Origin: a virus | IMG/VR virus record: IMGVR_UViG_3300003322_000573 | Span: 1 to 41,333 of that record | Strand: one strand, 5' to 3' | DNA: 41,333 bases | In this document: piece by piece, positions 1 to 41,333 of the stretch | Layout of the letters: each line of letters opens with the position of its first letter | Numbering within the stretch: the first letter of the stretch is position 1 | Notes under the pieces: model-generated | The model's input: only the letters and a program-made list of their open reading frames with translations | Told to the model about the DNA's origin: nothing | Database searches by the model: none | Program-made: the position numbers and the translations under genes

Positions 1-23
1 CCAGGCCCAGGCTGCGCAGGCGC
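1..23. repeat. Terminal direct repeat identical to 41311-41333; the contig closes on itself
   Basis: ccaggcccaggctgcgcaggcgc occurs at both window ends. The portal ORF has no stop before nt 41333, and coding sequence continues from nt 1. Confidence 0.9.
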
Positions 24-148
24 AGTCCCAAGTATTAGCAAACGTAAACACGGCGGCACAGCCGTCGGCAGCCGTTACCCCTCCGCAAACGAGCGAAGAG
101 GTACAGGCGCAGCAGTTATTAGACGCGGCCGCAGCCGCAGGGAGGTAA
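1..148 (+). CDS. 3' end of the portal gene continued across the circular junction (Q/A-rich tail)
   Basis: The frame starting at nt 2 reads QAQAAQAQSQVLANVNTAAQPSAAVTPPQTSEEVQAQQLLDAAAAAGR, ending at TAA 146-148 inside the GGGAGG RBS of the next gene. This frame is +1 relative to the frame leaving nt 41333. The strict in-frame reading ends at TGA 163-165. Confidence 0.4.
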   Translation, partial: QAQAAQAQSQVLANVNTAAQPSAAVTPPQTSEEVQAQQLLDAAAAAGR

Positions 149-152
149 AAAT

Positions 153-368
153 ATGGAAAAACTGACGATTGACATACGCGACAAGCACGTTATGAACGAA
201 AAGGAGTTCGGTGAGCTCTTAAAAAGCCATGAAGAGAATGGATATGAGGTTACCCAAGTTTACTGTACTGATGAACAGCGCGAAAAGATTGAATCCTTTG
301 AAGAAACGGATAAAAAAACCAAAAAAGTGAGCAAAAAATACGGTAATTTAACGCTAACGGTTGAATAG
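153..368 (+). CDS. Hypothetical protein (71 aa)
   Basis: ORF track. GGGAGG lies 7 nt upstream of the ATG. Located in the head module. Confidence 0.7.
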   Translation: MEKLTIDIRDKHVMNEKEFGELLKSHEENGYEVTQVYCTDEQREKIESFEETDKKTKKVSKKYGNLTLTVE

Positions 369-376
369 GAGGGGAT

Positions 377-481
377 ATGAAGGCAGGAAAGAGTTGCATG
401 GGCGGAAAAGGTACGTCGGCTAAGATTATGGCGTCACACTACAAGAGCCGCAAGACCGGCAGTAAGAAGTTTATGGCCTAA
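377..481 (+). CDS. Small basic hypothetical protein (34 aa, MKAGKSCMGGKGTSAKIMASHYKSRKTGSKKFMA)
   Basis: Below the ORF-track size cut-off. AGGAGGGG (367-374) precedes the ATG. Its TAA abuts the next ATG (483), so it exactly fills the gap between neighbouring genes. Confidence 0.4.
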   Translation: MKAGKSCMGGKGTSAKIMASHYKSRKTGSKKFMA

Positions 482-482
482 T

Positions 483-788
483 ATGGACGACGCAGCACAG
501 GCAAAAGCACATAAAGAGGGTTTGGAAGAGGAAGTAAAGACCTACGCCAAGCTAAAACGGCTTAACCAGTCGCAGGAACTGAGCGATTTCCTTGATTTGC
601 TCGTAAAAACGTCTGCCCAAAAGATGATTTGGGCGTTTATTGGCGACAATGTGAAGACCTGGGACGACTTTTTGAAGGTACGGGGCGAAGTTGTTGCTTA
701 TATGTACCCGATACAGGAGATTCGTGGCGCGGATGCCATGGAAAAGCACCTAAAAGGGCAGCTTGATAGCTTTTATAAGCAAAGCTAA
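483..788 (+). CDS. Hypothetical head-module protein (101 aa)
   Basis: ORF track. Tightly packed between its neighbours. Confidence 0.7.
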   Translation: MDDAAQAKAHKEGLEEEVKTYAKLKRLNQSQELSDFLDLLVKTSAQKMIWAFIGDNVKTWDDFLKVRGEVVAYMYPIQEIRGADAMEKHLKGQLDSFYKQS

Positions 789-790
789 CG

Positions 791-824
791 CGCTTATTGA
801 AAACTGAAAACGCTGTGATTTACT
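791..824 (+). promoter_or_regulatory. Motif promoter P1: CGCTTATTGAAA-16 nt-TTTACT
   Basis: -35 at 797-802 and -10 at 819-824. The ATG at 831 lies 6 nt after the -10 with no SD, which predicts a leaderless scaffold mRNA. Confidence 0.55.
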
Positions 825-830
825 GACGGT

Positions 831-1598
831 ATGAGCGACACCGATACCCAAGCAACTGGTGTAGTCGCCCCCGAAGCGCAAGCAGAGGACACGGCAACGA
901 CCCAGACAGGCATGGCCGGCGAGCAATCAACGACTACCCCCGAAGGAACTCAGGGTACTGGCGAAGGAGAAGGAACTTCACAGGCTGAGGTAAATACTGA
1001 GGATACGGTACACGAGGATAAGCTTTTTGCTGGCAAATACAAATCCGTAGAGGATCTTGAGAAATCCTACAAGGAACTCGAATCGAAGTACGGGAAAGAA
1101 GCGAGCGAGCGAGCTGAACTCACTAAGATTCTTAACGAGGCATTCATGGCTCCCGACACCACTACGCAGGTAACGGACACGGCTTACGATGACGCGGAAG
1201 GATCTGCTGTTACTGCATCTGTATCTGACAAAAAAGTAGCGATCTTGGAATTCATTCTGACCCATGACGATGCGAATCCTCAGGAGATGAGTGAAATCCT
1301 AAAGAATGACCCGATGATCGGTAAGATTCAGGGGGAAGACGCGAAACTTGAATATGCCTACTTGCGGGCTCAGAGCATGGGGCGCACGAAAGCCCTTGCG
1401 GAAGCTCAGAAGAAAGGCCAGGAACAGGCTCAGGTAAAGGTAGCAGAAAAACAGACTGCACGGGTAGAATCTGTTCAGAGAACTGAACCTGAAGACAGCA
1501 AGAACGAACTGCTTGAAAAGGCGACGGGTAATTACACACGTGAAGAGCGTGACCGTGCCCGCCGTGAGCTGATTAAGCGGAATCTTGTGAACCTATAG
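831..1598 (+). CDS. Putative scaffolding protein (255 aa)
   Basis: Acidic and helical, with a T/E/G-rich low-complexity N-terminus. Lies directly upstream of the capsid gene, the position of T7 gp9. Confidence 0.55.
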   Translation: MSDTDTQATGVVAPEAQAEDTATTQTGMAGEQSTTTPEGTQGTGEGEGTSQAEVNTEDTVHEDKLFAGKYKSVEDLEKSYKELESKYGKEASERAELTKILNEAFMAPDTTTQVTDTAYDDAEGSAVTASVSDKKVAILEFILTHDDANPQEMSEILKNDPMIGKIQGEDAKLEYAYLRAQSMGRTKALAEAQKKGQEQAQVKVAEKQTARVESVQRTEPEDSKNELLEKATGNYTREERDRARRELIKRNLVNL

Positions 1599-1633
1599 TG
1601 CAGTCGTAAACCGACTAACCTTAGGAGACTAAA

Positions 1634-2524
1634 ATGGCACAACGATTTGTGCGTGACGATGCTTCGGTAAAAGAATCGGTCCTTGACCTTATTACCAACA
1701 TCTCACCAACTGAAAACTACTTCCTTTCGAACCTACAGCGTTCGACTGGTAACGACGAGTTCCACATCGTCCCACGTGACACCCTTCGTACCCCAAGCCT
1801 CGTAGCTTCGGTAGAAGGTGCCGACCCGACATACGACGGTAACGACCCAACGACCCTTCTGAATATGATGCATATCATTTCGGTAGGTTTTAACGTTACT
1901 GATTCGGAAGCTGCAGTAGCACGTTACGGCTCGCCTGAAGACCGTATCGCGTACGAGACCGACAAAGCCCTGAAAGACTGGGGCGACTTTGCGGAATACG
2001 CTTTGGTACGTTCGACGATCGTAACAGGCAACAACTCGACAGCTCGCCAGATGCGCGGCCTGAAATCGAGCCTTTCGCTTACGACTGCGCAATCCGGCGT
2101 ATCGTTCAGCGAGACGATTCTTAACAACTACCTGCAAAACGTATGGCTACAGGGCGCTAACGTCGACCTCGTGGCAGCGCCTATCCAGCTGAAGCGACGC
2201 ATCAGTGGCTTTACTGGCAATAACGGCACGAAGTTCTACAACCAGGATGACCGCCGTTTGGTAACGCCTATCGAAGTGTACGAATCTGACGCTTCTAACA
2301 AGCCTATTAAGCTTGTTGCGCACCGTTACGTTACTGTATCTGGCGATACGAACTACGACGTTATGGGCGTGGAGATGGATCACTTTGCGACCGCATGGCT
2401 CCGCGAAGCGAAAGTACGCCCGCTTGCCAAGACCGGTGACGCCGAGAACCGTCAGGTTATTGGTGAATTCACCCTTGAAGCACGGAACCAGTACGCTGGC
2501 TTCCTCGGCCAAGGCCACTTGTAG
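1634..2524 (+). CDS. Major capsid protein (296 aa)
   Basis: AGGAG RBS. The N-terminus ...SVLDLITNISPTENYFLSNL... resembles, from memory, the conserved N-terminal signature of an HK97-fold capsid family (SU10/DUF5309-like). Lies after the scaffold gene and is followed by a strong terminator. Confidence 0.75.
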   Translation: MAQRFVRDDASVKESVLDLITNISPTENYFLSNLQRSTGNDEFHIVPRDTLRTPSLVASVEGADPTYDGNDPTTLLNMMHIISVGFNVTDSEAAVARYGSPEDRIAYETDKALKDWGDFAEYALVRSTIVTGNNSTARQMRGLKSSLSLTTAQSGVSFSETILNNYLQNVWLQGANVDLVAAPIQLKRRISGFTGNNGTKFYNQDDRRLVTPIEVYESDASNKPIKLVAHRYVTVSGDTNYDVMGVEMDHFATAWLREAKVRPLAKTGDAENRQVIGEFTLEARNQYAGFLGQGHL

Positions 2525-2531
2525 GCCAAGA

Positions 2532-2565
2532 CGCTTATTGAGAACAAAAGGCGTGGTGCTATATT
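2532..2565 (+). promoter_or_regulatory. Motif promoter P2: CGCTTATTGAGA-16 nt-TATATT
   Basis: -35 at 2538-2543 and -10 at 2560-2565, with TGc just upstream (extended -10-like). An ATG lies 7 nt downstream at 2573. Confidence 0.5.
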
Positions 2566-2606
2566 CCTGAGTATGGTACAAATGCGTGGTAATCTCATAA
2601 GTGATA

Positions 2607-2640
2607 AGCAGTCCCTTTCACGCATTGGGGGCTGCTTTTT
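2607..2640 (+). terminator. Intrinsic terminator after the capsid gene
   Basis: AGCAGTCCC (2607-15) pairs with GGGGCTGCT (2628-36): 9 bp including one G-U, followed by TTTT. Confidence 0.7.
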
Positions 2641-2655
2641 GGTTAGGAGAGCAAA

Positions 2656-3009
2656 ATGGGAGGAATAATTACCTCTGATAGCGACGGTTTGAAAATGATA
2701 CGGCAGCCTCTGAAAGGAGAGGCTAAGTGGAAGGACATAGAAGACCTTATTAACCGCTGGGCGAAACGTAACAAAAGCGGTGCCTATGAACTTGAGCTAT
2801 GCGTTAGGTCTGCAAGAGACGAACTTGTCGACAAGAAGCACGGCCGCCTTGCTAACGAAGGTATGGCGAATGGCAGAATCGGCATTATGATTCACCCGGA
2901 ACTTGAGACGTACATAAAAGCTTTTTACCCGGATTTTCTGAGTACGAAAGATGATTTGCATGAATTCATGAAGCGCTTTCCTAAGTTTAAGGTACGGGAG
3001 GCAATCTAA
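2656..3009 (+). CDS. Hypothetical protein (117 aa)
   Basis: ORF track. AGGAGAG RBS. Its stop overlaps the next start. Confidence 0.7.
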   Translation: MGGIITSDSDGLKMIRQPLKGEAKWKDIEDLINRWAKRNKSGAYELELCVRSARDELVDKKHGRLANEGMANGRIGIMIHPELETYIKAFYPDFLSTKDDLHEFMKRFPKFKVREAI

Positions 3010-5360
3010 TGAAGCTGACGCTTACGCAGATATGCAAGGACGAGCTTAAAAACCTTGAGCGGCTTTACCCGCTCGTTAAAGATTATATTGACGAATGGAT
3101 TGTGGTGGTGCCGCCAAAAGACAAGGCAATTCCATTTTTAAAGGGCAAAGCGACCGTCATAGAGCAGGATTTTACGCAGCCAATTGAACCAGAAATACGG
3201 GACGAGATGAAGCTTTACGGCCTTGAAGTTGACAAAGACTACAGACTGTTTAACTTCGCCAGCGCACGTAACGCTGCCCTACAGGCTGCTACCGGTGACT
3301 ATGTGCTGTGGCTAGATGCTGACGACGAGCCGCTTGGCATGGAAAACCTGAAACTGTTCATACAAAAGAACCCACAGGCTGACGTATTCGATGCCGTATA
3401 TGACTATTTCAGGGATGAGGAAGGTAACCCGATTTCCGACCATGTGCGAGAAAGGATTATTGCTAACAATGGAAGATTTGAGTGGAAAGGCGGCGCCCTT
3501 GGCCTTATTCATGAGACGCTTTTGCCTAAATATGAGATTTATGAACCGCTACGGGTTGACATGCCGGACGTAATTTTCCGGGTAAGGCATCATACTGATC
3601 ATGTAAATGAATCTTCGCTTCGTAACCACGCGGCGCTTCTTTACGAGTACTTGAAAACCGATGGAGAAGACGCCCGCACGACATATTACCTAGGTATTGA
3701 GTACTTTAACCGCGGTATGTATGACTACTGCATTAAGGTACTGCAAGAGTACGTAAAAGTAAGCGGTTGGGACGAAGAGAAATACATGGCTTACGTGAAG
3801 ATGGGGGAAGCGTACCACATGTTAGGCGACTTTGAATCTGGACGTAATATGTACCTGACTGGCACGAAGGAAATGCCGCACTACCCGCATGCGTACCTTG
3901 GGATTGGCGAATCGTACTTTGAAGAGGAGAAATGGGCTAAGGCGATTGAATTTACTATGACTGGGTTACAGAAGAAGCTTCCCGCTACGAAGTATGTTGT
4001 TGATAAAACTCGTTTTACGTTCCGCCCTGCTGGATACATTGCGCTTTCGTACATGCAGCTTGGAAAACAAAACGAAGCATACGAATGGTTTATGCGTGCA
4101 GCTAAAATGAACCCGAAGCACCCGTGGATTAAACAGTACGCCCCAATTTTCCAGGAAGCGAAAGACCTTGACGACTATGTACGAAGCTTTGTAAAGCTGG
4201 GGCAACTGTCGCAGCGGCTTTACCCGAAGACGCTTTCCAAGTTAGCCGAAGCCGTGCCTGATGAGCTGATGGATCAGGAGCTGCTAATGGACTTTAAGTG
4301 GCGTTATTCTCGGCCTAAGGTATGGGAAGACAATTCGGTCGTGTTCTTTTGTTCGAGCGCGTTTGAGGACTGGGGGCCTGAATCATTGGAAAAAGGGTGC
4401 GGCGGGAGCGAAGAAGCGGTTATACAGCTTTCTAAGCGTCTTGTGGAGAGAGGATGGGACGTCACCGTATATAACAACTGCGTAAAAGAACGGACGGTAG
4501 ACGGCGTGAAGTGGATGCGTTTCGAACGGTTTAACCCGAGGGACGTATTTAATATTCTGATCGGCTGGAGAAACAACCCGTTTGTAGAGCCAAAGGTCGC
4601 TTCGAAAAAGTTCATTGATATGCACGATGTGCCGTCGATGCTTGCCTACTACCAGGAAGATACCCTGAAAGACGTAAAGCTTTTCGTAAAAAGCGAGTAC
4701 CACAAGAGCTTATTCCCAGGACTGGGAGAGGAAAAGTTCGCTATTATTCCAAACGGGATTGACCAGAACCAGTTTGAAAAAACAGACAAAGTGAAAAATA
4801 ACCTGGTATGGACAAGTAGTTATGACCGTGGGCTCGAGTACCTACTTGAGATGTGGCCGGATGTGAAAAAAGAAGTGCCAGATGCGACGTTAGATGTTTA
4901 CTACGGCTTTAACCTGTTTGATTCGACCCCTTGGGGCAAAAGACCAGAGGGACAGGCGTGGAAAGCGAAGATGGAACGCCTGCTTGGGCAGGGCGGCGTA
5001 ACTGACCATGGACGCGTAGGTACGGACGAAGTGGCAAAGGCATACTCGAGAGCTGACGTATGGGCATACCCTACTGATTTCCCAGAAATTGACTGTATTA
5101 CGGCTACTAAGGCCATGGCTGCGGGATGCGTACCGATTGCAACTGATTATGCGGTTATGAAAGAACGAAACCAGGGCGTAGTAGTAGCAGGAAGCGCATC
5201 TGACCCAGAGGTGAGAGAGGTGTTTAAGAAGGAGCTGATATCGCTTCTGCAAGACGATGAGCGAAAAGAAGAGATTAGAAAAAAACTAAATGTAAGCAAT
5301 TACTCTTGGGATAGCATTGCTGACCAATGGGATAAGGAGTTTCGATGGAATACGGACTGA
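3009..5360 (+). CDS. Three-domain glycosyltransferase: GT2-like N-terminus, TPR repeats, GT1/GT4-like C-terminus (783 aa)
   Basis: N-terminus: FASARNAALQAATGDYVLWLDADDEP (GT-A fold with DxD). Middle: TPR-like repeats (YYLGIEYFNRGMYDYCIKVLQEY, YVKMGEAYHMLGDFESGRNMY, AYLGIGESYFEEEKWAKAIEF). C-terminus: GGSEEAVIQLSKRLVERGWDVTVY and EIDCITATKAMAAGCVPIATDY (GT-B, group-1 type). Confidence 0.8.
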   Translation: MKLTLTQICKDELKNLERLYPLVKDYIDEWIVVVPPKDKAIPFLKGKATVIEQDFTQPIEPEIRDEMKLYGLEVDKDYRLFNFASARNAALQAATGDYVLWLDADDEPLGMENLKLFIQKNPQADVFDAVYDYFRDEEGNPISDHVRERIIANNGRFEWKGGALGLIHETLLPKYEIYEPLRVDMPDVIFRVRHHTDHVNESSLRNHAALLYEYLKTDGEDARTTYYLGIEYFNRGMYDYCIKVLQEYVKVSGWDEEKYMAYVKMGEAYHMLGDFESGRNMYLTGTKEMPHYPHAYLGIGESYFEEEKWAKAIEFTMTGLQKKLPATKYVVDKTRFTFRPAGYIALSYMQLGKQNEAYEWFMRAAKMNPKHPWIKQYAPIFQEAKDLDDYVRSFVKLGQLSQRLYPKTLSKLAEAVPDELMDQELLMDFKWRYSRPKVWEDNSVVFFCSSAFEDWGPESLEKGCGGSEEAVIQLSKRLVERGWDVTVYNNCVKERTVDGVKWMRFERFNPRDVFNILIGWRNNPFVEPKVASKKFIDMHDVPSMLAYYQEDTLKDVKLFVKSEYHKSLFPGLGEEKFAIIPNGIDQNQFEKTDKVKNNLVWTSSYDRGLEYLLEMWPDVKKEVPDATLDVYYGFNLFDSTPWGKRPEGQAWKAKMERLLGQGGVTDHGRVGTDEVAKAYSRADVWAYPTDFPEIDCITATKAMAAGCVPIATDYAVMKERNQGVVVAGSASDPEVREVFKKELISLLQDDERKEEIRKKLNVSNYSWDSIADQWDKEFRWNTD

Positions 5361-6049
5361 TTACGGTTGCCTACCGGGAAGAACGGTTTATAAAGAAATT
5401 TCTTAGACATGTTCCACGGTGGGTAGATAGAAAACTCGTTCTCATATCCGAGAAACCATGGCACGGAAAATCCGTACCGAATGATGGAACACAGGATCAA
5501 GCAAAAGGCGGCATACCCATTGTGAGTACCTGGAGTTCCGAGGAAGACCAGCGCAATACCGGCCTTTCTATGTTGGAAGACTGTGACTGGGTGATTGTGC
5601 TTGATCCAGATGAGTTTTTGAGTAGTGAGGACTGGAATAAACTAAAAGACTTCCTGGATGAGACGGATGCTGACGCCGTTGTGGCAGAAGGGCAGTATAC
5701 GTACTGGAAGGACGGCTGGGTGGCAGACCCGCCGAAAGATTACCAGATGCTTATTGCCGTACGCCCACATGTAAAGTTTGTGGATAAACGTGTCGTTAAC
5801 ACGGGCTATGTGGAGGCGCCAGTATGGGTACATCACTTTTCTTGGGCAAGAACTGACAAGGAAGTATGGAATAAAATCTCGCACTATGCGCATGCTGAAG
5901 ATTTTGATATTAAGAAATGGTACAAAGAGGTGTGGAAAAAGTGGAAGCCTGGCATGCAAGACGTACATCCTACTACGCCAGATACGCTACACGATTTTAA
6001 GAAGGCAAAGCTTCCGCCTGAGATTGAGAGGCTTAAGCTATGGCCATAG
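5345..6049 (+). CDS. GT2-like glycosyltransferase (234 aa)
   Basis: LITVAYREERFIKKFL... and DWVIVLDPDEFL (a DxD-type motif). Overlaps both neighbouring genes. Confidence 0.6.
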   Translation: MEYGLITVAYREERFIKKFLRHVPRWVDRKLVLISEKPWHGKSVPNDGTQDQAKGGIPIVSTWSSEEDQRNTGLSMLEDCDWVIVLDPDEFLSSEDWNKLKDFLDETDADAVVAEGQYTYWKDGWVADPPKDYQMLIAVRPHVKFVDKRVVNTGYVEAPVWVHHFSWARTDKEVWNKISHYAHAEDFDIKKWYKEVWKKWKPGMQDVHPTTPDTLHDFKKAKLPPEIERLKLWP

Positions 6050-6609
6050 TACACGATGACATTAGGGGCGAGCGTGTATACATGCCCACGACCGACCAAA
6101 AACCTAACCTTATACCACACGCTCTTTCCTACGCGTTAGCGCTCCCTTACGTTCAGGGTAAGAAGGTTCTTGAAATTGGCTGCGGAACGGGATATGGCAC
6201 GAAGCTGTTGGCTGAGGCAGCCGAGCACATTATTGGCCTGGATTATTCTCAGACAGCGATTGACCATGCTAGCAAGTGGAAGCCAGATAACTGTGAGATT
6301 TTGTGTAAAGATGCCGACCGCGACTTACCATTAAAAAGCTACGAGCCGGAAGTGATAGTCGCCATGCAAGCTTTGGAGCACCTTGACAACCCGAAAGACA
6401 TCATCGAGACGTACAACAGTTGTATATGGGTATTCGCGTTACCAAACGGTGGGGAACAGGTAGAACACCATCACTATTCGATTACGGAGCGGCTTATACA
6501 AGAATGGTTTGGCGAAAAAGCCACGCTACAATATTTTGACGACCAAGGCCACATATACGACAGTCCAAATACTGAGTTTACTAACTTTTTTGGGGTATAC
6601 CTACCATGA
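6040..6609 (+). CDS. Class I SAM-dependent methyltransferase (189 aa)
   Basis: Motif I, KKVLEIGCGTGYGTKLL, followed by IIGLDYS (motif II-like). Confidence 0.8.
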   Translation: MAIVHDDIRGERVYMPTTDQKPNLIPHALSYALALPYVQGKKVLEIGCGTGYGTKLLAEAAEHIIGLDYSQTAIDHASKWKPDNCEILCKDADRDLPLKSYEPEVIVAMQALEHLDNPKDIIETYNSCIWVFALPNGGEQVEHHHYSITERLIQEWFGEKATLQYFDDQGHIYDSPNTEFTNFFGVYLP

Positions 6610-7244
6610 AGACAAGTTTGATTATTCCCTGCTACTTTTTAAATAAAGACTTTGTGGATATGACGAACCGTTGCATTGAGAGCCTGGACGAAGACCGGCC
6701 TGATGAGGTGATTATTGTAGATGACGGATCGCCGTACCCGTACGTAAAACGTCTGCCTTATAAGGCAAAGTTTATTACTCGTAAAGAAAATGGCGGGTAC
6801 ATTGCCGCGATCAACGACGGATTAAAGGCCGCGACAGGCGACATTCTTATCCTTGGTAACAATGACCTTGTTTTCCCTAAAAACTGGTTACCAAAGCTAC
6901 TAAGCGTCTTGGACGAAGGTTTTGACATAGCAACGTGTTGGACAAGTGACCAAGATTACAAAGTGGAGAAAATCATTAAAGAGGGCGACAAGTTTGGCAG
7001 CCTTTTCGCGATGAAACGGGAGGTTTACGAAGTGCTTGGTGGGTTTGATGGGCAATTCAAAGGCTATTTTGGCGACCTCGACTACAGGAAGCGTGCGCTT
7101 GACGCTGGGTTTAAAATTGGCATGAATTACGGCCTTGTGGTAGAGCATGAAGCGAAGGCAACATACAAGCAAGCAGACCCAGACGATAGTGGCTACCTAC
7201 GCTCGATGAGACTATATGAGGCTAAGCATGGAGTGCTGGAGTGA
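6606..7244 (+). CDS. Family 2 glycosyltransferase (212 aa)
   Basis: SLIIPCYF..., EVIIVDDGSPYP and ENGGYIAAINDGLKAATGDILILGNNDLVF. ATGA overlap with the upstream gene. Confidence 0.85.
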   Translation: MKTSLIIPCYFLNKDFVDMTNRCIESLDEDRPDEVIIVDDGSPYPYVKRLPYKAKFITRKENGGYIAAINDGLKAATGDILILGNNDLVFPKNWLPKLLSVLDEGFDIATCWTSDQDYKVEKIIKEGDKFGSLFAMKREVYEVLGGFDGQFKGYFGDLDYRKRALDAGFKIGMNYGLVVEHEAKATYKQADPDDSGYLRSMRLYEAKHGVLE

Positions 7245-8173
7245 GAATCAGTTTCCTCGTAAACCACGTTCATAACGGCTGGGAACCAACCGACACAAGG
7301 CTTGGCGGTACGGAAGAGAGCGTCGTGCGCTGGGCGGAAGAACTGGTTACGCTTGGCCACGACGTTTTTGTATACCGTAACGAACGGCTCGACAAGGACG
7401 TGTATAAGCATAATGGTGTTTGGTATAAGCCACGAGAACTGTATGCCATTACGAAAAGTAGCGAGGCGAAAGGAGTGACGGTAAACGTTAAATCATTTGA
7501 GCAGCGGCCGCTAGAACCGACGGTATACGTTACTAACGAAACGGACGCCTCCGAGTTGGACTTGAGCGGGTACGACGCCGTAGTGTGGCCTTCCGAGTGG
7601 GCAAAGCGTAACATTCCCGTAAACAACGGTAACGTTCTGGTCGTTCCACACGGTTATGACCCTAGTGCAGTTTACCCGGGTAAAAAAGTAGCGAAGCAGT
7701 GCTTGTACGCTTCTTCGCCTGATAGAGGACTGGAAACGCTTGAACGAATATGGCCAAGCATCGTCGAGCAGCACCCAGATGCCCAGCTTGTCGTGACATA
7801 CGGGGGTAGGATAGATACTCCGAATACGACATGTGTGGGCGAGGTAAGCGAAGAGGAAATGAACGAGCTGTACCAGAGTTCGGACATATGGGTTCACCCT
7901 TGTAGCGGCGGCGAACTATTTGGCATTACAGCTATAAAGGCGCAGGCTTCTGGATGCGTACCAGTGTACTTCCCCACTATGGCACTAGCGGAGACAGTTA
8001 AGGTCGGAGTGAAGTGCAGTGATGCCAGAGACATGTACATAAAGCTTATTCAATTATTAGGCAATGATGACAAAAAGGAAGATTACCGTAAGCAGCTAAA
8101 AGAAGCCAGGTTCGTTGACTGGAAAGAAAGCACAAACCGCTTATTGAGTATCCTCGAGGCGGTTATACAGTAA
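7241..8173 (+). CDS. Group 1 (GT4-like) glycosyltransferase (310 aa)
   Basis: RLGGTEESVVRWAEELVTLGHDVFVY (N-terminal GT-B motif) and GGELFGITAIKAQASGCVPV (the E-x7-E region type). Confidence 0.75.
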   Translation: MRISFLVNHVHNGWEPTDTRLGGTEESVVRWAEELVTLGHDVFVYRNERLDKDVYKHNGVWYKPRELYAITKSSEAKGVTVNVKSFEQRPLEPTVYVTNETDASELDLSGYDAVVWPSEWAKRNIPVNNGNVLVVPHGYDPSAVYPGKKVAKQCLYASSPDRGLETLERIWPSIVEQHPDAQLVVTYGGRIDTPNTTCVGEVSEEEMNELYQSSDIWVHPCSGGELFGITAIKAQASGCVPVYFPTMALAETVKVGVKCSDARDMYIKLIQLLGNDDKKEDYRKQLKEARFVDWKESTNRLLSILEAVIQ

Positions 8174-8177
8174 CACT

Positions 8178-8546
8178 ATGGAAATAACCGTCGAAGACCT
8201 GCCAGAAGATTCGCTACAAACACAGTCCCCTCAGTCTGCCGCCAGGAGTGATTCGGTTGCGCATATGGCACTTGCCGACAGATTTAACGTAAGTAATCCT
8301 ACAAAGGAAGAAGAGGGAAAGCTTGCGGAAATATGGGCGCACGCACAAGGATTGGCAAAATCGGAGAACATCCAGGACGTTATATGGGAAGTCATTCATC
8401 TGGAGGGAATGCTTGGAGCGCCAAGGCTAGGAGAATCGAGGCTTGACCGTTTGTACCGCTATGCAAAGCTGAAACGGCAGGAATCGTACATACAGGAAGA
8501 ACTTAAGGGGGTCGCAGGTGTGGCGCTTAATGGTCGTGTACGATAG
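8178..8546 (+). CDS. Hypothetical protein (122 aa)
   Basis: ORF track. Follows the glycosyltransferase island. Confidence 0.65.
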   Translation: MEITVEDLPEDSLQTQSPQSAARSDSVAHMALADRFNVSNPTKEEEGKLAEIWAHAQGLAKSENIQDVIWEVIHLEGMLGAPRLGESRLDRLYRYAKLKRQESYIQEELKGVAGVALNGRVR

Positions 8547-8655
8547 CGGAAAACGGTACCTTATTCCGTTTGAAATAGTGGAAAAGCACGTCGACAAAGA
8601 TACCATTGAGAAGATAAAAAGCGACGCGTTGAAGGAAGTGCAGAAAACAGCATGA
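8530..8655 (+). CDS. Small ORF (41 aa), segment A of a possibly recoded or disrupted gene
   Basis: ATG at 8530 and TGA at 8653-55 (context UGA-C). The same frame stays open for 98 more codons downstream. Confidence 0.3.
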   Translation: MVVYDSGKRYLIPFEIVEKHVDKDTIEKIKSDALKEVQKTA

Positions 8656-9125
8656 CAAAGCGAAGAAAGTAAGTCACTTGACCAGAGAGAGCATAACAAC
8701 GACGCCTCTGCCAAGCGCGTTATAAACAGGGTATTTAACAGCGACACCGGGCAATGGGAGAACCAGCCTATAGGCGCCGGAAGACTTGTTTACGAACAGT
8801 TCGATTATGTAAGCCGCACCCTTACGAACTCGACTACTGAGACGTACACTTACAAGCTGGGAGGTTCTGGCGGTACAACGGTAGCAACCGTGGCAGTAGT
8901 GTATACCGATGCGACATTATCAACCATAAGCACGGTAACAAAATCGTAACGCTTAAGTTCAATCCATTGACGAGTGAATTTGACTTGGTGGGGTCTCCTT
9001 CTGCCGTGTACAACGTAAAAGACTACGGAGCTGTTGGTGACGTAATCATTAAATTTACGGTGAGTGCCGGGACATATAATTCTACCGTAAGGACGTTCTA
9101 CCACGCTGAGAGTTCGGCCACGTAA
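8656..9125 (+). pseudogene. Protein-like reading frames without start codons (segments B and C): a disrupted or recoded virion gene
   Basis: B (8656-8949, same frame as 8530) reads ...NSDTGQWENQPIGAGRLVYEQFDYVSRTLTNSTTETYTYKLGGSGGTTVATVAVVYTDATLSTISTVTKS*. C (-1 frame, to TAA 9123-25) reads IVTLKFNPLTSEFDLVGSPSAVYNVKDYGAVGDVIIKFTVSAGTYNSTVRTFYHAESSAT*. Neither has an in-frame ATG, GTG or TTG near its 5' end. Confidence 0.35.
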
Positions 9126-9133
9126 AGCGTATC

Positions 9134-9168
9134 CCGCTTATTGAGAAGGTAGCGCTTTACCCTATGCT
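9134..9168 (+). promoter_or_regulatory. Motif promoter P3: CCGCTTATTGAGA-16 nt-TATGCT
   Basis: -35 at 9141-46 and -10 at 9163-68. The ATG at 9175 lies exactly 6 nt after the -10 with no SD. Confidence 0.6.
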
Positions 9169-9174
9169 GATGGC

Positions 9175-9864
9175 ATGAGCGCAGCGTCTACGTACAGGGA
9201 AATACAGGACAGGGTTCTTGACCAGCTTTCTAAGAACGATGCCACGACACGCAACCGAGTAAAGAACTGGATAAACTTAGGCCAGAACGATTTTGTGCTG
9301 CGAGAATTGTGGCCGTTCAGAGAAGAGACTGGAACACTGACGACAACCCAAGGAACACAAGAGACTGACTTATCCAGTACGTTCAGCGACCTTGACGAGC
9401 AAAACATTATTTCGGTCGCTCTGCAGGGCGAAAACCAGCGAAAACTCGTATACTGGCCATTTAACCAGCTACGTGCTAACAAACCAGACTTTGACTACGA
9501 CGCGCAAGGGGTGCCTGAGAGGTACTACATTAAGGGCGGCAACATTGGCTTTTGGCCTGTCCCGGCCGGTACATATACGGTGCTTATTGATTACTACAAG
9601 GTTGCGACCGAGTTAAGCAATGATTCGGATGTGTCTATTATTCCGGCAGGCTACCGCGAAGCATTGATGCACTACGCGCTTTCAATGGAGCACGATTACA
9701 ATACAGACCCGGATTTGGCGCAAAAAGCCATGAACCGTTACGAGGACATTGTAACGCTTGCCAGGCAGAACTTGCTTTCCCAGCCAAACGATACGGGTAA
9801 CTTTAGGATTATGGGGCCAGCAGATAGCCGAAACTGGACTGGCCTATACGGCGAAACGAGGTAG
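9175..9864 (+). CDS. Virion protein at the head-tail adaptor / tail tubular A position (229 aa)
   Basis: ORF track. Size and position upstream of a ~750-aa protein match the T7 gp11/gp12 arrangement. No diagnostic motif recognised. Confidence 0.55.
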   Translation: MSAASTYREIQDRVLDQLSKNDATTRNRVKNWINLGQNDFVLRELWPFREETGTLTTTQGTQETDLSSTFSDLDEQNIISVALQGENQRKLVYWPFNQLRANKPDFDYDAQGVPERYYIKGGNIGFWPVPAGTYTVLIDYYKVATELSNDSDVSIIPAGYREALMHYALSMEHDYNTDPDLAQKAMNRYEDIVTLARQNLLSQPNDTGNFRIMGPADSRNWTGLYGETR

Positions 9865-9866
9865 AA

Positions 9867-12137
9867 ATGCCGACAAACTTACGCCGAGACATCCGCTTCC
9901 AGCAAAAGCAAGAAGAACGGCTTGACGAGTTTAGTTTCGTGGGCGGTCTTTTTACTGATGCCCACGAAACTAAACTGCAGTCTAACCAGTCACCTAATTT
10001 GCAGAACGTTATGTTTAACGAAACGGGTTCCATTAAGACCCGTAACGGGTACACGAGGTACAACGGCAACCCTATTGGCATAACATCAGACCAAAGTAAC
10101 ACGGGAGCTTCGGCTGGAACCTTGGCCATTAGCACGATTAATAGCTACGTCGCCCAGACATTTATCCCTTCTACCACGATAAACGTGGTACAGGGTGACA
10201 TTTACTTGGCCATGAACACGTCGGGGCAGGAGCAAAAGGTAAGAGTTGAATTGTGGGCAACGAGTACGGGCCCGACTTCTATACTAACAACCCTTGCAAA
10301 ATCGCAGATACTTAATATCTCTGGAACGTCGGAAACGGCATATAGCTTTCGCTTTAGGACGCCTATTGCATTGTCTGCCTCTACGACGTATGCACTTGTC
10401 GTAAAGCCGTACCGCGTAAGCTCTAACGCCAGCATTAACCAGGTAAAAGTACATAGGACAGGAAGCGCTTATGCGAACGGACAAGTATATACGTCGTCTG
10501 ACGGCGGGGTGTCTTGGACGGGCGCGTCTTCACAGGATATGAAGTTTGTTATTTACCGGGCCGGAGACACCGGAAGCACGGGATTGCTTAGGTTTTACGG
10601 TACCGGCGGTATTCAGCAACTGTTGGCGAAGTTTGGAAATACGCTTTACCGTGGAAATGACGGAACGGGGGCGATGACCTCAATTAGCCTTGGAAATGGA
10701 AGCACGCTTAATGCATCGAACTTCATTGACTGGACGGTTTCTAACGGGACGTTACTGCTCGTGGATAAATCGAGCCGCATACAGAAGTATAGAGGCTCTA
10801 CGAATTCTAACTATACGACAGGCACAATATCGGTAACGAACGGCTCTAGCACTGTAACAGGCTCTGGGACGTCGTGGGCTACCTCTACGAACGCTGAGGC
10901 TGGTGAGTACATAAAGCTTCCTGATGGCAAGTGGTACAAAATTAGTAGCATATCTTCGAACACCTCGTTAGTAGTTGAGGTGAGTTATCAGGGATCCACC
11001 TCGTCTGGGCAGTCATACACGATTTCACCATGGGGAGAGGTACAGGGGAAACTTGGAAGCTCGACAGCGCCAGCTTCACTCGTACGCCCTACGCCAAGCT
11101 TTATCGCGAACCACATAAACCGCATTTGGACACTTGAAGGCAATACGCTTCGGTTCTCCGCATTGGATACATCCATTACGGAAGAGCATTTTAACGATTG
11201 GGATACGGCAAATAATGCGGGGACTATAATTATACCCTCTGGCGATGGGGATACTGGTACGGGACTGTATTCATTAGGAAACGCATTGTACGTGCTGCAA
11301 AAACACTCTATTTGGGGAGTATATGGTAATTCGCCCGCTAACTTTGAGCTACGCAACATAACCCATGAGGTAGGAATGATAGACAAGCGGACGCTCGTAG
11401 AGTGGAATAATATTCTCGTGTTTCTATCGGACAAAGGGATACAGTTTTTTGACGGTACGAACCTAAGAAACGTTTCCGACGGGGTAGTGAACAAACTCAT
11501 AGACAGCTGGGCTAACAAGACGTCTGCCGTCGCAACGCTTTGGAACAACTCGTATGTGATTGCCTATACGCCTTCCGGGGGTACATATAACTCAGAGCTG
11601 CTTATACTTGACCTTACGCGAAACGTGTATACGAAAGCCGTAGGCGTATATGCCTCTGCATTTAGCGCGTGGAATGGCGGAACTGACTCTAGTCAGGTTT
11701 ACTTTGCCTCTTCGAACCAAGGTTCGGTGTACAGGTGGGATAGTGGGACAAGCGACGATAAGTACGAAATACATACCCTGTACGATACGCCATCGCTTGG
11801 CTTTAGCGGTAACGTGAACGATAAGACGATAAAGAAGTTTTACCTACAACAGCTTGCCAAAGATGACTACGACATGAACGTGACGATGTTTGCAGACATA
11901 ACAGGCACAGAGATTACATCGCAAGTTAATTTATCTGGCGGCTCGACTGCGTTATGGGATGTTATGCAGTGGGACGTCGACAGCTGGAGTTCGGAAGGGG
12001 ATATTATTACGAGCCGTATTGCTGAGTTTCAGGGTATCGCCAAATTCTTGAAATTTAGGATTGAAGAAGAGGGGCTTGATACGGGTATAGAAGCGTTGGG
12101 TATTACGGTAACTGAAAGAGTAAGGAGACTAGCGTAG
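9867..12137 (+). CDS. Large tail protein at the nozzle / tail tubular B position (756 aa)
   Basis: ORF track. S/T/G/N-rich beta-type sequence. The call rests on synteny only. Confidence 0.55.
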   Translation: MPTNLRRDIRFQQKQEERLDEFSFVGGLFTDAHETKLQSNQSPNLQNVMFNETGSIKTRNGYTRYNGNPIGITSDQSNTGASAGTLAISTINSYVAQTFIPSTTINVVQGDIYLAMNTSGQEQKVRVELWATSTGPTSILTTLAKSQILNISGTSETAYSFRFRTPIALSASTTYALVVKPYRVSSNASINQVKVHRTGSAYANGQVYTSSDGGVSWTGASSQDMKFVIYRAGDTGSTGLLRFYGTGGIQQLLAKFGNTLYRGNDGTGAMTSISLGNGSTLNASNFIDWTVSNGTLLLVDKSSRIQKYRGSTNSNYTTGTISVTNGSSTVTGSGTSWATSTNAEAGEYIKLPDGKWYKISSISSNTSLVVEVSYQGSTSSGQSYTISPWGEVQGKLGSSTAPASLVRPTPSFIANHINRIWTLEGNTLRFSALDTSITEEHFNDWDTANNAGTIIIPSGDGDTGTGLYSLGNALYVLQKHSIWGVYGNSPANFELRNITHEVGMIDKRTLVEWNNILVFLSDKGIQFFDGTNLRNVSDGVVNKLIDSWANKTSAVATLWNNSYVIAYTPSGGTYNSELLILDLTRNVYTKAVGVYASAFSAWNGGTDSSQVYFASSNQGSVYRWDSGTSDDKYEIHTLYDTPSLGFSGNVNDKTIKKFYLQQLAKDDYDMNVTMFADITGTEITSQVNLSGGSTALWDVMQWDVDSWSSEGDIITSRIAEFQGIAKFLKFRIEEEGLDTGIEALGITVTERVRRLA

Positions 12138-12385
12138 TGCCGGTACTGCCTGATATTACGACTGGGGCGTTGCAGGGGGATGACCCAAAGAGGCAAATTG
12201 AAAGCCTCGTATCCCAGGTAAATGAGTGGGGAAGAAGGATATCGAACGAGAGCAAGACGCTTGTTATTAAGGGCGATCAAAGCACCGAGGCGATTATTAT
12301 TGGCCAGCAAGAAGACGGAAGCATTGGGATACTTATGAACGATGGCGATAATGATAGGTTTTTCCTTGGTAACGAGGTAAATTGA
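12137..12385 (+). CDS. Hypothetical virion-module protein (82 aa, GTG start)
   Basis: ORF track. The GTG overlaps the upstream TAG. Confidence 0.6.
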   Translation: MPVLPDITTGALQGDDPKRQIESLVSQVNEWGRRISNESKTLVIKGDQSTEAIIIGQQEDGSIGILMNDGDNDRFFLGNEVN

Positions 12386-13155
12386 TGGCATACACAGTAA
12401 AAGGAACGCCAAAAGGCTATAACGTTAAGACGGCGGCAGATTACTTACTGTCTTTCAATTCATCGTGGCCTTTACTGAAGATACATGAGACGGGTAACTT
12501 TGGGGGAACGGTGTCGCATAACCTTGGGTATCCACCATTTCACCTTTTGGCCCGGCCTGCTTCTGGAATTGGTACATCCGATGGGAGGGTTGACCAGGAA
12601 GCGTCGAATTACGGAGTAAACTCGACAACTCTTGCCCGTTCGTCGGGCTCGGGGAGCCCACGGTACTTTATATTCAGGCTTGACCTGACCTCAAACTTTA
12701 CCGCTCCCAACATAGCCTCATCTACGGCCTCTACGACGAGTACGAACGATTACGTATTTAAGATGACCAAGCCAGGCAAAGACGTTAGCTCGAGTGATAT
12801 GCGTGATTTTGCTTTGCATTCGGGAACAAAAGCACCGATGGTACACGCTGTAAACTATGGTCCAACAGCCGCAGGACCAAATTCAAGCTGGGAGAGGCTA
12901 GTGAGCCACGACCTTGGTTACACACCGCTTGCATTTTGCTTCGTAAAACCTGGCGCTAACACACTTGGGTTAAGTACGGACAGATTTTATATCGTACATC
13001 CTCCCGTGGGCGTCACTAGCTTTCTATATACCGTAGATTCAACCAGTGTTTACTTTAATGCGTATAACGCCGATTTTATAGACCCGCCAAATGTATCGAT
13101 AGTTATTTTAAAAGATCCATTTACAAAAGAAGTGGTAAACGTGAGTTATCCATGA
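12382..13155 (+). CDS. Virion protein, paralogue 1 (257 aa)
   Basis: Its N-terminus MAYTVKGTPKGYNVKTAADYLLSFNSSWPLLK parallels that of the next ORF. Confidence 0.65.
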   Translation: MMAYTVKGTPKGYNVKTAADYLLSFNSSWPLLKIHETGNFGGTVSHNLGYPPFHLLARPASGIGTSDGRVDQEASNYGVNSTTLARSSGSGSPRYFIFRLDLTSNFTAPNIASSTASTTSTNDYVFKMTKPGKDVSSSDMRDFALHSGTKAPMVHAVNYGPTAAGPNSSWERLVSHDLGYTPLAFCFVKPGANTLGLSTDRFYIVHPPVGVTSFLYTVDSTSVYFNAYNADFIDPPNVSIVILKDPFTKEVVNVSYP

Positions 13156-13586
13156 CATATGTAGCAAAATTATCATTACCAGGCTATGACGTGAAAACAG
13201 CAGCACCGGAACAGTGTGCCATACATTCGTCGTACCCACCGCTAAAATCGAAACTAGGGCAACCTTCCCCGCACTCGGCTACCGTCGTAGTAGACTTTAC
13301 CTCTGGTATTACGCAAAACTCTACGCTAACAGTATATTCAATTAGCCACGGCTACGGATATATACCGTTTAACTTATCTAATATAGTTCTGTCTGGCATA
13401 GATAGCTTTTCAACGTCATACACAATAACTGGTATAGGTTTTGCTGGCGTCGGTGCGACTTTAGCTATAGATGCGTACTGTACCTCTACAAACTTCATTG
13501 TCACAGTTTACGATAATGCCAACTGGATTAATAATACAGCTACACTTCAGGTTTCGTACGATATATATGCTGAAAGTGGCACCTAA
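13152..13586 (+). CDS. Virion protein, paralogue 2 (144 aa)
   Basis: N-terminus MTYVAKLSLPGYDVKTAAPEQCAIHSSYPPLK. ATGA overlap with the upstream gene. Confidence 0.65.
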   Translation: MTYVAKLSLPGYDVKTAAPEQCAIHSSYPPLKSKLGQPSPHSATVVVDFTSGITQNSTLTVYSISHGYGYIPFNLSNIVLSGIDSFSTSYTITGIGFAGVGATLAIDAYCTSTNFIVTVYDNANWINNTATLQVSYDIYAESGT

Positions 13587-13963
13587 CTGCCATATTTTTC
13601 CTGGCATGCTTGTTGATCGCTCTGTAGCTTTGACTCAGCTGTCTTTAGTACGTCTGGCGTTTTTGGAGTAATAGTGGTTATACTACCTTTTGTTTCGGTT
13701 ATGGAGTTACTTTTTAGGTAATTTGAATAGTTATCTGACGCCCGGCTACTGCACAGAGACAGTAAGTCTTTTTTGTCTATAACTTTAAATGCCTCGAGCT
13801 GCGTAGATAGGTCTTTTCGCTCTTTTTCTAGCTGTGATGAGTAGGACTTCTCGCTTCTTAATTCGTTCTCTAGTGAGGCTGCACGACCGAAATTATAGTA
13901 AGACAATAGCCCAAGCCCTAATATGAGCCCGATTAGGATCATATATAAAGCTGAGTGTTTCAT
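13583..13963 (-). CDS. Reverse-strand membrane-anchored coiled-coil protein (126 aa); moron candidate
   Basis: N-terminal TM segment ALYMILIGLILGLGLLSYY followed by a helical region. Has its own consensus promoter. Sits antisense inside the virion operon. Confidence 0.7.
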   Translation of the reverse strand: MKHSALYMILIGLILGLGLLSYYNFGRAASLENELRSEKSYSSQLEKERKDLSTQLEAFKVIDKKDLLSLCSSRASDNYSNYLKSNSITETKGSITTITPKTPDVLKTAESKLQSDQQACQEKYGS

Positions 13964-13969
13964 GTGGGG

Positions 13970-13998
13970 ATTTTAACAAAACGAATACAACATGTCAA
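13970..13998 (-). promoter_or_regulatory. Consensus sigma-70-type promoter: TTGACA-17 nt-TAAAAT
   Basis: -35 at 13998-13993 and -10 at 13975-13970. The ATG (13963) lies 6 nt after the -10, which predicts a leaderless mRNA. Confidence 0.7.
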
Positions 13999-14033
13999 GC
14001 CGCTTATTACACCATGCTTTTGACACGTAATCC

Positions 14034-14067
14034 CGCTTATTGAGAACACCCATTTTGTTGTTATGGT
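14034..14067 (+). promoter_or_regulatory. Motif promoter P4: CGCTTATTGAGA-16 nt-TATGGT
   Basis: -35 at 14040-45 and -10 at 14062-67. Here a 25-nt leader with AAGAGGAG precedes the ATG at 14093. Confidence 0.55.
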
Positions 14068-14092
14068 TCTAGTAAGAGGAGTCTAACCTGAG

Positions 14093-14758
14093 ATGGCTAC
14101 CCGGTTCCAAGAAGAAGCAGCAGCACAACTTAATCCATATTTTGACCAGCAGCAACAGGCCGTTCAACAGCAACTGCCTGCTATTCAGCAACTTTACGAT
14201 ACATTGCTTTCGGGGCTGGAAGGGCAACGGCAAACAGAGACACAGAATATTCTTGAGTCGGCATCACAACGAGGGGTGTTACGCTCGAGTATGCCGGTTG
14301 ACCTGCAAACGCAGCTAGGGGCAGCTTTGCTGGCGCAGCGTGGACAGCTTGAATCGCAGCGGGCGGGAGATGTCGCGAATGTAAATAAGAGCCTTGCTGA
14401 TATTGGTTTACAGAGGTCGCAATCTATTTCAAGCCTTGCGGACGCTTTGCAGGCTCGTGACCTACAAGAACGGCAATTCCAACTACAGCAGCAACAGGCT
14501 GAACGTGAATACCAACTTAGCGTGCAAAAAATGCAACAGGAGGCAGCCGCCAGGGCGTCCAGCAATGCCTCTAGTAAGCCATCTGCCACACAGGCCGTGC
14601 TTCAGTACCTTTCTTCTGGATACGACCAAGGACGTAAGAAAACGGCTAAGGGTGCAGCTGAAGCGCTTATTCCGCTCATTGCCGGTGAGTACGGCATGTC
14701 TAAACAAGATGCATCGAGCTTGGTTTACACACTTAGGAAGCAATACTTTAACGAATAG
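14093..14758 (+). CDS. Q-rich coiled-coil protein, internal-virion-protein position (221 aa)
   Basis: ORF track. The Q/A/L-rich low-complexity sequence explains the long spurious ORFs in the other frames. Confidence 0.6.
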   Translation: MATRFQEEAAAQLNPYFDQQQQAVQQQLPAIQQLYDTLLSGLEGQRQTETQNILESASQRGVLRSSMPVDLQTQLGAALLAQRGQLESQRAGDVANVNKSLADIGLQRSQSISSLADALQARDLQERQFQLQQQQAEREYQLSVQKMQQEAAARASSNASSKPSATQAVLQYLSSGYDQGRKKTAKGAAEALIPLIAGEYGMSKQDASSLVYTLRKQYFNE

Positions 14759-14766
14759 GAGACGAT

Positions 14767-17700
14767 ATGGCATTCGATTGGTCGGCAGCTGGAAGATCAT
14801 TTGCCAAGTCTTCTGGCAATTCTTCGTCCGATAGCTCTGGAGACGGCTATTCGGGTGGTTCGAAATGGGAAAAGCTTGGTGCGTCGTACGCCAAATCCTC
14901 AGCTGGTTATGAGGAAGAAAAGAAAAAACGTGACCAGGAAGAGAAGCTTAAAAGGCAAAAGGCGGACGCGGTAAAACAGAGCCAGCAAAATGCGAATGAC
15001 ATACTTGGTAACATTGGAAAGTTCGTTGGTGGTGTTGCCGAGGGAATCGCTGCGCCGTTCAAGAGAGTAGGAGAAGGTACTGCCGAGGTAATTAACGAAC
15101 TTACTGGTGGCGCCCAGCGGGAAAGGGACGTACAAGCGGCTGCTCAGCAACAGACAGTTGACCTTATAAAGTCACTTGGGCAGAAAATGCGTTCTGCTAA
15201 AACTGACGAGGAAAAAAACCGCTATCGGGAAGCTATTAAGAGAATATCGAAGATAGACGACGAGCAGTATAAGCGCTTCCAGGAACGGCAAAGCCAGATT
15301 GTAGAGCGTACCGACCCAATAAAGGGAGCAGCTGCTGTTGGTGAACTCGGCCTGAACGTTTTGACCGGCGGAACGGTTGGTGCGGTTGCCAGGGGAGCTG
15401 GTACGCTAGCAAAAACGACTAACGTGGCACAGAAACTGCTTACGCCTACCGGTGTGAAGCAAGGAATTGTCTCTGGTGCTATTCAGGGCGCTTCGTACGG
15501 AGCGCTAGGAACCGCAGAACAGCAGGGCGGGAAGGCAACCGTAGGAGACTATGCAAAAAATGTTGCAGCAGGAGCGGCGCTTGGAGGCGTTGCTGGCGGC
15601 GTTGTACCGGCGCTTGGCAAAGGATTGCCGACAATTACTTCGACCAAACTTGGGCAGAAGGCTGCCGAAACGAAGGTTGGCCAAAAGATAACCAACCTAA
15701 AGGACAACTTCGTTGCCAAGGTAGTTGATGACACAAATATGATTAAAAAGCAGTTCAAAGGAGCTGTGAATCCCTCTACCGGACAAAAAATTACAGACGA
15801 GATTGAGGGGCTTGTCACCAATGTCCGTCAATTTGCTGCTTTATCACAGAGTCGTCTAGAGAACAACCAGGCTTTCCAGTCATTAAAACCTTTGATTAGT
15901 GGTGACAAAAAGAGGTATGAAGATTTTGGAAGATTTATTAACGAAAAGCAGCAAGCTATTAACCTGCAGAAAGTAGGTAGAGGAGAAGGCGTCACAGTTC
16001 CCACTGGCACACCCGAGCAGGAGAAAGCCTACCAGTTGCTCAACCAAGCGACTAAAGACGATATTCAGTATTTGTTCGATAACGGTAAGATTACCCAGGA
16101 ACAATATGATAAGTGGATAAACGACCCTGATTATACCCGTGTTCAGAAAGAAGTTCTCGATGATCAGGGGAGACAATACGGAAAGTCCGGTCTGGTATCT
16201 GGTTCCTCTGTCACACAACAAAAACTCAAAGGTTCTAATAAAAAGTCTGTCGATCCTTTTGCTGCATATGAAGATTGGTCGCGTCAAGTAACGTTAGAGG
16301 TTGAGAAAAATACACTTGCTAAGTATCTTAGAGACCAAATGCTTGAAAGGGGCATTACCAAACCAATTAGGGTTGCAGATAAAGTTATTGAACGAACACA
16401 CCTATACGGAGAGGCAGCCCAATTGAGGCCGCTTCGCAATAGACTGGCACGTCTGGTTAAAACGCAGGGCAAGTACGTGAATACTATCGAACGAGAGCTT
16501 AACGCGCTCAATGAAGAAGGGTTAAACTTGGCTCTTTCTAAACAAGCTCCAGCAGCCTTAGAGCAACCCACAAAAGTATTGACGGTGAAGAAGGTCGCGC
16601 CCCTCATAAAGGATAAGGCTCCAAAAGTTCTGGATGACATCAAGACAAGCAATAATGTAAAGGCAAAGCTTGTGAAAGAATATGGTTCAGGAGTCGATGG
16701 CGTTAAGAATATGGCACTGGACATCCACTACGGTGGCTACTCAAAGCTGCAGAAACTTACAGGTATAACTAAGGCGTCTGCACGATCGATCGCTGAACAA
16801 ATTCTCAAGAAGCCAACGACCAGAGCAGGAAAAACAATTTTGAGCGAGAATACTGTCGGTAGAAGGCCAACTGTGCAGCAGGCTGTAGATCGACTGCTGA
16901 ACTCCGACCCAGCTCAGCTTAAGGTAGTAAGAAAAAAGATAGCGAATCGGGAGCCAAAGTTAGCACAAGCAATTGACGAGATCAACGCGATAAAAGACGA
17001 GTATGACACGGTCCGTACTGAAGTATCAAACCTAGTGAAAAGAGCTCGTCAACTTTCAGACATAGATCCCCGTGGCGAAAATACACTCAAGGTCTTTGAA
17101 AACGGGGTACGTGAACTATATACAATTGATCCGGCCGCAGCCAAGCAGCTATCTGGTGTCGCAGATCTTGAGTTAAAAGCTATAGCCGACTGGGCGTTGC
17201 TGCCTAGCCGTATTTTACGGGGCGGAGCAACGTCGTTAAACCCAGCCTTCGCTATACCTAACTTTATAAAAGACCAGGTATCGAGTGCGGTACTGTCTAA
17301 AAACGCGTTAGCAACACACAACCCTATAAGTTTTATTGCCGGGATAAAAGAAGCCATTGCGAAGCCTACGTTAAAAGCGACCGTGGGGCGTATTCCTGGT
17401 GCTAAAGAAGTAGCAGGAAAGCTCTGGGAACCATCCGAAACGTATAAACTGTGGGCGAGTAGAAACGCTAATATTACACGAGCTGATTTATCCCGTAATT
17501 TGAAACAAGCAACCCGGCAATCGCTAGAGGACTTAGGCGTTAAGAACGAGAGCTTTTTAAGAAAGTATGAAAATGTCATATCCGCCAGCGAGAAAGCGAC
17601 ACGCTATCAAAATTTCTTAGGAACGTACAAAAATGCTCTTAAAAAGGGCAAGAGCCCAGAAGTAGCGATCGATATGGCGAACCAGGCAGCCAGGGAAAAC

Positions 17701-18762
17701 TCCATTAACTTTACGCGACGTGGAGAAATATCTACCTTTATGAAGATATTTAACCCCTACTTTAACGCAAGCATACAGGGTTCTGCACGCCTAGCGAGGA
17801 GTTTTAAAGAGCGGCCTGTTGGAACGAGCCTGAAAATAGGCGCTACGATATTAACTCCCGTGGCGGCATCTACCTACTATAACCTGAGCGACCCGGATAG
17901 GGCGGCGGTTTATGCGAACATTTCGGACGCTGAGAGAAAAGGAAACTTGATTATGGTGCTTGGTAGTGGAAGAGGTTACATAAAAGTCCCACTCCCCGCC
18001 GGTATGAAGGAATTTGCCAACCCTGTAAGAGACTTCATCGAATCGGAATACCTGGGCGATAGGCAAAGCTTACTTGAAACCGCAAAAAATATATTCGTTG
18101 ACGCCTTCAGCCCGGTAGGAACTACTGGAAGTGAAGTGCTTTCTAACCTTACGCCACAGGCTATAAAGCCTCTTGTTGAGCTATCAATGAACAAGAACTT
18201 GTATAGCGGCAAAGAGGTCGTGCCCGAAAACCTAAAAGGCTCGGCGCCTGAAGACCAGGTATTCGACAGCACGCCGCAAGTATACAGGGATATAGCCAAG
18301 GTATTTGGCATATCGCCGCTGCAGGTTCAGAAGGTAGTACAAGGCTACACTGCGAGCGCCGGTGAAGGCGCATTAGTGTCGGCTGACCTGGCAAGAGGCG
18401 CCGAAACTGGCGGCAGATCGACGCCAGAGCAACTGGCAAGTAGGTTCTTCCAGCCAGAAGTTCAGGGACAGGGCAGAGTAAGCAGTAAGTTTTACGAGAG
18501 CTACAACCCGCTAAAAGCGCAGAAAGAGAACATCACCCAGAAGATAACGACGGCTGTTAAGGATGGTGACCTAGACAAAGCAAACGAACTCGCAAGAAAT
18601 ATAAACAGCAGGATTGATGCCGAAAAAGAGAAGCTTAATACTACCTACGGAAAATTTGAGGTAGATTTAACCGATTTGTTCGACAGACTGGATAGCCTAA
18701 AAATCCCTATGGACGGGGAGAGCTTATCGGCACGAAGCATTCAGAGCCGTAAGAAACAGTAG
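14767..18762 (+). CDS. Very large virion protein (1331 aa), T7 gp15/gp16-like position (ejection / internal core candidate)
   Basis: AGGAG RBS. G/S-rich N-terminus, a Gly/Ala-rich hydrophobic stretch (GAALGGVAGGVVPALG) and long helical regions. No enzymatic motif recognised. Confidence 0.65.
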   Translation: MAFDWSAAGRSFAKSSGNSSSDSSGDGYSGGSKWEKLGASYAKSSAGYEEEKKKRDQEEKLKRQKADAVKQSQQNANDILGNIGKFVGGVAEGIAAPFKRVGEGTAEVINELTGGAQRERDVQAAAQQQTVDLIKSLGQKMRSAKTDEEKNRYREAIKRISKIDDEQYKRFQERQSQIVERTDPIKGAAAVGELGLNVLTGGTVGAVARGAGTLAKTTNVAQKLLTPTGVKQGIVSGAIQGASYGALGTAEQQGGKATVGDYAKNVAAGAALGGVAGGVVPALGKGLPTITSTKLGQKAAETKVGQKITNLKDNFVAKVVDDTNMIKKQFKGAVNPSTGQKITDEIEGLVTNVRQFAALSQSRLENNQAFQSLKPLISGDKKRYEDFGRFINEKQQAINLQKVGRGEGVTVPTGTPEQEKAYQLLNQATKDDIQYLFDNGKITQEQYDKWINDPDYTRVQKEVLDDQGRQYGKSGLVSGSSVTQQKLKGSNKKSVDPFAAYEDWSRQVTLEVEKNTLAKYLRDQMLERGITKPIRVADKVIERTHLYGEAAQLRPLRNRLARLVKTQGKYVNTIERELNALNEEGLNLALSKQAPAALEQPTKVLTVKKVAPLIKDKAPKVLDDIKTSNNVKAKLVKEYGSGVDGVKNMALDIHYGGYSKLQKLTGITKASARSIAEQILKKPTTRAGKTILSENTVGRRPTVQQAVDRLLNSDPAQLKVVRKKIANREPKLAQAIDEINAIKDEYDTVRTEVSNLVKRARQLSDIDPRGENTLKVFENGVRELYTIDPAAAKQLSGVADLELKAIADWALLPSRILRGGATSLNPAFAIPNFIKDQVSSAVLSKNALATHNPISFIAGIKEAIAKPTLKATVGRIPGAKEVAGKLWEPSETYKLWASRNANITRADLSRNLKQATRQSLEDLGVKNESFLRKYENVISASEKATRYQNFLGTYKNALKKGKSPEVAIDMANQAARENSINFTRRGEISTFMKIFNPYFNASIQGSARLARSFKERPVGTSLKIGATILTPVAASTYYNLSDPDRAAVYANISDAERKGNLIMVLGSGRGYIKVPLPAGMKEFANPVRDFIESEYLGDRQSLLETAKNIFVDAFSPVGTTGSEVLSNLTPQAIKPLVELSMNKNLYSGKEVVPENLKGSAPEDQVFDSTPQVYRDIAKVFGISPLQVQKVVQGYTASAGEGALVSADLARGAETGGRSTPEQLASRFFQPEVQGQGRVSSKFYESYNPLKAQKENITQKITTAVKDGDLDKANELARNINSRIDAEKEKLNTTYGKFEVDLTDLFDRLDSLKIPMDGESLSARSIQSRKKQ

Positions 18763-18978
18763 CTATTTACATTCCACGTAGAAGCCAAGCCCCCACCATG
18801 GCGTGGAGCATGTTTGTGAAGCCTCCACTTGGTTTCTCTGGGGTACATTATGCGGCTGTATAAGCTGAAGAGCTACTACTACGAGGAAAGCTAGCGCCAT
18901 ACCGACAAGTATTCCGTAGCCGAATACTTCGCGGTTTTCTTTTTCTAATGGGTTCTTTGGTTCCTCTATAAGAGACAT
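18763..18978 (-). CDS. Reverse-strand small membrane protein (71 aa); moron candidate
   Basis: TM segment GYGILVGMALAFLVVVALQLI. Has its own consensus promoter. Its stop abuts the stop of the 1331-aa gene. Confidence 0.6.
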   Translation of the reverse strand: MSLIEEPKNPLEKENREVFGYGILVGMALAFLVVVALQLIQPHNVPQRNQVEASQTCSTPWWGLGFYVECK

Positions 18979-18986
18979 AATACGAC

Positions 18987-19015
18987 ACTATAGCAGTGTG
19001 TATACGATATGTCAA
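18987..19015 (-). promoter_or_regulatory. Consensus sigma-70-type promoter: TTGACA-17 nt-TATAGT
   Basis: -35 at 19015-19010 and -10 at 18992-18987. The ATG (18978) lies 8 nt after the -10. Confidence 0.7.
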
Positions 19016-19031
19016 GCCGCTTACACCAATG

Positions 19032-19065
19032 CGCTTATTGAGGAGCATAGTTTTTTTGGTACTGT
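19032..19065 (+). promoter_or_regulatory. Motif promoter P5: CGCTTATTGAGG-16 nt-TACTGT
   Basis: -35 at 19038-43 and -10 at 19060-65. The ATG at 19072 lies 6 nt after the -10 with no SD. Confidence 0.6.
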
Positions 19066-19071
19066 GCAAGC

Positions 19072-19440
19072 ATGAAGGTAGAGAGAGGATCGTTTACCGT
19101 AAACAGCTCTAACGTTGGCATCCTGCTAAATGACGACACCATTAACGTTACGGATATATGGTTTCAGGTAGTTCACGCGTCCTCTGGTACGTCCGGGGCT
19201 TCCAGCGGGTTTTCGGACGGAACGGACGAAGAGGCGCAGTCTGTTCTTGCGTACGATTCGACGTCAGTAACGAACAGTTCTTCGAGCTATGCGATTACGC
19301 ACTACAAGAGAGTAAGCGGATCGAACGTATTGAAACTCGCAGGAAACGTGACAGATTTATCAACCCCAGGCGAGATTTACATGAGCTTTTCTACCTACGA
19401 CCCATCACTTACCGTTAAGTTTTTAGCTAAGGGAACGTAA
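19072..19440 (+). CDS. Hypothetical protein (122 aa)
   Basis: ORF track. S/T-rich. Confidence 0.7.
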   Translation: MKVERGSFTVNSSNVGILLNDDTINVTDIWFQVVHASSGTSGASSGFSDGTDEEAQSVLAYDSTSVTNSSSSYAITHYKRVSGSNVLKLAGNVTDLSTPGEIYMSFSTYDPSLTVKFLAKGT

Positions 19441-19441
19441 T

Positions 19442-19756
19442 ATGGCTGGCAGATCGCAACAGGAATCGGAACAGCCGGCCAAAGTTTACCAGTTAGATGC
19501 TGTCGACTCGAAGGTCGATACGATCAATGACAAACTGGATAAACTCCTTGAGCAGACCAGTGGCCTCGTTACTACCAGCCAGTTGTCCCACTCAGAAAAA
19601 GAGATTAAGGAGTACGTAGATGATGTGATTGACAAAGTCCACCTCGAATATCGCCCGTTTAAACGTAATGCTTCCTGGCTTGTAAAGCTCGTTATTGGAC
19701 AGATCGTAACATTGGTTATTGTCGGTATTTTTACCGTCTGGATTTTCTCGAGATGA
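19442..19756 (+). CDS. Coiled-coil protein with C-terminal TM anchor (104 aa), XhlA-like lysis accessory candidate
   Basis: Helical N-terminal part followed by WLVKLVIGQIVTLVIVGIFTVWIF. The architecture recalls XhlA of Bacillus prophage lysis cassettes (recall only). Confidence 0.45.
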   Translation: MAGRSQQESEQPAKVYQLDAVDSKVDTINDKLDKLLEQTSGLVTTSQLSHSEKEIKEYVDDVIDKVHLEYRPFKRNASWLVKLVIGQIVTLVIVGIFTVWIFSR

Positions 19757-20238
19757 ATAGGCGCAAACTACCTACAAGAATAGCAATCGTAGCCTCTGCC
19801 ATTGTCCTGATTGGGTATATTACGTACCTTCTATTTGCTCTTACTGACCCGAATAGGTTTAAGAGCACCATTGAAGAGGGCGTGAAGTCGCAGATGGATG
19901 CGATTGAGCTACCGCAGCCGAAAGATGGTAAGGACGCCTCCCTGGAACAAATACGAGCAGCCGTTAACGAATACATGCTGGCCAATAAGCCACAAGACGG
20001 TAAAGACGGTCAAAATGCGACAGACGCGCAAATACAACAGGCAGTAAACAACTACATGGCAGCGCACCCCGTAGCTGTGCCTAAAGATGGCAGGGATGGG
20101 GCTGACGGGAAAGAAGGCAAGACCCCGCAGTTACGATGCAACGTTGAAAAAAACCGCTGGGAGGTGCGCTTTGGCGAAGACCTGACATGGCAGATTTTAA
20201 ACGGTGAAAAAGTAAAGTGCACCACAGGAGGAGCATGA
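19753..20238 (+). CDS. N-terminally anchored protein with internal repeats (161 aa)
   Basis: TM segment IAIVASAIVLIGYITYLLFAL. Repeated unit P(K/Q)DGKD...(I/A)Q(A/Q)AVN(E/N)YM(L/A)A, plus PKDGRDGADGKEG. Confidence 0.65.
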   Translation: MNRRKLPTRIAIVASAIVLIGYITYLLFALTDPNRFKSTIEEGVKSQMDAIELPQPKDGKDASLEQIRAAVNEYMLANKPQDGKDGQNATDAQIQQAVNNYMAAHPVAVPKDGRDGADGKEGKTPQLRCNVEKNRWEVRFGEDLTWQILNGEKVKCTTGGA

Positions 20239-20345
20239 TGACAGAGGCAGAGAGCAATAAAGACAAAGGAGAGAATATGGAAACCGCACCAGACCTATAC
20301 GTCGCACCAGACAATACAAAAGAACCGGGCGAGGAGGATAAGTAA
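20235..20345 (+). CDS. Small acidic ORF (36 aa)
   Basis: The ATG overlaps the upstream TGA and the TAA overlaps the endolysin ATG. Fills the gap exactly. Confidence 0.35.
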   Translation: MMTEAESNKDKGENMETAPDLYVAPDNTKEPGEEDK

Positions 20346-21028
20346 TGCCAGTACGACAGAAAACCACACCAAACTTAGGAGCTCCTGCAACTCGTGGATG
20401 GTGTCTTAAATTCGTAGACGACGCCGTAAGCGCTCCAAACCGCAAACCTACGGCGCAAGCTGCATTTAATACGGAGAAAGCGAACGGTAATATCCGTGAA
20501 GGAGAACCGCCTGTTGGCGTATGGGTGCCCATCTTTTTCTCGCTTAACAAAGGGGCGTATGCAGGCCTAGGCCATGTTGCCTGGGCGTTTAACCACGGAA
20601 ATGGGTGGATTGAAATCCACGACAGTGAGACGCGACCTGGAGCCCGGGCAGTATACCGGAACATCAACGAGGTACTTGCGTGGTTTGGCAACTTTGCTCC
20701 GCAGTACCTTGGGTGGTCGTACTGGGTAGATGGTGTACAGGCCGTGGAAGACTACGTACCAGCTTCTAACATGACTGGACAGAGAGTTGCGGCAAAAGGC
20801 ACCGCTACGGTGCTTGTAGACGCCTTAAACGTACGGAATGAGCCTAATAACGAAGCGGCCATTGCGGCGGTATACGGAAAGGGGCAAACGTTCAATTACG
20901 ACAGCTATATCGTAGCCGACGGGTTCGTTTGGTTGAGCTACCTGTCGTTCAGCGGCGTACGGCGGTACATTGCCGAAGGCCCGGACGATGATAATGACAA
21001 TAACGTGTGGGTATCTGGTGGGGTATAG
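20345..21028 (+). CDS. Endolysin: CHAP/NlpC-P60-type cysteine peptidase plus SH3b-type wall-binding domain (227 aa)
   Basis: Catalytic-type Cys in TRGWCLKFVDDAV and His in GLGHVAWAF. The C-terminus GTATVLVDALNVRNEPNNEAAIAAVYGKGQTFNYDSYIVADGFVWLSY is SH3b-like. GAGGAGG RBS. Confidence 0.8.
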   Translation: MPVRQKTTPNLGAPATRGWCLKFVDDAVSAPNRKPTAQAAFNTEKANGNIREGEPPVGVWVPIFFSLNKGAYAGLGHVAWAFNHGNGWIEIHDSETRPGARAVYRNINEVLAWFGNFAPQYLGWSYWVDGVQAVEDYVPASNMTGQRVAAKGTATVLVDALNVRNEPNNEAAIAAVYGKGQTFNYDSYIVADGFVWLSYLSFSGVRRYIAEGPDDDNDNNVWVSGGV

Positions 21029-21037
21029 GAGGATCAT

Positions 21038-21199
21038 ATGAAAGATGTACTAACTTTTGCAAAGACCCGTAAGTTCTGGGTTGCCGTGGTAGGTGCGGTT
21101 GTCACCTACCTTACGGTAAAGTTTGGCCAGTCACCTGAACTAAGCCTACTGACTGGCATTTTAACAGCTCTTGGCGTGTATGGAACGCCTAACGAATAA
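21038..21199 (+). CDS. Holin-like small membrane protein (53 aa, two TM segments)
   Basis: AGGAGG RBS. FWVAVVGAVVTYLTV and LSLLTGILTALGVYG. Lies directly after the endolysin. Confidence 0.55.
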   Translation: MKDVLTFAKTRKFWVAVVGAVVTYLTVKFGQSPELSLLTGILTALGVYGTPNE

Positions 21200-21208
21200 G
21201 GAGGATAT

Positions 21209-21367
21209 ATGCTACACGTACTAATGTTTCTCATGTGGCTGTTCACGGCCTTTGCCGTTTGTCACTATTCACTTAGTAAGTTCTTCAAAAACGACCTCAT
21301 CGTATCTTTAGTATCGGCAGTATTCGCGGTACTAGTAGCTGTGTTTGCCCCTGGTTTACTACAGTAA
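21209..21367 (+). CDS. Holin-like small membrane protein (52 aa, two TM segments)
   Basis: AAGGAGG RBS. VLMFLMWLFTAFAVCHY and LIVSLVSAVFAVLVAVFAPGLL. Confidence 0.55.
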   Translation: MLHVLMFLMWLFTAFAVCHYSLSKFFKNDLIVSLVSAVFAVLVAVFAPGLLQ

Positions 21368-21380
21368 ATATAATTTAAGC

Positions 21381-21414
21381 CGCTTATTGAGGATTAGAGT
21401 TTTTATAGTAATGT
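21381..21414 (+). promoter_or_regulatory. Motif promoter P6: CGCTTATTGAGG-16 nt-TAATGT
   Basis: -35 at 21387-92 and -10 at 21409-14. No start codon follows; the predicted transcript begins at a helix (21421). Confidence 0.55.
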
Positions 21415-21888
21415 CTTAGGTAACGTTTGCTTAAATGCTTTTAGTAAACGTTAGGGCAAGAGAAAAGTCCCTTTCGGGACTAGTTGCTCAAATGCTTTAT
21501 GTTTATAACATAGCAAATGAGAACCTACTTGTCAACACTCGTGGGGAGCTGAAGACCATTACGGTGCTGATGCGAGTTAAAATAAGTGAAGCAATGAATG
21601 GCTCAAAGCTAGGCGTATGGCTGTGATACGCCCCAGTCGTTGAATGGATCAACGTATGAGAAATTAACTTCTATCATATAAAAGAAAAGTTAGGAAACTT
21701 AACAACGAACAGTAGTTACCAGGGGTACTTAAATCTGTTCAATGAGAAACCAAATTAGGGGAGTTAATAACGCGCCAGCCATTGAAAGCCGTGCAGCCGT
21801 CCACTTCAATGATTGGTGCACTTACTAACTCCCCCGGTAGTTTACGGAAAAGAAAGAGGAGTTGCTTAGAGACTTTAAAAATAGTATC

Positions 21889-21922
21889 CGCTTATTGAGG
21901 TAGGTACGTGTTGTGCTAGTAT
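21889..21922 (+). promoter_or_regulatory. Motif promoter P7: CGCTTATTGAGG-16 nt-TAGTAT
   Basis: -35 at 21895-900 and -10 at 21917-22. The predicted start (~21929) lies immediately before the terminator hairpin. The integrase gene lies beyond it. Confidence 0.5.
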
Positions 21923-21932
21923 TAGTTTTACG

Positions 21933-21964
21933 AGGCAGCAGTTCCCATATACTGCTGCCTTTTT
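21933..21964 (+). terminator. Intrinsic terminator
   Basis: AGGCAGCAG (21933-41) pairs with CTGCTGCCT (21952-60): 9 bp perfect, followed by TTTT. The T-run is on the + strand only. Confidence 0.8.
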
Positions 21965-22173
21965 AGTTATGCTTGCATATGTGGTGTGTAGCGTGTTAGA
22001 GTACCTGTACAAATTGCCGTTTTAGTCTGGGTAGGACTATAGGGAAGTCTTTTTATTAACAAGAATACACATTACATATGCAATTATTTTATTTTTATGT
22101 TCTAATATAGTAGACTGCTAGCAAAATAAATAGTTACCATATGTGAGAGGAGGGTAGAGAAAGGGATACGTGG

Positions 22174-23142
22174 GTGATTCCGAAAACACTCAATAAACAT
22201 ACCATCCCCACAATGGTGCGTGGAAACGTAAAAAGAGACACGGTTATACTTGGCGAATTACTGCTGCTTTATTTGATTGACTTACGGGACGAAGACGCTG
22301 CCGTGCATACGATTAGAAACAGAGGGTATACGCTCAGGAATTTTATAGGATATCTTCAAGATAATCACGTCTATGCCATTGATGAGCTGGAAAAATACCA
22401 TATAAAGGAATACTTGGCCTTACAAGCCCAAAAGGGCGCAAGGATGACAACCTTAAACACGGTGAGAAGGTTCATAAAGTGGTTTTTGTTATGGGTCATG
22501 GACGAACGGGTTTCGTTGTTTAATTTTGACCCGAGAGGCGTGAAAGAACTAAAGGATAAAAGCGAGGGGGACATGAATTTCGATCCTCTCACTCCCGAGA
22601 CCGTGTACAAAGTGATTGCTTCCATGACGAACGAGCAGGACAGGCTTATGACCGCCCTGATATATGAGGGAGGCCTGAGGATTAGCGAACTCGTTGGGCT
22701 GAAGGTCGAAAGGATAAACCATGACGAATTACGGGTATATGGAAAAGGAGACAAGATGCGTCCTGTTTACATTCCTGACGACTTGGCTACCCATCTGCAG
22801 AGATACATAAAAACAGCCGGATACACGAGCGGTTACGTTTTCAGGCCTGATCCACGCTTCAGTCCACAGGAATGTTACTCGATCGACACGGTACGGCAGC
22901 GTATTAAAAGATGGTTCGATGCTGCTGGGGTAGATATGTGGGTTCACCTTTTAAGGCATTCCTTCGCTATTGGCATGGTACAAAGAGGGGCGGATATTCG
23001 TAGCGTTCAGATGATGCTAGGGCACTCGGACATTAACACGACCAGACGGTACTTAAAATTCAGCGACGTATTTATTAGAGAGCAGCGTAGGAAATACCAT
23101 CACAACAAACCGATACGCATTGTGGAAAACTTGACGACGTAA
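22174..23142 (+). CDS. int: Tyrosine recombinase / phage integrase (322 aa, GTG start)
   Basis: GGLRISELVGL (Arg I), HLLRHSFAIGMVQRGADIRSVQMMLGHSDINTTRRYL (H-x-x-R, His, catalytic Tyr). N-terminal SAM-like core-binding region. Confidence 0.9.
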   Translation: MIPKTLNKHTIPTMVRGNVKRDTVILGELLLLYLIDLRDEDAAVHTIRNRGYTLRNFIGYLQDNHVYAIDELEKYHIKEYLALQAQKGARMTTLNTVRRFIKWFLLWVMDERVSLFNFDPRGVKELKDKSEGDMNFDPLTPETVYKVIASMTNEQDRLMTALIYEGGLRISELVGLKVERINHDELRVYGKGDKMRPVYIPDDLATHLQRYIKTAGYTSGYVFRPDPRFSPQECYSIDTVRQRIKRWFDAAGVDMWVHLLRHSFAIGMVQRGADIRSVQMMLGHSDINTTRRYLKFSDVFIREQRRKYHHNKPIRIVENLTT

Positions 23143-23147
23143 GCGCA

Positions 23148-23176
23148 TTGACAAGCCGCTTAATGTCTGCTAGTAT
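23148..23176 (+). promoter_or_regulatory. Sigma-70-type promoter: TTGACA-17 nt-TAGTAT
   Basis: Perfect -35 at 23148-53, 6 nt after the int stop; -10 (TANNNT) at 23171-76. AAGCCGCTTA lies in the spacer. Points toward the tRNA fragment (antisense) and the 1.4-kb non-coding block. Confidence 0.55.
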
Positions 23177-23250
23177 AAGAACATACGAAACGGAAATAAT
23201 CCGTTCAGTCGAAACGATGACAATCTTACAAGGCCACGGCCGCAAGTAAC

Positions 23251-23299
23251 CGTCTCCGGTTTTGGAGACCGGTGCTCTAGCCACCTGAGCTACACTCCT
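23251..23299 (-). tRNA. Truncated tRNA-Trp(CCA): 5' acceptor strand, D-arm, anticodon arm and variable-loop start only
   Basis: The minus strand reads AGGAGTG-TA-GCTC-AGGTGGCTA-GAGC-A-CCGGT-CTCCAAA-ACCGG-AGACG. U8, A14, G18G19, U33 and A37 are all in place, and the anticodon arm is identical to E. coli tRNA-Trp (from memory). No T-arm or 3' acceptor strand follows. Confidence 0.7.
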
Positions 23300-23310
23300 A
23301 TATAGGAAAG

Positions 23311-23339
23311 ATTATATCATATCGTTTGATAATTCGGCA
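23311..23339 (-). promoter_or_regulatory. Extended -10 promoter (TGATATAAT) driving the tRNA fragment
   Basis: TGaTATAAT on the minus strand at 23319-23311, with a weak -35 (TGCCGA) at 17 nt. The tRNA 5' end lies 11 nt after the -10. Confidence 0.55.
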
Positions 23340-24727
23340 GTTAAAACAGTGACAATATGGGGTCATTGGAATAGTCGAATAATTGAATCGAGATTCATGC
23401 ATCCCTGTCTTGTTACTGATGGGGATTTTTCTTATCCTAGGCTCAAACGGCAATTTGTACCTAGGTAGGAAAAATCCCACCATTATCATATTCATGTAGG
23501 TACATGGCGGTACAAGGATTGGGAGATTTCTTGTACCGCTTAACCTAAGTTACATCCATTACTGGATATACAAGTAAACGGTAACTATAAGAAAACAAAA
23601 TCGTTAGCCAACGGGAGACGGTGAAGGCTCCTTACGAAAGTAAGATACTCCCTCTTATGTAGCCTACCAGAAGTAAGATCCATCAACCTAGTGATTGATG
23701 GTTAATTAGTCCGCACAGTGGTAAGACTAGGGCACGCCACCTTACTTCACTTGTATATTCAAACTGGCCATATAAGTAGTGTGGACTTCTATATCCCCTC
23801 GCCACGCGAAGCCTGTATTCGCGGCTTATATGGCTTGCCAGTAGTAAGTGGCGGGGTCTAATTGTACAGACACGGCCGCTTCAACGAGCTTTAAACTCGC
23901 CGAGATGCGAGGCAGGGAAACTGTGAGAAGTTTTCGACAGCGGCTTACTTCTGGCACCAGTAATGGATGTAACGAATGTTATAGAGCAGCAGTGAGGGAA
24001 CGGCTAATGTTTACACGCGAGGAGCCTTGCGGTGACTAGGCGGCAAGTGGCCATTGGATGATACAACCAAATAAAAAAACTACTCATTAGCCAACCGCCC
24101 CTCTCTCATGTTCTATAACACGTTAAGCGTAGTAGTGCTGGAAATGAACAATGTTATGTCATGACCGATAGACATAGGCACACAAAGGATCGGATCTGAG
24201 GTGTCTTCCCCTCATCAGGCAAGCTAGTAAAGACCTGATGAGTGCACGGAGCATCATTTCTAGCACCATATGCTTAACACCTCACATAGCAAGGTGAATC
24301 GGTAAGTGCGAACCAGCGAGTCCCCGTAAGGGTGGAATGAAACATCTGGGTAAATCTGAGGATGCTATCTAGGCTTAGCGGCCGACGTTAATCAGTGAAT
24401 CGTATTATCCGCGATAGCTGCCCTGCTGAAATGATGACGACCTTTCATCGGGTCTAGGCAGGTAAGAAGCGGAGCAAGCCATACTTACCTTATCGGTTCA
24501 TCCTGCTATGTGAATAGATACCAGGTTTTAGAACATACCAATGCTAGCAGTAACCGAAACGGCGAAAGCAATTCTGCAGCACAGCGAGTAACTAAGGCAT
24601 AGACGTTACTGCTAGCTTCGTGTGTTCTAAATTCCATGCACCTACATGAATAGTTGGCGGGTATGCGAGGCCCGCCAACGTTGAGAGTGGTGTTGGCGCC
24701 AGGTGATGCCCACCCTTACCTGGCGCT
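23340..24727 (+). ncRNA. Candidate giant (~1.4 kb) structured non-coding RNA or structured leader
   Basis: ORF-free in all frames. More than 12 long helices, including 10-13 bp perfect stems, nested multi-tier domains, GNRA tetraloops on the + strand and one pseudoknot candidate (details in findings). The strand assignment is tentative. Confidence 0.55.
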
Positions 24728-24781
24728 ATCTCTGCTCTTGAATGTATGTAAAAACAAGTAACTCGCCGGAAGGAGTGAAGT

Positions 24782-25051
24782 ATGAAAGTAGATAACGTTA
24801 TGCAACAGGCCGAAGAGGCATTGGATTACTGGGAAAGTGGTTCGATGTGGGCGCGTCTTATTGAGCGTGACATAAACGACAACGACATGGAGGCACTGCA
24901 GTTCCATGTAGATGAAGCAAACGCCCAAAAAAACCTGCAGGAAAGCTTTACACATGATTTTATTGACCGGCTGATAGATGGGGAAGACATTTCTTTTAAC
25001 ACGGATAACTGGCCAGTAGTGCAGATGCCTAAAGGAGTTGGCCGTGAGTAG
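24782..25051 (+). CDS. Hypothetical early protein (89 aa)
   Basis: CCGGAAGGAG RBS 7 nt upstream. First gene of the rightward early operon. Confidence 0.7.
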   Translation: MKVDNVMQQAEEALDYWESGSMWARLIERDINDNDMEALQFHVDEANAQKNLQESFTHDFIDRLIDGEDISFNTDNWPVVQMPKGVGRE

Positions 25052-25808
25052 CGTGTTTGAAACAGGTATTCGCCCGAAAATTGACGAGTACTTAGATACA
25101 AAATCTAAAGAGCGTAGGGATTATGGCGAATACTGGTCGGCAAGTTCTGCTGGTTATTGTATGCGTAAGAACATATTTGAACGGTTGCAGGTTCCTTATA
25201 CGAACGATGATCCGCGTAAACAACGAGTATTCGCCGCTGGACATATTTTCCATGAGTGGGTACAGCGAATTACTAAAGAGAGCGGCTTGTCTGTTGCACA
25301 GGAGCTTGAGTTGCAAGATGAAGACCTGATGACACGGGGACATATAGATGACCTTGTGGTTATAGAAGGTAACCTGATTCTCTACGACTACAAGACGCAG
25401 AATAGCCGGGCATTTACCTGGCAAAAAGATAAGCCAATAAGCTACTTCCACAAAATGCAGCTTGGCACGTATATGTACATGCTACGTAAAAAGGGTGAAT
25501 CAACCCCTGAAGGTGCAGAAGGATATAGATTCAGAATGCTAAATGAAGCTCGTATTTTGAAAATATCCAAGGACGACCTACGAATGGACGAAAACGTTCT
25601 GGAGTGGAACAACGAGCTTGAAAGCAGGGTAGTAACTTATTGGCGTGAGCTGAACGAAGCTTGGAAACGTTTTAAGGACAGTGGCAGTCTTCCCATTTGC
25701 ACATGCGCCGACCGTGAAGGCGGCTTTATGGCGAAAGAGAAGTGGAACCCTTTCTTTTATAACGGAGAGCCGTGTTCGGCGGAGTGGTTTGAAAAACAGA
25801 GGAAATAA
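25044..25808 (+). CDS. PD-(D/E)XK exonuclease, Cas4/RecB-like (about 254 aa)
   Basis: GHIFHEWVQ, RGHIDDLVV and LYDYKTQ (nuclease core). One N-terminal Cys (AGYCMRK) and C-terminal Cys residues (PICTCADREGG...GEPCSAEW), as in Fe-S Cas4-type nucleases. GTG at 25044 has AAGGAG at 6 nt; the longest ORF starts at TTG 25038. Confidence 0.65.
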   Translation: MSSVFETGIRPKIDEYLDTKSKERRDYGEYWSASSAGYCMRKNIFERLQVPYTNDDPRKQRVFAAGHIFHEWVQRITKESGLSVAQELELQDEDLMTRGHIDDLVVIEGNLILYDYKTQNSRAFTWQKDKPISYFHKMQLGTYMYMLRKKGESTPEGAEGYRFRMLNEARILKISKDDLRMDENVLEWNNELESRVVTYWRELNEAWKRFKDSGSLPICTCADREGGFMAKEKWNPFFYNGEPCSAEWFEKQRK

Positions 25809-25818
25809 GGAGGTTAGA

Positions 25819-26025
25819 ATGGGGGCAACATTAGAGGGTAACAGGAAGTCGCACGAAACGCTTAAGCGCAAGCTTGGCCATGAAGGGTATATAGCCCATA
25901 TGCGTGCCATTGGCGCACGTGGCGGTAAAGCTTCTGTGAAAAAAGGGTTTGCGATGACGAGCAAGCAGTATAACGTCGGTACGTTTGAACACGCCGATTA
26001 TGATTCCATGGTGGGAGACGAATAA
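25819..26025 (+). CDS. Hypothetical basic protein (68 aa)
   Basis: AGGAGG RBS before the ATG at 25819. The ORF-track version (25681) overlaps the upstream gene and is probably over-extended. Confidence 0.6.
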   Translation: MGATLEGNRKSHETLKRKLGHEGYIAHMRAIGARGGKASVKKGFAMTSKQYNVGTFEHADYDSMVGDE

Positions 26026-26307
26026 ATGCACCAGTTATCCATGAATGACCTTTTTAATAAAGGTAAAGAGGACTGGCTAGAAAAGGCGCGCCATACCGCT
26101 AAGAAGCTTTTGGCTGGAAGATACAGCATAACCATAGAAGACGTACTGGAAATTTGCCCAAGGCCGGATTACTTGCATAGAAATACGATAGGGAAAGTAT
26201 TTAACGACGAGTTTGTGCCAGTGGGGTTCGAAAAATCGCGCCGGGCGATCTCTAAGGGACGCTGGATCCGCAAGTGGAGGCTAAGAAGTGAACGTCGTAC
26301 CTACTGA
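26026..26307 (+). CDS. Hypothetical protein (93 aa)
   Basis: ORF track. GGGAG RBS. Confidence 0.65.
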   Translation: MHQLSMNDLFNKGKEDWLEKARHTAKKLLAGRYSITIEDVLEICPRPDYLHRNTIGKVFNDEFVPVGFEKSRRAISKGRWIRKWRLRSERRTY

Positions 26308-26629
26308 GCAGCAAGAGCAGATTGCTTTAGTTCAGTACTTAACGATTAGAGGCATTCCGCACTTTCGTGTTCCGAATGAGACGTACACGAAAAGCTGGAA
26401 TCAAAAGCGGCTAAACAAAGCCCTTGGGGTGAAGTCCGGCGTTCCAGACCTGTTTGTAATTTACAAGAACCGAATGAAGGCTGTTGAGCTAAAGCGTAAG
26501 AAAGGAGGGGTGACAAGCGACGCACAGAAAGAGTGGATAGGCATATTAAACGAAGCTGGCATACCAGCAAAGGTATGTAAAGGAAGCGATGAGGCAATCG
26601 CGTTTATAGAAGGAGATGGTGATGATTGA
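26288..26629 (+). CDS. VRR-NUC domain nuclease (113 aa, GTG start)
   Basis: EQIALVQYL...IPHFRVPNE...GVKSGVPDLFVIYKNRMKAVELKRKKG...QKEWIGILNEAG, the typical VRR-NUC pattern (D...ELK core). Confidence 0.75.
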   Translation: MNVVPTEQQEQIALVQYLTIRGIPHFRVPNETYTKSWNQKRLNKALGVKSGVPDLFVIYKNRMKAVELKRKKGGVTSDAQKEWIGILNEAGIPAKVCKGSDEAIAFIEGDGDD

Positions 26630-26768
26630 AACAGAACCGCGCCAAGAATACATAGAGGAGTTACGGGTAGGTTATCTACTGGGAGATATTTCGATTGATC
26701 GGGATGACCCACGTACTACCTCAGGACTGACCGAAGAAGAAGTTAACTATATTACAGGAGAAAAGTAA
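26616..26768 (+). CDS. Small hypothetical protein (50 aa)
   Basis: AGGAG before the ATG at 26616. TAATG overlap with the next gene. Below the ORF-track cut-off. Confidence 0.45.
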   Translation: MVMIETEPRQEYIEELRVGYLLGDISIDRDDPRTTSGLTEEEVNYITGEK

Positions 26769-27274
26769 TGTCATTATACGAAAATGCAAGCAAGTACGTG
26801 AACACGGGAAGCGATATGTTCGTTAACGTATCATCTGGAAAGAAGGTTCGTCTGCGTATCATTGACCACCCGTACGTATCACTAAAACAGTGGCGTGATG
26901 GCGACGAGCTAAAAACCCGTTTCCACTGGCCGGTATGGGATTATGAGGCAGACAAGGTAAAAATTCTCGAGCAGGGGCCTATGGTGTTTAACCTGATCGC
27001 AGATATCGTTTCTGAATACGGTGAGGAGGTGCCAATGGACTGTGACATCGTTCTGGGACGTACCGGTGAGGGTATGAATACGCGGTACTCCGTCGTGCCA
27101 AGCAAAGTACGCGCTGACCTTCCCGCCTTTGAGAAGCCTGATATGGCGAGCATCGTAAAGGGTGGTGTTCCATTAAGCGAATTCGGCAAAGGTAAAAAGC
27201 CGGTCGTTCAAAGGAAAGATGCTGACTACGAGCCAGAGGAAGTGCCGCTAAATGCATATGACGACATTGCTTGA
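26768..27274 (+). CDS. Putative ssDNA-binding protein with acidic C-terminal tail (168 aa)
   Basis: Beta-rich core and a C-terminus DADYEPEEVPLNAYDDIA, as in phage SSBs (T7 gp2.5 type). Located among nuclease genes. Similarity not verified. Confidence 0.45.
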   Translation: MSLYENASKYVNTGSDMFVNVSSGKKVRLRIIDHPYVSLKQWRDGDELKTRFHWPVWDYEADKVKILEQGPMVFNLIADIVSEYGEEVPMDCDIVLGRTGEGMNTRYSVVPSKVRADLPAFEKPDMASIVKGGVPLSEFGKGKKPVVQRKDADYEPEEVPLNAYDDIA

Positions 27275-27372
27275 CACGAAAGAACAGCGTCTTCGGGATG
27301 CATTAGGGCTTATCATACCCTATACCGAAGAAGAGCTAAAGCTACTTGAGAAATAAATAACAGGGGTATGAG

Positions 27373-27651
27373 ATGTTTAAAACAAGGGAATGGCTCCATA
27401 GCATAAAAAGTTGGAAAGAAGTGGAAACCGAACGGCTTAAGGCTTCTGGCATGGATAAGACCGAAAACGACCACATATGGATTGCCAGGGTATGGACGAA
27501 TAACTTTCTTGATAAGGAGAACTTACTGTTTAGCGTACCTTTTGACACCAGGAAACAGGTACGGAACTTCAAAGTATTAACTGAGGCTTCTCGGGCAAAG
27601 TATAAGGTTACGTACCACCGGATTGATATGGATGGGGAATATATGCAGTGA
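27373..27651 (+). CDS. Hypothetical protein (92 aa)
   Basis: ORF track. AGGGG RBS. Confidence 0.65.
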   Translation: MFKTREWLHSIKSWKEVETERLKASGMDKTENDHIWIARVWTNNFLDKENLLFSVPFDTRKQVRNFKVLTEASRAKYKVTYHRIDMDGEYMQ

Positions 27652-27830
27652 GTGATTACGATAAACTCCTTGCAATAGCTGGGCTTATAGGACAGTTTTT
27701 AAGCGTTGTCTTCTATTTCGTCTCCATTGTTTGGTTTGCCATTTGCATAGCGGTGTGTGCACATGTGCTGTTTGGGTGTATCCGTAACCACAATGCATAT
27801 TTACGTATCAAAAAATCACTAAGGAGATAG
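27648..27830 (+). CDS. Small membrane protein (60 aa, GTG start)
   Basis: Two hydrophobic segments (LLAIAGLIGQFLSVVFYFVSIVWFAICIAVCAHVLF). GTGA overlap with the upstream gene. Confidence 0.6.
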   Translation: MSDYDKLLAIAGLIGQFLSVVFYFVSIVWFAICIAVCAHVLFGCIRNHNAYLRIKKSLRR

Positions 27831-27834
27831 CACC

Positions 27835-27981
27835 ATGGAAAACGGGTGGGTCACACAAAGAGAAAACCTAGAACCCTTAGTAGATGAATTAATAGACTTC
27901 TACGATCAATTAGCTATGAATGCAATGAATAAGATAGTAAACGAAGTAAGGAGAAATAACGATGAAATCAAACAAATTTAA
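27835..27981 (+). CDS. Small hypothetical protein (48 aa)
   Basis: AAGGAG RBS. Overlaps the next gene by 20 nt. Below the ORF-track cut-off. Confidence 0.4.
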   Translation: MENGWVTQRENLEPLVDELIDFYDQLAMNAMNKIVNEVRRNNDEIKQI

Positions 27982-28291
27982 TGGGCTCCGTCACGGAGAA
28001 AACCTACTGCTCCCCGTAAATGATGTAACTGGTAAGGTTACACAGCACACCGCATACATAGTCGGTCACTCGGAAACCGGGCACCACCACGTACTGGAAA
28101 GCAAAGAGAAATTCGATGTTATCGTAAAGGACGACGAGTTGTACCTTCGCCTCTTCAATCCGGCCTCGTTGGTACACAAAAAGACGACCGACAAACACAA
28201 AACCTTGCTAGTGAAGCCAGGTACTTATAAAGTCCACCGTAAAACAGAATACGACCCTTGGAACGAAGTTATCCGAGAGGTATTTGATTAG
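27962..28291 (+). CDS. Hypothetical protein (109 aa)
   Basis: ORF track. AAGGAG RBS. Confidence 0.65.
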   Translation: MKSNKFNGLRHGENLLLPVNDVTGKVTQHTAYIVGHSETGHHHVLESKEKFDVIVKDDELYLRLFNPASLVHKKTTDKHKTLLVKPGTYKVHRKTEYDPWNEVIREVFD

Positions 28292-28299
28292 GAGTTACC

Positions 28300-29199
28300 A
28301 TGTCAGAGATTAATAAAAGCGCACAGGAAGTTATTGACCGCCTGAAAGCGATTAACTACGACGAACCGTACTGGAATGAGAAGAAAGTTATCAAGGCATT
28401 TGAGAAACAGTATGAGCTTTTAGGTGTTGATATGCCTAAGGTAGAGATCGCAGATAATATGATGATCGGCTACCAGCTGGCGACGGATGCTGCTTGGGAT
28501 GCTGCTCGGGGTGCTGCTTGGGATGCTGCTTGGGATGCTGCTCGGGGTGCTGCTTGGGATGCTGCTTGGGATGCTGCTCGGGGTGCTGCTCGGGGTGCTG
28601 CCGCGAGAAATACCGGTCTCACAGATGCCGCAACCCTCAAATGGATAAAAGTATCAGAACAGGAGCTCATTGCTCTCGAAGGTGGGTTAGGTTACTTCTT
28701 CCCCATGAAAGATAAACTTATTCTTGTTCCTATGCCTCGTATGATCATGGTCGGTGAGACACTTCACTATGATCACGGTATGGCCGTCCAGTGGAAAGAT
28801 GGTCAGGGTTTTTACTTCCTCCGAGGGGTGAAGTTTGACGAAGATTTGTACTGGAAAGTGGTCGATCGTAAGCTGACAGCTGAAGAGACCCTGCTTATTA
28901 AGAACTCCGACCAGCGTATGGCTGCCATTTCGATGCTCCGCCCTGATGTACTACTAAAACAAATGAATGCCCACCTTATTGATACCGGTCAGAAAGGCAC
29001 CCGCTTATATGAAGTAAAAGACTTCATGGGCACCGGAAGAACTGAATACTGTATGCTCATGGACGACGCTTCGACTGACCGCCAGTTTATTGAGTGGACG
29101 CCACCAGAAATAGGCAAACAAGGTGATGCCGAACTCTGCCAAGCGCACGCGTTCGGTATCCCATTGGAAGATTGGCTGCTCGTTACAGAGGAAGCATAA
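28300..29199 (+). CDS. Repeat-containing protein (299 aa) with a (D/G)AA(W/R) tetrapeptide array
   Basis: DAAWDAARGAAWDAAWDAARGAAWDAAWDAARGAARGAAA, followed by a globular C-terminal domain (...HYDHGMAVQWKDGQGFYFLRGVKFDEDLYWKV...). I recall similar AAWDAAR arrays in bacterial hypothetical proteins; not verified. Confidence 0.75.
   Translation: MSEINKSAQEVIDRLKAINYDEPYWNEKKVIKAFEKQYELLGVDMPKVEIADNMMIGYQLATDAAWDAARGAAWDAAWDAARGAAWDAAWDAARGAARGAAARNTGLTDAATLKWIKVSEQELIALEGGLGYFFPMKDKLILVPMPRMIMVGETLHYDHGMAVQWKDGQGFYFLRGVKFDEDLYWKVVDRKLTAEETLLIKNSDQRMAAISMLRPDVLLKQMNAHLIDTGQKGTRLYEVKDFMGTGRTEYCMLMDDASTDRQFIEWTPPEIGKQGDAELCQAHAFGIPLEDWLLVTEEA
28486..28605. repeat. Tandem repeat: 10 x 12 nt (3 x 36-nt higher-order units plus degenerate units)
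   Basis: Units gatgctgcttgg, gatgctgctcgg and ggtgctgcttgg repeat, in frame with the 28300 ORF. Confidence 0.9.
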
Positions 29200-29212
29200 G
29201 GAAGCTAAATAA

Positions 29213-29419
29213 ATGAATACCAAAGAAATCTACGAACAAGACCGCTACGACCTCCTCCACCAAATCACCCACCGCGCCATCATGAAGGAATGGGACTTAG
29301 TAGAAAAATACAAAGCATTGTACCAGGAACTGTATGGCCCGTTACCTGGTGAAGCTGTACAAACACACCCGATAGTTATTCCGACCGGTAAAGGTGAGAT
29401 GTATGGAGCTGGCGTATGA
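29213..29419 (+). CDS. Hypothetical protein (68 aa)
   Basis: ORF track. AAGGAAG RBS. Its stop TGA lies inside the next start element. Confidence 0.65.
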   Translation: MNTKEIYEQDRYDLLHQITHRAIMKEWDLVEKYKALYQELYGPLPGEAVQTHPIVIPTGKGEMYGAGV

Positions 29420-29439
29420 GTGATAGTAAGTCTACAGAA
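29416..29439 (+). repeat. Start element copy 1 (ATGAGTGATAGTAAGTCTACAGAA)
   Basis: Core AGTAAGTCTACAGAA at 29425-39, with a 6-nt insertion after ATGAGT. Confidence 0.9.
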
Positions 29440-29706
29440 AACAAGAGGGGAGAAACTATGAATAGAGGGAGTTTAAGTGACTTTCTGCGCGAACTGGATG
29501 AGCGAGTGTGGGAATACGAGCGTGAGACACGAAGAACCTTAGATCGGCAGATAGAGCTGGAGCAGTGTGTGTATACGCTGCTGTCAGGGAAGAAACCAAC
29601 ACTCGACAACTACCAGTCTGTATGCAAAAGGCTTGACGGTATCAAAGATCACTTAAGAAACCCAGCGCTGTATGAACTCTCGAAGAAGAGGGCTGGTCAT
29701 GAGTAA
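29416..29706 (+). CDS. Hypothetical protein (96 aa), starts MSDSKSTE
   Basis: ORF track. Carries start element copy 1. Confidence 0.7.
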   Translation: MSDSKSTENKRGETMNRGSLSDFLRELDERVWEYERETRRTLDRQIELEQCVYTLLSGKKPTLDNYQSVCKRLDGIKDHLRNPALYELSKKRAGHE

Positions 29707-29716
29707 GCCTACAGAT
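29699..29716 (+). repeat. Start element copy 2 (ATGAGTAAGCCTACAGAT)
   Basis: 16 of 18 nt match the consensus. Contains the TAA of the upstream gene (29704-06). Confidence 0.85.
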
Positions 29717-29863
29717 GAAGGGAACTTTTTAATCGAAGTATCTGTTCCGCTCTACGAACGTATTAAACAGGAGCTTGGCGGTGCCTTTATTGACAACATG
29801 GAGCTTCACTACAGCCCGTATTGGAAAGCGATGAGTGAACGAGAGGAGCCCAAGGATGAGTAA
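29699..29863 (+). CDS. Hypothetical protein (54 aa), starts MSKPTDE
   Basis: Start placed at start element copy 2. The ORF-track start (29672) is probably over-extended. Confidence 0.6.
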   Translation: MSKPTDEGNFLIEVSVPLYERIKQELGGAFIDNMELHYSPYWKAMSEREEPKDE

Positions 29864-29873
29864 GTCTACAGAA
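29856..29873 (+). repeat. Start element copy 3 (ATGAGTAAGTCTACAGAA)
   Basis: 18/18. Contains the TAA of the upstream gene (29861-63). Confidence 0.9.
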
Positions 29874-30173
29874 TACTGCAACTGGACGTTCTGGGAGGCT
29901 ATAAAGCCCAGTAATAAGTGGGGCATTAGTCGTGATTGCGATGATACACCATTAGTGCAAAAGCCTGGCATTGGTCCATATGACTATGACGAAAGGGTAA
30001 CGCTCATACTAAGCCGTGACGGTGGTAAAAACTGGTCTGCCTACAAAGCATCATTGCAGCCACAAGTACAGCAAAGATACCCTTACTCAAGACCAGGTGC
30101 ACAATGCCCTAAGTGCCACAAAGAAGTAAATGGCGTAAACCCGTACGATGACGGTGAAACGTGGAGAAAATAG
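29856..30173 (+). CDS. Hypothetical protein (105 aa), starts MSKSTE; Cys pairs (CPKCH) suggest zinc binding
   Basis: Start placed at start element copy 3, with an AAGG RBS. Confidence 0.65.
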   Translation: MSKSTEYCNWTFWEAIKPSNKWGISRDCDDTPLVQKPGIGPYDYDERVTLILSRDGGKNWSAYKASLQPQVQQRYPYSRPGAQCPKCHKEVNGVNPYDDGETWRK

Positions 30174-30175
30174 GG

Positions 30176-30193
30176 ATGAGTAAGTCTACAGAA
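30176..30193 (+). repeat. Start element copy 4 (ATGAGTAAGTCTACAGAA)
   Basis: 18/18. The upstream gene stops 2 nt before it. Confidence 0.9.
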
Positions 30194-30364
30194 CCTCGAA
30201 CCAGCAAGGCTACCTGTACGAAAAAGAAGTCATTCGCTTCCCGTCAGACTGCTAGGAGAGCAGCAAAACGCAGGAATAAGGTCGAAAGTTACAAGTGGAG
30301 TACTTACTACGAATGTAATGTATGTGGTTTTTGGCACTTAACCACGAGAAAGGAAGAAGCATGA
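30176..30364 (+). CDS. Small basic protein (62 aa), starts MSKSTE; C-terminal YECNVCGFWHLT zinc-ribbon-like
   Basis: Start placed at start element copy 4. Confidence 0.65.
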   Translation: MSKSTEPRTSKATCTKKKSFASRQTARRAAKRRNKVESYKWSTYYECNVCGFWHLTTRKEEA

Positions 30365-30519
30365 ACTATAAAGATGTTGAGTCCGGAAGACCAGTCTTCC
30401 TTGATGGCTACGAAGTGTCGGATAGCCAGCGCTACAAGATGTGCGGCAACGCCGTGACCCCCAACATAATACAAGCGGTGTTTGAAAGGATACTCGCTGG
30501 GGAGGACAGCCATGAATAG
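30361..30519 (+). pseudogene. Orphan C-terminal fragment of a C5 cytosine DNA methyltransferase (52 aa)
   Basis: QRYKMCGNAVTPNIIQAVFERI matches motif X (GN[AS]V.P) of C5 methyltransferases. Motifs I-VIII are absent. It has an RBS and may still be translated. Confidence 0.5.
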
Positions 30520-30736
30520 GCCCGTAACGCCAAACCGAAAGAAAGGACAAGCAATGAAAGATACCACCCAAACCATCGAATCCATCCTCGACCAATACGG
30601 CCTCGCGCTGGCTACGGACGGCAAGCAGGGGCTTTCCAAGGCCGAGGCGGTCGAGGCTATCAATGCCCTCCGTAAAGCAGACGAACTCCGTAAGGAACTC
30701 GCTAAGCTCGAAGGTGAAATAGATGAGTGGCTATAA
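30512..30736 (+). CDS. Hypothetical protein (74 aa)
   Basis: GGGGAGG RBS before the ATG at 30512. The ORF-track start (30482) is over-extended. Confidence 0.6.
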   Translation: MNRPVTPNRKKGQAMKDTTQTIESILDQYGLALATDGKQGLSKAEAVEAINALRKADELRKELAKLEGEIDEWL

Positions 30737-31043
30737 AAAAATAACCAAACACCCCATCACCGGGAATTACGAGCTTGCTGAATATATAGATGATTACTTC
30801 CTGCCGCACGTTTACGGTGTAAAGTTCCCTTCCGAAGAAAAGGTGTATCCCTTTGATCTTATTGAAGAACGCCAGATTAAGAACTTTTGGGCTGAAGACG
30901 TAATCACCACTTTACGCGATAGTTTAGGACTCGAGTCCGGGTCAATTATAGACTTCTTGAATGATCTTAACATTACCTATAGAGATCGCTGGAAACGCGA
31001 CCCGCTGGGTGGTGAAGGCGCAACTATGGAGGGCACGGAATGA
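30723..31043 (+). CDS. Hypothetical protein (106 aa)
   Basis: ORF track. Its stop TGA lies inside start element copy 5. Confidence 0.65.
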   Translation: MSGYKKITKHPITGNYELAEYIDDYFLPHVYGVKFPSEEKVYPFDLIEERQIKNFWAEDVITTLRDSLGLESGSIIDFLNDLNITYRDRWKRDPLGGEGATMEGTE

Positions 31044-31063
31044 GTGATATTAAGTCTACAGAA
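31040..31063 (+). repeat. Start element copy 5 (ATGAGTGATATTAAGTCTACAGAA)
   Basis: Same 6-nt insertion type as copy 1. Contains the TGA of the upstream gene (31041-43). Confidence 0.9.
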
Positions 31064-31078
31064 CAGGAGTATCTATGA
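31040..31078 (+). CDS. 12-codon mini-ORF (MSDIKSTEQEYL), leader of the methyltransferase gene
   Basis: Start element copy 5. ATGA overlaps at both ends. Contains the AGGAG RBS of the next gene. Confidence 0.35.
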   Translation: MSDIKSTEQEYL

Positions 31079-31635
31079 AAGTCCTGGTTGCCTGTGAATA
31101 TTCTGGCCGAGTGCGTGAAGCATTTCGGAAACTGGGTCATGATGCCTGGAGCTGCGATTTGCTTCCAGCGGATGATAACTCACCATACCACTACCAAGGT
31201 GATGTGATGGCAATAATAAACGATGGGTGGGATTTAATGATTGCTCACCCGCCTTGTACGCACCTCGCAGTAAGTGGTGCTCGTTGGTTCAAAGATAAAC
31301 GCCAAGAGCAAGAAGATGCACTAGATTTTGTAGCTGGATTGCTGGGCGCAAACATACCAATGATTGCCCTCGAAAACCCCATTAGTGTTATCAGTAGTCG
31401 TATAAGAAAGCCCGACCAAATTATTCAGCCTTGGATGTTCGGTCACGGCGAGACGAAGGCTACCTGTTTGTGGTTGAAAAATCTACCTAAACTTTTACCG
31501 ACTGATATTGTTGAAGGTCGTGAAGCAAAAGTCCATCGAATGCCACCCGGGCCTGACCGGTGGAAGTTAAGAAGTATGACATATCAAGGAATAGCTGACG
31601 CTATGGCGCAGCAATGGGGAGCCAGAGATGAGTAA
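31075..31635 (+). CDS. Small DNA (cytosine-5-type) methyltransferase-like protein (186 aa)
   Basis: IAHPPCTHLAVSG (PC motif IV-like), IALENP (ENV motif VI-like). N-terminal VLVACEYSG in place of FxGxG. Resembles small phage DNA methylases (recall only). Confidence 0.6.
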   Translation: MKVLVACEYSGRVREAFRKLGHDAWSCDLLPADDNSPYHYQGDVMAIINDGWDLMIAHPPCTHLAVSGARWFKDKRQEQEDALDFVAGLLGANIPMIALENPISVISSRIRKPDQIIQPWMFGHGETKATCLWLKNLPKLLPTDIVEGREAKVHRMPPGPDRWKLRSMTYQGIADAMAQQWGARDE

Positions 31636-31645
31636 GTCTACAGAA
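31628..31645 (+). repeat. Start element copy 6 (ATGAGTAAGTCTACAGAA)
   Basis: 18/18. Contains the TAA of the methyltransferase gene (31633-35). Confidence 0.9.
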
Positions 31646-32329
31646 GAGTGTGCGCATCTTGAAAAATCATACACTGATGGAATGTATCCCACGGCAGAAG
31701 CACCATATGATGAGGGAGACTTCTGGTGGAGTGTAGATTGTAAGAACTGTGGCGAGGAACTCGCACACGGTGATTGTTGGAACATGCCCCAATGGGTTAA
31801 GGAGTTGACTAGGATGAGTAAGTCTACAGAAGAGTTGCGCGAGCAGTCTCAAAGCTATAGCCCCGAGATCAAGCAGCTTGCTTATGCGATGGAATCTATG
31901 TCACACGTCGAAAGGTGTGCAGCACTATACGACCTTGCCGAAAAACAACATGCTATCGGCATGAAAAATGGCCGCTTCGGCTATATATCAAAACACGACT
32001 TCGATCAAGAACTCAGCCGTAGGGTTGAGGAGACACGGTTAGAGGAGCTGGAGACACTAAACGATCAGAGCGAGGCAAAAGAGGTGGAGTCTGAGTTGTA
32101 CCCCGGAACCTATATGACCGTCTTTGACTTACCGATCAACCTTCTATGGAATCGAATCGCGGAACTAAAGAGGAGCATTGCCACCCTCAACAACCAAACT
32201 AAGGGAAGTATCTTTGGCATGGATGTGAAGGTTGACCCTAAAGTGCCCCAGTCCGGCGTTCGTTTCGATCATCCTGATGGTAGGTCAGAGGGCTTCACTC
32301 TGAATAGCCAAACTAAGGAGCCCGAATGA
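31628..32329 (+). CDS. Hypothetical protein (233 aa): a 62-codon Cys-rich module fused in frame to a second MSKSTE-initiated ORF (internal start 31814)
   Basis: Start element copies 6 (31628) and 7 (31814) are both preceded by SD-like GGAG/AGG. VDCKNCGEELAHGDC lies in the first module. Confidence 0.6.
   Translation: MSKSTEECAHLEKSYTDGMYPTAEAPYDEGDFWWSVDCKNCGEELAHGDCWNMPQWVKELTRMSKSTEELREQSQSYSPEIKQLAYAMESMSHVERCAALYDLAEKQHAIGMKNGRFGYISKHDFDQELSRRVEETRLEELETLNDQSEAKEVESELYPGTYMTVFDLPINLLWNRIAELKRSIATLNNQTKGSIFGMDVKVDPKVPQSGVRFDHPDGRSEGFTLNSQTKEPE
31814..31831 (+). repeat. Start element copy 7 (ATGAGTAAGTCTACAGAA)
   Basis: 18/18, and 22 nt shared with copy 6. Reached in frame 0 by the upstream ORF, so no stop is encountered. 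Confidence 0.9.
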
Positions 32330-32511
32330 AAGTACATTGGAAAGATGAACAAGTAGAAGTAGTTGAGGAAACAGATAACCTTTACGCTCTTGAAGTAAGT
32401 CATTGGGATGGGAGCCCTACCTTCCCTGAATACCAAATAATATGGGTAAAGAAAGAGTGGGTACAACCTTTTACAGATAATAACATGTGGCCGGAGGAGA
32501 GTAATGAGTAA
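32326..32511 (+). CDS. Hypothetical protein (61 aa)
   Basis: ORF track. AAGGAG RBS. ATGA overlap with the upstream gene. Confidence 0.6.
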   Translation: MKVHWKDEQVEVVEETDNLYALEVSHWDGSPTFPEYQIIWVKKEWVQPFTDNNMWPEESNE

Positions 32512-32668
32512 CTTCAGAGGAATTAAGAACGCACAGCTTATCGAAGTCGGGGAAGGCAGTGGCACCCCAAATGACCCGCACGAAGTGGTAAGTTACGTTG
32601 TTGTAGACGGTGTAGTGATAGGAACGGTGAACCATGAGGCTTTAGAGCTAACAGGAGGTAAGGAATGA
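32504..32668 (+). CDS. Small hypothetical protein (54 aa)
   Basis: GGAGGAG RBS. Overlaps both neighbours. Below the ORF-track cut-off. Confidence 0.45.
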   Translation: MSNFRGIKNAQLIEVGEGSGTPNDPHEVVSYVVVDGVVIGTVNHEALELTGGKE

Positions 32669-32940
32669 ACGCATTTTATACTACCGTCCAAATAGTGTTT
32701 GGTATGTTTGGTATTCTTTCACCATTCATTGTATTTGGGTTAATTTACCTCTTAATAGGACTTGTTTCATACCTAAAAACTATATCTGAACATTACGCTA
32801 ACGAAGCTAGAAAGAAGCCGCCTTACGACGAGATAGAGTCAAGCGTTAACGCTTTAAACATACAGCTCGTCAGAAAAGGCAAAGTCGTATTTGAAGACAA
32901 AGTACCAAGAACTGAGCTTGAGGGGAGTAAAGAGCAATGA
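32665..32940 (+). CDS. Membrane protein (91 aa)
   Basis: Hydrophobic N-terminal half VQIVFGMFGILSPFIVFGLIYLLIGLVSYL. Confidence 0.65.
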   Translation: MNAFYTTVQIVFGMFGILSPFIVFGLIYLLIGLVSYLKTISEHYANEARKKPPYDEIESSVNALNIQLVRKGKVVFEDKVPRTELEGSKEQ

Positions 32941-33083
32941 GCAACTACCGTCTTAATAAAGGTAAGAGACTTGCTAGGCACCTCGGTAGGGTACTTTCCT
33001 ATTTAAGAAAGCGCGAAGTAGGTGACCTGAGGCAAAGGCTACTTAAAAGGATACACATGAGGGAGGGAGCCACCCATGAATAG
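32937..33083 (+). CDS. Small basic hypothetical protein (48 aa)
   Basis: ATGA overlap upstream. Ends 8 nt into the next gene. Below the ORF-track cut-off. Confidence 0.4.
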   Translation: MSNYRLNKGKRLARHLGRVLSYLRKREVGDLRQRLLKRIHMREGATHE

Positions 33084-33273
33084 TAAACAACGGTACATCA
33101 CCATCATGGAGGATTGGGTAGAACGCGAAGGCAAGGTTTACTACCTCTGGAAAACACCGGAAGAAACTGAGTGGCATGAAAAGCTAACCCCTTACACTCA
33201 GAAACCTTATTTCACGTTTAAGTACTTAACTAAGCCAGAGTTTGACAAGCTCAAGGAGGTAGGGGATGAATAG
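33076..33273 (+). CDS. Hypothetical protein (65 aa)
   Basis: ORF track. GAGGGAGGGAG RBS. Confidence 0.65.
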   Translation: MNSKQRYITIMEDWVEREGKVYYLWKTPEETEWHEKLTPYTQKPYFTFKYLTKPEFDKLKEVGDE

Positions 33274-33637
33274 TAATAAAGGGCAAGAACCCAAGTATAA
33301 GCTTGGACAGAAGGTGTGGGCTGTGTATCCGGTAGACAACTGGCAAGAATCGCTACACATGAACCCCAGAAAGATAGTTGGTATATCTATTTCACAGATT
33401 GGAACACGTTATGAGATAGATGCTAGTACTCGTAATGGGTTCAGCGGCTATTGCAACATACCTGAGAGTTACATCTTCTTGTCAAGGGAAGACGCACTAG
33501 AACACCTCAAGGACGTCCGGCTTAATGAAATTAAGGAGAAGTTGAAGACTCACGAAAGTATATCCTATAAGCTTCGTGATGAAATCAGACATCAAGAGCA
33601 AGAAATACAGGAGTGGTCGCATGAAAGCAATTCTTGA
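33266..33637 (+). CDS. Hypothetical protein (123 aa)
   Basis: ORF track. AAGGAGG RBS. Confidence 0.7.
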   Translation: MNSNKGQEPKYKLGQKVWAVYPVDNWQESLHMNPRKIVGISISQIGTRYEIDASTRNGFSGYCNIPESYIFLSREDALEHLKDVRLNEIKEKLKTHESISYKLRDEIRHQEQEIQEWSHESNS

Positions 33638-33839
33638 ATATGGCCAGTTTACAACGATGATACAACTTCCAACCATATTGCCAGAGGTATCAGTAATAAA
33701 GCCGCCCCAAGGCATTAGCCTGCTTCCGATACAGGAGGTTGTTGACGTAACAGAAGTTACTAGTCATCGTTTAGATTTCAGGTTCAAACAACAACTAACA
33801 GACGATCTTGTCGTCTATACCTTTGAGAGGGAATCATGA
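33621..33839 (+). CDS. Hypothetical protein (72 aa)
   Basis: GGAG RBS before the ATG at 33621. The ORF-track start (33576) is over-extended. Confidence 0.6.
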   Translation: MKAILEYGQFTTMIQLPTILPEVSVIKPPQGISLLPIQEVVDVTEVTSHRLDFRFKQQLTDDLVVYTFERES

Positions 33840-34132
33840 CCCATCTATCAGACAAAGTAGAAAAGCTAGTGTCCTTATGCAAAGGAAGCGTCTCGATTAG
33901 ATTCAACGATAATACCACTAACTACGAAACGGTTGAGGAATGTATACGAACAGATTTTAGTGGCCTATACAAAGGGCTTGATGATGACGTTGCCGCTGAG
34001 ATGTTCAGGCGCAATAGGATGGTTGAGGTGCATTTTTATCCTGATACTCCGGTTGGTTTTTACCATATAACCCATTACGATCTGGAAGCTGCAGTCGATG
34101 AGGCGCTAGAAGTATTGGAGGAGAAATCATGA
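33836..34132 (+). CDS. Hypothetical protein (98 aa)
   Basis: ORF track. ATGA overlap with the upstream gene. Confidence 0.7.
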   Translation: MTHLSDKVEKLVSLCKGSVSIRFNDNTTNYETVEECIRTDFSGLYKGLDDDVAAEMFRRNRMVEVHFYPDTPVGFYHITHYDLEAAVDEALEVLEEKS

Positions 34133-34464
34133 AAGAACTATCTGATCAAGAAGTATTGCAGGCTGCTATAGAGAAAGCTATCAAGGGTGGGTATGTCACT
34201 GAAGATTGGGTACAGGGTCCGGGTCATCTAGCTACTACAGTCCTACAGCAAGGAACACTTGAGCAGCTTATATTTTCCCATGAGTTCTGTAAAGCACTAT
34301 GGGGATCGCGGACTGTCAATGCCCTCAACGGAAACAAGTTTGTAGCTAAAAAGCTACCAGACGGGGTAATTGAGACTGTTTACGTTGACCTTGCCTGGGA
34401 ATACCACATAAAACAATTAGCTGTAGCAGAAGATAGGATAGATTATTTAAGAAAGAATATGTAG
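34129..34464 (+). CDS. Hypothetical protein (111 aa), last gene of the early operon
   Basis: ORF track. GGAGGAG RBS. Confidence 0.7.
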   Translation: MKELSDQEVLQAAIEKAIKGGYVTEDWVQGPGHLATTVLQQGTLEQLIFSHEFCKALWGSRTVNALNGNKFVAKKLPDGVIETVYVDLAWEYHIKQLAVAEDRIDYLRKNM

Positions 34465-34492
34465 TGTGCTAGTATGAACGTAGCGTGCAACC

Positions 34493-34523
34493 AAAAGGCT
34501 CCTTATTTACGAGGAGCCTTTTT
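34493..34523. terminator. Bidirectional intrinsic terminator between convergent operons
   Basis: AAAAGGCTCCT (34493-503) pairs with AGGAGCCTTTT (34512-22). The A-run and T-run allow it to function on both strands. Confidence 0.75.
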
Positions 34524-34722
34524 ACGTGTCTTGTGAGCCTGATTTAGGATACTCGCCACGCGGAGCGTTCCGCCAATTACCACGTTTTTTCATTTCTGCT
34601 TGGACTACCTTATATAACTTGGAGTGCGGGCCCATCTTAGATAAAGCCACGCGCAGCTCTTCCCAGGAACGTATATTCCAGCCGCGCTCGTCTTTAGGAT
34701 CGTATTTCTTGCTATTATCCAT
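34522..34722 (-). CDS. Hypothetical basic protein (66 aa)
   Basis: GAGGG RBS before the internal ATG (34722). The ORF-track start (34776) is probably over-extended. Confidence 0.55.
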   Translation of the reverse strand: MDNSKKYDPKDERGWNIRSWEELRVALSKMGPHSKLYKVVQAEMKKRGNWRNAPRGEYPKSGSQDT

Positions 34723-34852
34723 TATCAAGCCCTCACGAAAGCCGGAAGACGATCGTAAGGGCGTGGCAAGGGACAATTACACGTAACTCCCATGGTAACA
34801 GAGAAAGGACGCCACGTCAATGCAGCGTCCCACCATACATATCATTATTAAG

Positions 34853-35137
34853 CTACCACCAGTTATGTACCAGCCAAAAAGCTTTTGCCTTCTCCCACGT
34901 CCCATACCTGTTTGTCATGTAATTGGTGAACCAGGCATCTTGGCAGGCATAATCTTGCAAAGAACAAGGAAGTTTGCTGCAAGGCAATGCTTGGCCTAAG
35001 CCACAAGCACCAGAACTTCGATTCACCGCATCAGTCCTGTTTCCTGATTCATGCATATAAATGAACGACTTAGCCTCCGCCTCGTTATTCTTACGTGGAG
35101 TGTACGATTCCGCAATAGGCAGTATCGTTGGTACCAA
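34853..35137 (-). CDS. Cell-wall-associated small domain (Apf/IsaA-like, 94+ aa) lacking its own ATG, RBS and signal peptide
   Basis: EAKSFIYMHESGNRTDAVNRSSGACGLGQ...NRYGTWEKAKAFWLVHNWW resembles, from memory, the C-terminal domain of aggregation-promoting-factor / transglycosylase-like secreted proteins of Gram-positives. The only possible start is TTG, and the frame is open upstream to 35230. Confidence 0.55.
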   Translation of the reverse strand: MVPTILPIAESYTPRKNNEAEAKSFIYMHESGNRTDAVNRSSGACGLGQALPCSKLPCSLQDYACQDAWFTNYMTNRYGTWEKAKAFWLVHNWW

Positions 35138-35211
35138 TTCAACCTTTGGCTTTACCTGCGCTAAATTAAGCGCCTTGTACGTTGTATTATCGTTACCGTT
35201 TGGTAGCTTTG

Positions 35212-35403
35212 CTATTTTAAACGTTCGAACTTAGCCGCAACGGCAGAATCAATCTTAGCATTTACGTCAGAGCGCAGCATCCATCCGCTCGAAACACCAA
35301 GCATAAAGATAGTTACGATAAGTATGATAGCCCACGGCAACTTAGCTGATTTGTACCATTTGGTTGTTAAGGTTTGTGGCCTGAAGCCTTCTATTTTTTT
35401 CAT
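35212..35403 (-). CDS. Small N-terminally anchored membrane protein (63 aa)
   Basis: ACCGGAAGGGG RBS. TM segment LPWAIILIVTIFMLGVSSGWML. Ends ...CGT TTA AAA TAG. Confidence 0.6.
   Translation of the reverse strand: MKKIEGFRPQTLTTKWYKSAKLPWAIILIVTIFMLGVSSGWMLRSDVNAKIDSAVAAKFERLK
35215..35221 (-). promoter_or_regulatory. Candidate -1 programmed frameshift heptamer U_UUA_AAA
   Basis: An X_XXY_YYZ heptamer in the zero frame of 35212-35403, immediately before its TAG. The -1 frame continues into the Apf-like domain. Confidence 0.45.
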
Positions 35404-35495
35404 AATATTCCCCTTCCGGTAGGAATTAGCTTTATATTTTTGGATAATGATACCCCCTGAACACCTCACAAGGCGCTCCAGGCGTAGCGTTACTT

Positions 35496-35690
35496 TTACT
35501 GAGCCCCGACCAGCCTACCGCTTGAGTGGTTGTAAAACGCCACAACATACTCGGCCTGACTCCTTTTATCATGCGCGTATATAGCATATCCAGCAGGAGT
35601 TACCTTGATAGAGTATGTATACTTTTTAGGATTACAACCCATTTCCTTATGGAAAAATAGGGCTTGCTTTAACACTTCTTGTTTACTCAT
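35496..35690 (-). CDS. Hypothetical protein (64 aa)
   Basis: GCCGGAAGGAGGAG RBS. The ATG follows an in-frame GTG. Confidence 0.6.
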   Translation of the reverse strand: MSKQEVLKQALFFHKEMGCNPKKYTYSIKVTPAGYAIYAHDKRSQAEYVVAFYNHSSGRLVGAQ

Positions 35691-35723
35691 CACTCTCCTC
35701 CTTCCGGCGAGGACTGCTCGTTT

Positions 35724-35882
35724 TTACCTAATATGTACTTCGTCTACCGAATTGATAGTGATCTCACACACAAGCTTATGAGAGTATGGAGATTGTACCA
35801 CATCGTCGCAGACTGGTTTGCTGCTTGCCGACAGTGCGAACCATACTACGATGATTATGACCAGCGCCATCCATATTTTCAT
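35724..35882 (-). CDS. Small secreted or membrane protein (52 aa, MKIWMALVIIIVVWFALSASS...)
   Basis: CACCGGAAGGAG RBS. Signal-peptide-like N-terminus. Below the ORF-track cut-off. The + strand ORF 35679-35990 covering it is rejected. Confidence 0.5.
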   Translation of the reverse strand: MKIWMALVIIIVVWFALSASSKPVCDDVVQSPYSHKLVCEITINSVDEVHIR

Positions 35883-36190
35883 TTCTTGCTCCTTCCGGTG
35901 AGCTTTAATATTTATCCACGAGCCACGAGACAGCCCCTAAGTAGTCCGCCTTGTTGCAACAAAACTTGGTTTTTCACCGTCAAAGTATAAATACTTATCG
36001 ACACTGTTGGCCGTCTAGCAGCCCGTGGATATTATCGTGTACCGTCAAGGCTTGGACTGGCTGTTGGCGATTTTGATTCAAGATAGACTTCGTAACTATC
36101 GAGCCAGTCTTTGCCTGGACAAGCCCGATTGAGTAAGAGTGAACGTCGTCAGATGCTTCCGGTCATCTTGCTTCGTTCGAGCTTATTTAC

Positions 36191-36219
36191 ATTATATAGG
36201 AAGGAAACAGTAATGTCAA
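36191..36219 (-). promoter_or_regulatory. Perfect consensus promoter: TTGACA-17 nt-TATAAT
   Basis: -35 at 36219-36214 and -10 at 36196-36191 on the minus strand. A leader of about 300 nt lies before the first leftward ORF (35882). Confidence 0.75.
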
Positions 36220-36247
36220 TACTATTTATGCATTTCATATAACTTAT

Positions 36248-36282
36248 CCGCTTATTGATATCAGAACAGTTCATAGTATGAT
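36248..36282 (+). promoter_or_regulatory. Motif promoter P8: CCGCTTATTGATA-16 nt-TATGAT
   Basis: -35 at 36255-60 and -10 at 36277-82. The ATG at 36292 lies 9 nt after the -10 with no SD. Confidence 0.55.
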
Positions 36283-36291
36283 TCGTATCAA

Positions 36292-36702
36292 ATGATAAAC
36301 AACAATATAGACGTTAAGAAAAAGAAGTACATAGCTGCCCAAGTAGCTGGAAAGTCAAAACGTGAGGCCGCGTTAGCGGCTGGTGCCAAGAGTATCATGG
36401 CTGCTGATAAGTATGGGACACGCATGTCTAAAGATGTCCAGGTACAAGAGGCTATAAATAAAGCCCTAGAGTATCATGGCGCTACACCAGAGTTTGCAGT
36501 AGGTAGCATTAAGAAAGTAGCGGAACAGGTAGAGAATAACCCTGGTGCAGCATTAAATGCAAGCGTAAAGATTTTAGAGCTTCATGGATGGAAAGCAGGT
36601 GAAAGACCAAATGTAACATTACAAGTTAAAAATGCATTTTTCAACGGAAGTAGAACAAAACTAGAACAAAAACCTGTGGTTGATGGTGAAATAGTAGAAT
36701 AA
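36292..36702 (+). CDS. terS: Terminase small subunit (136 aa)
   Basis: KKKYIAAQVAGKSKREAALAAGAKS...KYGTRMSKDVQVQEAI is the typical N-terminal HTH pattern of small terminases. Confidence 0.7.
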   Translation: MINNNIDVKKKKYIAAQVAGKSKREAALAAGAKSIMAADKYGTRMSKDVQVQEAINKALEYHGATPEFAVGSIKKVAEQVENNPGAALNASVKILELHGWKAGERPNVTLQVKNAFFNGSRTKLEQKPVVDGEIVE

Positions 36703-37130
36703 TACGTCATACAACTCATCTTCTTTACAATACCTTAATGTCGCACAATATACTAGTCGTCTGTTTCCTTAATAGGTATGTATAACATACTCATGTACCT
36801 ATGCATTGTCCCTTATATATAGCCTTACTCTATAGCTATGCCATTGTTATATGCATATGACCTTACCATATGATACTGCTCACTACATATAACAAAGAGA
36901 AGGAACAAGAGCAAGGATAAGGAGTAAGGTATAGGCGTATGAATACATGAAACAGGGTAGGGGGTAGGATTCCCCAATAGCCTACATATATATAAAGGTA
37001 TCCCTATAAAACACCAATAAGAAAAAAGGGAAAGGCTATTAAAGCCGCTTATGTATAAGGCATATAAAAAAGAGATTGAAATAGACAACCTCCTCGTTTC
37101 ACTACCGCCCTCATTGTGTCTATAGGTAAT

Positions 37131-37164
37131 AGCGTACAAGCTTGTCAAGTATTTTCAATAAGCG
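37131..37164 (-). promoter_or_regulatory. Reverse-oriented copy of the motif promoter: CGCTTATTGAAA-16 nt-TACGCT
   Basis: The only minus-strand copy of the motif. -35 at 37158-53 and -10 at 37136-31. Points into the AT-rich block, with no ORF behind it. Confidence 0.4.
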
Positions 37165-37227
37165 TCATTACCTCTGTTATGTGTAGAAGTAAATGCATGT
37201 AGAATTAACAATACCTGCGTATTAACA

Positions 37228-37261
37228 CGCTTATTGAGGAACAAAAAAAGACTGGTACTGT
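37228..37261 (+). promoter_or_regulatory. Motif promoter P9: CGCTTATTGAGG-16 nt-TACTGT
   Basis: -35 at 37234-39 and -10 at 37256-61. The ATG at 37268 lies 6 nt after the -10 with no SD. Confidence 0.6.
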
Positions 37262-37267
37262 CTAGGC

Positions 37268-37579
37268 ATGAGTATGGCGAGTCTTAAAAGCAAAAGAGAA
37301 TGCAGTGTATGTACGACTGTCATTTTCGATTGGGATCCGAAAACAGACAAACTTAGGACAAATGAAGAGTATAACGAAGTCGAAGTAGAGTTAAACGATA
37401 GATCAAGAATGAGAACTGGCGTCTGTTCGAAGCATACGGCGCTTTCTAAAAAAGACTTGCCTACAATAACTGAAAAAACACACAAAGGTTGGCTAGAAGA
37501 AGTAGCGTATGGAATAGGAAATGCGGAGTGGGTAAAACATAAGGGACTTAGTCTGGAAGTTGTGGGGATTGTAAAGTGA
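37268..37579 (+). CDS. Zinc-ribbon-like hypothetical protein (103 aa)
   Basis: CSVC...CSKH Cys/His pairs. ORF track. Confidence 0.65.
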   Translation: MSMASLKSKRECSVCTTVIFDWDPKTDKLRTNEEYNEVEVELNDRSRMRTGVCSKHTALSKKDLPTITEKTHKGWLEEVAYGIGNAEWVKHKGLSLEVVGIVK

Positions 37580-38292
37580 GTACCGTTTCTAAGCCGTACA
37601 CGTTCTCTCCTAACACTACCGCTTCCTCGTCTGAAGTGAATGCTAACTTCAATACGATATATAACGACTATAACGGGAATATCAATTCGTCTAACTTGGC
37701 AACTGGAGCGGTGAGTACTGCTAAAATTGCTGATGATGCAGTAACGAGTGACAAAATAGCAGACGCTGCGGTAACGTCTTCACAGATTAACTTCGGAGGC
37801 TCTGGAGCAGGGGTATGGTGGGAAGAGATTGGCAGAACAACACTAGCTAGCGCCGGAGACACTATTTCAGTTACTAGTTTACCTGCGAGGAAGTACTTGA
37901 AAATCCAAGTCTCAACTGGCTCTACAGGCGGGACTACGAACAACTTCATGCGCTTCAATAACGATAGCGGAAGCAACTACGCAGAACGCTATGTGGAAGA
38001 TGGCACGTCCTCGACTCTGGTGTCACAAACCGCGATTCTTCTAGCTGGCGCGACTATTACGGCCGACGCTTACATCGAAGCCTATATATTGAACGTCACC
38101 TCGAAAGAAAAGCAAGTCATATATCAGGGGTCGAGGTATGTAACCGGTGCAGCCAACGCCCCAAGCGGCAGTAAAGTTGCTTGGGGTAAATGGTCAAATA
38201 CAAGTGTTCAAATCAATCGTATTGATGTTGTCAATACAGGTACTGGTGACTTTGGTGCCGGGTCTCAAATAGTAGTACTTGGTCACGACTAA
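37576..38292 (+). CDS. Tail-fibre-like protein (238 aa, GTG start)
   Basis: N-terminus PYTFSPNTTASSSEVNANFNTIYNDYNGNINSSNLATGAVSTAKIADDAVTSDKIADAAVTSSQI is the typical conserved N-terminal pattern of short tail fibres. Confidence 0.55.
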   Translation: MSTVSKPYTFSPNTTASSSEVNANFNTIYNDYNGNINSSNLATGAVSTAKIADDAVTSDKIADAAVTSSQINFGGSGAGVWWEEIGRTTLASAGDTISVTSLPARKYLKIQVSTGSTGGTTNNFMRFNNDSGSNYAERYVEDGTSSTLVSQTAILLAGATITADAYIEAYILNVTSKEKQVIYQGSRYVTGAANAPSGSKVAWGKWSNTSVQINRIDVVNTGTGDFGAGSQIVVLGHD

Positions 38293-39626
38293 TGAAAACG
38301 CTTAATACAATAAAACGTAGCAAGGATGTCGTCCTTGATTTTAACCCTCATGCAGGGCAGGAAGAGATAGCCGATGCGCTATTGACCCACAGGTACGTCG
38401 TTGTGCGGGCAGGGAGGCGGTTTGGTAAATCATCCTTAGCCTTAAATCTCGTATTCAGGGAAGCGCTGAATAACCCTGGGAGGTACTGGATTGTCGCCCC
38501 GGAATACAAGCAGGCGAAGTCCATTTACTGGCGGGATTTGGTAGACGAATTCATTCCTAAGGAACTGATCGTAAAGAAGAACGACAATGAGCTCATTTTG
38601 GAAATAACTTCCCTTGTAGAAGGCAAGAACTCCATTATTGAGTTCAAGGGAAGTGATAACGAGAACTCCCTGCGTGGTGCCGGGCTTATGGGCGTGGTAC
38701 TGGACGAGTTTGCCTTTCAGAAGGAACACGTGTGGGAGAAAATCCTTGGCCCGACCCTCGTGCAGACGAATGGCTGGGCAATGTTTATTACGACCCCGAA
38801 CGGCGTAGCTAATCACTTCAAGAAATTCTGGGATACCGCGGTAGCGCTGGAAGCTGACGGGGATAGTGATTGGAAGACGTTCCATTTTACGAGTTACGAC
38901 AATCCCCTCATTCCGAAAGAGAACCTTGACAAGGAGCGTGAGAAGCTCGTTCCTGAGTTCTTTGAACAGGAATACATGGCGGAATTTGCCAAGTTCGTCG
39001 GGCTTATTTATACGGGCTTTGACGAAAACGTGCACGTGCAGAACTTTGACATTGACGAGAACTGGACGTTTTTCCGTTCGATTGACTTTGGGGCGGTTGA
39101 CCCGAACGCCGTTTCTTTCATAGGAGTGGACAGGAACGGGGTTATCCATATTTTTGACGAGCTTTACATAAATGACATTTACACCTCCGAATTGGCCGAG
39201 CTGATAAAGCAGAAGTCCGCCCACAGGTACTTCGTAGCGACGTATGCTGATTCTGCCGCGAAGCAGTCGATTATTGACCTTGGCACGTACGGTGTTTTCT
39301 GTACTCCGGTGAAGAAAAACCAGGCGGCGAAGGAAACGGGTAGCAGGAATTGGATAATCGCCGGTATAGACAGGGTACACCAGTTACTGCGGGATAGGAA
39401 AATCATCGTGCATCCGAGGTGCAAGGCGACCATTAAGGAATTCATGTCGTATTCGTGGCGGAAAGACCGGATGGGCGAAGCGGTAAACCTGCCAGAAGAC
39501 AAGAATAACCATATCATGGACGAAGTCCGTTACTTCGTGATGATGTACCAGGCCGGTCAGTACGCGGAAGAGGAGCAGTTCAACTACCTTGGAAAGGGAA
39601 TCGTCGACCCGATAGTCGGCTATTAA
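38292..39626 (+). CDS. terL: Terminase large subunit (444 aa)
   Basis: Walker A VVRAGRRFGKSS and Walker B GVVLDEFAF. C-terminal nuclease-type acidic residues (IDFGAVDPN, ATYADSA, HIMDEVRY). Confidence 0.9.
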   Translation: MKTLNTIKRSKDVVLDFNPHAGQEEIADALLTHRYVVVRAGRRFGKSSLALNLVFREALNNPGRYWIVAPEYKQAKSIYWRDLVDEFIPKELIVKKNDNELILEITSLVEGKNSIIEFKGSDNENSLRGAGLMGVVLDEFAFQKEHVWEKILGPTLVQTNGWAMFITTPNGVANHFKKFWDTAVALEADGDSDWKTFHFTSYDNPLIPKENLDKEREKLVPEFFEQEYMAEFAKFVGLIYTGFDENVHVQNFDIDENWTFFRSIDFGAVDPNAVSFIGVDRNGVIHIFDELYINDIYTSELAELIKQKSAHRYFVATYADSAAKQSIIDLGTYGVFCTPVKKNQAAKETGSRNWIIAGIDRVHQLLRDRKIIVHPRCKATIKEFMSYSWRKDRMGEAVNLPEDKNNHIMDEVRYFVMMYQAGQYAEEEQFNYLGKGIVDPIVGY

Positions 39627-39629
39627 TGG

Positions 39630-39663
39630 CGCTTATTGAGAAACGTCTGCCCTGTGTAATGCT
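39630..39663 (+). promoter_or_regulatory. Motif promoter P10: CGCTTATTGAGA followed by a TAATGCT -10 region
   Basis: -35 at 39636-41. The -10 register is ambiguous (TAATGC with a 15-nt spacer, or ATGCTA with 17). The portal ATG lies about 9 nt downstream with no SD. Confidence 0.45.
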
Positions 39664-39672
39664 AAAACCAAC

Positions 39673-41333
39673 ATGAACAAGGACAAAAAAGCCAAGTCGA
39701 CGCAGCAACTCGTTACTGACCGCTTTAACAGGGCGCGGGACTACCGCGTAACCTCACAAGACGAGATATGGAAGCGCTCGTATAACAACTGGCGCGGCAT
39801 TTTGGACACCTCACTGTACCCGTGGCGCTCCAAGCTGTTCATTCCATGGAGCTTTACCGTCGTGGAGACGATTATTCCCCGGGTATTTGCCCGTGACCCA
39901 AAGTGGCGGGCTATTTCCCAAAGCCCTGACTTTCCACCTGATGGGCCGAGGGTCGTAAACGATCTTCTTTCGTACCAGTGGAACCGCATGGGCATGCGCC
40001 TGAAGATGTATGACTACATTAAGGATTCCCTGATGTACTCCAAAGGCTACGCGAAAGTAACTTGGAAGCACCAGATAAAAAACAAGACGTTCATGGAGCC
40101 GGTTGTCGGTAAGAATGACGAGATAACCTTTGAGAAAAAAGTGAGGAGCGACGTAGAATATGACGACCCAATGGTTGAAATCGTTGATCCGGCTGATATT
40201 TATATTGACCCTGACGCTACTACTTCGGGCTGCTATGGTGATGGCCTTTACCTTATCCATCGCAAGACTGTTCCGCTCGAGACGCTGAAGCAAAATCCGA
40301 ACTACAAGAATGTCGACAAGATAAAGCAGGCCTCTTACGCCGACCAGTACATGGACAAGCAGATGAGGTACCGGGACGAAGTGCCCCCGAAAGACAAACA
40401 CAAAGATTTGGTGGAAATACTTGAGTACTGGGAAGAAGACCGCCTGATCGTGGTGGCTAACAGGAGCGTCGTTCTTCGTGATTCTCCCAACCCATACTCC
40501 CATAAGCAAATTCCGTTCGTTGAGCTGGATGATTACCGTGACCCGCACCGGTTATATGGACAAAGCGAACTATCCGTTATTGACCCGTTACAACGCGAGA
40601 TTAATTCCATACGGAACCAGCGGCGTGACTACGACAATCTCGCCCTTAACCCGGTAATCCGTATGGTTCCGGGCGTCCTAAGAAATCCGAACTCCGCCGT
40701 TATGGCACCTGGCAGCGTATGGATGGTTTCTGACCTGCAGTCGATGGATACGTTTGCGCTTCCACAACTGCAGGGAAGCGCTCGGGAAATTGAGCAGCAG
40801 ACCGCCCAAGACATTAAAATGACGACCGCGATTGACGAAATTGGCATTGGCCTGCTGCCTGACAACCCGCAGAGGCGTAGCGCGACCGAAGTAGTAACGT
40901 CGCAGCAATCTGCCGGGCGTCGTTTCGCCATGAAGATAGCCCTGCTGGAAGAAGCGGTGAAGAAAATTGGCAAACTCGTATTTGCCCTTAACCAGCAGTT
41001 CCTTGATAAGGAAAGGATGATCCAGATTGTCGGAGAGCGGGGGGCAACGGAATGGGTACAGCTTTCGCCAGAGGACATACGCGGTGAATACTACATTGAC
41101 ATTGAAGCGGGCTCTATGCTTCCCAAGGATGAGATTGCCCAGCGCAAAGAAGCTATGGAGCTTTTGCAGTACATCACGCCGATAATCACGCCGGTAGTGG
41201 GAACCAACCCGGAAATTATTATGCCGGTCGTGAGAATGGTGCTTGATACCTTTGAGCTTCCGGGTAAGCAGGATATTTACGATGAACTGCAGAAGGTATT
41301 AGGGCAGGGCCCAGGCCCAGGCTGCGCAGGCGC
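39673..41333 (+). CDS. Portal protein (first ~553 codons; the ORF runs off the window end and continues at nt 1)
   Basis: Open frame with no stop, which is why it is absent from the ORF track. Lies directly after terL. Starts MNKDKKAKSTQQLVTDRFNRARDYRVTSQDEIWKRSYNNWRGILDTSLYPWRSKLFIPWSF... The size fits a portal. Confidence 0.75.
   Translation, partial: MNKDKKAKSTQQLVTDRFNRARDYRVTSQDEIWKRSYNNWRGILDTSLYPWRSKLFIPWSFTVVETIIPRVFARDPKWRAISQSPDFPPDGPRVVNDLLSYQWNRMGMRLKMYDYIKDSLMYSKGYAKVTWKHQIKNKTFMEPVVGKNDEITFEKKVRSDVEYDDPMVEIVDPADIYIDPDATTSGCYGDGLYLIHRKTVPLETLKQNPNYKNVDKIKQASYADQYMDKQMRYRDEVPPKDKHKDLVEILEYWEEDRLIVVANRSVVLRDSPNPYSHKQIPFVELDDYRDPHRLYGQSELSVIDPLQREINSIRNQRRDYDNLALNPVIRMVPGVLRNPNSAVMAPGSVWMVSDLQSMDTFALPQLQGSAREIEQQTAQDIKMTTAIDEIGIGLLPDNPQRRSATEVVTSQQSAGRRFAMKIALLEEAVKKIGKLVFALNQQFLDKERMIQIVGERGATEWVQLSPEDIRGEYYIDIEAGSMLPKDEIAQRKEAMELLQYITPIITPVVGTNPEIIMPVVRMVLDTFELPGKQDIYDELQKVLGQGPGPGCAG
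41311..41333. repeat. Terminal direct repeat (copy of nt 1-23)
   Basis: Exact 23-nt identity with the window start. Confidence 0.9.

Follow-up and report, generated by a model that had tools for sequence, protein, structure and literature searches.

The stretch of viral DNA analysed here (the window; 41,333 nt, IMG/VR record IMGVR_UViG_3300003322_000573) has a gap of 806 nt, 21368-22173, between the last ORF of its lysis cassette, which ends at 21367, and the integrase gene int (22174-23142). What does this interval specify, and does it act as RNA, as DNA or through a small protein? A first-pass annotation made by a model had read the ~800 nt, which it saw as holding no credible ORF, as containing a discrete non-coding unit running from a promoter to a terminator. 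On balance we favour an extended form of that reading, in which the interval would be a genuine non-coding transcription unit under antisense control, lying in an accessory lysogeny cassette RNA-int-attP(tRNA-Trp) and representing a new family of structured RNA.

Coding potential, promoters and fold

The comparison comprised four sequences, the window and three metagenomic phages that are close to one another (L001, L002 and L007). These relatives, with integrases 61-69% identical, carry a non-coding element directly upstream of int. Within 21368-22173 only short ORFs were found, as the first-pass annotation had maintained, and no ORF was conserved in any frame. A six-frame comparison of the window with the relatives gave no protein-level similarity, no ORF was called in their homologous gaps, and indels of 1, 2, 4 and 24 nt break the frame within the conserved core. 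This absence of protein-coding signal is what a structured non-coding RNA is expected to show. The plus-strand features of the unit are as follows.

21380..21414, plus strand: P6, phage-specific promoter with the motif CCGCTTATTGAGG (-35 TTGAGG at 21387-92, 16-nt spacer, -10 TAATGT at 21409-14)
21421..21964, plus strand: predicted long non-coding RNA of ~545 nt (P6 geometry, terminator, fold)
21421..21453, plus strand: H1, 5'-terminal hairpin, flush with the predicted start and with box 1 at its apex
21612..21654, plus strand: two adjacent hairpins, 21612-32 and 21638-54 (folding)
21687-21700, plus strand: hairpin AAGTT-AGGA-AACTT (folding)
21707-21740, plus strand: composite hairpin closed by GAACAG/CTGTTC (folding)
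21758..21834, plus strand: four-segment 77-nt hairpin of 9+3+7+7 pairs, with GUCCAC in the loop and GUUUA after it
21888..21922, plus strand: P7, second perfect copy of the promoter motif (-10 TAGTAT at 21917-22)
21932..21964, plus strand: intrinsic terminator, which any P7 transcript would also have as its 5' stem-loop

Perfect copies of CCGCTTATTGAGG were found at 21380 and 21888, and its core CGCTTATTGA occurs 11 times on the plus strand, always within or adjoining the structural/lysis module. When up to 3 mismatches were allowed the motif had 22 matches against 9.9 expected, a number that no shuffle reached. Nine other copies are followed by an ATG 6-10 nt past the -10 hexamer, indicating leaderless mRNAs, and by its motif P6 is of the same class as the promoters ahead of leaderless structural-gene operons; these promoter calls are consensus matches, the promoters of the host being uncharacterised. 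A P6-type motif also precedes the homologous element in L001 (9159) and L002 (9382), so that the promoter reported by the first-pass annotation belongs to a class conserved in relatives. Leaderless geometry places the P6 start at ~21421, exactly where the 5' hairpin begins, again as had been predicted, and the end of the RNA was taken from the terminator. By the same geometry the -10 of P7 puts a second start, inside the unit, at ~21929/30, which is 2-3 nt before the terminator hairpin rather than the 3-4 nt given earlier.

The 546-nt unit folds with an MFE of -165 kcal/mol compared to -135 for shuffles (z = -4.5), the overall fold being about equally good on both strands. All features noted in the first pass, including the helices 21466-81, 21612-18/21626-32 and 21638-43/21649-54 and the hairpin 21758-21834, were present at their coordinates, and the helix 21421-28/21446-53 extends to 15 pairs. 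The terminator that had been called textbook was recovered by a terminator scan (21932-21961 plus T run). It has the make-up of a rho-independent terminator, with an 11-pair stem (6 G-C), an 8-nt loop and T5, and its fold of -19.6 kcal/mol has a z of -7.0. We also considered that the 3' arm of the big hairpin might pair elsewhere to make a 3' attenuator; such a pairing is possible but weak, and folding did not recover it.

A predicted convergent antisense unit

Overlooked in the first pass was a convergent minus-strand unit, which by its sequence signals would yield an antisense RNA of ~43 nt. Its parts and its putative targets are listed below.

21507..21535, minus strand: host-type promoter of the antisense RNA, TTGACA, 17 nt, TG-n-TATGTT (promoter scan)
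21457..21500, minus strand: predicted antisense small RNA of ~43 nt, AUAAAGCAUUUGAGCAACU and then the terminator hairpin (promoter and terminator scans, fold)
21481-21466, minus strand: antisense terminator (terminator scan)
21466..21481, no strand assigned: H2, AGTCCC-TTTC-GGGACT, on the minus strand a GAAA-tetraloop hairpin and then TTTTCTCTT
21484..21498, plus strand: box 2, TTGCTCAAATGCTTT, the complement of which is the antisense seed (repeat search)
21427..21441, plus strand: box 1, TTGCTTAAATGCTTT, second target of the antisense seed (repeat search)

The helix at 21466-81 had been counted among those of the long RNA; it exists, and is best read as the terminator of the convergent minus-strand RNA. 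The 5' tail of the predicted antisense RNA is complementary to two near-identical boxes of 15 nt in the long RNA; box 2 is the cis target, and box 1 caps the 5' hairpin. The duplex of seed and box 1 has -19.2 kcal/mol, compared to -5.8 +/- 2.1 for shuffled seeds. The locus has the sequence-level marks of a cis-encoded antisense pair, namely convergent promoters, overlapping predicted transcripts and an intrinsic terminator belonging to the antisense RNA.

An equivalent unit was identified in L001, with a promoter TTGACA-17-TG-n-TAAGAT at 9310-9282 (minus strand) and a terminator at 9258-9241 (minus strand), so that promoter and terminator were each found independently in the two phages. At the position of H2, L001 has AACCCTC-TTCG-GAGGGTT plus a T run, and all stem positions are compensated relative to the window. 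The terminator loops read GAAA (window) and UUCG (L001) on the minus strand only. The L001 equivalent of box 1 is CATCAAATTGCTTT. The box sequence differs between the window and L001, yet it is duplicated in each, and in both phages the sole difference between box 1 and box 2 is a C-to-T change that leads to a G.U pair with the seed. L002 has a promoter-proximal terminator in place of the antisense module, indicating that antisense control is not universal.

Both window boxes contain an in-frame ATG, and convergent RNAs with common direct repeats and a common terminator bring to mind the pAD1 par locus. These features would suit an interval coding for a small protein or several, such as the product of the candidate ORF 21435-21626 (63 aa), or for a type I toxin of which the antisense RNA would be the partner. 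We give this reading hardly any credence, since the ORF lacks a ribosome-binding site, as had been claimed, its product is not hydrophobic, and it is broken in L001, the box-associated starts at both positions there running into stop codons within 2-6 codons. It gave no match in Pfam, PHROG or a tblastn search of phages, and the sense RNA contains no conserved hydrophobic toxin ORF of the par/fst-like kind. The first-pass annotation had named protein-level conservation of this ORF as evidence that would count against a non-coding unit; none was seen, the ORF being broken in L001 and the six-frame comparison negative.

Relatives, database searches and the integrase cassette

The 3' RNA core was ~90% identical among L001, L002 and L007, compared to 71-74% for their int genes; we counted this as a sign of selection, although it could instead stem from a recent exchange of the module. 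Invariant and variable patches are interleaved in the relatives' core, whole hairpins are inserted at its periphery, and a counterpart of the 5' module of the window is present in L001. The consensus of H1 for the window and L001 has 12 pairs, with 2 compensatory changes and 3 G.U-type changes that pair on the plus strand only. The big hairpin of the relatives (79 nt, 8+3+6+6 pairs) has the shape of the 77-nt hairpin of the window and a different stem sequence. In an alignment fitted to the structure, 22 of its 26 pairs were kept and 14 were changed on both sides; G.U pairs that form on the plus strand only were found twice in window stem P3 and once in L002. The relatives also have a comparably placed helix GAGAnn/AATCTC around AACC...GGTT, tentatively the counterpart of the window hairpins at 21687..21740.

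A covariance model, R2, was built from the three relatives without the window. Its best hit in the window was 21753-21859 on the plus strand (17.4 bits, E = 0.028), in the expected syntenic slot. The larger model R1 gave 7.1 bits, not significant window-wide, and a sequence-only nhmmer profile of the relatives' core gave an E value of 1.4 in the window, also not significant. Across these four sequences the shapes of H1 and of the 77-nt hairpin appear to be kept through compensatory changes, and comparison with relatives supports the reading of the first-pass annotation that a discrete promoter-to-terminator unit lies upstream of int.

Known RNA families were searched with Rfam 15, which we take to include the ROOL model. 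At the gathering threshold cmscan gave no relevant match in the whole window, no ROOL, GOLLD or c4 match was found at E <= 10 over 21000-25000, and no ROOL or GOLLD match at E <= 1 in L001, L002 and L007. Rfam otherwise returned just a weak tRNA-like match, located at the attachment site, and one to GibS that we ascribe to chance (E = 8.4), in line with the earlier failure to match the sequence. The likeness to ROOL suggested at that stage holds for the size range and goes no further. Hammerhead or other small ribozymes, T-box, tmRNA and RNase P were rejected as identities, with no Rfam support for any of them.

Searches for further homologues were likewise negative. No match to 21200-22300 was found in 50,697 phage records with blastn in 'distant' mode, exact look-ups of the int and endolysin proteins gave no record, and scans of IMG/VR with int and endolysin peptides gave no close relatives. 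An integrase-profile scan of GTDB genomes and IMG/VR returned distant recombinases only (23-40% identity). A 20-mer of the relatives' core had 0 matches in IMG/VR; a 16-mer had at least 120 matches in JGI metagenomes, and among the matches listed none of the loci fetched resembled the RNA. Searches with the endolysin and the PDDEXK nuclease recovered many phage relatives, and the fetched stretches of four of them (L229-L232) contained neither the RNA nor int; these include L231, the closest relative of the lysis cassette, and L229 and L230, the closest PDDEXK relatives. In the literature that we searched, no comparable element is described.

Another reading takes the interval as mosaic spacer, a remnant from when the int cassette was inserted, with hairpins and promoter-like and terminator-like sites that exist in the sequence but are functionless beyond terminating the late operon. 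Such a spacer would account for a window core too divergent in sequence to align with the relatives, for modules (the 5' domain, P7 plus terminator) that vary in presence between relatives, and for the lack of further homologues in IMG/VR viral contigs, in GTDB genomes or among the JGI metagenome matches listed. It does not account for promoters, terminators, duplicated boxes and helices apparently kept between the window and L001 via compensatory change, for a structure-based match exactly in the syntenic slot, or for a core more conserved than the neighbouring gene, and we consider it improbable.

The RNA region was rejected as attP, since a tRNA-Trp fragment on the downstream side of int contains the attachment core. 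The integrase is XerD-like; a Pfam search found no arm-binding domain in it, and for this minimal integrase no excisionase is recognisable. From 21368 to ~24780 extends a 3.4-kb cassette in which int is the sole protein gene, the rest being structured non-coding DNA that flanks int and attP. The hosts are likely Saccharibacteria/CPR. A guide for the recombinase, of the bridge-RNA kind, was rejected as well, since the repeats found included no complementarity of at least 12 nt between the RNA and the attachment core.

That the region acts as DNA, through sites for the integrase or accessory factors, a replication origin or a packaging signal, with the inverted repeats as protein-binding or cruciform sites, is very improbable. 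Its position beside int would suit such a role, as would a pair of 15-bp direct repeats spaced 57 bp apart, numerous inverted repeats and the equally good fold of both strands. Against it stand the location of the attachment core and the lack of a Pfam arm-binding domain, the G.U-type substitutions, which preserve helices solely as plus-strand RNA, the GAAA and UUCG tetraloops with flanking T runs, which are RNA signals, and the promoter and terminator that flank the element.

The junction between the RNA and int differs among the four phages. L007 repeats the P7-plus-hairpin arrangement of the window, with a terminator before int of about -14 kcal/mol. In L001 and L002, which lack the P7 and terminator module, the RNA is followed before int by just a weak hairpin with a T run. 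With two of the three relatives lacking it, the module, which the first-pass annotation had linked to int expression, is optional rather than part of the RNA proper. In L002 a strong terminator lies 45-110 nt past the promoter, and an upstream segment can pair with its 5' arm. The int leader past 21964 is itself conserved and structured. As a separate observation, a 25-nt segment of that leader (22007-31) is complementary to 23436-60, beyond the attachment core.

Several of these findings would fit a long cis-acting leader of the int mRNA, in which transcription from P6 enters int unless it is stopped. The amount of integrase would then be set by the antisense RNA in the window and L001, by a 5' terminator/antiterminator in L002, and by the 3' hairpin with its T run. 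We hold this to be possible, though unlikely. It is favoured by the position of the element, always directly upstream of int and on the same strand whatever its left neighbour, by the weak junction in L001 and L002, by the promoter-proximal terminator of L002 with its potential to pair upstream, and by the conserved int leader. However, the strong terminators of the window and L007, together with a second promoter, split the RNA from int. A simple leader also leaves unexplained why a core of >200 nt stays at ~90% identity while int drifts to 72%, and why whole hairpins are inserted at the periphery, as is typical of large folded RNAs.

Proposed role and comparison with known systems

In the explanation that we favour, an antisense-controlled non-coding transcription unit, P6 would start the ~545-nt RNA at ~21421 and the terminator at 21932-64 would end it. 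The RNA would be made mainly as the phage-specific (late-module) promoters fire. The antisense RNA would be made constitutively, pair with the boxes and open the protective 5' hairpin, creating duplex RNA for RNase III, and as a result little of the long RNA would be present in the lysogen or at early times of infection. The terminator would insulate int against read-through from the late operon, and a restart at P7, 2-3 nt before the terminator hairpin, would give the int message a 5' stem-loop. Our best guess, and the least supported part of the proposal, is that the long RNA acts in trans as a structured RNA, a protein-binding scaffold or a regulator that serves integrase or lysogeny, rather than a simple leader. 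As L001 and L002 have no strong terminator before int, a leader role fits at least as well as a trans-acting one. We consider improbable the further suggestion that in this phage group the lysogeny module is governed by RNA. There the long RNA, gated by the antisense RNA at a pair of face-to-face promoters, would be an immunity or decision element or a directionality cofactor for the XerD-like integrase.

To our knowledge, few large structured RNAs are on record in phages (GOLLD, ROOL), none of them with an established function, and the biology and gene regulation of Saccharibacteria phages are almost unexplored. The RNA described here is experimentally approachable, with a defined promoter class and a predicted antisense regulator of its own that would act at two target boxes. 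Its linkage to the integrase/attP(tRNA-Trp) cassette is strict, and the cassette was found in few members of a large phage group. If it acts in integration, excision or immunity, it would represent a new mode of lysogeny control; otherwise it would still be a new family of ornate phage RNA.

GOLLD and ROOL are large ornate RNAs, often borne by phages or prophages. The window RNA resembles them as an ORF-less structured phage RNA of several hundred nt, with many helices, GNRA-capped hairpins and variable peripheral hairpins. Expression of GOLLD has been reported to rise upon lytic induction; here the promoter class is one common to late genes. Unlike those families, the window RNA matches neither Rfam model at E <= 10, is not beside tRNA genes in the usual way, is tightly linked to int and has a dedicated predicted antisense RNA.

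The c4 RNA of P1/P7 and the CI RNA of P4 are small phage RNAs that control a longer phage transcript by pairing their seed to its duplicated boxes, and the pairing of a seed with duplicated short target boxes in a longer transcript is predicted here as well. However, c4 and CI are processed from the strand of their own target and control an antirepressor or early operon, whereas the small RNA predicted here would be transcribed from the opposite strand, between a promoter and a terminator of its own; its target is a non-coding RNA, and there was no Rfam c4 match. The pAD1 par locus (RNA I/RNA II), CopA/CopT and RNA-IN/RNA-OUT offer parallels in convergent promoters, a common stem-loop terminator, complementarity through direct repeats and a target at a hairpin apex. 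In contrast to these systems, no toxin or replication-protein ORF is present here, and the target is a structured RNA of ~545 nt.

The regulation of lambda int, by sib and by insulating terminators, likewise ties integrase expression to the context of the transcript. As with sib, integration would separate from int a downstream element, 23436-60, the segment complementary to the int leader at 22007-31. In lambda, the sib hairpin forms locally, on the downstream side of int, whereas the likeness here, read from the sequence, concerns the flanks and not the RNA. Finally, morons are units of promoter, gene and terminator that have been inserted between modules of phages. The self-contained promoter-to-terminator unit between the lysis cassette and int/attP lies in the classic position of a moron, with the differences that its cargo would be an RNA instead of a protein gene and that its promoter is of the phage's own late-module type rather than one active in the lysogen.

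Genome setting and attachment site

The first 23 nt of the window (1-23) were identical to its last 23 nt (41311-41333), and a portal ORF of about 600 aa spanned both ends. These ends show that the window is a complete phage genome of about 41.3 kb, assembled as a closed circle. Nearly every gene was carried on the plus strand, in the order terminase, portal, capsid, tail, lysis, the interval studied here (21368-22173), int, a gap of about 1.6-1.9 kb without long ORFs, and early genes. The genes around the interval were as follows.

20345-21028: endolysin with an SH3_5 domain, lysis module
Ending at 21367: two small membrane-protein ORFs after the endolysin, lysis module
22174-23142: int, a XerD-like tyrosine integrase
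Beyond the gap: early genes (PDDEXK nuclease, VRR-NUC and others)

The closest named relative of the integrase was found in a Candidatus Saccharibacteria genome (45% identity), and the phage host is probably a member of the Saccharibacteria. This relative terminates a prophage adjoining tRNA-Trp (L004, 11038-11114), window 23258-23302 matched the 5' half of that tRNA at 91% identity, and a tRNA-like fragment at 23209-23299 (minus strand) scored 27.6 bits against the Rfam tRNA model, just below the gathering score, with no call by ARAGORN. The attachment site is therefore downstream of int, outside the interval studied; the minus-strand fragment is the probable attP core.

The second stretch without long ORFs covers 23143-24780, the gap before the next long ORF (PDDEXK) running on to 25037, and int is the sole protein gene across about 3.4 kb. 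Many long-range inverted repeats occur in this stretch, as follows.

Long-range: 23541-77/23945-81, 23489-507/24634-52, 24282-306/24489-513
Also long-range: 23977-98/24099-120, 24543-54/24605-16, 24684-704/24718-38

The stretch suggests another large structured RNA; it gave no Rfam match and showed no similarity to the relatives outside the attP region and its last 200 nt or so. A near-consensus promoter with an extended -10 element (TTGACA-17-TG-n-TAGTAT or TAATAT) was conserved right after the int stop codon in the window (23148-23176, plus strand) and in the related metagenomic phages L001 (11026-54), L002 (11050-78) and L007 (1609-37). It is directed across the attachment site and runs antisense to the tRNA-Trp fragment; it is followed in the window by a terminator-like hairpin (23401-23434).

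The non-coding unit upstream of int and a predicted antisense RNA

The first-pass annotation had found no credible ORF in this region and had discounted the single candidate, 21435-21626. Both judgements held: the 806 nt of 21368-22173 contain short ORFs only, and neither the candidate (63 aa) nor the other short ORFs had a Pfam, PHROG or phage tblastn match. Protein-level conservation of a small ORF had been named as a finding that would refute the unit, and no counterpart was found in the relatives in six frames: none of the 40 stop-to-stop segments of at least 15 aa matched the homologous regions, where gene callers placed no gene. At the L001 positions matching the window's two in-frame ATGs, stop codons followed within a few codons. 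The interval is non-coding. Its features, and those of the promoter class, were as follows.

790, 2531, 8137, 9134, 19031, 36248, 37227, 39629, plus: motif CGCTTATTGAG(A/G)-N16/17-TAnnnT, the ATG of the operon's first gene 6-10 nt on
21380-21414, plus: P6, phage-specific promoter
21888-21922, plus: P7, second copy of the motif
21421-21964, plus: long RNA, predicted, about 545 nt
21421-21453: H1, its 5'-terminal hairpin
21466-21481: H2, helix
21427-41 and 21484-98: box 1 (H1 apex) and box 2
21535-21507, minus: antisense promoter, near-consensus, TTGACA-17-TG-n-TATGTT, some 20 nt upstream of its terminator
L001 9310-9282: antisense promoter, TTGACA-17-TG-n-TAAGAT, same arrangement and place as in the window

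Perfect copies of CCGCTTATTGAGG were found at 21380 and 21888. The core CGCTTATTGA had 11 plus-strand copies, only from 36249 through the genome ends to 21889, a span that is the structural and lysis module; all promoter calls here are consensus matches in a poorly known host. The nine other motif copies had an ATG 6-10 nt after the -10 hexamer, and neither interval copy had one so placed. The nine promoters are therefore expected to give leaderless mRNAs, and the pattern indicates that such mRNAs are widespread in this phage. Internal genes are preceded by GGAGG-type ribosome-binding sites, unlike the leaderless first genes of operons. The CGCTTA conserved ahead of the -35 points to a phage-encoded factor; no such factor was identified, most early proteins having no Pfam match.

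All features listed in the first-pass annotation were present in the window. The promoter copy that it had described as lacking a start codon is perfect at 21380 and has no ATG in leaderless geometry; by that geometry, transcription from P6 would begin at about 21421, which is both a hairpin's first base and the 5' end already proposed. The terminator scan recovered the plus-strand terminator (21932-64; -19.6 kcal/mol, z = -7). The helix at 21466-81 was present, but what had been listed as a helix of the long RNA is a minus-strand terminator to the scan.

The whole unit folded with z = -4.5. Folding energy alone gives no strand information, because the opposite strand folds about equally well. 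The long RNA lies on the plus strand on the basis of its promoter and terminator, plus-only G.U pairs and a modestly lower plus-strand folding energy (three of four sequences). H1 has three G.U-type differences that pair on the plus strand only, and stem P3 of the big hairpin (21758-21834) has two G.U pairs in the window and one in L002.

On the minus strand, H2 has a GAAA loop followed by TTTTCTCTT. The L001 counterpart is AACCCTC-UUCG-GAGGGTT plus a T run; the two phages differ at every stem position, always with compensation, and the UUCG loop exists on the minus strand only. The predicted antisense product is about 43 nt long, a 17-nt single-stranded 5' tail (the seed) plus the terminator hairpin. 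The tail is fully complementary to box 2 and, with one G.U pair, to box 1; the seed/box 1 duplex gave -19.2 kcal/mol in the window and -18.9 in L001, compared with about -6 to -7 for shuffled seeds. The box sequence differs by phage (TTGCTYAAATGCTTT in the window vs CAYCAAATTGCTTT in L001), both copies within each phage being of the same version and differing solely by a C-to-T change. Concerted change of this kind, with a difference that wobble pairing tolerates, is expected of an RNA-RNA interaction.

No antisense module was found in L002. There, the promoter is directly followed by a strong terminator (GGCTCGCCC...GGCGGGC plus a T run, folding at -21.8 kcal/mol), and an upstream segment, ATAGACGGT, can pair with the terminator's 5' arm and loop (ACCGTCTAT). 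The arrangement (9421-9495) resembles a terminator/antiterminator switch where the RNA begins, a different gating of the same RNA.

Counterparts in related phages and the int leader

Only four proteins with at least 60% identity were returned by the integrase search. Three of the four source contigs, L001 (int at 10001), L002 (int at 10001) and L007 (int at 630), have a comparable gene-free stretch upstream of int, preceded by the phage-specific promoter motif in L001 (9159) and L002 (9382). In the fourth (L003), as in L004 and L006 with their more distant integrases, int is directly preceded by a protein gene and there is no gene-free stretch. The structural module is inverted in L001 and L002 relative to the window, so that the element has the small-terminase side to its left instead of the lysis cassette; it nevertheless remains directly upstream of int on the same strand. 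Neither RNA nor int was found in the closest lysis-cassette relative (L231, endolysin 79% identical) or in the stretches fetched of the closest early-nuclease relatives (L229, L230). RNA, int and attP thus make up an accessory cassette in a large phage group.

Large rearrangements in L001, L002 and the window adjoin a tyrosine recombinase gene. With int and the early genes as reference, L001 and L002 carry the entire structural/lysis module in the opposite orientation to the window, and the two also differ from each other in the orientation of some 1.5 kb lying between the RNA promoter and the small-terminase gene (L001 7603-9113, L002 9288-7961).

Plain blastn of the window interval against the relatives found nothing; homology was seen by alignment and inspection of four sequences, all metagenomic. 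Over roughly its first 140 nt, the window RNA aligned with L001 at equal offset from the promoter, sharing H1, H2, the two 15-nt box copies and the block TTGTCAACA-nTCG-nGG. The int leader after the terminator was 71-78% identical in all four phages. The middle and 3' core of the three relatives was about 90% identical, vs 71-74% for their int genes at the nucleotide level. Invariant runs of as many as about 70 nt alternate there with short hairpins that vary through compensatory changes (e.g. GCCT/AGGC vs GACTCT/AGAGTC), and whole extra hairpins of 24 nt (L001), about 110 nt (L007) and about 165 nt (L001) are inserted. Recent transfer is possible, but the pattern fits selection on a folded RNA better.

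The window core was much more diverged: nhmmer with the relatives' core gave E = 1.4, and R1, a 187-position covariance model, only 7.1 bits. R2, a 110-position model that covers the large hairpin plus the small one after it and was built from the three relatives only, had its best window match at exactly the syntenic position (21753-21859, plus strand; 17.4 bits, E = 0.028 in 70.5 kb on both strands, such E-values being rough by a factor of about 5 either way). In the structure-fitted alignment 22 of its 26 pairs were standard in the window (7 identical, 1 changed on one side, 14 on both). Independent folding gave four segments in each case, with 9+3+7+7 pairs in 77 nt for the window vs 8+3+6+6 in 79 nt for the relatives, and single-base bulges at matching places. 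On its 3' side the apical stem adjoins GUCCAC, and GUUUA comes after the hairpin. We conclude that the window holds a divergent member of the relatives' element. Conservation of the helices had been suggested as a check: H1 and H2 are kept with compensation between the window and L001, and the big hairpin appears to be kept with compensation in all four sequences.

In the window and L007 the RNA is followed by a second phage promoter copy and then a terminator hairpin 2-3 nt past the predicted start. L001 and L002 lack this module and have a T run directly after the last core helix. A stop signal of some kind thus follows the core in all four, strong in two and weak in two. A possible weak promoter (TTGCAT, 17-18 nt, TAnnnT; window 21973-22002) keeps its position in the four leaders.

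A 25-nt inverted repeat brackets int (22007-22031 and 23436-23460; 24 of 25 positions pair in plus-strand RNA, two as G.U) and is kept in L002 (9923-9940/11351-11368) with a different, 94% complementary sequence. Its right arm lies beyond the attachment core, within the loop of a 13-bp hairpin (23422-34/23466-78), so that integration would part it from int, as in lambda sib retroregulation.

Possible function and comparison with known systems

As P6 is a promoter of the structural-gene class, the long RNA is expected alongside the transcripts of those genes. The antisense promoter, of host consensus type, would be constitutive. Its RNA would pair with box 2 and H2 in a perfect duplex of about 43 bp, and also with box 1, opening the 5' hairpin; the long RNA would then be exposed to RNase III and 5'-end-dependent decay and would build up only under strong P6 activity. 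The terminator would shield int from the late operon, and P7 would yield an int message starting with a stem-loop.

From these sequence comparisons we favour a trans-acting folded RNA serving the lysogeny cassette, because its constraint exceeds that of int, it carries expansion hairpins and a terminator precedes int in two genomes. That the RNA is instead a cis-leader of int is a serious rival, since the other two genomes have no strong terminator between RNA and int.

No integrase-linked structured RNA described for Saccharibacteria phages was found in the literature searched. The absence of an Rfam match ruled out ROOL, GOLLD, c4 or any other Rfam family as the identity of the element. The comparison with ROOL made in the first-pass annotation survives as a likeness, shared with GOLLD, of large, ornate, phage-borne RNAs. 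The convergent antisense design resembles pAD1 par and CopA/CopT, but the element has no toxin or replication ORF and the antisense target is itself non-coding. The duplicated target boxes are likewise a feature of P1 c4 and P4 CI.

Follow-up and report, generated by a model that had tools for sequence, protein, structure and literature searches.

Genetic elements that target tRNA genes normally recombine with the 3′ part of the gene, and "with very few exceptions" the gene, once rebuilt, retains its own promoter (PMC8371274). The anticodon loop and stem resemble the 7-bp overlap with core sites of tyrosine recombinases (PMC8371274). [quoted passage not shown] The first of these (J Bacteriol 184:859) is cited in later accounts for recombination with the 5′ part of a tRNA or tmRNA gene (PMC6563490, PMC1635311). 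With pTN3-like elements, it is the integrase promoter that drives the rebuilt tRNA, an arrangement "seldomly encountered in bacteria" (PMC8371274). Another solution is tRNA-dependent lysogeny, where the core spans only ~10 bp and, in place of a rebuilt tRNA gene, a complete tRNA of the phage makes good the loss (Guerrero-Bustamante and Hatfull, 2024; PMC10865867).

The window analyzed here is the whole 41,333-nt stretch of the IMG/VR virus record IMGVR_UViG_3300003322_000573. Close to its integrase gene (int) lies the 5′ part of a tRNA-Trp gene, preceded by a candidate promoter of its own (Table 1). This segment is likely to be an attP, with a crossover at tRNA positions 36-41 that would leave the tRNA-Trp of the lysogen with its promoter and nucleotides 1-35 taken from the phage.

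Table 1. Positions of the integrase gene and of the features that follow it in the window.
Feature	Position	Strand	Basis
Tyrosine recombinase (integrase, int), 322 aa	22174..23142	+	Pfam PF00589 (2e-28), PF02899
P(+), candidate promoter TTGACA-17-TAGTAT with TG extension	23148..23176	+	Hexamers invariant in six aligned members
Hairpin AACGGA-AATAA-TCCGTT, just after P(+)	23189..23205	.	Stems differ but still pair in L001, L002, L003
Int-side arm X, phage-specific, replaces the tRNA 3′ part	23206..23251	.	Alignment of relatives
Proposed 18-bp core GTCTCC-AAAACC-GGAGAC	23252..23269	-	tRNA identity boundary and conserved GRAGAC
Identity block, tRNA-Trp(CCA) positions 1-41 (possibly to 43)	23258..23299	-	Sequence, Rfam, BLASTN, family alignment
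P(-), candidate extended -10 TGATATAAT, 11 nt upstream of tRNA position 1	23311..23319	-	Same sequence and spacing in L002

The Phage, Its Integrase and Its Probable Host

Nearly all genes of this genome lie on the plus strand, and they encode a SU10-type capsid protein, a large terminase, an SH3 lysin, and PD-(D/E)XK and VRR-NUC nucleases. The integrase is an XerC/D-like tyrosine recombinase (PF00589 at 2e-28) whose gene adjoins the tRNA piece at a distance of ~110 nt; no lambda-type arm-binding domain was detected in it. Only seven relatives with at least 45% identity (45-69%) were found among 5.8 billion proteins. The sole named one comes from a Candidatus Saccharibacteria MAG, and on the basis of this one MAG the phage host is probably a Saccharibacteria (CPR) bacterium.

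Searches of 50,697 phage records (INPHARED) with the window region (megablast, blastn) and with int (tblastn) returned no relatives, only tRNA-Trp genes. IMG/VR was scanned with integrase peptides, the exact 44-nt tRNA piece, a promoter-plus-tRNA pattern and the integrase alignment, and yielded none closer than 40% identity. The integrase-alignment scan of GTDB representative genomes gave only relatives at no more than 36% identity, and one scan of JGI metagenomes two distant matches only.

A 5′ tRNA-Trp Fragment Without Its 3′ Part

On the minus strand, positions 23299-23251 read AGGAGTG-TA-GCTC-AGGTGGCTA-GAGC-A-CCGGT-CTCCAAA-ACCGG-AGACG. This comprises a canonical acceptor 5′ strand, U8A9, A14, a D arm with G18G19 and A21, and an anticodon arm with CCA. 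The initial annotation had placed the 5′ part of tRNA-Trp(CCA) here, exactly in both sequence and coordinates, and had stated that neither a T arm nor a 3′ acceptor strand follows; ARAGORN, the Rfam model and motif searches agree. ARAGORN found no tRNA gene in the whole window. A covariance-model run, suggested at the same time, scored 27.6 bits against the tRNA model of Rfam (E=0.0044), short of its gathering score of 29. The fit needs a skipped T arm, a 35-nt insertion and acceptor pairing with CGUUUCG, which involves three G-U pairs and one mismatch. The fragment does not form the four-arm cloverleaf of a complete functional tRNA gene. The rest of the window has neither another anticodon stem-loop of this kind nor a T-arm motif nor a 3′ acceptor strand (CACTCCT) that could be used, and the 41 kb hold no full tRNA or other tRNA-Trp piece. 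When 23143-24781 was compared by BLASTN with 2.3 Gb of phage records, only tRNA-Trp genes matched (91% over 45 nt, E=2e-6), so the tRNA-Trp origin of the fragment is not a matter of chance.

Relatives Share One Module

Nine loci were compared with int set on the plus strand: the window, L001, L002, L003, L026, L027, L058, L059 and L150. The seven integrase relatives at 45-69% identity, and L150 at 36%, have one module in common. Its order after the int stop codon is an outward promoter (TTGACA-17-TA.TAT with TG), a hairpin, a short arm and a tRNA piece.

Type A members carry the 5′ part of the tRNA on the minus strand: the window, L001 (integrase 69% identical), L002 (65%), L058 (63%) and L027 (47%). 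In the window and L002 phage genes lie on both sides, so the 5′ part (positions 1-41/43) is carried by the free, non-integrated form; in L001 the upstream genes are those of a phage, and the contig stops within the tRNA piece. A 5′ part carried by the phage reverses the usual 3′ arrangement, as the initial annotation had pointed out, and both the relatives and the literature agree. The type A halves differ in their acceptor strands (AGGAGTG, AGGGGTG, AGGGGCA), D loops and D stems (GCTC/GAGC versus GTAC/GTAT), and all stay canonical, with compensatory changes in L027. In L058 this architecture recurs around the 5′ part of tRNA-Arg(TCG), anticodon loop CTTCGGA, and a target switched while the architecture is kept argues for a working attP.

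Type B members carry the 3′ part, from about position 27, on the plus strand: L026 (63%), L059 (45%) and L150 (36%). In L026, the 3′ part of tRNA-Trp lies directly against int, P(+) and an arm X′; beyond it come the terminator of that tRNA and host-like genes, which makes the locus a lysogen junction. L059 has the same layout, and its contig ends in the T arm. L150 shares the phage backbone of the window and holds a 3′ tRNA part (anticodon TTG) with a phage-borne terminator before the backbone resumes; it is the free form of the classical 3′ arrangement. Type C is the Saccharibacteria MAG locus L003 (integrase 45%), where a full tRNA-Trp on the minus strand comes after int and P(+), and host genes extend beyond it to secE, nusG, rplK and rplA. 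Full-length tRNAs in relatives had been named as a point to check, and L003 does have one, at a host-prophage junction and not inside a phage. Two family members (L026 and L003) thus have host junctions at tRNA-Trp.

In the collections scanned, a window-type lysogen was seen neither as int-X-tRNA 43-to-1-host promoter nor as host 3′ half-phage 5′ half-P(-), and genome, metagenome and viral scans retrieved no host tRNA-Trp identical to the phage fragment. Far-junction lysogens were also sought through the neighboring PD-(D/E)XK gene, which has 985 homologues; of the loci found by this route, L140-L146 contain no tRNA piece and no host DNA, and L150 supplied the free 3′-part arrangement described above. 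The pattern GTCTYCGGTTTTGGAGACC matched 28 loci in IMG/VR, mostly ordinary phage tRNA-Trp genes, together with three odd T-arm variants. One of the 28, L041, is an unrelated phage in which a tRNA-Trp 5′ part comes directly after int and phage genes lie to either side; the arrangement therefore recurs.

The full tRNA-Trp of L003 also bears on a link drawn in the initial annotation between the fragment and UGA reading, by way of a Hirsh-type D-arm change. The in-frame TGA at 8653-8655 is real, and the frame 8518-8949 is otherwise open; no ORF of at least 30 codons starts in the same frame after it. The D stem of the phage (GCTC/GAGC, C11-G24) is identical to that of the L003 tRNA-Trp, whose D arm, in the 5′ half, is read as the host side, although the tRNA of the window's own host may differ from it. 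Against this reference there is no suppressor-like change, at position 24 or elsewhere in the stem, and nothing ties the TGA to the fragment.

A Proposed Recombination Core

Where does the tRNA identity end? In L001 and L002 it stops at position 41, and the anticodon-stem 3′ strands there no longer pair. GRAGAC comes next in the window, L001 and L002, and AGAGAC in the tRNA-Arg version L058; this (G/A)(G/A)AGAC and tRNA positions 30-35 are the two arms of a 6-6-6 inverted repeat. In these four phages, and in two different tRNAs, the boundary therefore lies just 3′ of the anticodon loop, while in L027 tRNA similarity extends to about position 55, in the T arm. In the window the identity ends at a dyad-symmetric core of the kind that holds a 6-8 bp overlap. 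In the tRNA sense, GTCTCC corresponds to positions 30-35, AAAACC to 36-41 and GGAGAC, a phage-specific half-site, to 42-47. We infer that the spacer AAAACC is the overlap region, and the cleavage positions likewise. The adjoining arm X has a conserved TCGA motif at 23209-23212 and cannot be aligned between the window and L002 except for conserved motifs at each end.

The shared boundary weighs against an explanation by decay, in which the fragment would be non-functional, left over from a phage tRNA gene or from an imprecise excision, in a phage that does not integrate at tRNA-Trp or does so without restoring it. We consider this improbable. It agrees with the absence of a window-type lysogen from the collections scanned and of any tRNA detectable by ARAGORN, and L003 does have a full-length tRNA-Trp at the same position and orientation relative to int; that tRNA, however, belongs to a host junction rather than to a phage interior. 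Decay also fits poorly with the same truncation point and GRAGAC in the window, L001, L002 and L058 (L027 being truncated later), with the retention of all conserved tRNA nucleotides and of D-stem pairing, compensatory changes in L027 included, with a promoter conserved at a fixed 11-nt distance, and with the mirror-image design of L150, which has a terminator.

Read from the int side, the type A core is GTCTCC-GGTTTT-GGAGAC and the type B core, as in L026, is GTCTCC-AAAACC-GTAGAT: the half-sites are the same and the asymmetric spacer is flipped (L026, L059). If the spacer is the overlap, its orientation to int sets which tRNA half is int-distal and hence which half the phage must carry. This single-core model may not be valid for all family members, since L027 similarity extends to ~55, L003 has a full tRNA, and L026 and L059 are flipped; more distant members, for example, may cross over elsewhere.

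How Integration Would Rebuild the tRNA Gene

The initial annotation had suggested an attP composed of a promoter and the 5′ part of the gene. A 5′ tRNA-Trp fragment by a tyrosine integrase stands, and it is very likely the attP identity block; junctions of the exact type were not found in the collections scanned. In the proposed cassette, ordered int, P(+), hairpin, arm X, core and tRNA piece, the integrase would recombine the 18-bp pseudo-palindromic core with the host tRNA-Trp gene at its anticodon region, with strand exchange in or beside AAAACC. We infer the crossover position and the chimeric product from the sequence.

The orientation of the overlap would place the host 5′ half beside int, as a truncated dead copy running into the hairpin. 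This int-side junction would consist of the host promoter, host nucleotides 1-35, the overlap, GGAGAC, X and the hairpin, which is weakly terminator-like and may shield int from antisense transcription. Its predicted sequence is GTAACCGTCTCC-GGTTTT-GGAGACC, then the tRNA 5′ part, then non-phage DNA replacing ATATAGGAAAGATTATATCA. At the far end, the host 3′ half (42-76 and the terminator) would be joined to phage nucleotides 1-35 and the promoter TGATATAAT, giving a complete tRNA-Trp with CGATATGATATAATCTTTCCTATAT as its 5′ flank and host DNA as its 3′ flank. The host tRNA-Trp would thus stay intact and expressed in the lysogen, driven by the phage, and this would be the reason for carrying a promoter together with the 5′ part. 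The acceptor stem of the product would have a phage 5′ strand paired with a host 3′ strand, which would explain why each phage has its own acceptor sequence; AGGGGCA of L027, for example, complements TGCCCCT, the acceptor 3′ strand of L026.

Two Candidate Promoters Facing Each Other

P(+) is a near-consensus match that points away from int, across the core and toward P(-). Its hexamers are invariant in all six members aligned (window, L001, L002, L027, L003 and L026), and it is found in L058, L059 and L150 as well. A promoter scan is not significant by itself (5 found versus 3.3 expected), so the weight rests on conservation: P(+) is the best-conserved element of the module, ~85% identical between phages with integrases only 36% identical. 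As for P(-), the extended -10 and its spacing were confirmed as first annotated, and TGATATAAT recurs at the identical 11-nt distance in L002, the sole relative with a contig extending that far. Both promoters are consensus matches, with predicted activity. On the minus strand, the hairpin lies downstream of the tRNA piece and resembles a weak terminator.

A promoter facing P(-) had been described in the initial annotation, and it is near-consensus and conserved; the proposal made there, that the pair can act as an interference switch and would yield antisense RNA, fares less well. Relative to the tRNA piece, P(+) reads in the sense direction in L150, L026 and L059, and in the antisense direction in the window, L001, L002, L027, L058 and L003. 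Being present in every module member and sense in some, it is unlikely to serve mainly for antisense RNA to tRNA-Trp or as a dedicated interference switch. In the free phage, P(+) would read across attP into a conserved block, a large RNA and the early genes, and integration would sever it from all three. A coupling of early transcription to the non-integrated state is therefore a plausible role.

The promoter and tRNA half might also be a gene in their own right, producing a tRNA-half-like or arm-less RNA that acts as a regulator, as a decoy for tRNA-targeting defense, or as a sense/antisense partner of P(+). The convergent promoters are conserved, the Rfam tRNA model closes an acceptor-like helix round its 35-nt insertion, and between P(+) and the terminator of L150 lies a 60-nt D-arm-less tRNA-like element that scores 31.8 bits against the threshold of 29. 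We nevertheless hold such a gene to be unlikely: the stability of the minus-strand RNA 23305-23183 is unremarkable (z=-1.3), the acceptor-like 3′ strand shows no covariation in L002 (4/7 pairs), L026 has no acceptor mimic, and the location of the family at host tRNA-Trp junctions would be left unexplained. A functional tRNA without a T arm is rejected for the same lack of pairing in L002 and the same unexceptional fold.

A Probable Cassette in a Phage Backbone

In the backbone relatives L140 and L145 a terminator leads straight into a conserved block matching window positions 23326-23478, and neither int nor a tRNA piece is present within the ~90 nt of contig upstream of that block. The segment from int to P(-) appears to be an inserted cassette. 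Most phages of the window backbone are without it, so lysogeny may be rare or recently acquired. Where the slot is occupied, it holds int followed by the 5′ part and a promoter (window, L002) or int followed by the 3′ part and a terminator (L150). These mirror-image solutions in one slot, each with the transcription signal that the partial gene would require once integrated, are the strongest argument that the fragment exists to rebuild a tRNA. The cassette would supply whichever tRNA half and signal lie distal to int.

A recombinase of this type could instead work mainly as a Xer/Cre-like resolvase or invertase, resolving multimers of an episomal phage or flipping a promoter segment rather than integrating. 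Such a role would suit an XerC/D-like protein with no detected arm-binding domain, the lack of an integrase in most backbone relatives, and L150, where a perfect inverted 17-nt copy of the core directly follows the int stop codon and inverted cores bracket P(+). The window, however, has a single copy of the core, L003 and L026 are joined to host DNA at tRNA-Trp, and a long tRNA identity with a promoter or terminator serves neither resolution nor inversion; the chance that this is the main role seems slim. The window holds no second core, T arm or 3′ strand, which excludes both a split or permuted tRNA and the insertion of an int island into a phage tRNA.

Integration at tRNA-Trp, the preferred reading, can be extended. 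Because the core is near-palindromic, the same integrase lineage could enter a tRNA gene either way, given the matching half. The int cassette might then be a portable, orientation-switchable module, with the lysogen's tRNA-Trp under a phage promoter opposed by P(+), and with a P(+) that Int can flip in L150. Taken as a whole this combination is doubtful. If it were true, tRNA-Trp, perhaps present as the only copy in a small-genome Saccharibacteria host, would give the prophage a handle on translation, for example for addiction or dosage control.

An Apparent Large Structured RNA Downstream

Just downstream of the proposed attP, an unannotated, ORF-free region of ~1.2 kb (23480-24700) appears to encode a large structured RNA, which is probably of greater interest than the attP. 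The plus strand has a minimum free energy of -431.6 kcal/mol, whereas its dinucleotide shuffles average -335.8 +/- 10.2 (z=-9.4). On the minus strand z is -6.9, and in three coding controls it ranges from -1.8 to +0.4. The predicted fold consists of nested long-range helices closed by 23489-23507 and 24634-24652. In L145 and L150 blocks with 94-100% identity alternate with unalignable segments of variable length, and two helices show compensatory changes. L140 is without this RNA and has about 31 nt in its place. L002 (z=-7.6) and L144 (z=-6.5) have non-homologous, similarly structured stretches at the same place. No Rfam match was found for the region.

Significance and Comparison With Known Systems

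Should this reading be borne out, the window would exemplify a phage that, on integrating, substitutes its own promoter and first tRNA half for those of the host gene, among viruses whose hosts are probably Saccharibacteria (CPR). The occurrence of both orientations among related integrases, and within one backbone, provides a natural series for the study of switching in target gene (Trp, Arg, anticodon TTG) and orientation, and of how elements acquire the matching promoter or terminator. In practical terms, prophage-boundary software that assumes 3′ tRNA fragments would misplace the ends of such prophages.

Among described systems, tRNA-dependent lysogeny is similar in that insertion into an essential host tRNA gene creates a need for tRNA function supplied by the phage (PMC10865867). 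It differs in what is supplied: the window has ~41 nt of identity and a promoter and no complete tRNA, and does not belong to that class. The classical anticodon-loop attP (Williams, 2002; Campbell, 2003) shares the adjacent tyrosine integrase, the core within the anticodon stem-loop as well as the long restoring identity (PMC8371274). In the window, by contrast, the identity block extends toward the tRNA 5′ end instead of the 3′ end, and the putative overlap AAAACC (36-41) would be shifted relative to the 7-nt loop.

The pTN3-like integrases of Thermococcales and provirus TKV4 (Krupovic and Bamford, 2008; Cossu, 2017) come closer, having a tRNA 5′ half as attB and a tRNA gene that is restored without interruption and expressed from a promoter of the element (PMC8371274). 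These archaeal "suicidal" integrases have the att site within their own gene, whose promoter drives the tRNA (PMC8371274), whereas the proposed attP of the window lies ~110 nt downstream of int, on the opposite strand and with its own candidate promoter. The elements of Zhao and Williams (2002), as far as the accounts citing them describe, bring the 5′ portion of the target gene and leave the restored gene off the host promoter, as proposed here. Set beside those accounts, the features of the window are a probable CPR host, its own extended -10 at 11 nt, and integrase relatives that include the classical orientation. The 5′-part arrangement is rare but already known; to it the window adds a dedicated candidate promoter, and relatives with the opposite orientation and with other tRNAs.

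tRNA-Like Elements and the Proposed Recombination Core

The pairing of an integrase gene with the 5' part of tRNA-Trp recurs in another IMG/VR phage (L041), where the tRNA fragment comes after the integrase gene and ends past ACCGGAGAC. This phage is GC-rich and unrelated to that of the window, with genes for GP88, an SNF2 helicase and a 5'-3' exonuclease close by, and is an independent instance of an att site formed by a 5' fragment. Three further IMG/VR loci (L034, L048 and L049) hold tRNA-Trp-like genes that end in GCCA and whose acceptor, D and anticodon arms are all normal, but whose T-arm region is non-canonical; these genes were missed by ARAGORN.

In L150, a relative with the same phage backbone, the 17-nt att core is present as perfect inverted copies at 1356-1372 and 1506-1522 (CATGGACCAAAACCATG and CATGGTTTTGGTCCATG). 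Because an inverted copy lies directly after the int stop codon, the 133-nt segment carrying P(+), the predicted plus-strand promoter beside int, lies between two cores in opposite orientation, and Int may be able to flip it. A second, inverted copy of the core was sought in the window and none was found. L150 also carries a tRNA-like element that opens with TGGGGTA and closes with CACCCCA-G-CCA; between these come first a 6-nt linker, next an anticodon arm (TTG) and then a T arm. Its Rfam tRNA score is 31.8 bits, above the threshold of 29, and ARAGORN made no call on it. On the other side of int in the window, the gap that follows the lysis genes probably joins int and the att region as the left part of an inserted cassette.

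Features of the window and of related or comparable loci
Feature	Location	Strand	Remarks
Open frame, 143 codons, virion module	window 8518-8949	+	single in-frame TGA at 8653-8655
Gap of about 800 nt, lysis genes to int	window 21370-22170		only ORF doubtful (63 aa)
Conserved block, ~150 nt	window 23326-23478	+	common to window, L002, L140, L145 and L150
Highly structured RNA candidate, ~1.2 kb, no ORFs	window 23480-24700	+	from folding energy and comparison
D-arm-less tRNA-like element, 60 nt	L150 1493-1552	+	between P(+) and terminator
ORF-free folding stretches, att region to early genes	L002 11722-12114 and 12115-13050; L144 1075-1812		
Tyrosine integrase (396 aa) and tRNA-Trp 5' part	L041 2916-4177 (IMGVR_UViG_3300046011_007592)		both on one strand

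An Interrupted Virion-Module Frame

Past the TGA in the virion-module frame, no ORF of at least 30 codons starts in the same frame, which suggests that the codon is read through or recoded and that this is not two genes. No homologue of the frame was found among the loci compared.

A Conserved Block, Possibly a Leader, and a Candidate Large Structured RNA

Motifs of the conserved block follow the order AATTCGGCA..TGACA..GGGGTC..GTCGAA..ATCGA, and its 3' end consists of two strong hairpins, the first at 23401-23426, followed by or containing a T run, and the second at 23422-23478. These overlap, share a GGGGAT segment and resemble a terminator/antiterminator pair. The plus strand of 23183-23480 folds with z=-6.1, and the block may serve the early operon as a leader or a regulatory RNA.

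In the relatives L002 and L144, the space that separates the att region from the early genes, where the window has its RNA candidate, is filled by other strongly folding stretches (z=-7.6 and z=-6.5, respectively) without sequence similarity to the window RNA; in L002 this space additionally holds an HNH_3 endonuclease gene. In L141, a related phage contig, 10551-10663 (+) matches YrlA (Y RNA-like) with a score of 41.3 bits and E=9e-6, short of the model's gathering score of 69.

The RNA candidate has a minimum free energy of -431.6 vs -335.8 +/- 10.2 for shuffled sequences (z=-9.4); the minus strand gives z=-6.9 and coding controls z about 0. Its long-range helices are nested, with a closing pair at 23489-23507/24634-24652. 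Homologues in L145 and L150 consist of blocks 94-100% identical with variable segments between them, and compensatory changes are seen in the helices. The candidate is absent from L140, and in that comparison it has the appearance of inserted sequence. It matches no Rfam family, and may represent a new giant non-coding RNA of phages in the style of GOLLD and ROOL.

Follow-up and report, generated by a model that had tools for sequence, protein, structure and literature searches.

A predicted array of hairpin modules between the integrase and early genes of a probable Saccharibacteria phage

To our knowledge, large structured RNAs of phages are few, GOLLD and ROOL being examples, and the RNA biology of the Saccharibacteria, a lineage of the uncultured majority with ultra-small genomes, is almost unexplored. 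The RNase III signals in the early RNAs of T7 and SP82 and the stalks that flank 16S and 23S rRNA are processing stems, and the T7-type signals stand just upstream of the ribosome-binding sites of genes. Temperate phages also encode immunity or antitermination RNAs in their leaders, such as P4 CI, P1/P7 C4 and HK022 put; P4 CI and P1/P7 C4 regulate early transcription where the phage lacks a protein repressor for that step. Rfam includes C4 families. GOLLD and ROOL are large phage-borne RNAs, and tRNAs occur in the linkers of GOLLD (PMC12286853).

We analysed a stretch of 41,333 nt (IMG/VR virus record IMGVR_UViG_3300003322_000573; the window) from a phage whose host is probably a Saccharibacteria bacterium, in which a region between the integrase and the early genes had been singled out as a candidate giant RNA recalling GOLLD and ROOL. 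The element is like these RNAs in being phage-borne, ORF-free, hundreds of nucleotides long, rich in helices, near tRNA sequence and sometimes furnished with tRNA-like inserts (PMC12286853). It differs from them in its size, which ranges from 0 to 1.4 kb among close relatives, in its conserved parts, which are long plain stems rather than pseudoknotted cores, and in its position, in an early-operon leader beside attP and not in a tRNA island. We looked for the conserved 3' domain of GOLLD and the pseudoknotted ~580-nt fold of ROOL, and neither model matched, also when hits with E as high as 10 were allowed under lax filters; kinship with either RNA is not supported. The Rfam scan that the original prediction had called for returned no family: Rfam 15 (4227 models), run over the whole window at gathering score, gave none of relevance, and over 23000-24900, at E up to 10 with lax filters, it gave only one sub-threshold tRNA match on the minus strand, over the attP fragment, and chance microRNA-type matches. 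HEARO, OLE, raiA, group I and group II introns, RNase P, tmRNA and C4 antisense RNA had zero matches, and Rfam searches of the homologous loci, the host loci and the loci bearing the M3 module described below found nothing relevant. Having no match in Rfam 15, the element is therefore not a GOLLD, ROOL, HEARO, OLE, intron or C4 RNA.

The likeness to the RNase III stalks of T7, SP82 and rRNA lies in a lower stem, a small asymmetric internal loop and an upper stem, ~22 bp in total, with similar sequence reused within one phage and across phages, often just upstream of a ribosome-binding site and able to enclose variable content. The sequence here, however, is unrelated, the interiors measure from 30 to >270 nt, and several stalks are chained within one outer helix. 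It is the geometry of the module bases (~22 bp with an asymmetric loop, upstream of ribosome-binding sites) that is compatible with putative RNase III-type stalks.

Layout of the gene-free region

As had been claimed, 23143-24781 is free of credible ORFs: no frame has an ORF of more than 65 aa in this stretch, which is bounded on one side by the integrase (22174-23142) and on the other by an 89-aa gene (24782-25051). The G+C content of the region (0.43-0.48) is similar to that of the rest of the genome. Its helix richness held up against shuffles, coding controls and inverted-repeat counts. Relative to shuffles, the plus-strand fold had z = -8.9 for 23340-24327 and -10.1 for 24100-24790, and the 1169-nt core (23484-24652) reached -13.6 on the plus and -10.9 on the minus strand, while two coding controls of equal length gave only -1.4 to -3.7. 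The core contains nine exact inverted repeats of at least 10 nt; the 64 other 1169-nt tiles of the window average 0.77 and never exceed 3. Among the individual helices that the original prediction had lettered a to k, a, b, c (its inner part), d, e, g, i, j and k occur in the minimum-energy fold or as exact inverted repeats, whereas f (23875-80/23939-44) and a stand-alone CCC-GUAA-GGG hairpin (h) are absent from the best fold. The strongest helices are long-range ones that it had missed, namely the terminal helix P1 (see below), 23549-65/23957-73, 23566-75/23749-58, 23977-88/24109-20 and 24282-24306/24489-24513.

Instead of the single ~1.4-kb unit first proposed, the region falls into three parts: 23143-23483, with attP, a promoter, a terminator and hairpin a; the core at 23484-24652; and 24653-24781, with hairpins j and k and a ribosome-binding site. 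The predicted near-consensus promoter was confirmed as a sigma-70-like site immediately after the integrase stop codon (23148-23176, plus strand; TTGACA-17-TAGTAT with TG), with 10/12 matches and an extended -10 TG. It is the sole plus-strand promoter match upstream of the early genes, and the corresponding site of the gap-free relative L015 (2932-2960) matches at 11/12 positions. The minus strand at 23256-23300 holds the 5' half of a tRNA-Trp (acceptor strand, D arm and anticodon arm with CCA), which has a sub-threshold Rfam tRNA score of 27.6 bits and 91% identity to phage tRNA-Trp genes. The related prophage L260 adjoins a complete tRNA-Trp, and ARAGORN found no tRNA or tmRNA gene in the region. 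The fragment is the attP core rather than a functional tRNA and does not connect the region with tRNA islands. A promoter-like site on the minus strand (23316-23344, 9/12 match) is directed at the fragment and would drive the tRNA-Trp rebuilt upon integration.

An intrinsic terminator, t1 (23401-23435, plus strand; 9-bp stem and U-run), is kept in relatives with a covarying stem, AUCCC/GGGAU versus ACCCC/GGGGU. Hairpin a (23419-23483, plus strand), placed by the predicted fold and by alignments of relatives, has a 5' arm that overlaps the 3' arm and U-run of t1, and it occurs in relatives both with and without the insert described below. The Shine-Dalgarno sequence (GGAAGGAG) and ATG of the first early gene lie at 24768-24784 on the plus strand. 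The order along the leader is thus promoter after the integrase, attP core, t1, hairpin a, insert, hairpins j and k, and ribosome-binding site.

An insert of hairpin modules among relatives

Comparison of the relatives shows the core (23484-24652) to be an optional insert, found at one fixed site between conserved early-leader hairpins. It is absent from L011, L015 and L258, in which hairpin a is joined straight to j and k, and present in L260, L014, L012, L017 and L016, among which its versions measure 255, 707, 873, 1129 and 1394 nt. In every carrier the insert is closed by P1, which here pairs 23489-23507 with 24634-24652 on the plus strand (19 bp with one A·C). Its equivalents differ in sequence and measure 18 bp in L016, 20 bp in L017, 17 bp in L014 and 16 bp in L260, with the inner end AACUGG/CCAGUU common to all versions. 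The 1164-nt insert of this phage holds, within its 19-bp closing helix, five or six hairpin modules separated by linkers of 1-13 nt, and the modules follow one plan, a long basal stem (10-26 bp) whose arms are conserved in sequence around a variable interior. The giant RNA envisaged originally, as a single molecule with one conserved fold, is not supported: close relatives have anything from 0 to 1.4 kb of the element, which is put together from separable hairpin modules.

All modules were read on the plus strand. Hairpin b (23507-23539; 10-12 bp) is followed by M1 (23549-23973), which is closed by 23549-65/23957-73 (17 bp) and 23566-75/23749-58 and contains helix e (23766-77/23824-35) and a sub-module of the GCYRGNAGUAA...CYRGCACC type (23836-23956). 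Pairing in the 17-bp helix stays perfect despite three double changes in L016 and one in L012, and a C-G pair of helix e becomes G-C in L017. M2 (23977-24120) has a 12-bp base (23977-88/24109-20) extended by 23994-98/24099-103 and 24002-09/24085-92; its pair 23986/24111 is G·U here and A-U in L012 and L016. M4 (24282-24513) is closed by a 25-bp helix (24282-24306/24489-24513) with three G·U and one A·C, and this helix is perfectly Watson-Crick in L016. Inside M4 of L012, positions 902-999 have a tRNA score of 32 bits against a gathering score of 29. M5 (24526-24632; 12 + 12 bp, GCUAGCAGUAAC/GUUACUGCUAGC) scored 29.7 bits (E 4.5e-5) with covariance model R1, on the plus strand only, and is a diverged relative of the M3-type base. 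ARAGORN was negative for tRNA or tmRNA identity of the modules, and a candidate kissing contact of 24326-35 with the loop of hairpin k proved not to be conserved. The conservation check that had been suggested for the locus came out positive: it is kept in relatives, and its pairing is maintained through compensatory changes, which were found in P1, the 17-bp helix of M1, helix e and M3.

Among the relatives, blocks of 20-50 nt at ~100% identity alternate with diverged stretches, and the neighbouring nuclease of these block-sharing phages is only 68-73% identical. The conserved blocks pair with one another, the core blocks are identical in three phages, and the content and order of modules differ in L017 and L260. 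Insertions and differing module order made a global MAFFT alignment of the four full elements unusable, and the comparison was anchored on blocks instead. GenBank phages gave no DNA match besides tRNA-Trp, scans of IMG/VR with blocks B and D gave zero matches, and the nuclease relatives L001-L010 from IMG/VR (48-57% identical) had no nucleotide similarity to the region; some of these have 1.2-kb ORF-poor gaps, yet without the richness in inverted repeats. A 1.2-kb RNA of separable, portable modules with natural deletion and expansion variants would amount to a ready-made dissection series. As a minor observation, complementary 11-mers are repeated within the insert (23667-77 with 23741-48 or 23944-54), and L017 has three copies of CUGGUAGUAAG.

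Shared motifs and the strand of the RNA

Module M3 (24122-24278, plus strand) consists of an outer helix GUUAAGCGUA/UAUGCUUAAC, an internal loop GUA/CA, an inner helix GUGCUGGAAAUGA/UCAUUUCUAGCAC and a variable interior. Its base belongs to a hairpin motif present in ~30 IMG/VR phage contigs, which we define by an outer helix UUAAGCGUA/UACGCUUAA, the loop GUA/CA, an inner 13-bp helix GUGCUGGUAGUAA/UURCUACUAGCAC with G·U, and a variable interior; every one of these elements is found at 24122-24278 of the window, where the inner helix is compensated (GGAAAUGA/UCAUUUCU). The motif was compared in 30 sequences, which, like the other covariation sets, were collected with patterns that hold part of its sequence constant. 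Among their cells, 98.4% are paired versus 90.5% in shuffles, and both-side changes occur at 10 pairs (51 cells), a level reached by 0/500 shuffles. G·U is kept at one pair in 28/30 sequences and U·G at another in 17/30, and A·C occurs in only 3 cells. Given this strong covariation and the conserved G·U, the M3 motif therefore works as a plus-strand RNA. A Shine-Dalgarno sequence and ATG often lie 13-80 nt downstream of the M3 3' arm in other phages, before unrelated genes, and no common downstream gene was found for M3 modules. Beyond the conserved core, the flanks of M3-type modules are covarying inverted complements and not direct target-site duplications. For the conserved ACAUUAACAA that lies 5' of solitary M3 modules no upstream pairing partner was found, and as a promoter it did not fit sigma-70 spacing. 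We abandoned the idea that RNase P acts on the 'GCACCA' tail, since its CA lies in an internal loop and the flanks are paired.

Hairpin j (24653-24679, plus strand; 10-bp stem) has the loop AUGCGAG, which is conserved in other phages on unrelated stems. It also occurs in L011, L012, L016, L017, L014, L260, L267, L270, L306 and L334, and in L260 and L014 it is placed inside P1. Hairpin k (24695-24727, plus strand, that of the early genes) has a variable, covarying stem around an invariant AGGUGAUGCCCACCCUUACCU, both of which are found at this position. It shares a 21-nt loop region with the terminator hairpin of a ~300-nt RNA gene that is present in at least 240 contigs, nearly all from Saccharibacteria where named; the hairpin forms the 3' end of that gene and is its terminator there, and has no U-run here. 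Exact copies of the 19-nt core of k (AGGTGATGCCCACCCTTAC) occur in at least 120 metagenome contigs, at least 120 genome contigs and 35 viral ones. For the hairpin, 97.4% of cells are paired, with 133 double-change cells, matched by 0/500 shuffles. The ~300-nt host RNA was negative for tRNA or tmRNA identity by ARAGORN and had no Rfam match, and a literature search found nothing on a Saccharibacteria non-coding RNA or phage RNA of this kind. The modules and flanking hairpins are portable RNA motifs common to phages (M3-type base, j and k). The analysis brings to light three RNA motifs not catalogued before (the M3-type base, the hairpin with the AUGCGAG loop, and hairpin k) as well as the ~300-nt RNA gene, which is widespread in Saccharibacteria.

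The strand was judged from mismatches and model scores. In the long inverted repeats of all homologues, G·T mismatches outnumber A·C by 14:4 (~11:3 as independent events), compared with 5:5 in control tiles, and model R1 gave L260 61 bits on the plus versus 31 on the minus strand. Other candidate indicators were uninformative: the fold z of the minus strand is equal or better in 3/4 homologues, so that z-scores do not separate the strands, total G·U in the best folds is similar for both, and the GNRA loops offered in the original prediction as strand evidence are not enriched. We favour an RNA read from the plus strand because of the bias of G·U over A·C, the conserved G·U of M3, the strand-asymmetric model scores and the fact that hairpin k and the early genes point the same way. 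The long stems are almost wholly Watson-Crick (1 G·T in 579 positions by a strict criterion); such near-perfect stems are unusual in classical structured RNAs and are also compatible with DNA-level inverted repeats, and the 100% conservation of sequence in both arms is more than pairing alone explains. Together, we conclude that selection acts on the plus strand as a single-stranded nucleic acid and that the gene-free 1.6 kb between the integrase and early genes is real, strand-specific RNA structure.

Weighing the explanations

We tentatively prefer to read the region as the 5' leader of the early operon, made up mostly of an optional, self-contained and modular hairpin-array RNA domain that is processing-stalk-like. 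A very long cis-acting leader had been listed originally as an alternative, and it is the one that best matches the anatomy. We consider it unlikely that the insert is instead a stand-alone giant non-coding RNA acting in trans like GOLLD or ROOL, a P1-closed 1.16-kb fold, possibly multimeric, apart from the early mRNA. Such an RNA would fit the size, phage origin, lack of ORFs, extreme fold z and the helix joining the 5' and 3' ends, and also the core blocks identical in three phages; the tRNA-like insert of L012 parallels the tRNAs in GOLLD linkers (PMC12286853), and long coaxial helices could act as struts. It fits poorly with the missing Rfam match, with sizes of 0-1394 nt in close relatives and differing module content and order (L017, L260), and with conserved parts that are nearly all simple helix arms rather than junctions or pseudoknots. 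The insert, moreover, has no terminator of its own and is embedded among leader hairpins that exist without it, and conservation is lacking for the candidate contact of 24326-35 with the k loop. More doubtful still is a precursor of small immunity RNAs, cut from the early leader like P4 CI or P1/P7 C4. As in those phages and HK022, an RNA would lie in the early leader between a constitutive promoter with a terminator and the early genes, and the adjacent hairpins j and k are similar in layout to put; no repressor or HTH protein was recognised among ~30 ORFs scanned, a conserved terminator stands between the strong promoter and the early genes, repeated complementary 11-mers permit alternative pairings, and long stems suit processing. 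However, the region has no Rfam match and hence none to C4, target repeats in the early genes were not found, and the related temperate phages L015 and L258 keep the integrase, promoter, terminator and hairpins without the insert, on which immunity therefore cannot depend.

The least probable of these readings, and in our view a very improbable one, is a feature of the DNA itself, whether nested or adjacent MITE-like elements, invertible or shufflon-like segments acted on by the neighbouring tyrosine recombinase, or folded single-stranded DNA sites for recombination or replication. Like MITEs, invertons and shufflons, the insert has inverted-repeat bounds, conserved arms and variable interiors, stands beside a tyrosine recombinase gene and attP, and is present or absent among close relatives; its inverted repeats are nearly perfectly Watson-Crick, fold z is equally strong on both strands, and in L261 an HNH endonuclease gene sits in the same gap. 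Unlike them, it shows conserved G·U, in 28/30 M3 arms and in great excess over A·C generally, covariance-model scores that depend on the strand, and covarying helix extensions, its flanks being inverted complements and not direct target-site duplications. All nhmmer and BLAST matches are collinear on the plus strand except for self-complementary arms, with no reversed interior or inverted variant, and neither transposase nor reverse transcriptase was found among the scanned ORFs. Hairpins j and k, interleaved with the modules, have conserved loops, and k is the terminator of a host RNA gene. The proposal of a replication origin fared no better, as iterons, tandem repeats and an AT-rich stretch are all lacking in the region, its direct repeats are weak and of two copies only, and no replication initiator gene was recognised among the ORFs scanned.

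Under the preferred reading as an early-operon leader, transcripts that start at the one promoter match, at 23148, and read through t1 would carry the insert along with the early operon. The module bases may be stalks that a double-strand-specific endoribonuclease recognises and cuts. Such cuts would trim the leader, stabilise upstream pieces and free the ribosome-binding site, and they could release the variable interiors as separate small RNAs. Hairpin k might recruit or titrate a host factor whose binding site on the host RNA is the same hairpin. Being dispensable and quick to change in size, the domain would be an accessory regulator or cargo carrier rather than an essential core RNA. Possible, though doubtful, is a new giant modular RNA class of phages that probably infect Saccharibacteria (CPR bacteria), in which an outer helix would enclose a chain of conserved stalks presenting or releasing cargo, tRNA-like pieces included, and hairpin k, as a mimic of the 3' hairpin of the ~300-nt host RNA, would capture a host factor. 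The interiors of modules in some relatives are tRNA-like or contain a small ORF; that of L323 has a T-arm, and that of L331 has a Shine-Dalgarno sequence and ATG at its start.

A helix-dense gap beside the integrase gene

The window, a complete 41,333-bp JGI metagenome contig, encodes a temperate tailed phage with a large terminase (38292-39626), an SH3_5 lysin and an early region that encodes a methyltransferase and an SSB-like protein. The otherwise plus-strand genome is interrupted at 34500-36000 by a short cluster of minus-strand genes, which is marked by a reversal of GC skew and contains a transglycosylase-like ORF (34853-35137). The gap at 23143-24781 is flanked by a tyrosine integrase gene (22174-23142; Pfam Phage_integrase) and an 89-aa early gene, downstream of which lie a PD-(D/E)XK nuclease and a VRR-NUC protein. 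As originally predicted, the gap has no credible coding content, with the longest ORF reaching at most 65 aa.

Compared with dinucleotide shuffles, the plus strand folded strongly, with z-scores of -8.9 (23340-24327) and -10.1 (24100-24790). The 1169-nt core (23484-24652) gave -13.6 on the plus strand and -10.9 on the minus strand, compared with -1.4 to -3.7 for two equally long coding stretches. The core contains nine exact inverted repeats of at least 10 nt; the window's 64 other tiles of 1169 nt average 0.77 and never exceed 3. Most helices of the original prediction were recovered, but the strongest ones are long-range and had been overlooked: the terminal helix P1 (23489-23507/24634-24652), a 17-bp helix (23549-65/23957-73), a 25-bp helix (24282-24306/24489-24513), and the helices 23566-75/23749-58 and 23977-88/24109-20.

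Inside P1, linkers of 1-13 nt connect hairpin b and five modules: M1 (23549-23973), M2 (23977-24120), M3 (24122-24278), M4 (24282-24513) and M5 (24526-24632). A long near-perfect stem closes each module.

An optional insert of variable size

We located relatives via the nuclease and fetched their contigs for comparison. A homologous region is present in L012 (of which L013 is a partial copy) and L016. In it, conserved blocks (20-50 nt, about 100% identical) alternate with diverged, indel-rich stretches; the nuclease beside it is just 68-73% identical. The conserved blocks are stem arms that pair with one another, while the module interiors are completely different from phage to phage. Compensatory changes keep stems paired: the 17-bp M1 helix stays perfect despite double substitutions (three in L016, one in L012), and helix e of the original prediction changes from C-G to G-C in L017. 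The base of M3, GUUAAGCGUA.../...UAUGCUUAAC in the window, has as its L017 equivalent GGUAUGUGGGUAUGGUGCU/AGCACCAUACCCACAUACC, which forms part of a 26-27-bp helix.

The insert is dispensable. In L011, L015 and L258 the left flank through hairpin a abuts hairpins j and k, and the central ~1.17 kb is absent. Other relatives carry versions of different size: 1129 nt in L017 (mostly different in sequence, alike in style), 707 nt in L014 and 255 nt in L260. At every insert-bearing locus P1 closes the element, with 19 bp in the window, 18 in L016, 20 in L017, 17 in L014 and 16 in L260. Its arms vary in sequence between loci and keep their complementarity; the inner end is AACUGG/CCAGUU in L016, L017, L014 and L260 and ACAUGG/CCAUG in the window. 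In L261 an HNH endonuclease gene (3415-3807) occupies the same intergenic region. More distant relatives (nuclease 48-54% identical) have ORF-poor gaps of about 1.2 kb immediately upstream of the nuclease (L008 4784-6000; L005 4827-5982; L009 3354-4570), which have no sequence in common with the window and no richness in inverted repeats; patches of 67-77% identity link L004 with L008 and L005 with L006.

A few interiors in relatives are tRNA-like or hold a small ORF. The M4 interior of L012 (902-999) scored 32 bits as a tRNA against an Rfam gathering score of 29, and in a module interior of L323 (~3965-4107) a T-arm accompanies a weak match to tRNA-Sec; ARAGORN called no tRNA at either. The M2 interior of L016 holds a called 115-aa ORF (2243-2590), and a module interior in L331 starts with a Shine-Dalgarno sequence and an ATG.

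Portable hairpin motifs

The M3-type base recurs widely in phages (IMG/VR loci L297-L337; for example L333 1325-1390, L310 and L332). The 16-mer AGCGTAGTAGTGCTGG of the M3 5' arm was present in 42 IMG/VR contigs, and at 32 of 43 sites its partner CTAGCACC, with one mismatch allowed, lay 57-300 nt downstream. Alignment of 26 filtered and deduplicated IMG/VR examples with the window, L012, L016 and L260 gave the consensus uUAAGCGUA-GUA-GUGCUGGUAGUAA ... UUGCUACUAGCAC-CA-UACGCUUAa. In these 30 distinct sequences 98.4% of cells were paired, versus 90.5% in shuffles, and both-side changes occurred at 10 pairs (51 cells), a level reached by 0 of 500 shuffles. One pair is G·U in 28/30 sequences and another U·G in 17/30, with A·C in just 3 cells; beyond the fixed core the outer helix extends by differing, complementary sequences. 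Rfam gave no match at 17 M3-bearing loci, and ARAGORN called no module a tRNA at 27. Of 27 distinct cases, 18 have an ORF that begins 13-80 nt past the 3' arm, usually behind a Shine-Dalgarno sequence. The downstream genes belong to diverse families, and several code for small single-pass membrane proteins. A conserved ACAUU(A/G)ACAAUUA, for which no pairing partner was found, stands upstream of solitary copies, and these often have a Shine-Dalgarno sequence and an ATG within 13-80 nt on their downstream side. Motif searches of other M3-bearing phages found up to two module starts per ORF-free region of 0.7-1.4 kb.

A covariance model of this base, R1, scored L260 at 61 bits on the plus strand versus 31 on the minus strand, and its match to window module M5 (29.7 bits, E 4.5e-5) was confined to the plus strand. 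The window's own M3, although part of the R1 training set, was missing from the matches, presumably because of its long interior.

Downstream of the insert, hairpin j (24653-24679) has a 7-nt loop, AUGCGAG, on stems that differ wholly between phages; it also occurs in the unrelated IMG/VR loci L267 (~5986), L270, L306 and L334, and in L260 and L014 it lies within P1. Its layout next to hairpin k (24695-24727; invariant AGGUGAUGCCCACCCUUACCU) is similar to that of two-hairpin antiterminator (put-like) elements. The exact 19-nt core of hairpin k was found in at least 120 contigs from metagenomes, in at least 120 from genomes and in 35 IMG/VR phage contigs (L262-L296), the phage copies occupying many different contexts; the genome matches listed with an organism name are nearly all Candidatus Saccharibacteria, and we infer that the phage host is a Saccharibacteria bacterium. 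Over 46 sequences, pairing in the stem amounts to 97.4% and both sides change in 133 cells, a level that 0 of 500 shuffles attain. Viral copies combine the invariant loop with unrelated stems, with or without a U-run, and often lie a few bases past a -10-like box, at a transcript start.

In the bacteria, hairpin k is the terminator hairpin of a stand-alone RNA gene of ~300 nt, whose promoter is of the TTGACA/TATAAT type and whose terminator has a U-run. One copy, L029 11815-12125, lies divergent from dprA-topA. The gene has strongly conserved motifs, including GCAUACUAACCCCUUUAACCGGCGG and GGGUGGGUUGAAGGGU, across L018-L257 generally. It matched nothing in Rfam 15 at E up to 10, and a tmRNA check rejected that identity. 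Hairpin k, which lacks the U-run in the window, is the sole part shared with the phage.

Strand of selection and readings of the element

The strands cannot be told apart by fold z-scores, by the total number of G·U pairs or by GNRA loops; the loops cited in the original prediction as reading correctly on the plus strand are uninformative. The long stems are almost perfectly Watson-Crick, and mismatches in the long inverted repeats of all homologues were G·T in 14 cases versus A·C in 4 (about 11 versus 3 as independent events; one-sided binomial p ~0.03), compared with 5 versus 5 in control tiles. This excess, the conserved G·U of the M3 motif, the strand-asymmetric R1 scores and the orientation shared with hairpin k and the genes show that the plus strand is under selection as a single-stranded nucleic acid. 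The 5'-UTR position makes RNA the natural reading, though a role as folded single-stranded DNA is conceivable. These data establish that the domain of chained long-stem hairpins is real and conserved and that selection acts on its plus strand; it is optional, varies in size and sits in the early leader between portable hairpin motifs.

A rival reading is a DNA-level inverted-repeat element, which the near-perfect stems would also suit; the strand asymmetry favors a single strand, and we saw no target-site duplication at the insert, no inverted interior among the homologues compared, and no iterons, tandem repeats or AT-rich stretch in the region. Of about 30 scanned ORFs, none was recognised as a repressor, replication initiator, reverse transcriptase or transposase. 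A precursor of immunity RNAs is another rival reading. A trans-acting giant RNA like GOLLD or ROOL (families treated in PMC12286853) would share the size and helix density, but the region matches no catalogued family: Rfam 15 gave nothing at gathering score in the window and, at E up to 10 across 23000-24900, just a sub-threshold minus-strand tRNA and chance matches; homologous loci matched no family except tRNA; ARAGORN found neither tRNA nor tmRNA; and DNA shared with GenBank phages was limited to ~45 nt of a tRNA-Trp gene. The original observation is confirmed and its interpretation partly supported: the element is an RNA outside all catalogued families and probably a leader, one of the alternatives originally proposed, but neither a GOLLD/ROOL relative nor one fixed giant fold.

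As a leader, the domain would be co-transcribed with the early operon, starting at the 23148 promoter and running through terminator t1 (plus strand, 23401-23435), which is conserved, with covariation in its stem, in the relatives examined. By analogy with sites in T7 and SP82 early RNA and with rRNA stalks, the long stems may be recognition stalks for an endoribonuclease of the RNase III type, whose cuts would mould the leader and set the interiors free. The predicted near-consensus promoter is a strong plus-strand motif match after the integrase (23148-76); insert-free L015 has an 11/12 match at the equivalent place, and no further plus-strand sigma-70 match was found ahead of the early genes. 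Promoter and t1 (23148-23435) would also define a plus-strand transcript of ~250 nt that is antisense to the tRNA-Trp fragment.

That fragment, noted originally as an adjacent tRNA, proved to be merely the 5' half of tRNA-Trp (23256-23300, minus strand; sub-threshold Rfam match at 23209-23299). It is the attP core, since the related prophage L260 adjoins a complete tRNA-Trp and host-like genes. Integration there would part the post-integrase promoter from the early operon, a possible lysogeny switch. A minus-strand promoter-like site (23316-23344), aimed into the fragment, would then stand in for the tRNA gene's own promoter; the phage copy is the 5' part of the tRNA, whereas the usual phage-borne part is the 3'.

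Follow-up and report, generated by a model that had tools for sequence, protein, structure and literature searches.

A short coding-side repeat on seven start codons of a phage early-gene array, possibly a portable start module

Why do dissimilar small genes in the early region of one phage begin with the same few codons? In the 41,333-nt viral stretch analysed here (the window), a sequence-only reading had noted an 18-nt repeat lying on seven start codons. The repeat proved real, with seven in-frame ATGs, each preceded by an SD and all on the + strand. The 18-mer ATGAGTAAGTCTACAGAA occurred in four exact copies (29856, 30176, 31628 and 31814), as the reported 18/18 identity had implied, and in near-matches at 29699 (two mismatches) and 29422 (three mismatches). 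At up to three mismatches, six matches were thus observed versus 0.04 expected. A 13-nt core, TAAGTCTACAGAA, was present six times exactly and once as a variant with two changes (0.97 expected). At 29416 and 31040 the element took a 24-nt form, ATGAGTGATA[G/T]TAAGTCTACAGAA. All core copies were on the + strand and confined to 29427-31831, the full elements spanning 29416-31831. Every copy opened an in-frame ORF (96, 54, 105, 62, 12, 62+171 and 171 codons, respectively) behind a GGAG-type SD located 6-9 nt 5′ of the ATG, and these SDs were not conserved among themselves. The genome hosting the element is that of a temperate phage, and all copies lie in its early-gene array, not with the head genes.

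The surroundings of the copies had been described as unrelated. This holds for the flanks, the invariant columns being those of the core only, but the upstream side is not fully unshared: the four exact copies also have R-G just 5′ of the ATG in common, so that about 20 nt are shared. Copies 6 and 7 likewise share more than the proposed 22 nt: with a 1-nt indel permitted, the common stretch grows to about 27 nt (GAAGAGT[G]TGCGC). On the 3′ side, the junction fell at exactly +18, directly after GAA, in four or five copies. Only three differences between copies were found, all of them non-synonymous (S to P, E to D, S/I) and none synonymous. Identity at synonymous positions had been taken as a sign of selection on the nucleotides, but between copies it reflects copying; conservation against the one orthologue, at 5/5 synonymous sites, was not significant (P about 0.1).

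As stated previously, the element supplies ATG, TGA and TAA in its three frames, and all five embedded stops of upstream genes agreed with the ORF table (+ strand: TGA 29417-29419, TAA 29704-29706, TAA 29861-29863, TGA 31041-31043 and TAA 31633-31635). The gene 5′ of the copy at 30176 stops at TAG 30171-30173, 2 nt ahead of the ATG. Copy 6, an exact 18-mer (31628-31645, +), is followed by 62 codons without a stop that run in frame into copy 7, yielding the anticipated 233-aa fusion ORF.

Copy 7 (31814-31831) had been regarded as an internal start. It is in frame with 31628, but it is not merely internal, being the true start of a conserved gene (31814-32329, +) with the conserved core YSPEIRxLAYAMExMSHxERC...GxKNGRFGY. 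The only close homologue, P0024, is encoded on a 2-kb Logan contig (L134) and begins MSDSKSTEELREQ. This contig carries the 24-nt ATGAGTGATAGTAAGTCTACAGAA, homology to the 31814 gene continues past the element (82% over 217 nt), and just one of its seven gene starts bears a copy. Judged by these sequences, the element belongs natively to the 31814 gene family as its 5′ end, and we refer to the 31814 gene as the founder. In related contigs, many early genes begin ATGAG(T/C)AA(A/G), i.e. MSK, with varied codons; MSK-type starts are a lineage-wide habit.

The other copies sit on bodies of different origin. Copy 1 (29416-29439, +), the 24-nt form ATGAGTGATAGTAAGTCTACAGAA, heads the ORF 29416-29706 and matches the start of the copy 7 homologue on L134 at 24/24 positions; this ORF probably began originally at an in-frame ATG, 29458, which has an SD of its own (GAGGGGAG). 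Copy 2 (29699-29716, +) is a diverged 18-nt form, ATGAGTAAGCCTACAGAT (MSKPTD), whose internal TAA ends the upstream ORF. Copy 3, an exact 18-mer (29856-29873, +), stands on a conserved 105-aa gene (29856-30173). Fourteen relatives of its product at ≥90% identity begin MELE, MKELE, MQKELE, MNDVIE or MITKLE, never MSKST, and DNA homology of about 80-85% extends from the GAA of codon 6 to about 10 nt before the next copy. On this alignment, copy 3 replaces the native first five codons of the gene, which is replacement and not duplication. Copy 4, also an exact 18-mer (30176-30193, +), opens a 62-aa zinc-ribbon-like ORF (30176-30364) whose homologue in contig L100 (46% identity) begins MSGVQL.

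Copy 5 (24-nt form, 31040-31063, +) heads a leader ORF (31040-31078), which is indeed the suspected 12-codon mini-ORF: it reads MSDIKSTEQEYL*, and its TGA overlaps the ATG of a DNA methyltransferase (phrog_757; 31075-31635, +), a widely mobile cassette that has kept its native start. In every methyltransferase homologue inspected, the start corresponds to 31075 and the DNA upstream of it is unrelated; the copy at 31040 is therefore an added leader ORF. The SD of the methyltransferase (AGGAG) lies within the leader, whose stop overlaps the methyltransferase start in an ATGA. In the predicted fold this SD is paired with the methyltransferase's own codons 3-5, the z-score not being significant; according to this model, translation of the leader would melt the pairing. 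At its other end, the methyltransferase takes its last four codons and stop from the SD and element of copy 6. The element is absent from other-phage homologues of both the 29856 gene and the methyltransferase, and DNA homology breaks exactly at its 3′ edge, which bears out the argument that the copies are not tandem duplicates; the element likewise coincides with mosaic breakpoints, as had been surmised.

The array also contains a relic C-terminus (motif X) of a C5 cytosine methyltransferase (30361-30519, +), testifying to deletion and illegitimate recombination within the array in the past. Upstream in the same operon lies a phage recombination module (25044-27274, +) encoding a Cas4/RecB-like exonuclease, a VRR-NUC/Holliday-junction resolvase and SSB. 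No other contig that we found carried more than one copy; only this genome is known to have it in several, and no contig with variant cassette content was found. A search of 256 other phage loci (2.5 Mb) for three or more identical start-anchored 15-mers returned none.

With a confidence that falls a little short of even, we favour the reading of a portable start module that recombination has copied about inside a hypervariable array of early genes, its copies now being able to serve as cassette-boundary repeats. The native 5′ end of the founder (ATG plus five or seven codons) would have been copied onto six neighbouring gene starts among tiny, nin-like early genes, presumably in at least two rounds, because the 24-nt and 18-nt forms are both multi-copy. 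The module would supply an ATG behind whichever local SD is present. Its first 8 nt (ATGAGTAA) would stop an upstream frame in either other frame, so that ribosomes may terminate on the element and restart, i.e. translational coupling. Codons 2-6 (S-K-S-T-E) could lend any body an MSK-type early-elongation 'ramp' of a kind known to raise yield. Bodies are fused directly to the element at 29856, 30176, 31628 and 29699, while attachment is of the leader type in the 31040 mini-ORF and an in-frame extension at 29416. Once present, the direct repeats could act as short-homology boundaries for clean deletion, duplication or exchange of cassettes, and a dedicated trans-acting factor would not be required. 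In favour of a start module are the number, strand, frame and SD placement of the copies, the replaced start at 29856, the added leader at 31040, the L134 homologue of the founder, the MSK habit of the lineage, the lack of comparable loci among the 256 others, the deletion-scarred region, the exonuclease/resolvase/SSB module upstream, and the SKX/SKIK and integron precedents. Against it, only the ATG plus 15 nt (and 1-2 nt upstream) are shared and the founder SD and spacer were left behind, a strange outcome if an initiation region had hitch-hiked. Furthermore, junctions at +18 are not what random illegitimate recombination predicts; they hint that a discrete site is involved or that the unit under selection has strict bounds. 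In the 24-nt form the peptide is MSD(S/I)K rather than MSK, and predicted accessibility gave no gain, element-bearing starts being no better than 25 other starts of the operon (p about 1).

We consider it doubtful that the element is instead a translational or RNA operator, i.e. 18-20 nt on the start codon bound by a small RNA or by a protein of phage or host. Such a factor would control a few early genes together as a small regulon, for instance in shut-off, and genes would join by fusion to the site; in T4, RegA shuts off early genes. Exact conservation of a unit that overlaps the AUG and is sharply delimited at either end, the single orientation, the restriction to early genes and the fact that the founder SD was not copied along would all suit an operator, and the SAS repeats of Cluster K phages have likewise been proposed as binding sites. 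However, neither RegA (PF01818) nor another RNA-binding domain was detected among the roughly 30 early proteins scanned, so that the suggested RegA-like regulator found no candidate. The suggested complementary RNA fared no better: the best partner in the genome (−18.5 kcal/mol) lay within the background of shuffled elements (−16.5 to −22.2 kcal/mol), and the element matched no Rfam family. Independently evolving binding sites are normally degenerate rather than identical, and conservation relative to the orthologue was not significant (P about 0.1).

It is rather doubtful that the copies are neutral relics, namely recent scars of serial duplication and gene replacement that offer no more than a usable start and are identical because they are young. 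The multi-copy state in one genome, the single copy among the seven gene starts of the orthologue contig, the lack of an accessibility advantage and the deletion scars all fit. Yet chance would hardly produce seven independent junctions, in two forms, within 2.4 kb; junction positions are non-random, and nothing similar appeared in the 2.5 Mb of other phage loci.

An improbable reading is that of a cassette-capture or recombination site, either site-specific (integron-like or target-duplicating) or PeSL-like, with the shared N-terminus as a by-product. Every cassette is bounded by direct repeats, four to five copies have their junction at exactly +18, and two variants, each multi-copy, imply repeated rounds; the phage encodes a tyrosine recombinase and a recombination module. 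In T4-type phages, shuffling of this kind is carried out by PeSL repeats, which also form mini-circles, and phage mosaicism has long been modelled with short conserved boundary sequences. Against a capture site, no inverted-repeat, att-like or attC-like structure accompanies the copies, no second conserved site marks the cassette 3′ ends, and apart from an ordinary phage integrase 6 kb away, beside a tRNA-like attP candidate, no recombinase was found. Since the donors of the 29856 gene and the methyltransferase are element-free, at least their first capture was illegitimate. Moreover, 18 nt are short for efficient homologous exchange, and the contigs found included none with variant cassette content.

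Very unlikely is a peptide tag, with MS(DS)KSTE as a targeting, processing or degradation signal: the unit begins exactly at the start codon, is always in frame and is common to unrelated small early proteins, S-T-E resembles S/A/G-x-E prohead-protease sites, the diverse defence-countering internal proteins of T4 share only a capsid-targeting sequence (CTS), and in another phage the founder family adjoins anti-defence genes (Gad2, Acb2/Tad1-like), but copy 5 heads a bodiless 12-codon ORF, which argues against the suggested tag, another copy probably precedes the real start, 3/3 copy differences are non-synonymous (the opposite of peptide-level constraint), six residues are very short for a targeting signal, and the genes belong to the early operon, not to the head genes.

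Among known systems, the CTS of T4 resembles the element in that unrelated small proteins of a hypervariable locus share only a short N-terminus. It differs in having about 10 residues with an L/I-x-E protease site at the end and in acting as a peptide, whereas one copy of the element is bodiless and inter-copy variation is non-synonymous. PeSL, mobile regulatory cassettes of T4-type phages, and the 'short conserved boundary sequences' of lambdoid phages are likewise short repeats among non-essential ORFans in hyperplastic regions; the latter were proposed, and PeSL shown, to mediate insertion, deletion and replacement by recombination. PeSL, however, are intergenic promoter-plus-terminator units, whereas the element is coding, 18-24 nt long and without promoter or terminator signature. 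The leaders of integron attI1 (ORF-11, ORF-18) resemble the 31040 leader as short ORFs with a canonical initiation region at a cassette junction. Their frame runs into the inserted cassette, the stop comes from the junction, and termination-reinitiation drives the downstream gene; N-terminal fusions occur as well. Integrons have one attI leader per array, an attC hairpin per cassette and an adjacent IntI, whereas the phage array has the module on every cassette, with no attC-like structure and no IntI identified. SKX and SKIK N-termini raise yield independently of codons, and codons 3-5 set yield (the 'short translational ramp'). They share with the element M-S-K-x right after the start, and the element spans just these early-elongation codons; they differ as engineered tags or statistical effects measured in E. 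coli, and the 24-nt form reads MSD(S/I)K. SKIK/SKX N-termini and the integron ORF-11 leader are close functional precedents for the element; we know of no described case in which one translation-enhancing N-terminal module was naturally copied across genes. SAS/ESAS of Cluster K mycobacteriophages and Cluster EF Microbacterium phages are, like the element, short asymmetric repeats (13 bp; about 10-19 copies) that occur in a single orientation, at the ATG starts of different, exclusively non-structural gene families, and sometimes hold the stop of the upstream gene; their function is presumed to be translational. The element has the ATG as its first codon and is translated, whereas SAS are found 3-8 bp ahead of the start codon and include the SD (GGGATAGGAGCCC); they are kept at the same gene families cluster-wide, whereas the element is multi-copy in one genome with non-conserved SDs. 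The element is related in kind to these repeated 'start-associated' and 'boundary' sequences of phages, and is unusual in lying on the coding side.

Exact copies of the 18-mer ATGAGTAAGTCTACAGAA were located at 29856, 30176, 31628 and 31814, and a copy with two changes at 29699; a scan of the window allowing up to three mismatches returned six matches against 0.04 expected. Its 13-nt core, TAAGTCTACAGAA, was present in six exact copies and one variant (0.97 expected in the window), all on the + strand and confined to 29427-31831. A search for this 13-mer with up to two mismatches yielded nothing outside that interval and nothing in the control region at 23.1-24.8 kb. The copies at 29416 and 31040 showed a 24-nt form, ATGAGTGATA(G/T)TAAGTCTACAGAA, while the 18-nt form lacks GATAGT between two AGT repeats. 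Since both forms are multi-copy in the window, copying occurred more than once. In an alignment of the seven copies with 40-nt flanks, the core alone was invariant. The repeat set in at the ATG or 1-2 nt before it, each of the seven copies opened an ORF in frame, and a GGAG-type Shine-Dalgarno (SD) sequence of varying sequence and spacing was located 6-9 nt upstream of each. The sequence-only reading that one element occupies seven start codons was thus borne out by the copy scan, the in-frame ORFs and the SD sequences. It was likewise correct about the stop codons embedded in five copies, the in-frame fusion 31628-32329 and the 12-codon leader ORF (31040-31078) ending in ATGA on the start of the phrog_757 methyltransferase gene (31075-31635). 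The repeat is multi-copy, asymmetric and of a single orientation, with all seven copies on ATG starts of different gene families within the early array. Five copies encode MSK(S/P) and both 24-nt copies MSD(S/I)K. The copies in the window differ at three positions, all non-synonymous, which argues against constraint at the peptide level. An assembly or adapter artefact was ruled out, as the copies keep the reading frame and the SD spacing and are shorter than the k-mers used by assemblers. A likeness to splice sites (GTAAGT...CTACAG) and an AccI site (GTCTAC) were judged coincidental.

Comparison with homologous genes revealed how the element relates to the genes that it opens. The product of 29856-30173 (105 aa) clusters at 90% identity with 14 further proteins (15 in all), which start with MELEYCNW, MKELEYCNW, MQKELEYCNW, MNDVIEYCNW or MITKLEYCNW, among others, and MSKSTEYCNW was restricted to the window protein. 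At the DNA level, this gene exhibited about 80-85% identity to homologues in unrelated phage backgrounds (loci L081, L084 and L085), beginning with the GAA of codon 6 and reaching the penultimate codons; the homology broke off precisely where the element ends on its 3′ side and, at the other end of the gene, about 10 nt short of the next copy. The methyltransferase gene at 31075 is highly mobile, with more than 600 matches in IMG/VR. All of its homologues inspected begin at the equivalent of 31075, with unrelated DNA upstream, indicating that the copy at 31040 represents an added leader ORF. Furthermore, the 30176 product has a homologue (46% identity) whose N-terminus is MSGVQL. Because these foreign homologues start otherwise, the copies are not diverged tandem duplicates of one gene, as the sequence-only reading had already argued from the unrelated downstream sequences. 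For both the 29856 gene and the methyltransferase gene, homology to other phages breaks at or beside copies, which thus coincide with mosaic breakpoints, and the remaining element-bearing products were ORFans or singletons. The copies were shown to be real, in-frame starts that took the place of native starts or were set in front of them.

In an exhaustive search with HMMER, the product of 31814-32329 proved to belong to a small family with the conserved core YSPEIRxLAYAMExMSHxERC...GxKNGRFGY. The best match, P0024, was 64% identical across the matched stretches as a whole and 87% identical within the N-terminal 70 residues, and its N-terminus reads MSDSKSTEELREQAQSYSPE. The corresponding gene on a 2-kb Logan contig (L134) opens with ATGAGTGATAGTAAGTCTACAGAA, which is identical in 24/24 positions to the window copy at 29416. 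Homology of this contig to the 31814 gene continues directly past the element (82% over 217 nt), and the 31814 gene is the only one in which the element has no right-hand edge. As judged from this alignment, the element was thus shown to be the native 5′ end of the 31814 gene, and this gene, termed the founder gene, to be the donor of the copies. On L134 the element was found on one of seven gene starts. More distant family members begin with MSKDTQTE, MSNTDDE, MSDTEQQ or MTAIEEE. Copies of the founder-family 5′ end were not found in other phages (L254, L256, L257, L258 and L260), and the family profile gave no match in IMG/VR. The 3′ half of the founder gene contains a 23-nt direct repeat (…CAACCAAACTAAGG) at 32182-32204 and 32296-32318; one copy is conserved in L134 (LATLNNQxKE) amid unrelated surrounding sequence, and the founder gene is thus itself mosaic. 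In another phage locus (L260; 1133-1375, 5369-5998), a founder-gene homologue directly follows a Gad2-family (anti-Gabija) gene near an Acb2/Tad1-hairpin gene. The founder family may belong to anti-defence or accessory loci.

The collection entry, one JGI/IMG contig of 41,333 nt, proved to be a complete, circular assembly of about 41,310 bp with an identical 23-nt terminal overlap (1-23 = 41311-41333). The phage is temperate. Its only tyrosine recombinase, an integrase assigned by a match to phrog_1 (general phage integrase family), is encoded at 22174-23142, 6 kb from the array. Between the integrase and the first early gene lies a 1.6-kb region (23143-24780) without a convincing ORF. Within it, segment 23540-24520 has a predicted folding energy of -345 kcal/mol on the + strand (z = -6.6, 20 shuffles) and z = -4.7 on the - strand; several long-range helices are predicted in separate domains. 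Rfam gave no match to the region, and neither INPHARED nor the fetched loci contained similar DNA. On the basis of the folding model, it is a candidate for a large structured RNA, or for a replication origin or regulatory region. A tRNA-like match directly downstream of the integrase (23209-23299, - strand) scored 27.6 bits, below the gathering score of 29, and ARAGORN called no tRNA; the match is probably a tRNA-derived attP core. The rightward early operon encodes a Cas4/RecB-like exonuclease, a VRR-NUC/Holliday-junction resolvase and an SSB. These are followed by a nin-like array of tiny genes, with start/stop overlaps nearly throughout, to which the element is limited, and then by TerS and TerL. 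A 52-aa ORF in the array (30361-30519) represents a C-terminal relic of a C5 cytosine methyltransferase (motif X, GNAV), 550 nt upstream of the intact, unrelated phrog_757 gene at 31075, a juxtaposition demonstrating that illegitimate recombination clearly acted here. ORF 28300-29199 contains a 12-nt tandem repeat of about 10 or more units (28461-28625) encoding AAWDAARG-type repeats. The motif CGCTTATTGAG occurred 12 times genome-wide against 0.7 expected, mostly in intergenic gaps (791, 2532, 8138, 9135, 14034, 19032, 21381, 21889, 36249, 37228 and 39630 on the + strand, 37154 on the - strand), and L086, a TerL relative, has it three times. Probably it serves as a phage promoter or regulatory motif.

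Searches for relatives indicated that the element is rare. The exact 18-mer gave no match in IMG/VR, and single matches in JGI metagenomes (seven) and GTDB genomes (four) were at chance level, with no multi-copy contig. A degenerate 15-mer produced at least 119 single matches in IMG/VR, none on a gene start, and these were regarded as noise. No second contig with more than one copy was detected in the IMG/VR, JGI metagenome and GTDB scans. Relatives retrieved via the methyltransferase (80 loci) and TerL (37 loci) had neither the element nor the early genes. TerL relatives at 70-75% identity lack the element together with these genes, and at the single orthologue found (L134) the element is present. 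Isolate phages in INPHARED yielded no DNA match for the region and no protein match for the 31814 or 29856 products, and a query for homologues of five ORFan products joined as one found nothing. No set of at least three identical 15-mers on ORF starts was observed across 256 other fetched loci (2.5 Mb), against four copies in the window. Repeats resembling start-associated sequences (SAS) were seen upstream of starts elsewhere: AGGAGACTACACCGTGA three times in L055 (8510/9109/10007), as AGGAGACTACACC-GTG, and AGGAACTAGCA in two unrelated loci (L034 3489/3654/5624; L257 152/1564/2288/7923). What is rare is thus a repeat on the coding side, and not the repetition of start regions in general. 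Founder-family contigs favour ATGAG(T/C)AA(A/G) (MSK), with synonymous variation, at early-gene starts, and L256 has four MSK starts in a row. Adjacent small genes starting with ATGAGCAA(G/A) or ATGAGTAAA (MSK) were noted in L256 (625-1796) and L134 (476, 727, 1848). MSK starts with varied codons point to a lineage-wide, peptide- or ramp-level preference of this phage group, and to the exact copies in the window being one instance of it that was later copied. The whole case comprises one genome and one 2-kb contig.

We tentatively favour the explanation that the element is a portable start module, and put its chances at a little under even. Such a module would persist as a ready-made junction: it would supply the ATG, offer within 8 nt a stop codon in each of the other two frames and thereby permit termination-reinitiation, and endow the downstream body with an MSK-type early-elongation sequence, while, by way of the direct repeats, cassettes could be deleted or exchanged cleanly and in frame. 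Folding prediction for 31025-31125 pairs the methyltransferase SD with codons 3-5 of the same gene (z-score not significant), a pairing that would be melted as the leader is translated. The founder's SD is absent from the copies, and four or five junctions fall exactly after codon 6; simple hitch-hiking of the founder's 5′ end is thus a poor fit, and readings of the element as an operator or a dedicated site are kept alive. For an operator of the RegA type, as the sequence-only reading had proposed, no RegA (PF01818) or RNA-binding Pfam domain was found in about 30 early-region proteins. Identity at synonymous positions had been taken as a sign of nucleotide-level selection, which was not demonstrated: against one orthologue, five of five synonymous sites are kept in the element, compared with about 64% identical codons among conserved ones elsewhere (P about 0.1). 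No promoter-like or terminator-like site was detected at any copy, no associated inverted repeat in 29350-31900, and no Rfam family at the gathering threshold or tRNA gene. A far more exciting reading, which sees the array as a phage-borne gene-capture device and the repeat as the site at which a dedicated mechanism inserts DNA or crosses over, is very unlikely. By analogy, that mechanism would duplicate its target like a CRISPR repeat or act like an integron attI; captured DNA would automatically come to start in frame with a translation-enhancing N-terminus, behind stops that close the upstream frame, and new accessory or anti-defence genes would thus find an expression adaptor already built in. 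An antisense RNA was rejected, since no region on either strand paired with the element better than with shuffled versions, leaving the suggested complementary RNA without a counterpart in the genome; so was an open mRNA structure, as predicted accessibility and MFE at element starts equalled those of 25 other operon starts.

Phage genomes are mosaics, and it is debated whether new genes are inserted at random and then selected or whether short conserved boundary sequences guide them. In the present case, a single hypervariable early region has the same 18-24 nt at seven gene junctions, imposed on pre-existing genes. Given the outside homologues and the identifiable donor, the array is a natural instance of a reusable junction that is both rare and clean. 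If the portable start module works as proposed, it would be a natural counterpart of the translation-enhancing N-terminal tags and bicistronic leader designs of synthetic biology, and would suggest how phages express freshly acquired ORFan or anti-defence genes at once.

Among known systems, SAS resemble the element in copy number, asymmetry, single orientation and restriction to early or non-structural genes, but they are located 3-8 bp upstream of the start and include the SD core, a defining position that the element does not share. SAS are also kept at the same gene families among related phages; for the element, the L134 orthologue has it, and the TerL relatives at 70-75% identity lack it along with the genes. 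PeSLs and boundary repeats likewise lie between the cassettes of a hyperplastic region, at mosaic breakpoints. PeSLs mediate clean cassette deletion and exchange in T4-type phages, and the same role was proposed for boundary sequences in lambdoid phages. Indels between close relatives, or mini-circles, are bounded by such repeats. However, a PeSL unit consists of a sigma-70 early promoter and a stem-loop terminator, whereas the element is coding, unstructured and has neither. Integron cassettes each terminate on the 3′ side in attC, an imperfect inverted repeat with no equivalent in 29350-31900, and integrons have IntI adjacent to attI and a Pc promoter, while the only recombinase here, assigned by its phrog_1 match, is 6 kb away. 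The leader at 31040-31078 has the same layout as integron ORF-11/18 leaders and synthetic bicistronic designs, with coupling a conjecture from that layout. Overlap with the AUG of several early mRNAs is shared with the T4 RegA operator, but that phage encodes a RegA-family protein (PF01818), for which no counterpart was found among about 30 early-region proteins here. Cluster A stoperators are operator sequences of the early-promoter repressor distributed genome-wide, whereas the element is confined to 29427-31831 and absent from the control region. The T4 capsid-targeting sequence (CTS) is an N-terminal peptide of about 10 residues with an L/I-x-E protease site on packaged proteins; the element peptide has 6-8 residues and ends in S-T-E, and one copy heads a 12-codon ORF. 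By these defining features, the element is not a PeSL, integron, stoperator set, RegA regulon or CTS. The five MSK(S/P) copies match the SKX/SKIK tag, with S-K-x right after the initiator Met. In E. coli, such tags and the 'ramp' at codons 3-5 govern yield, and by analogy the MSK-type sequence might raise yield here as well. The most fitting description of the element is a new variant, on the coding side, of start-associated or boundary repeats, known so far from one genome and with an identifiable donor gene.
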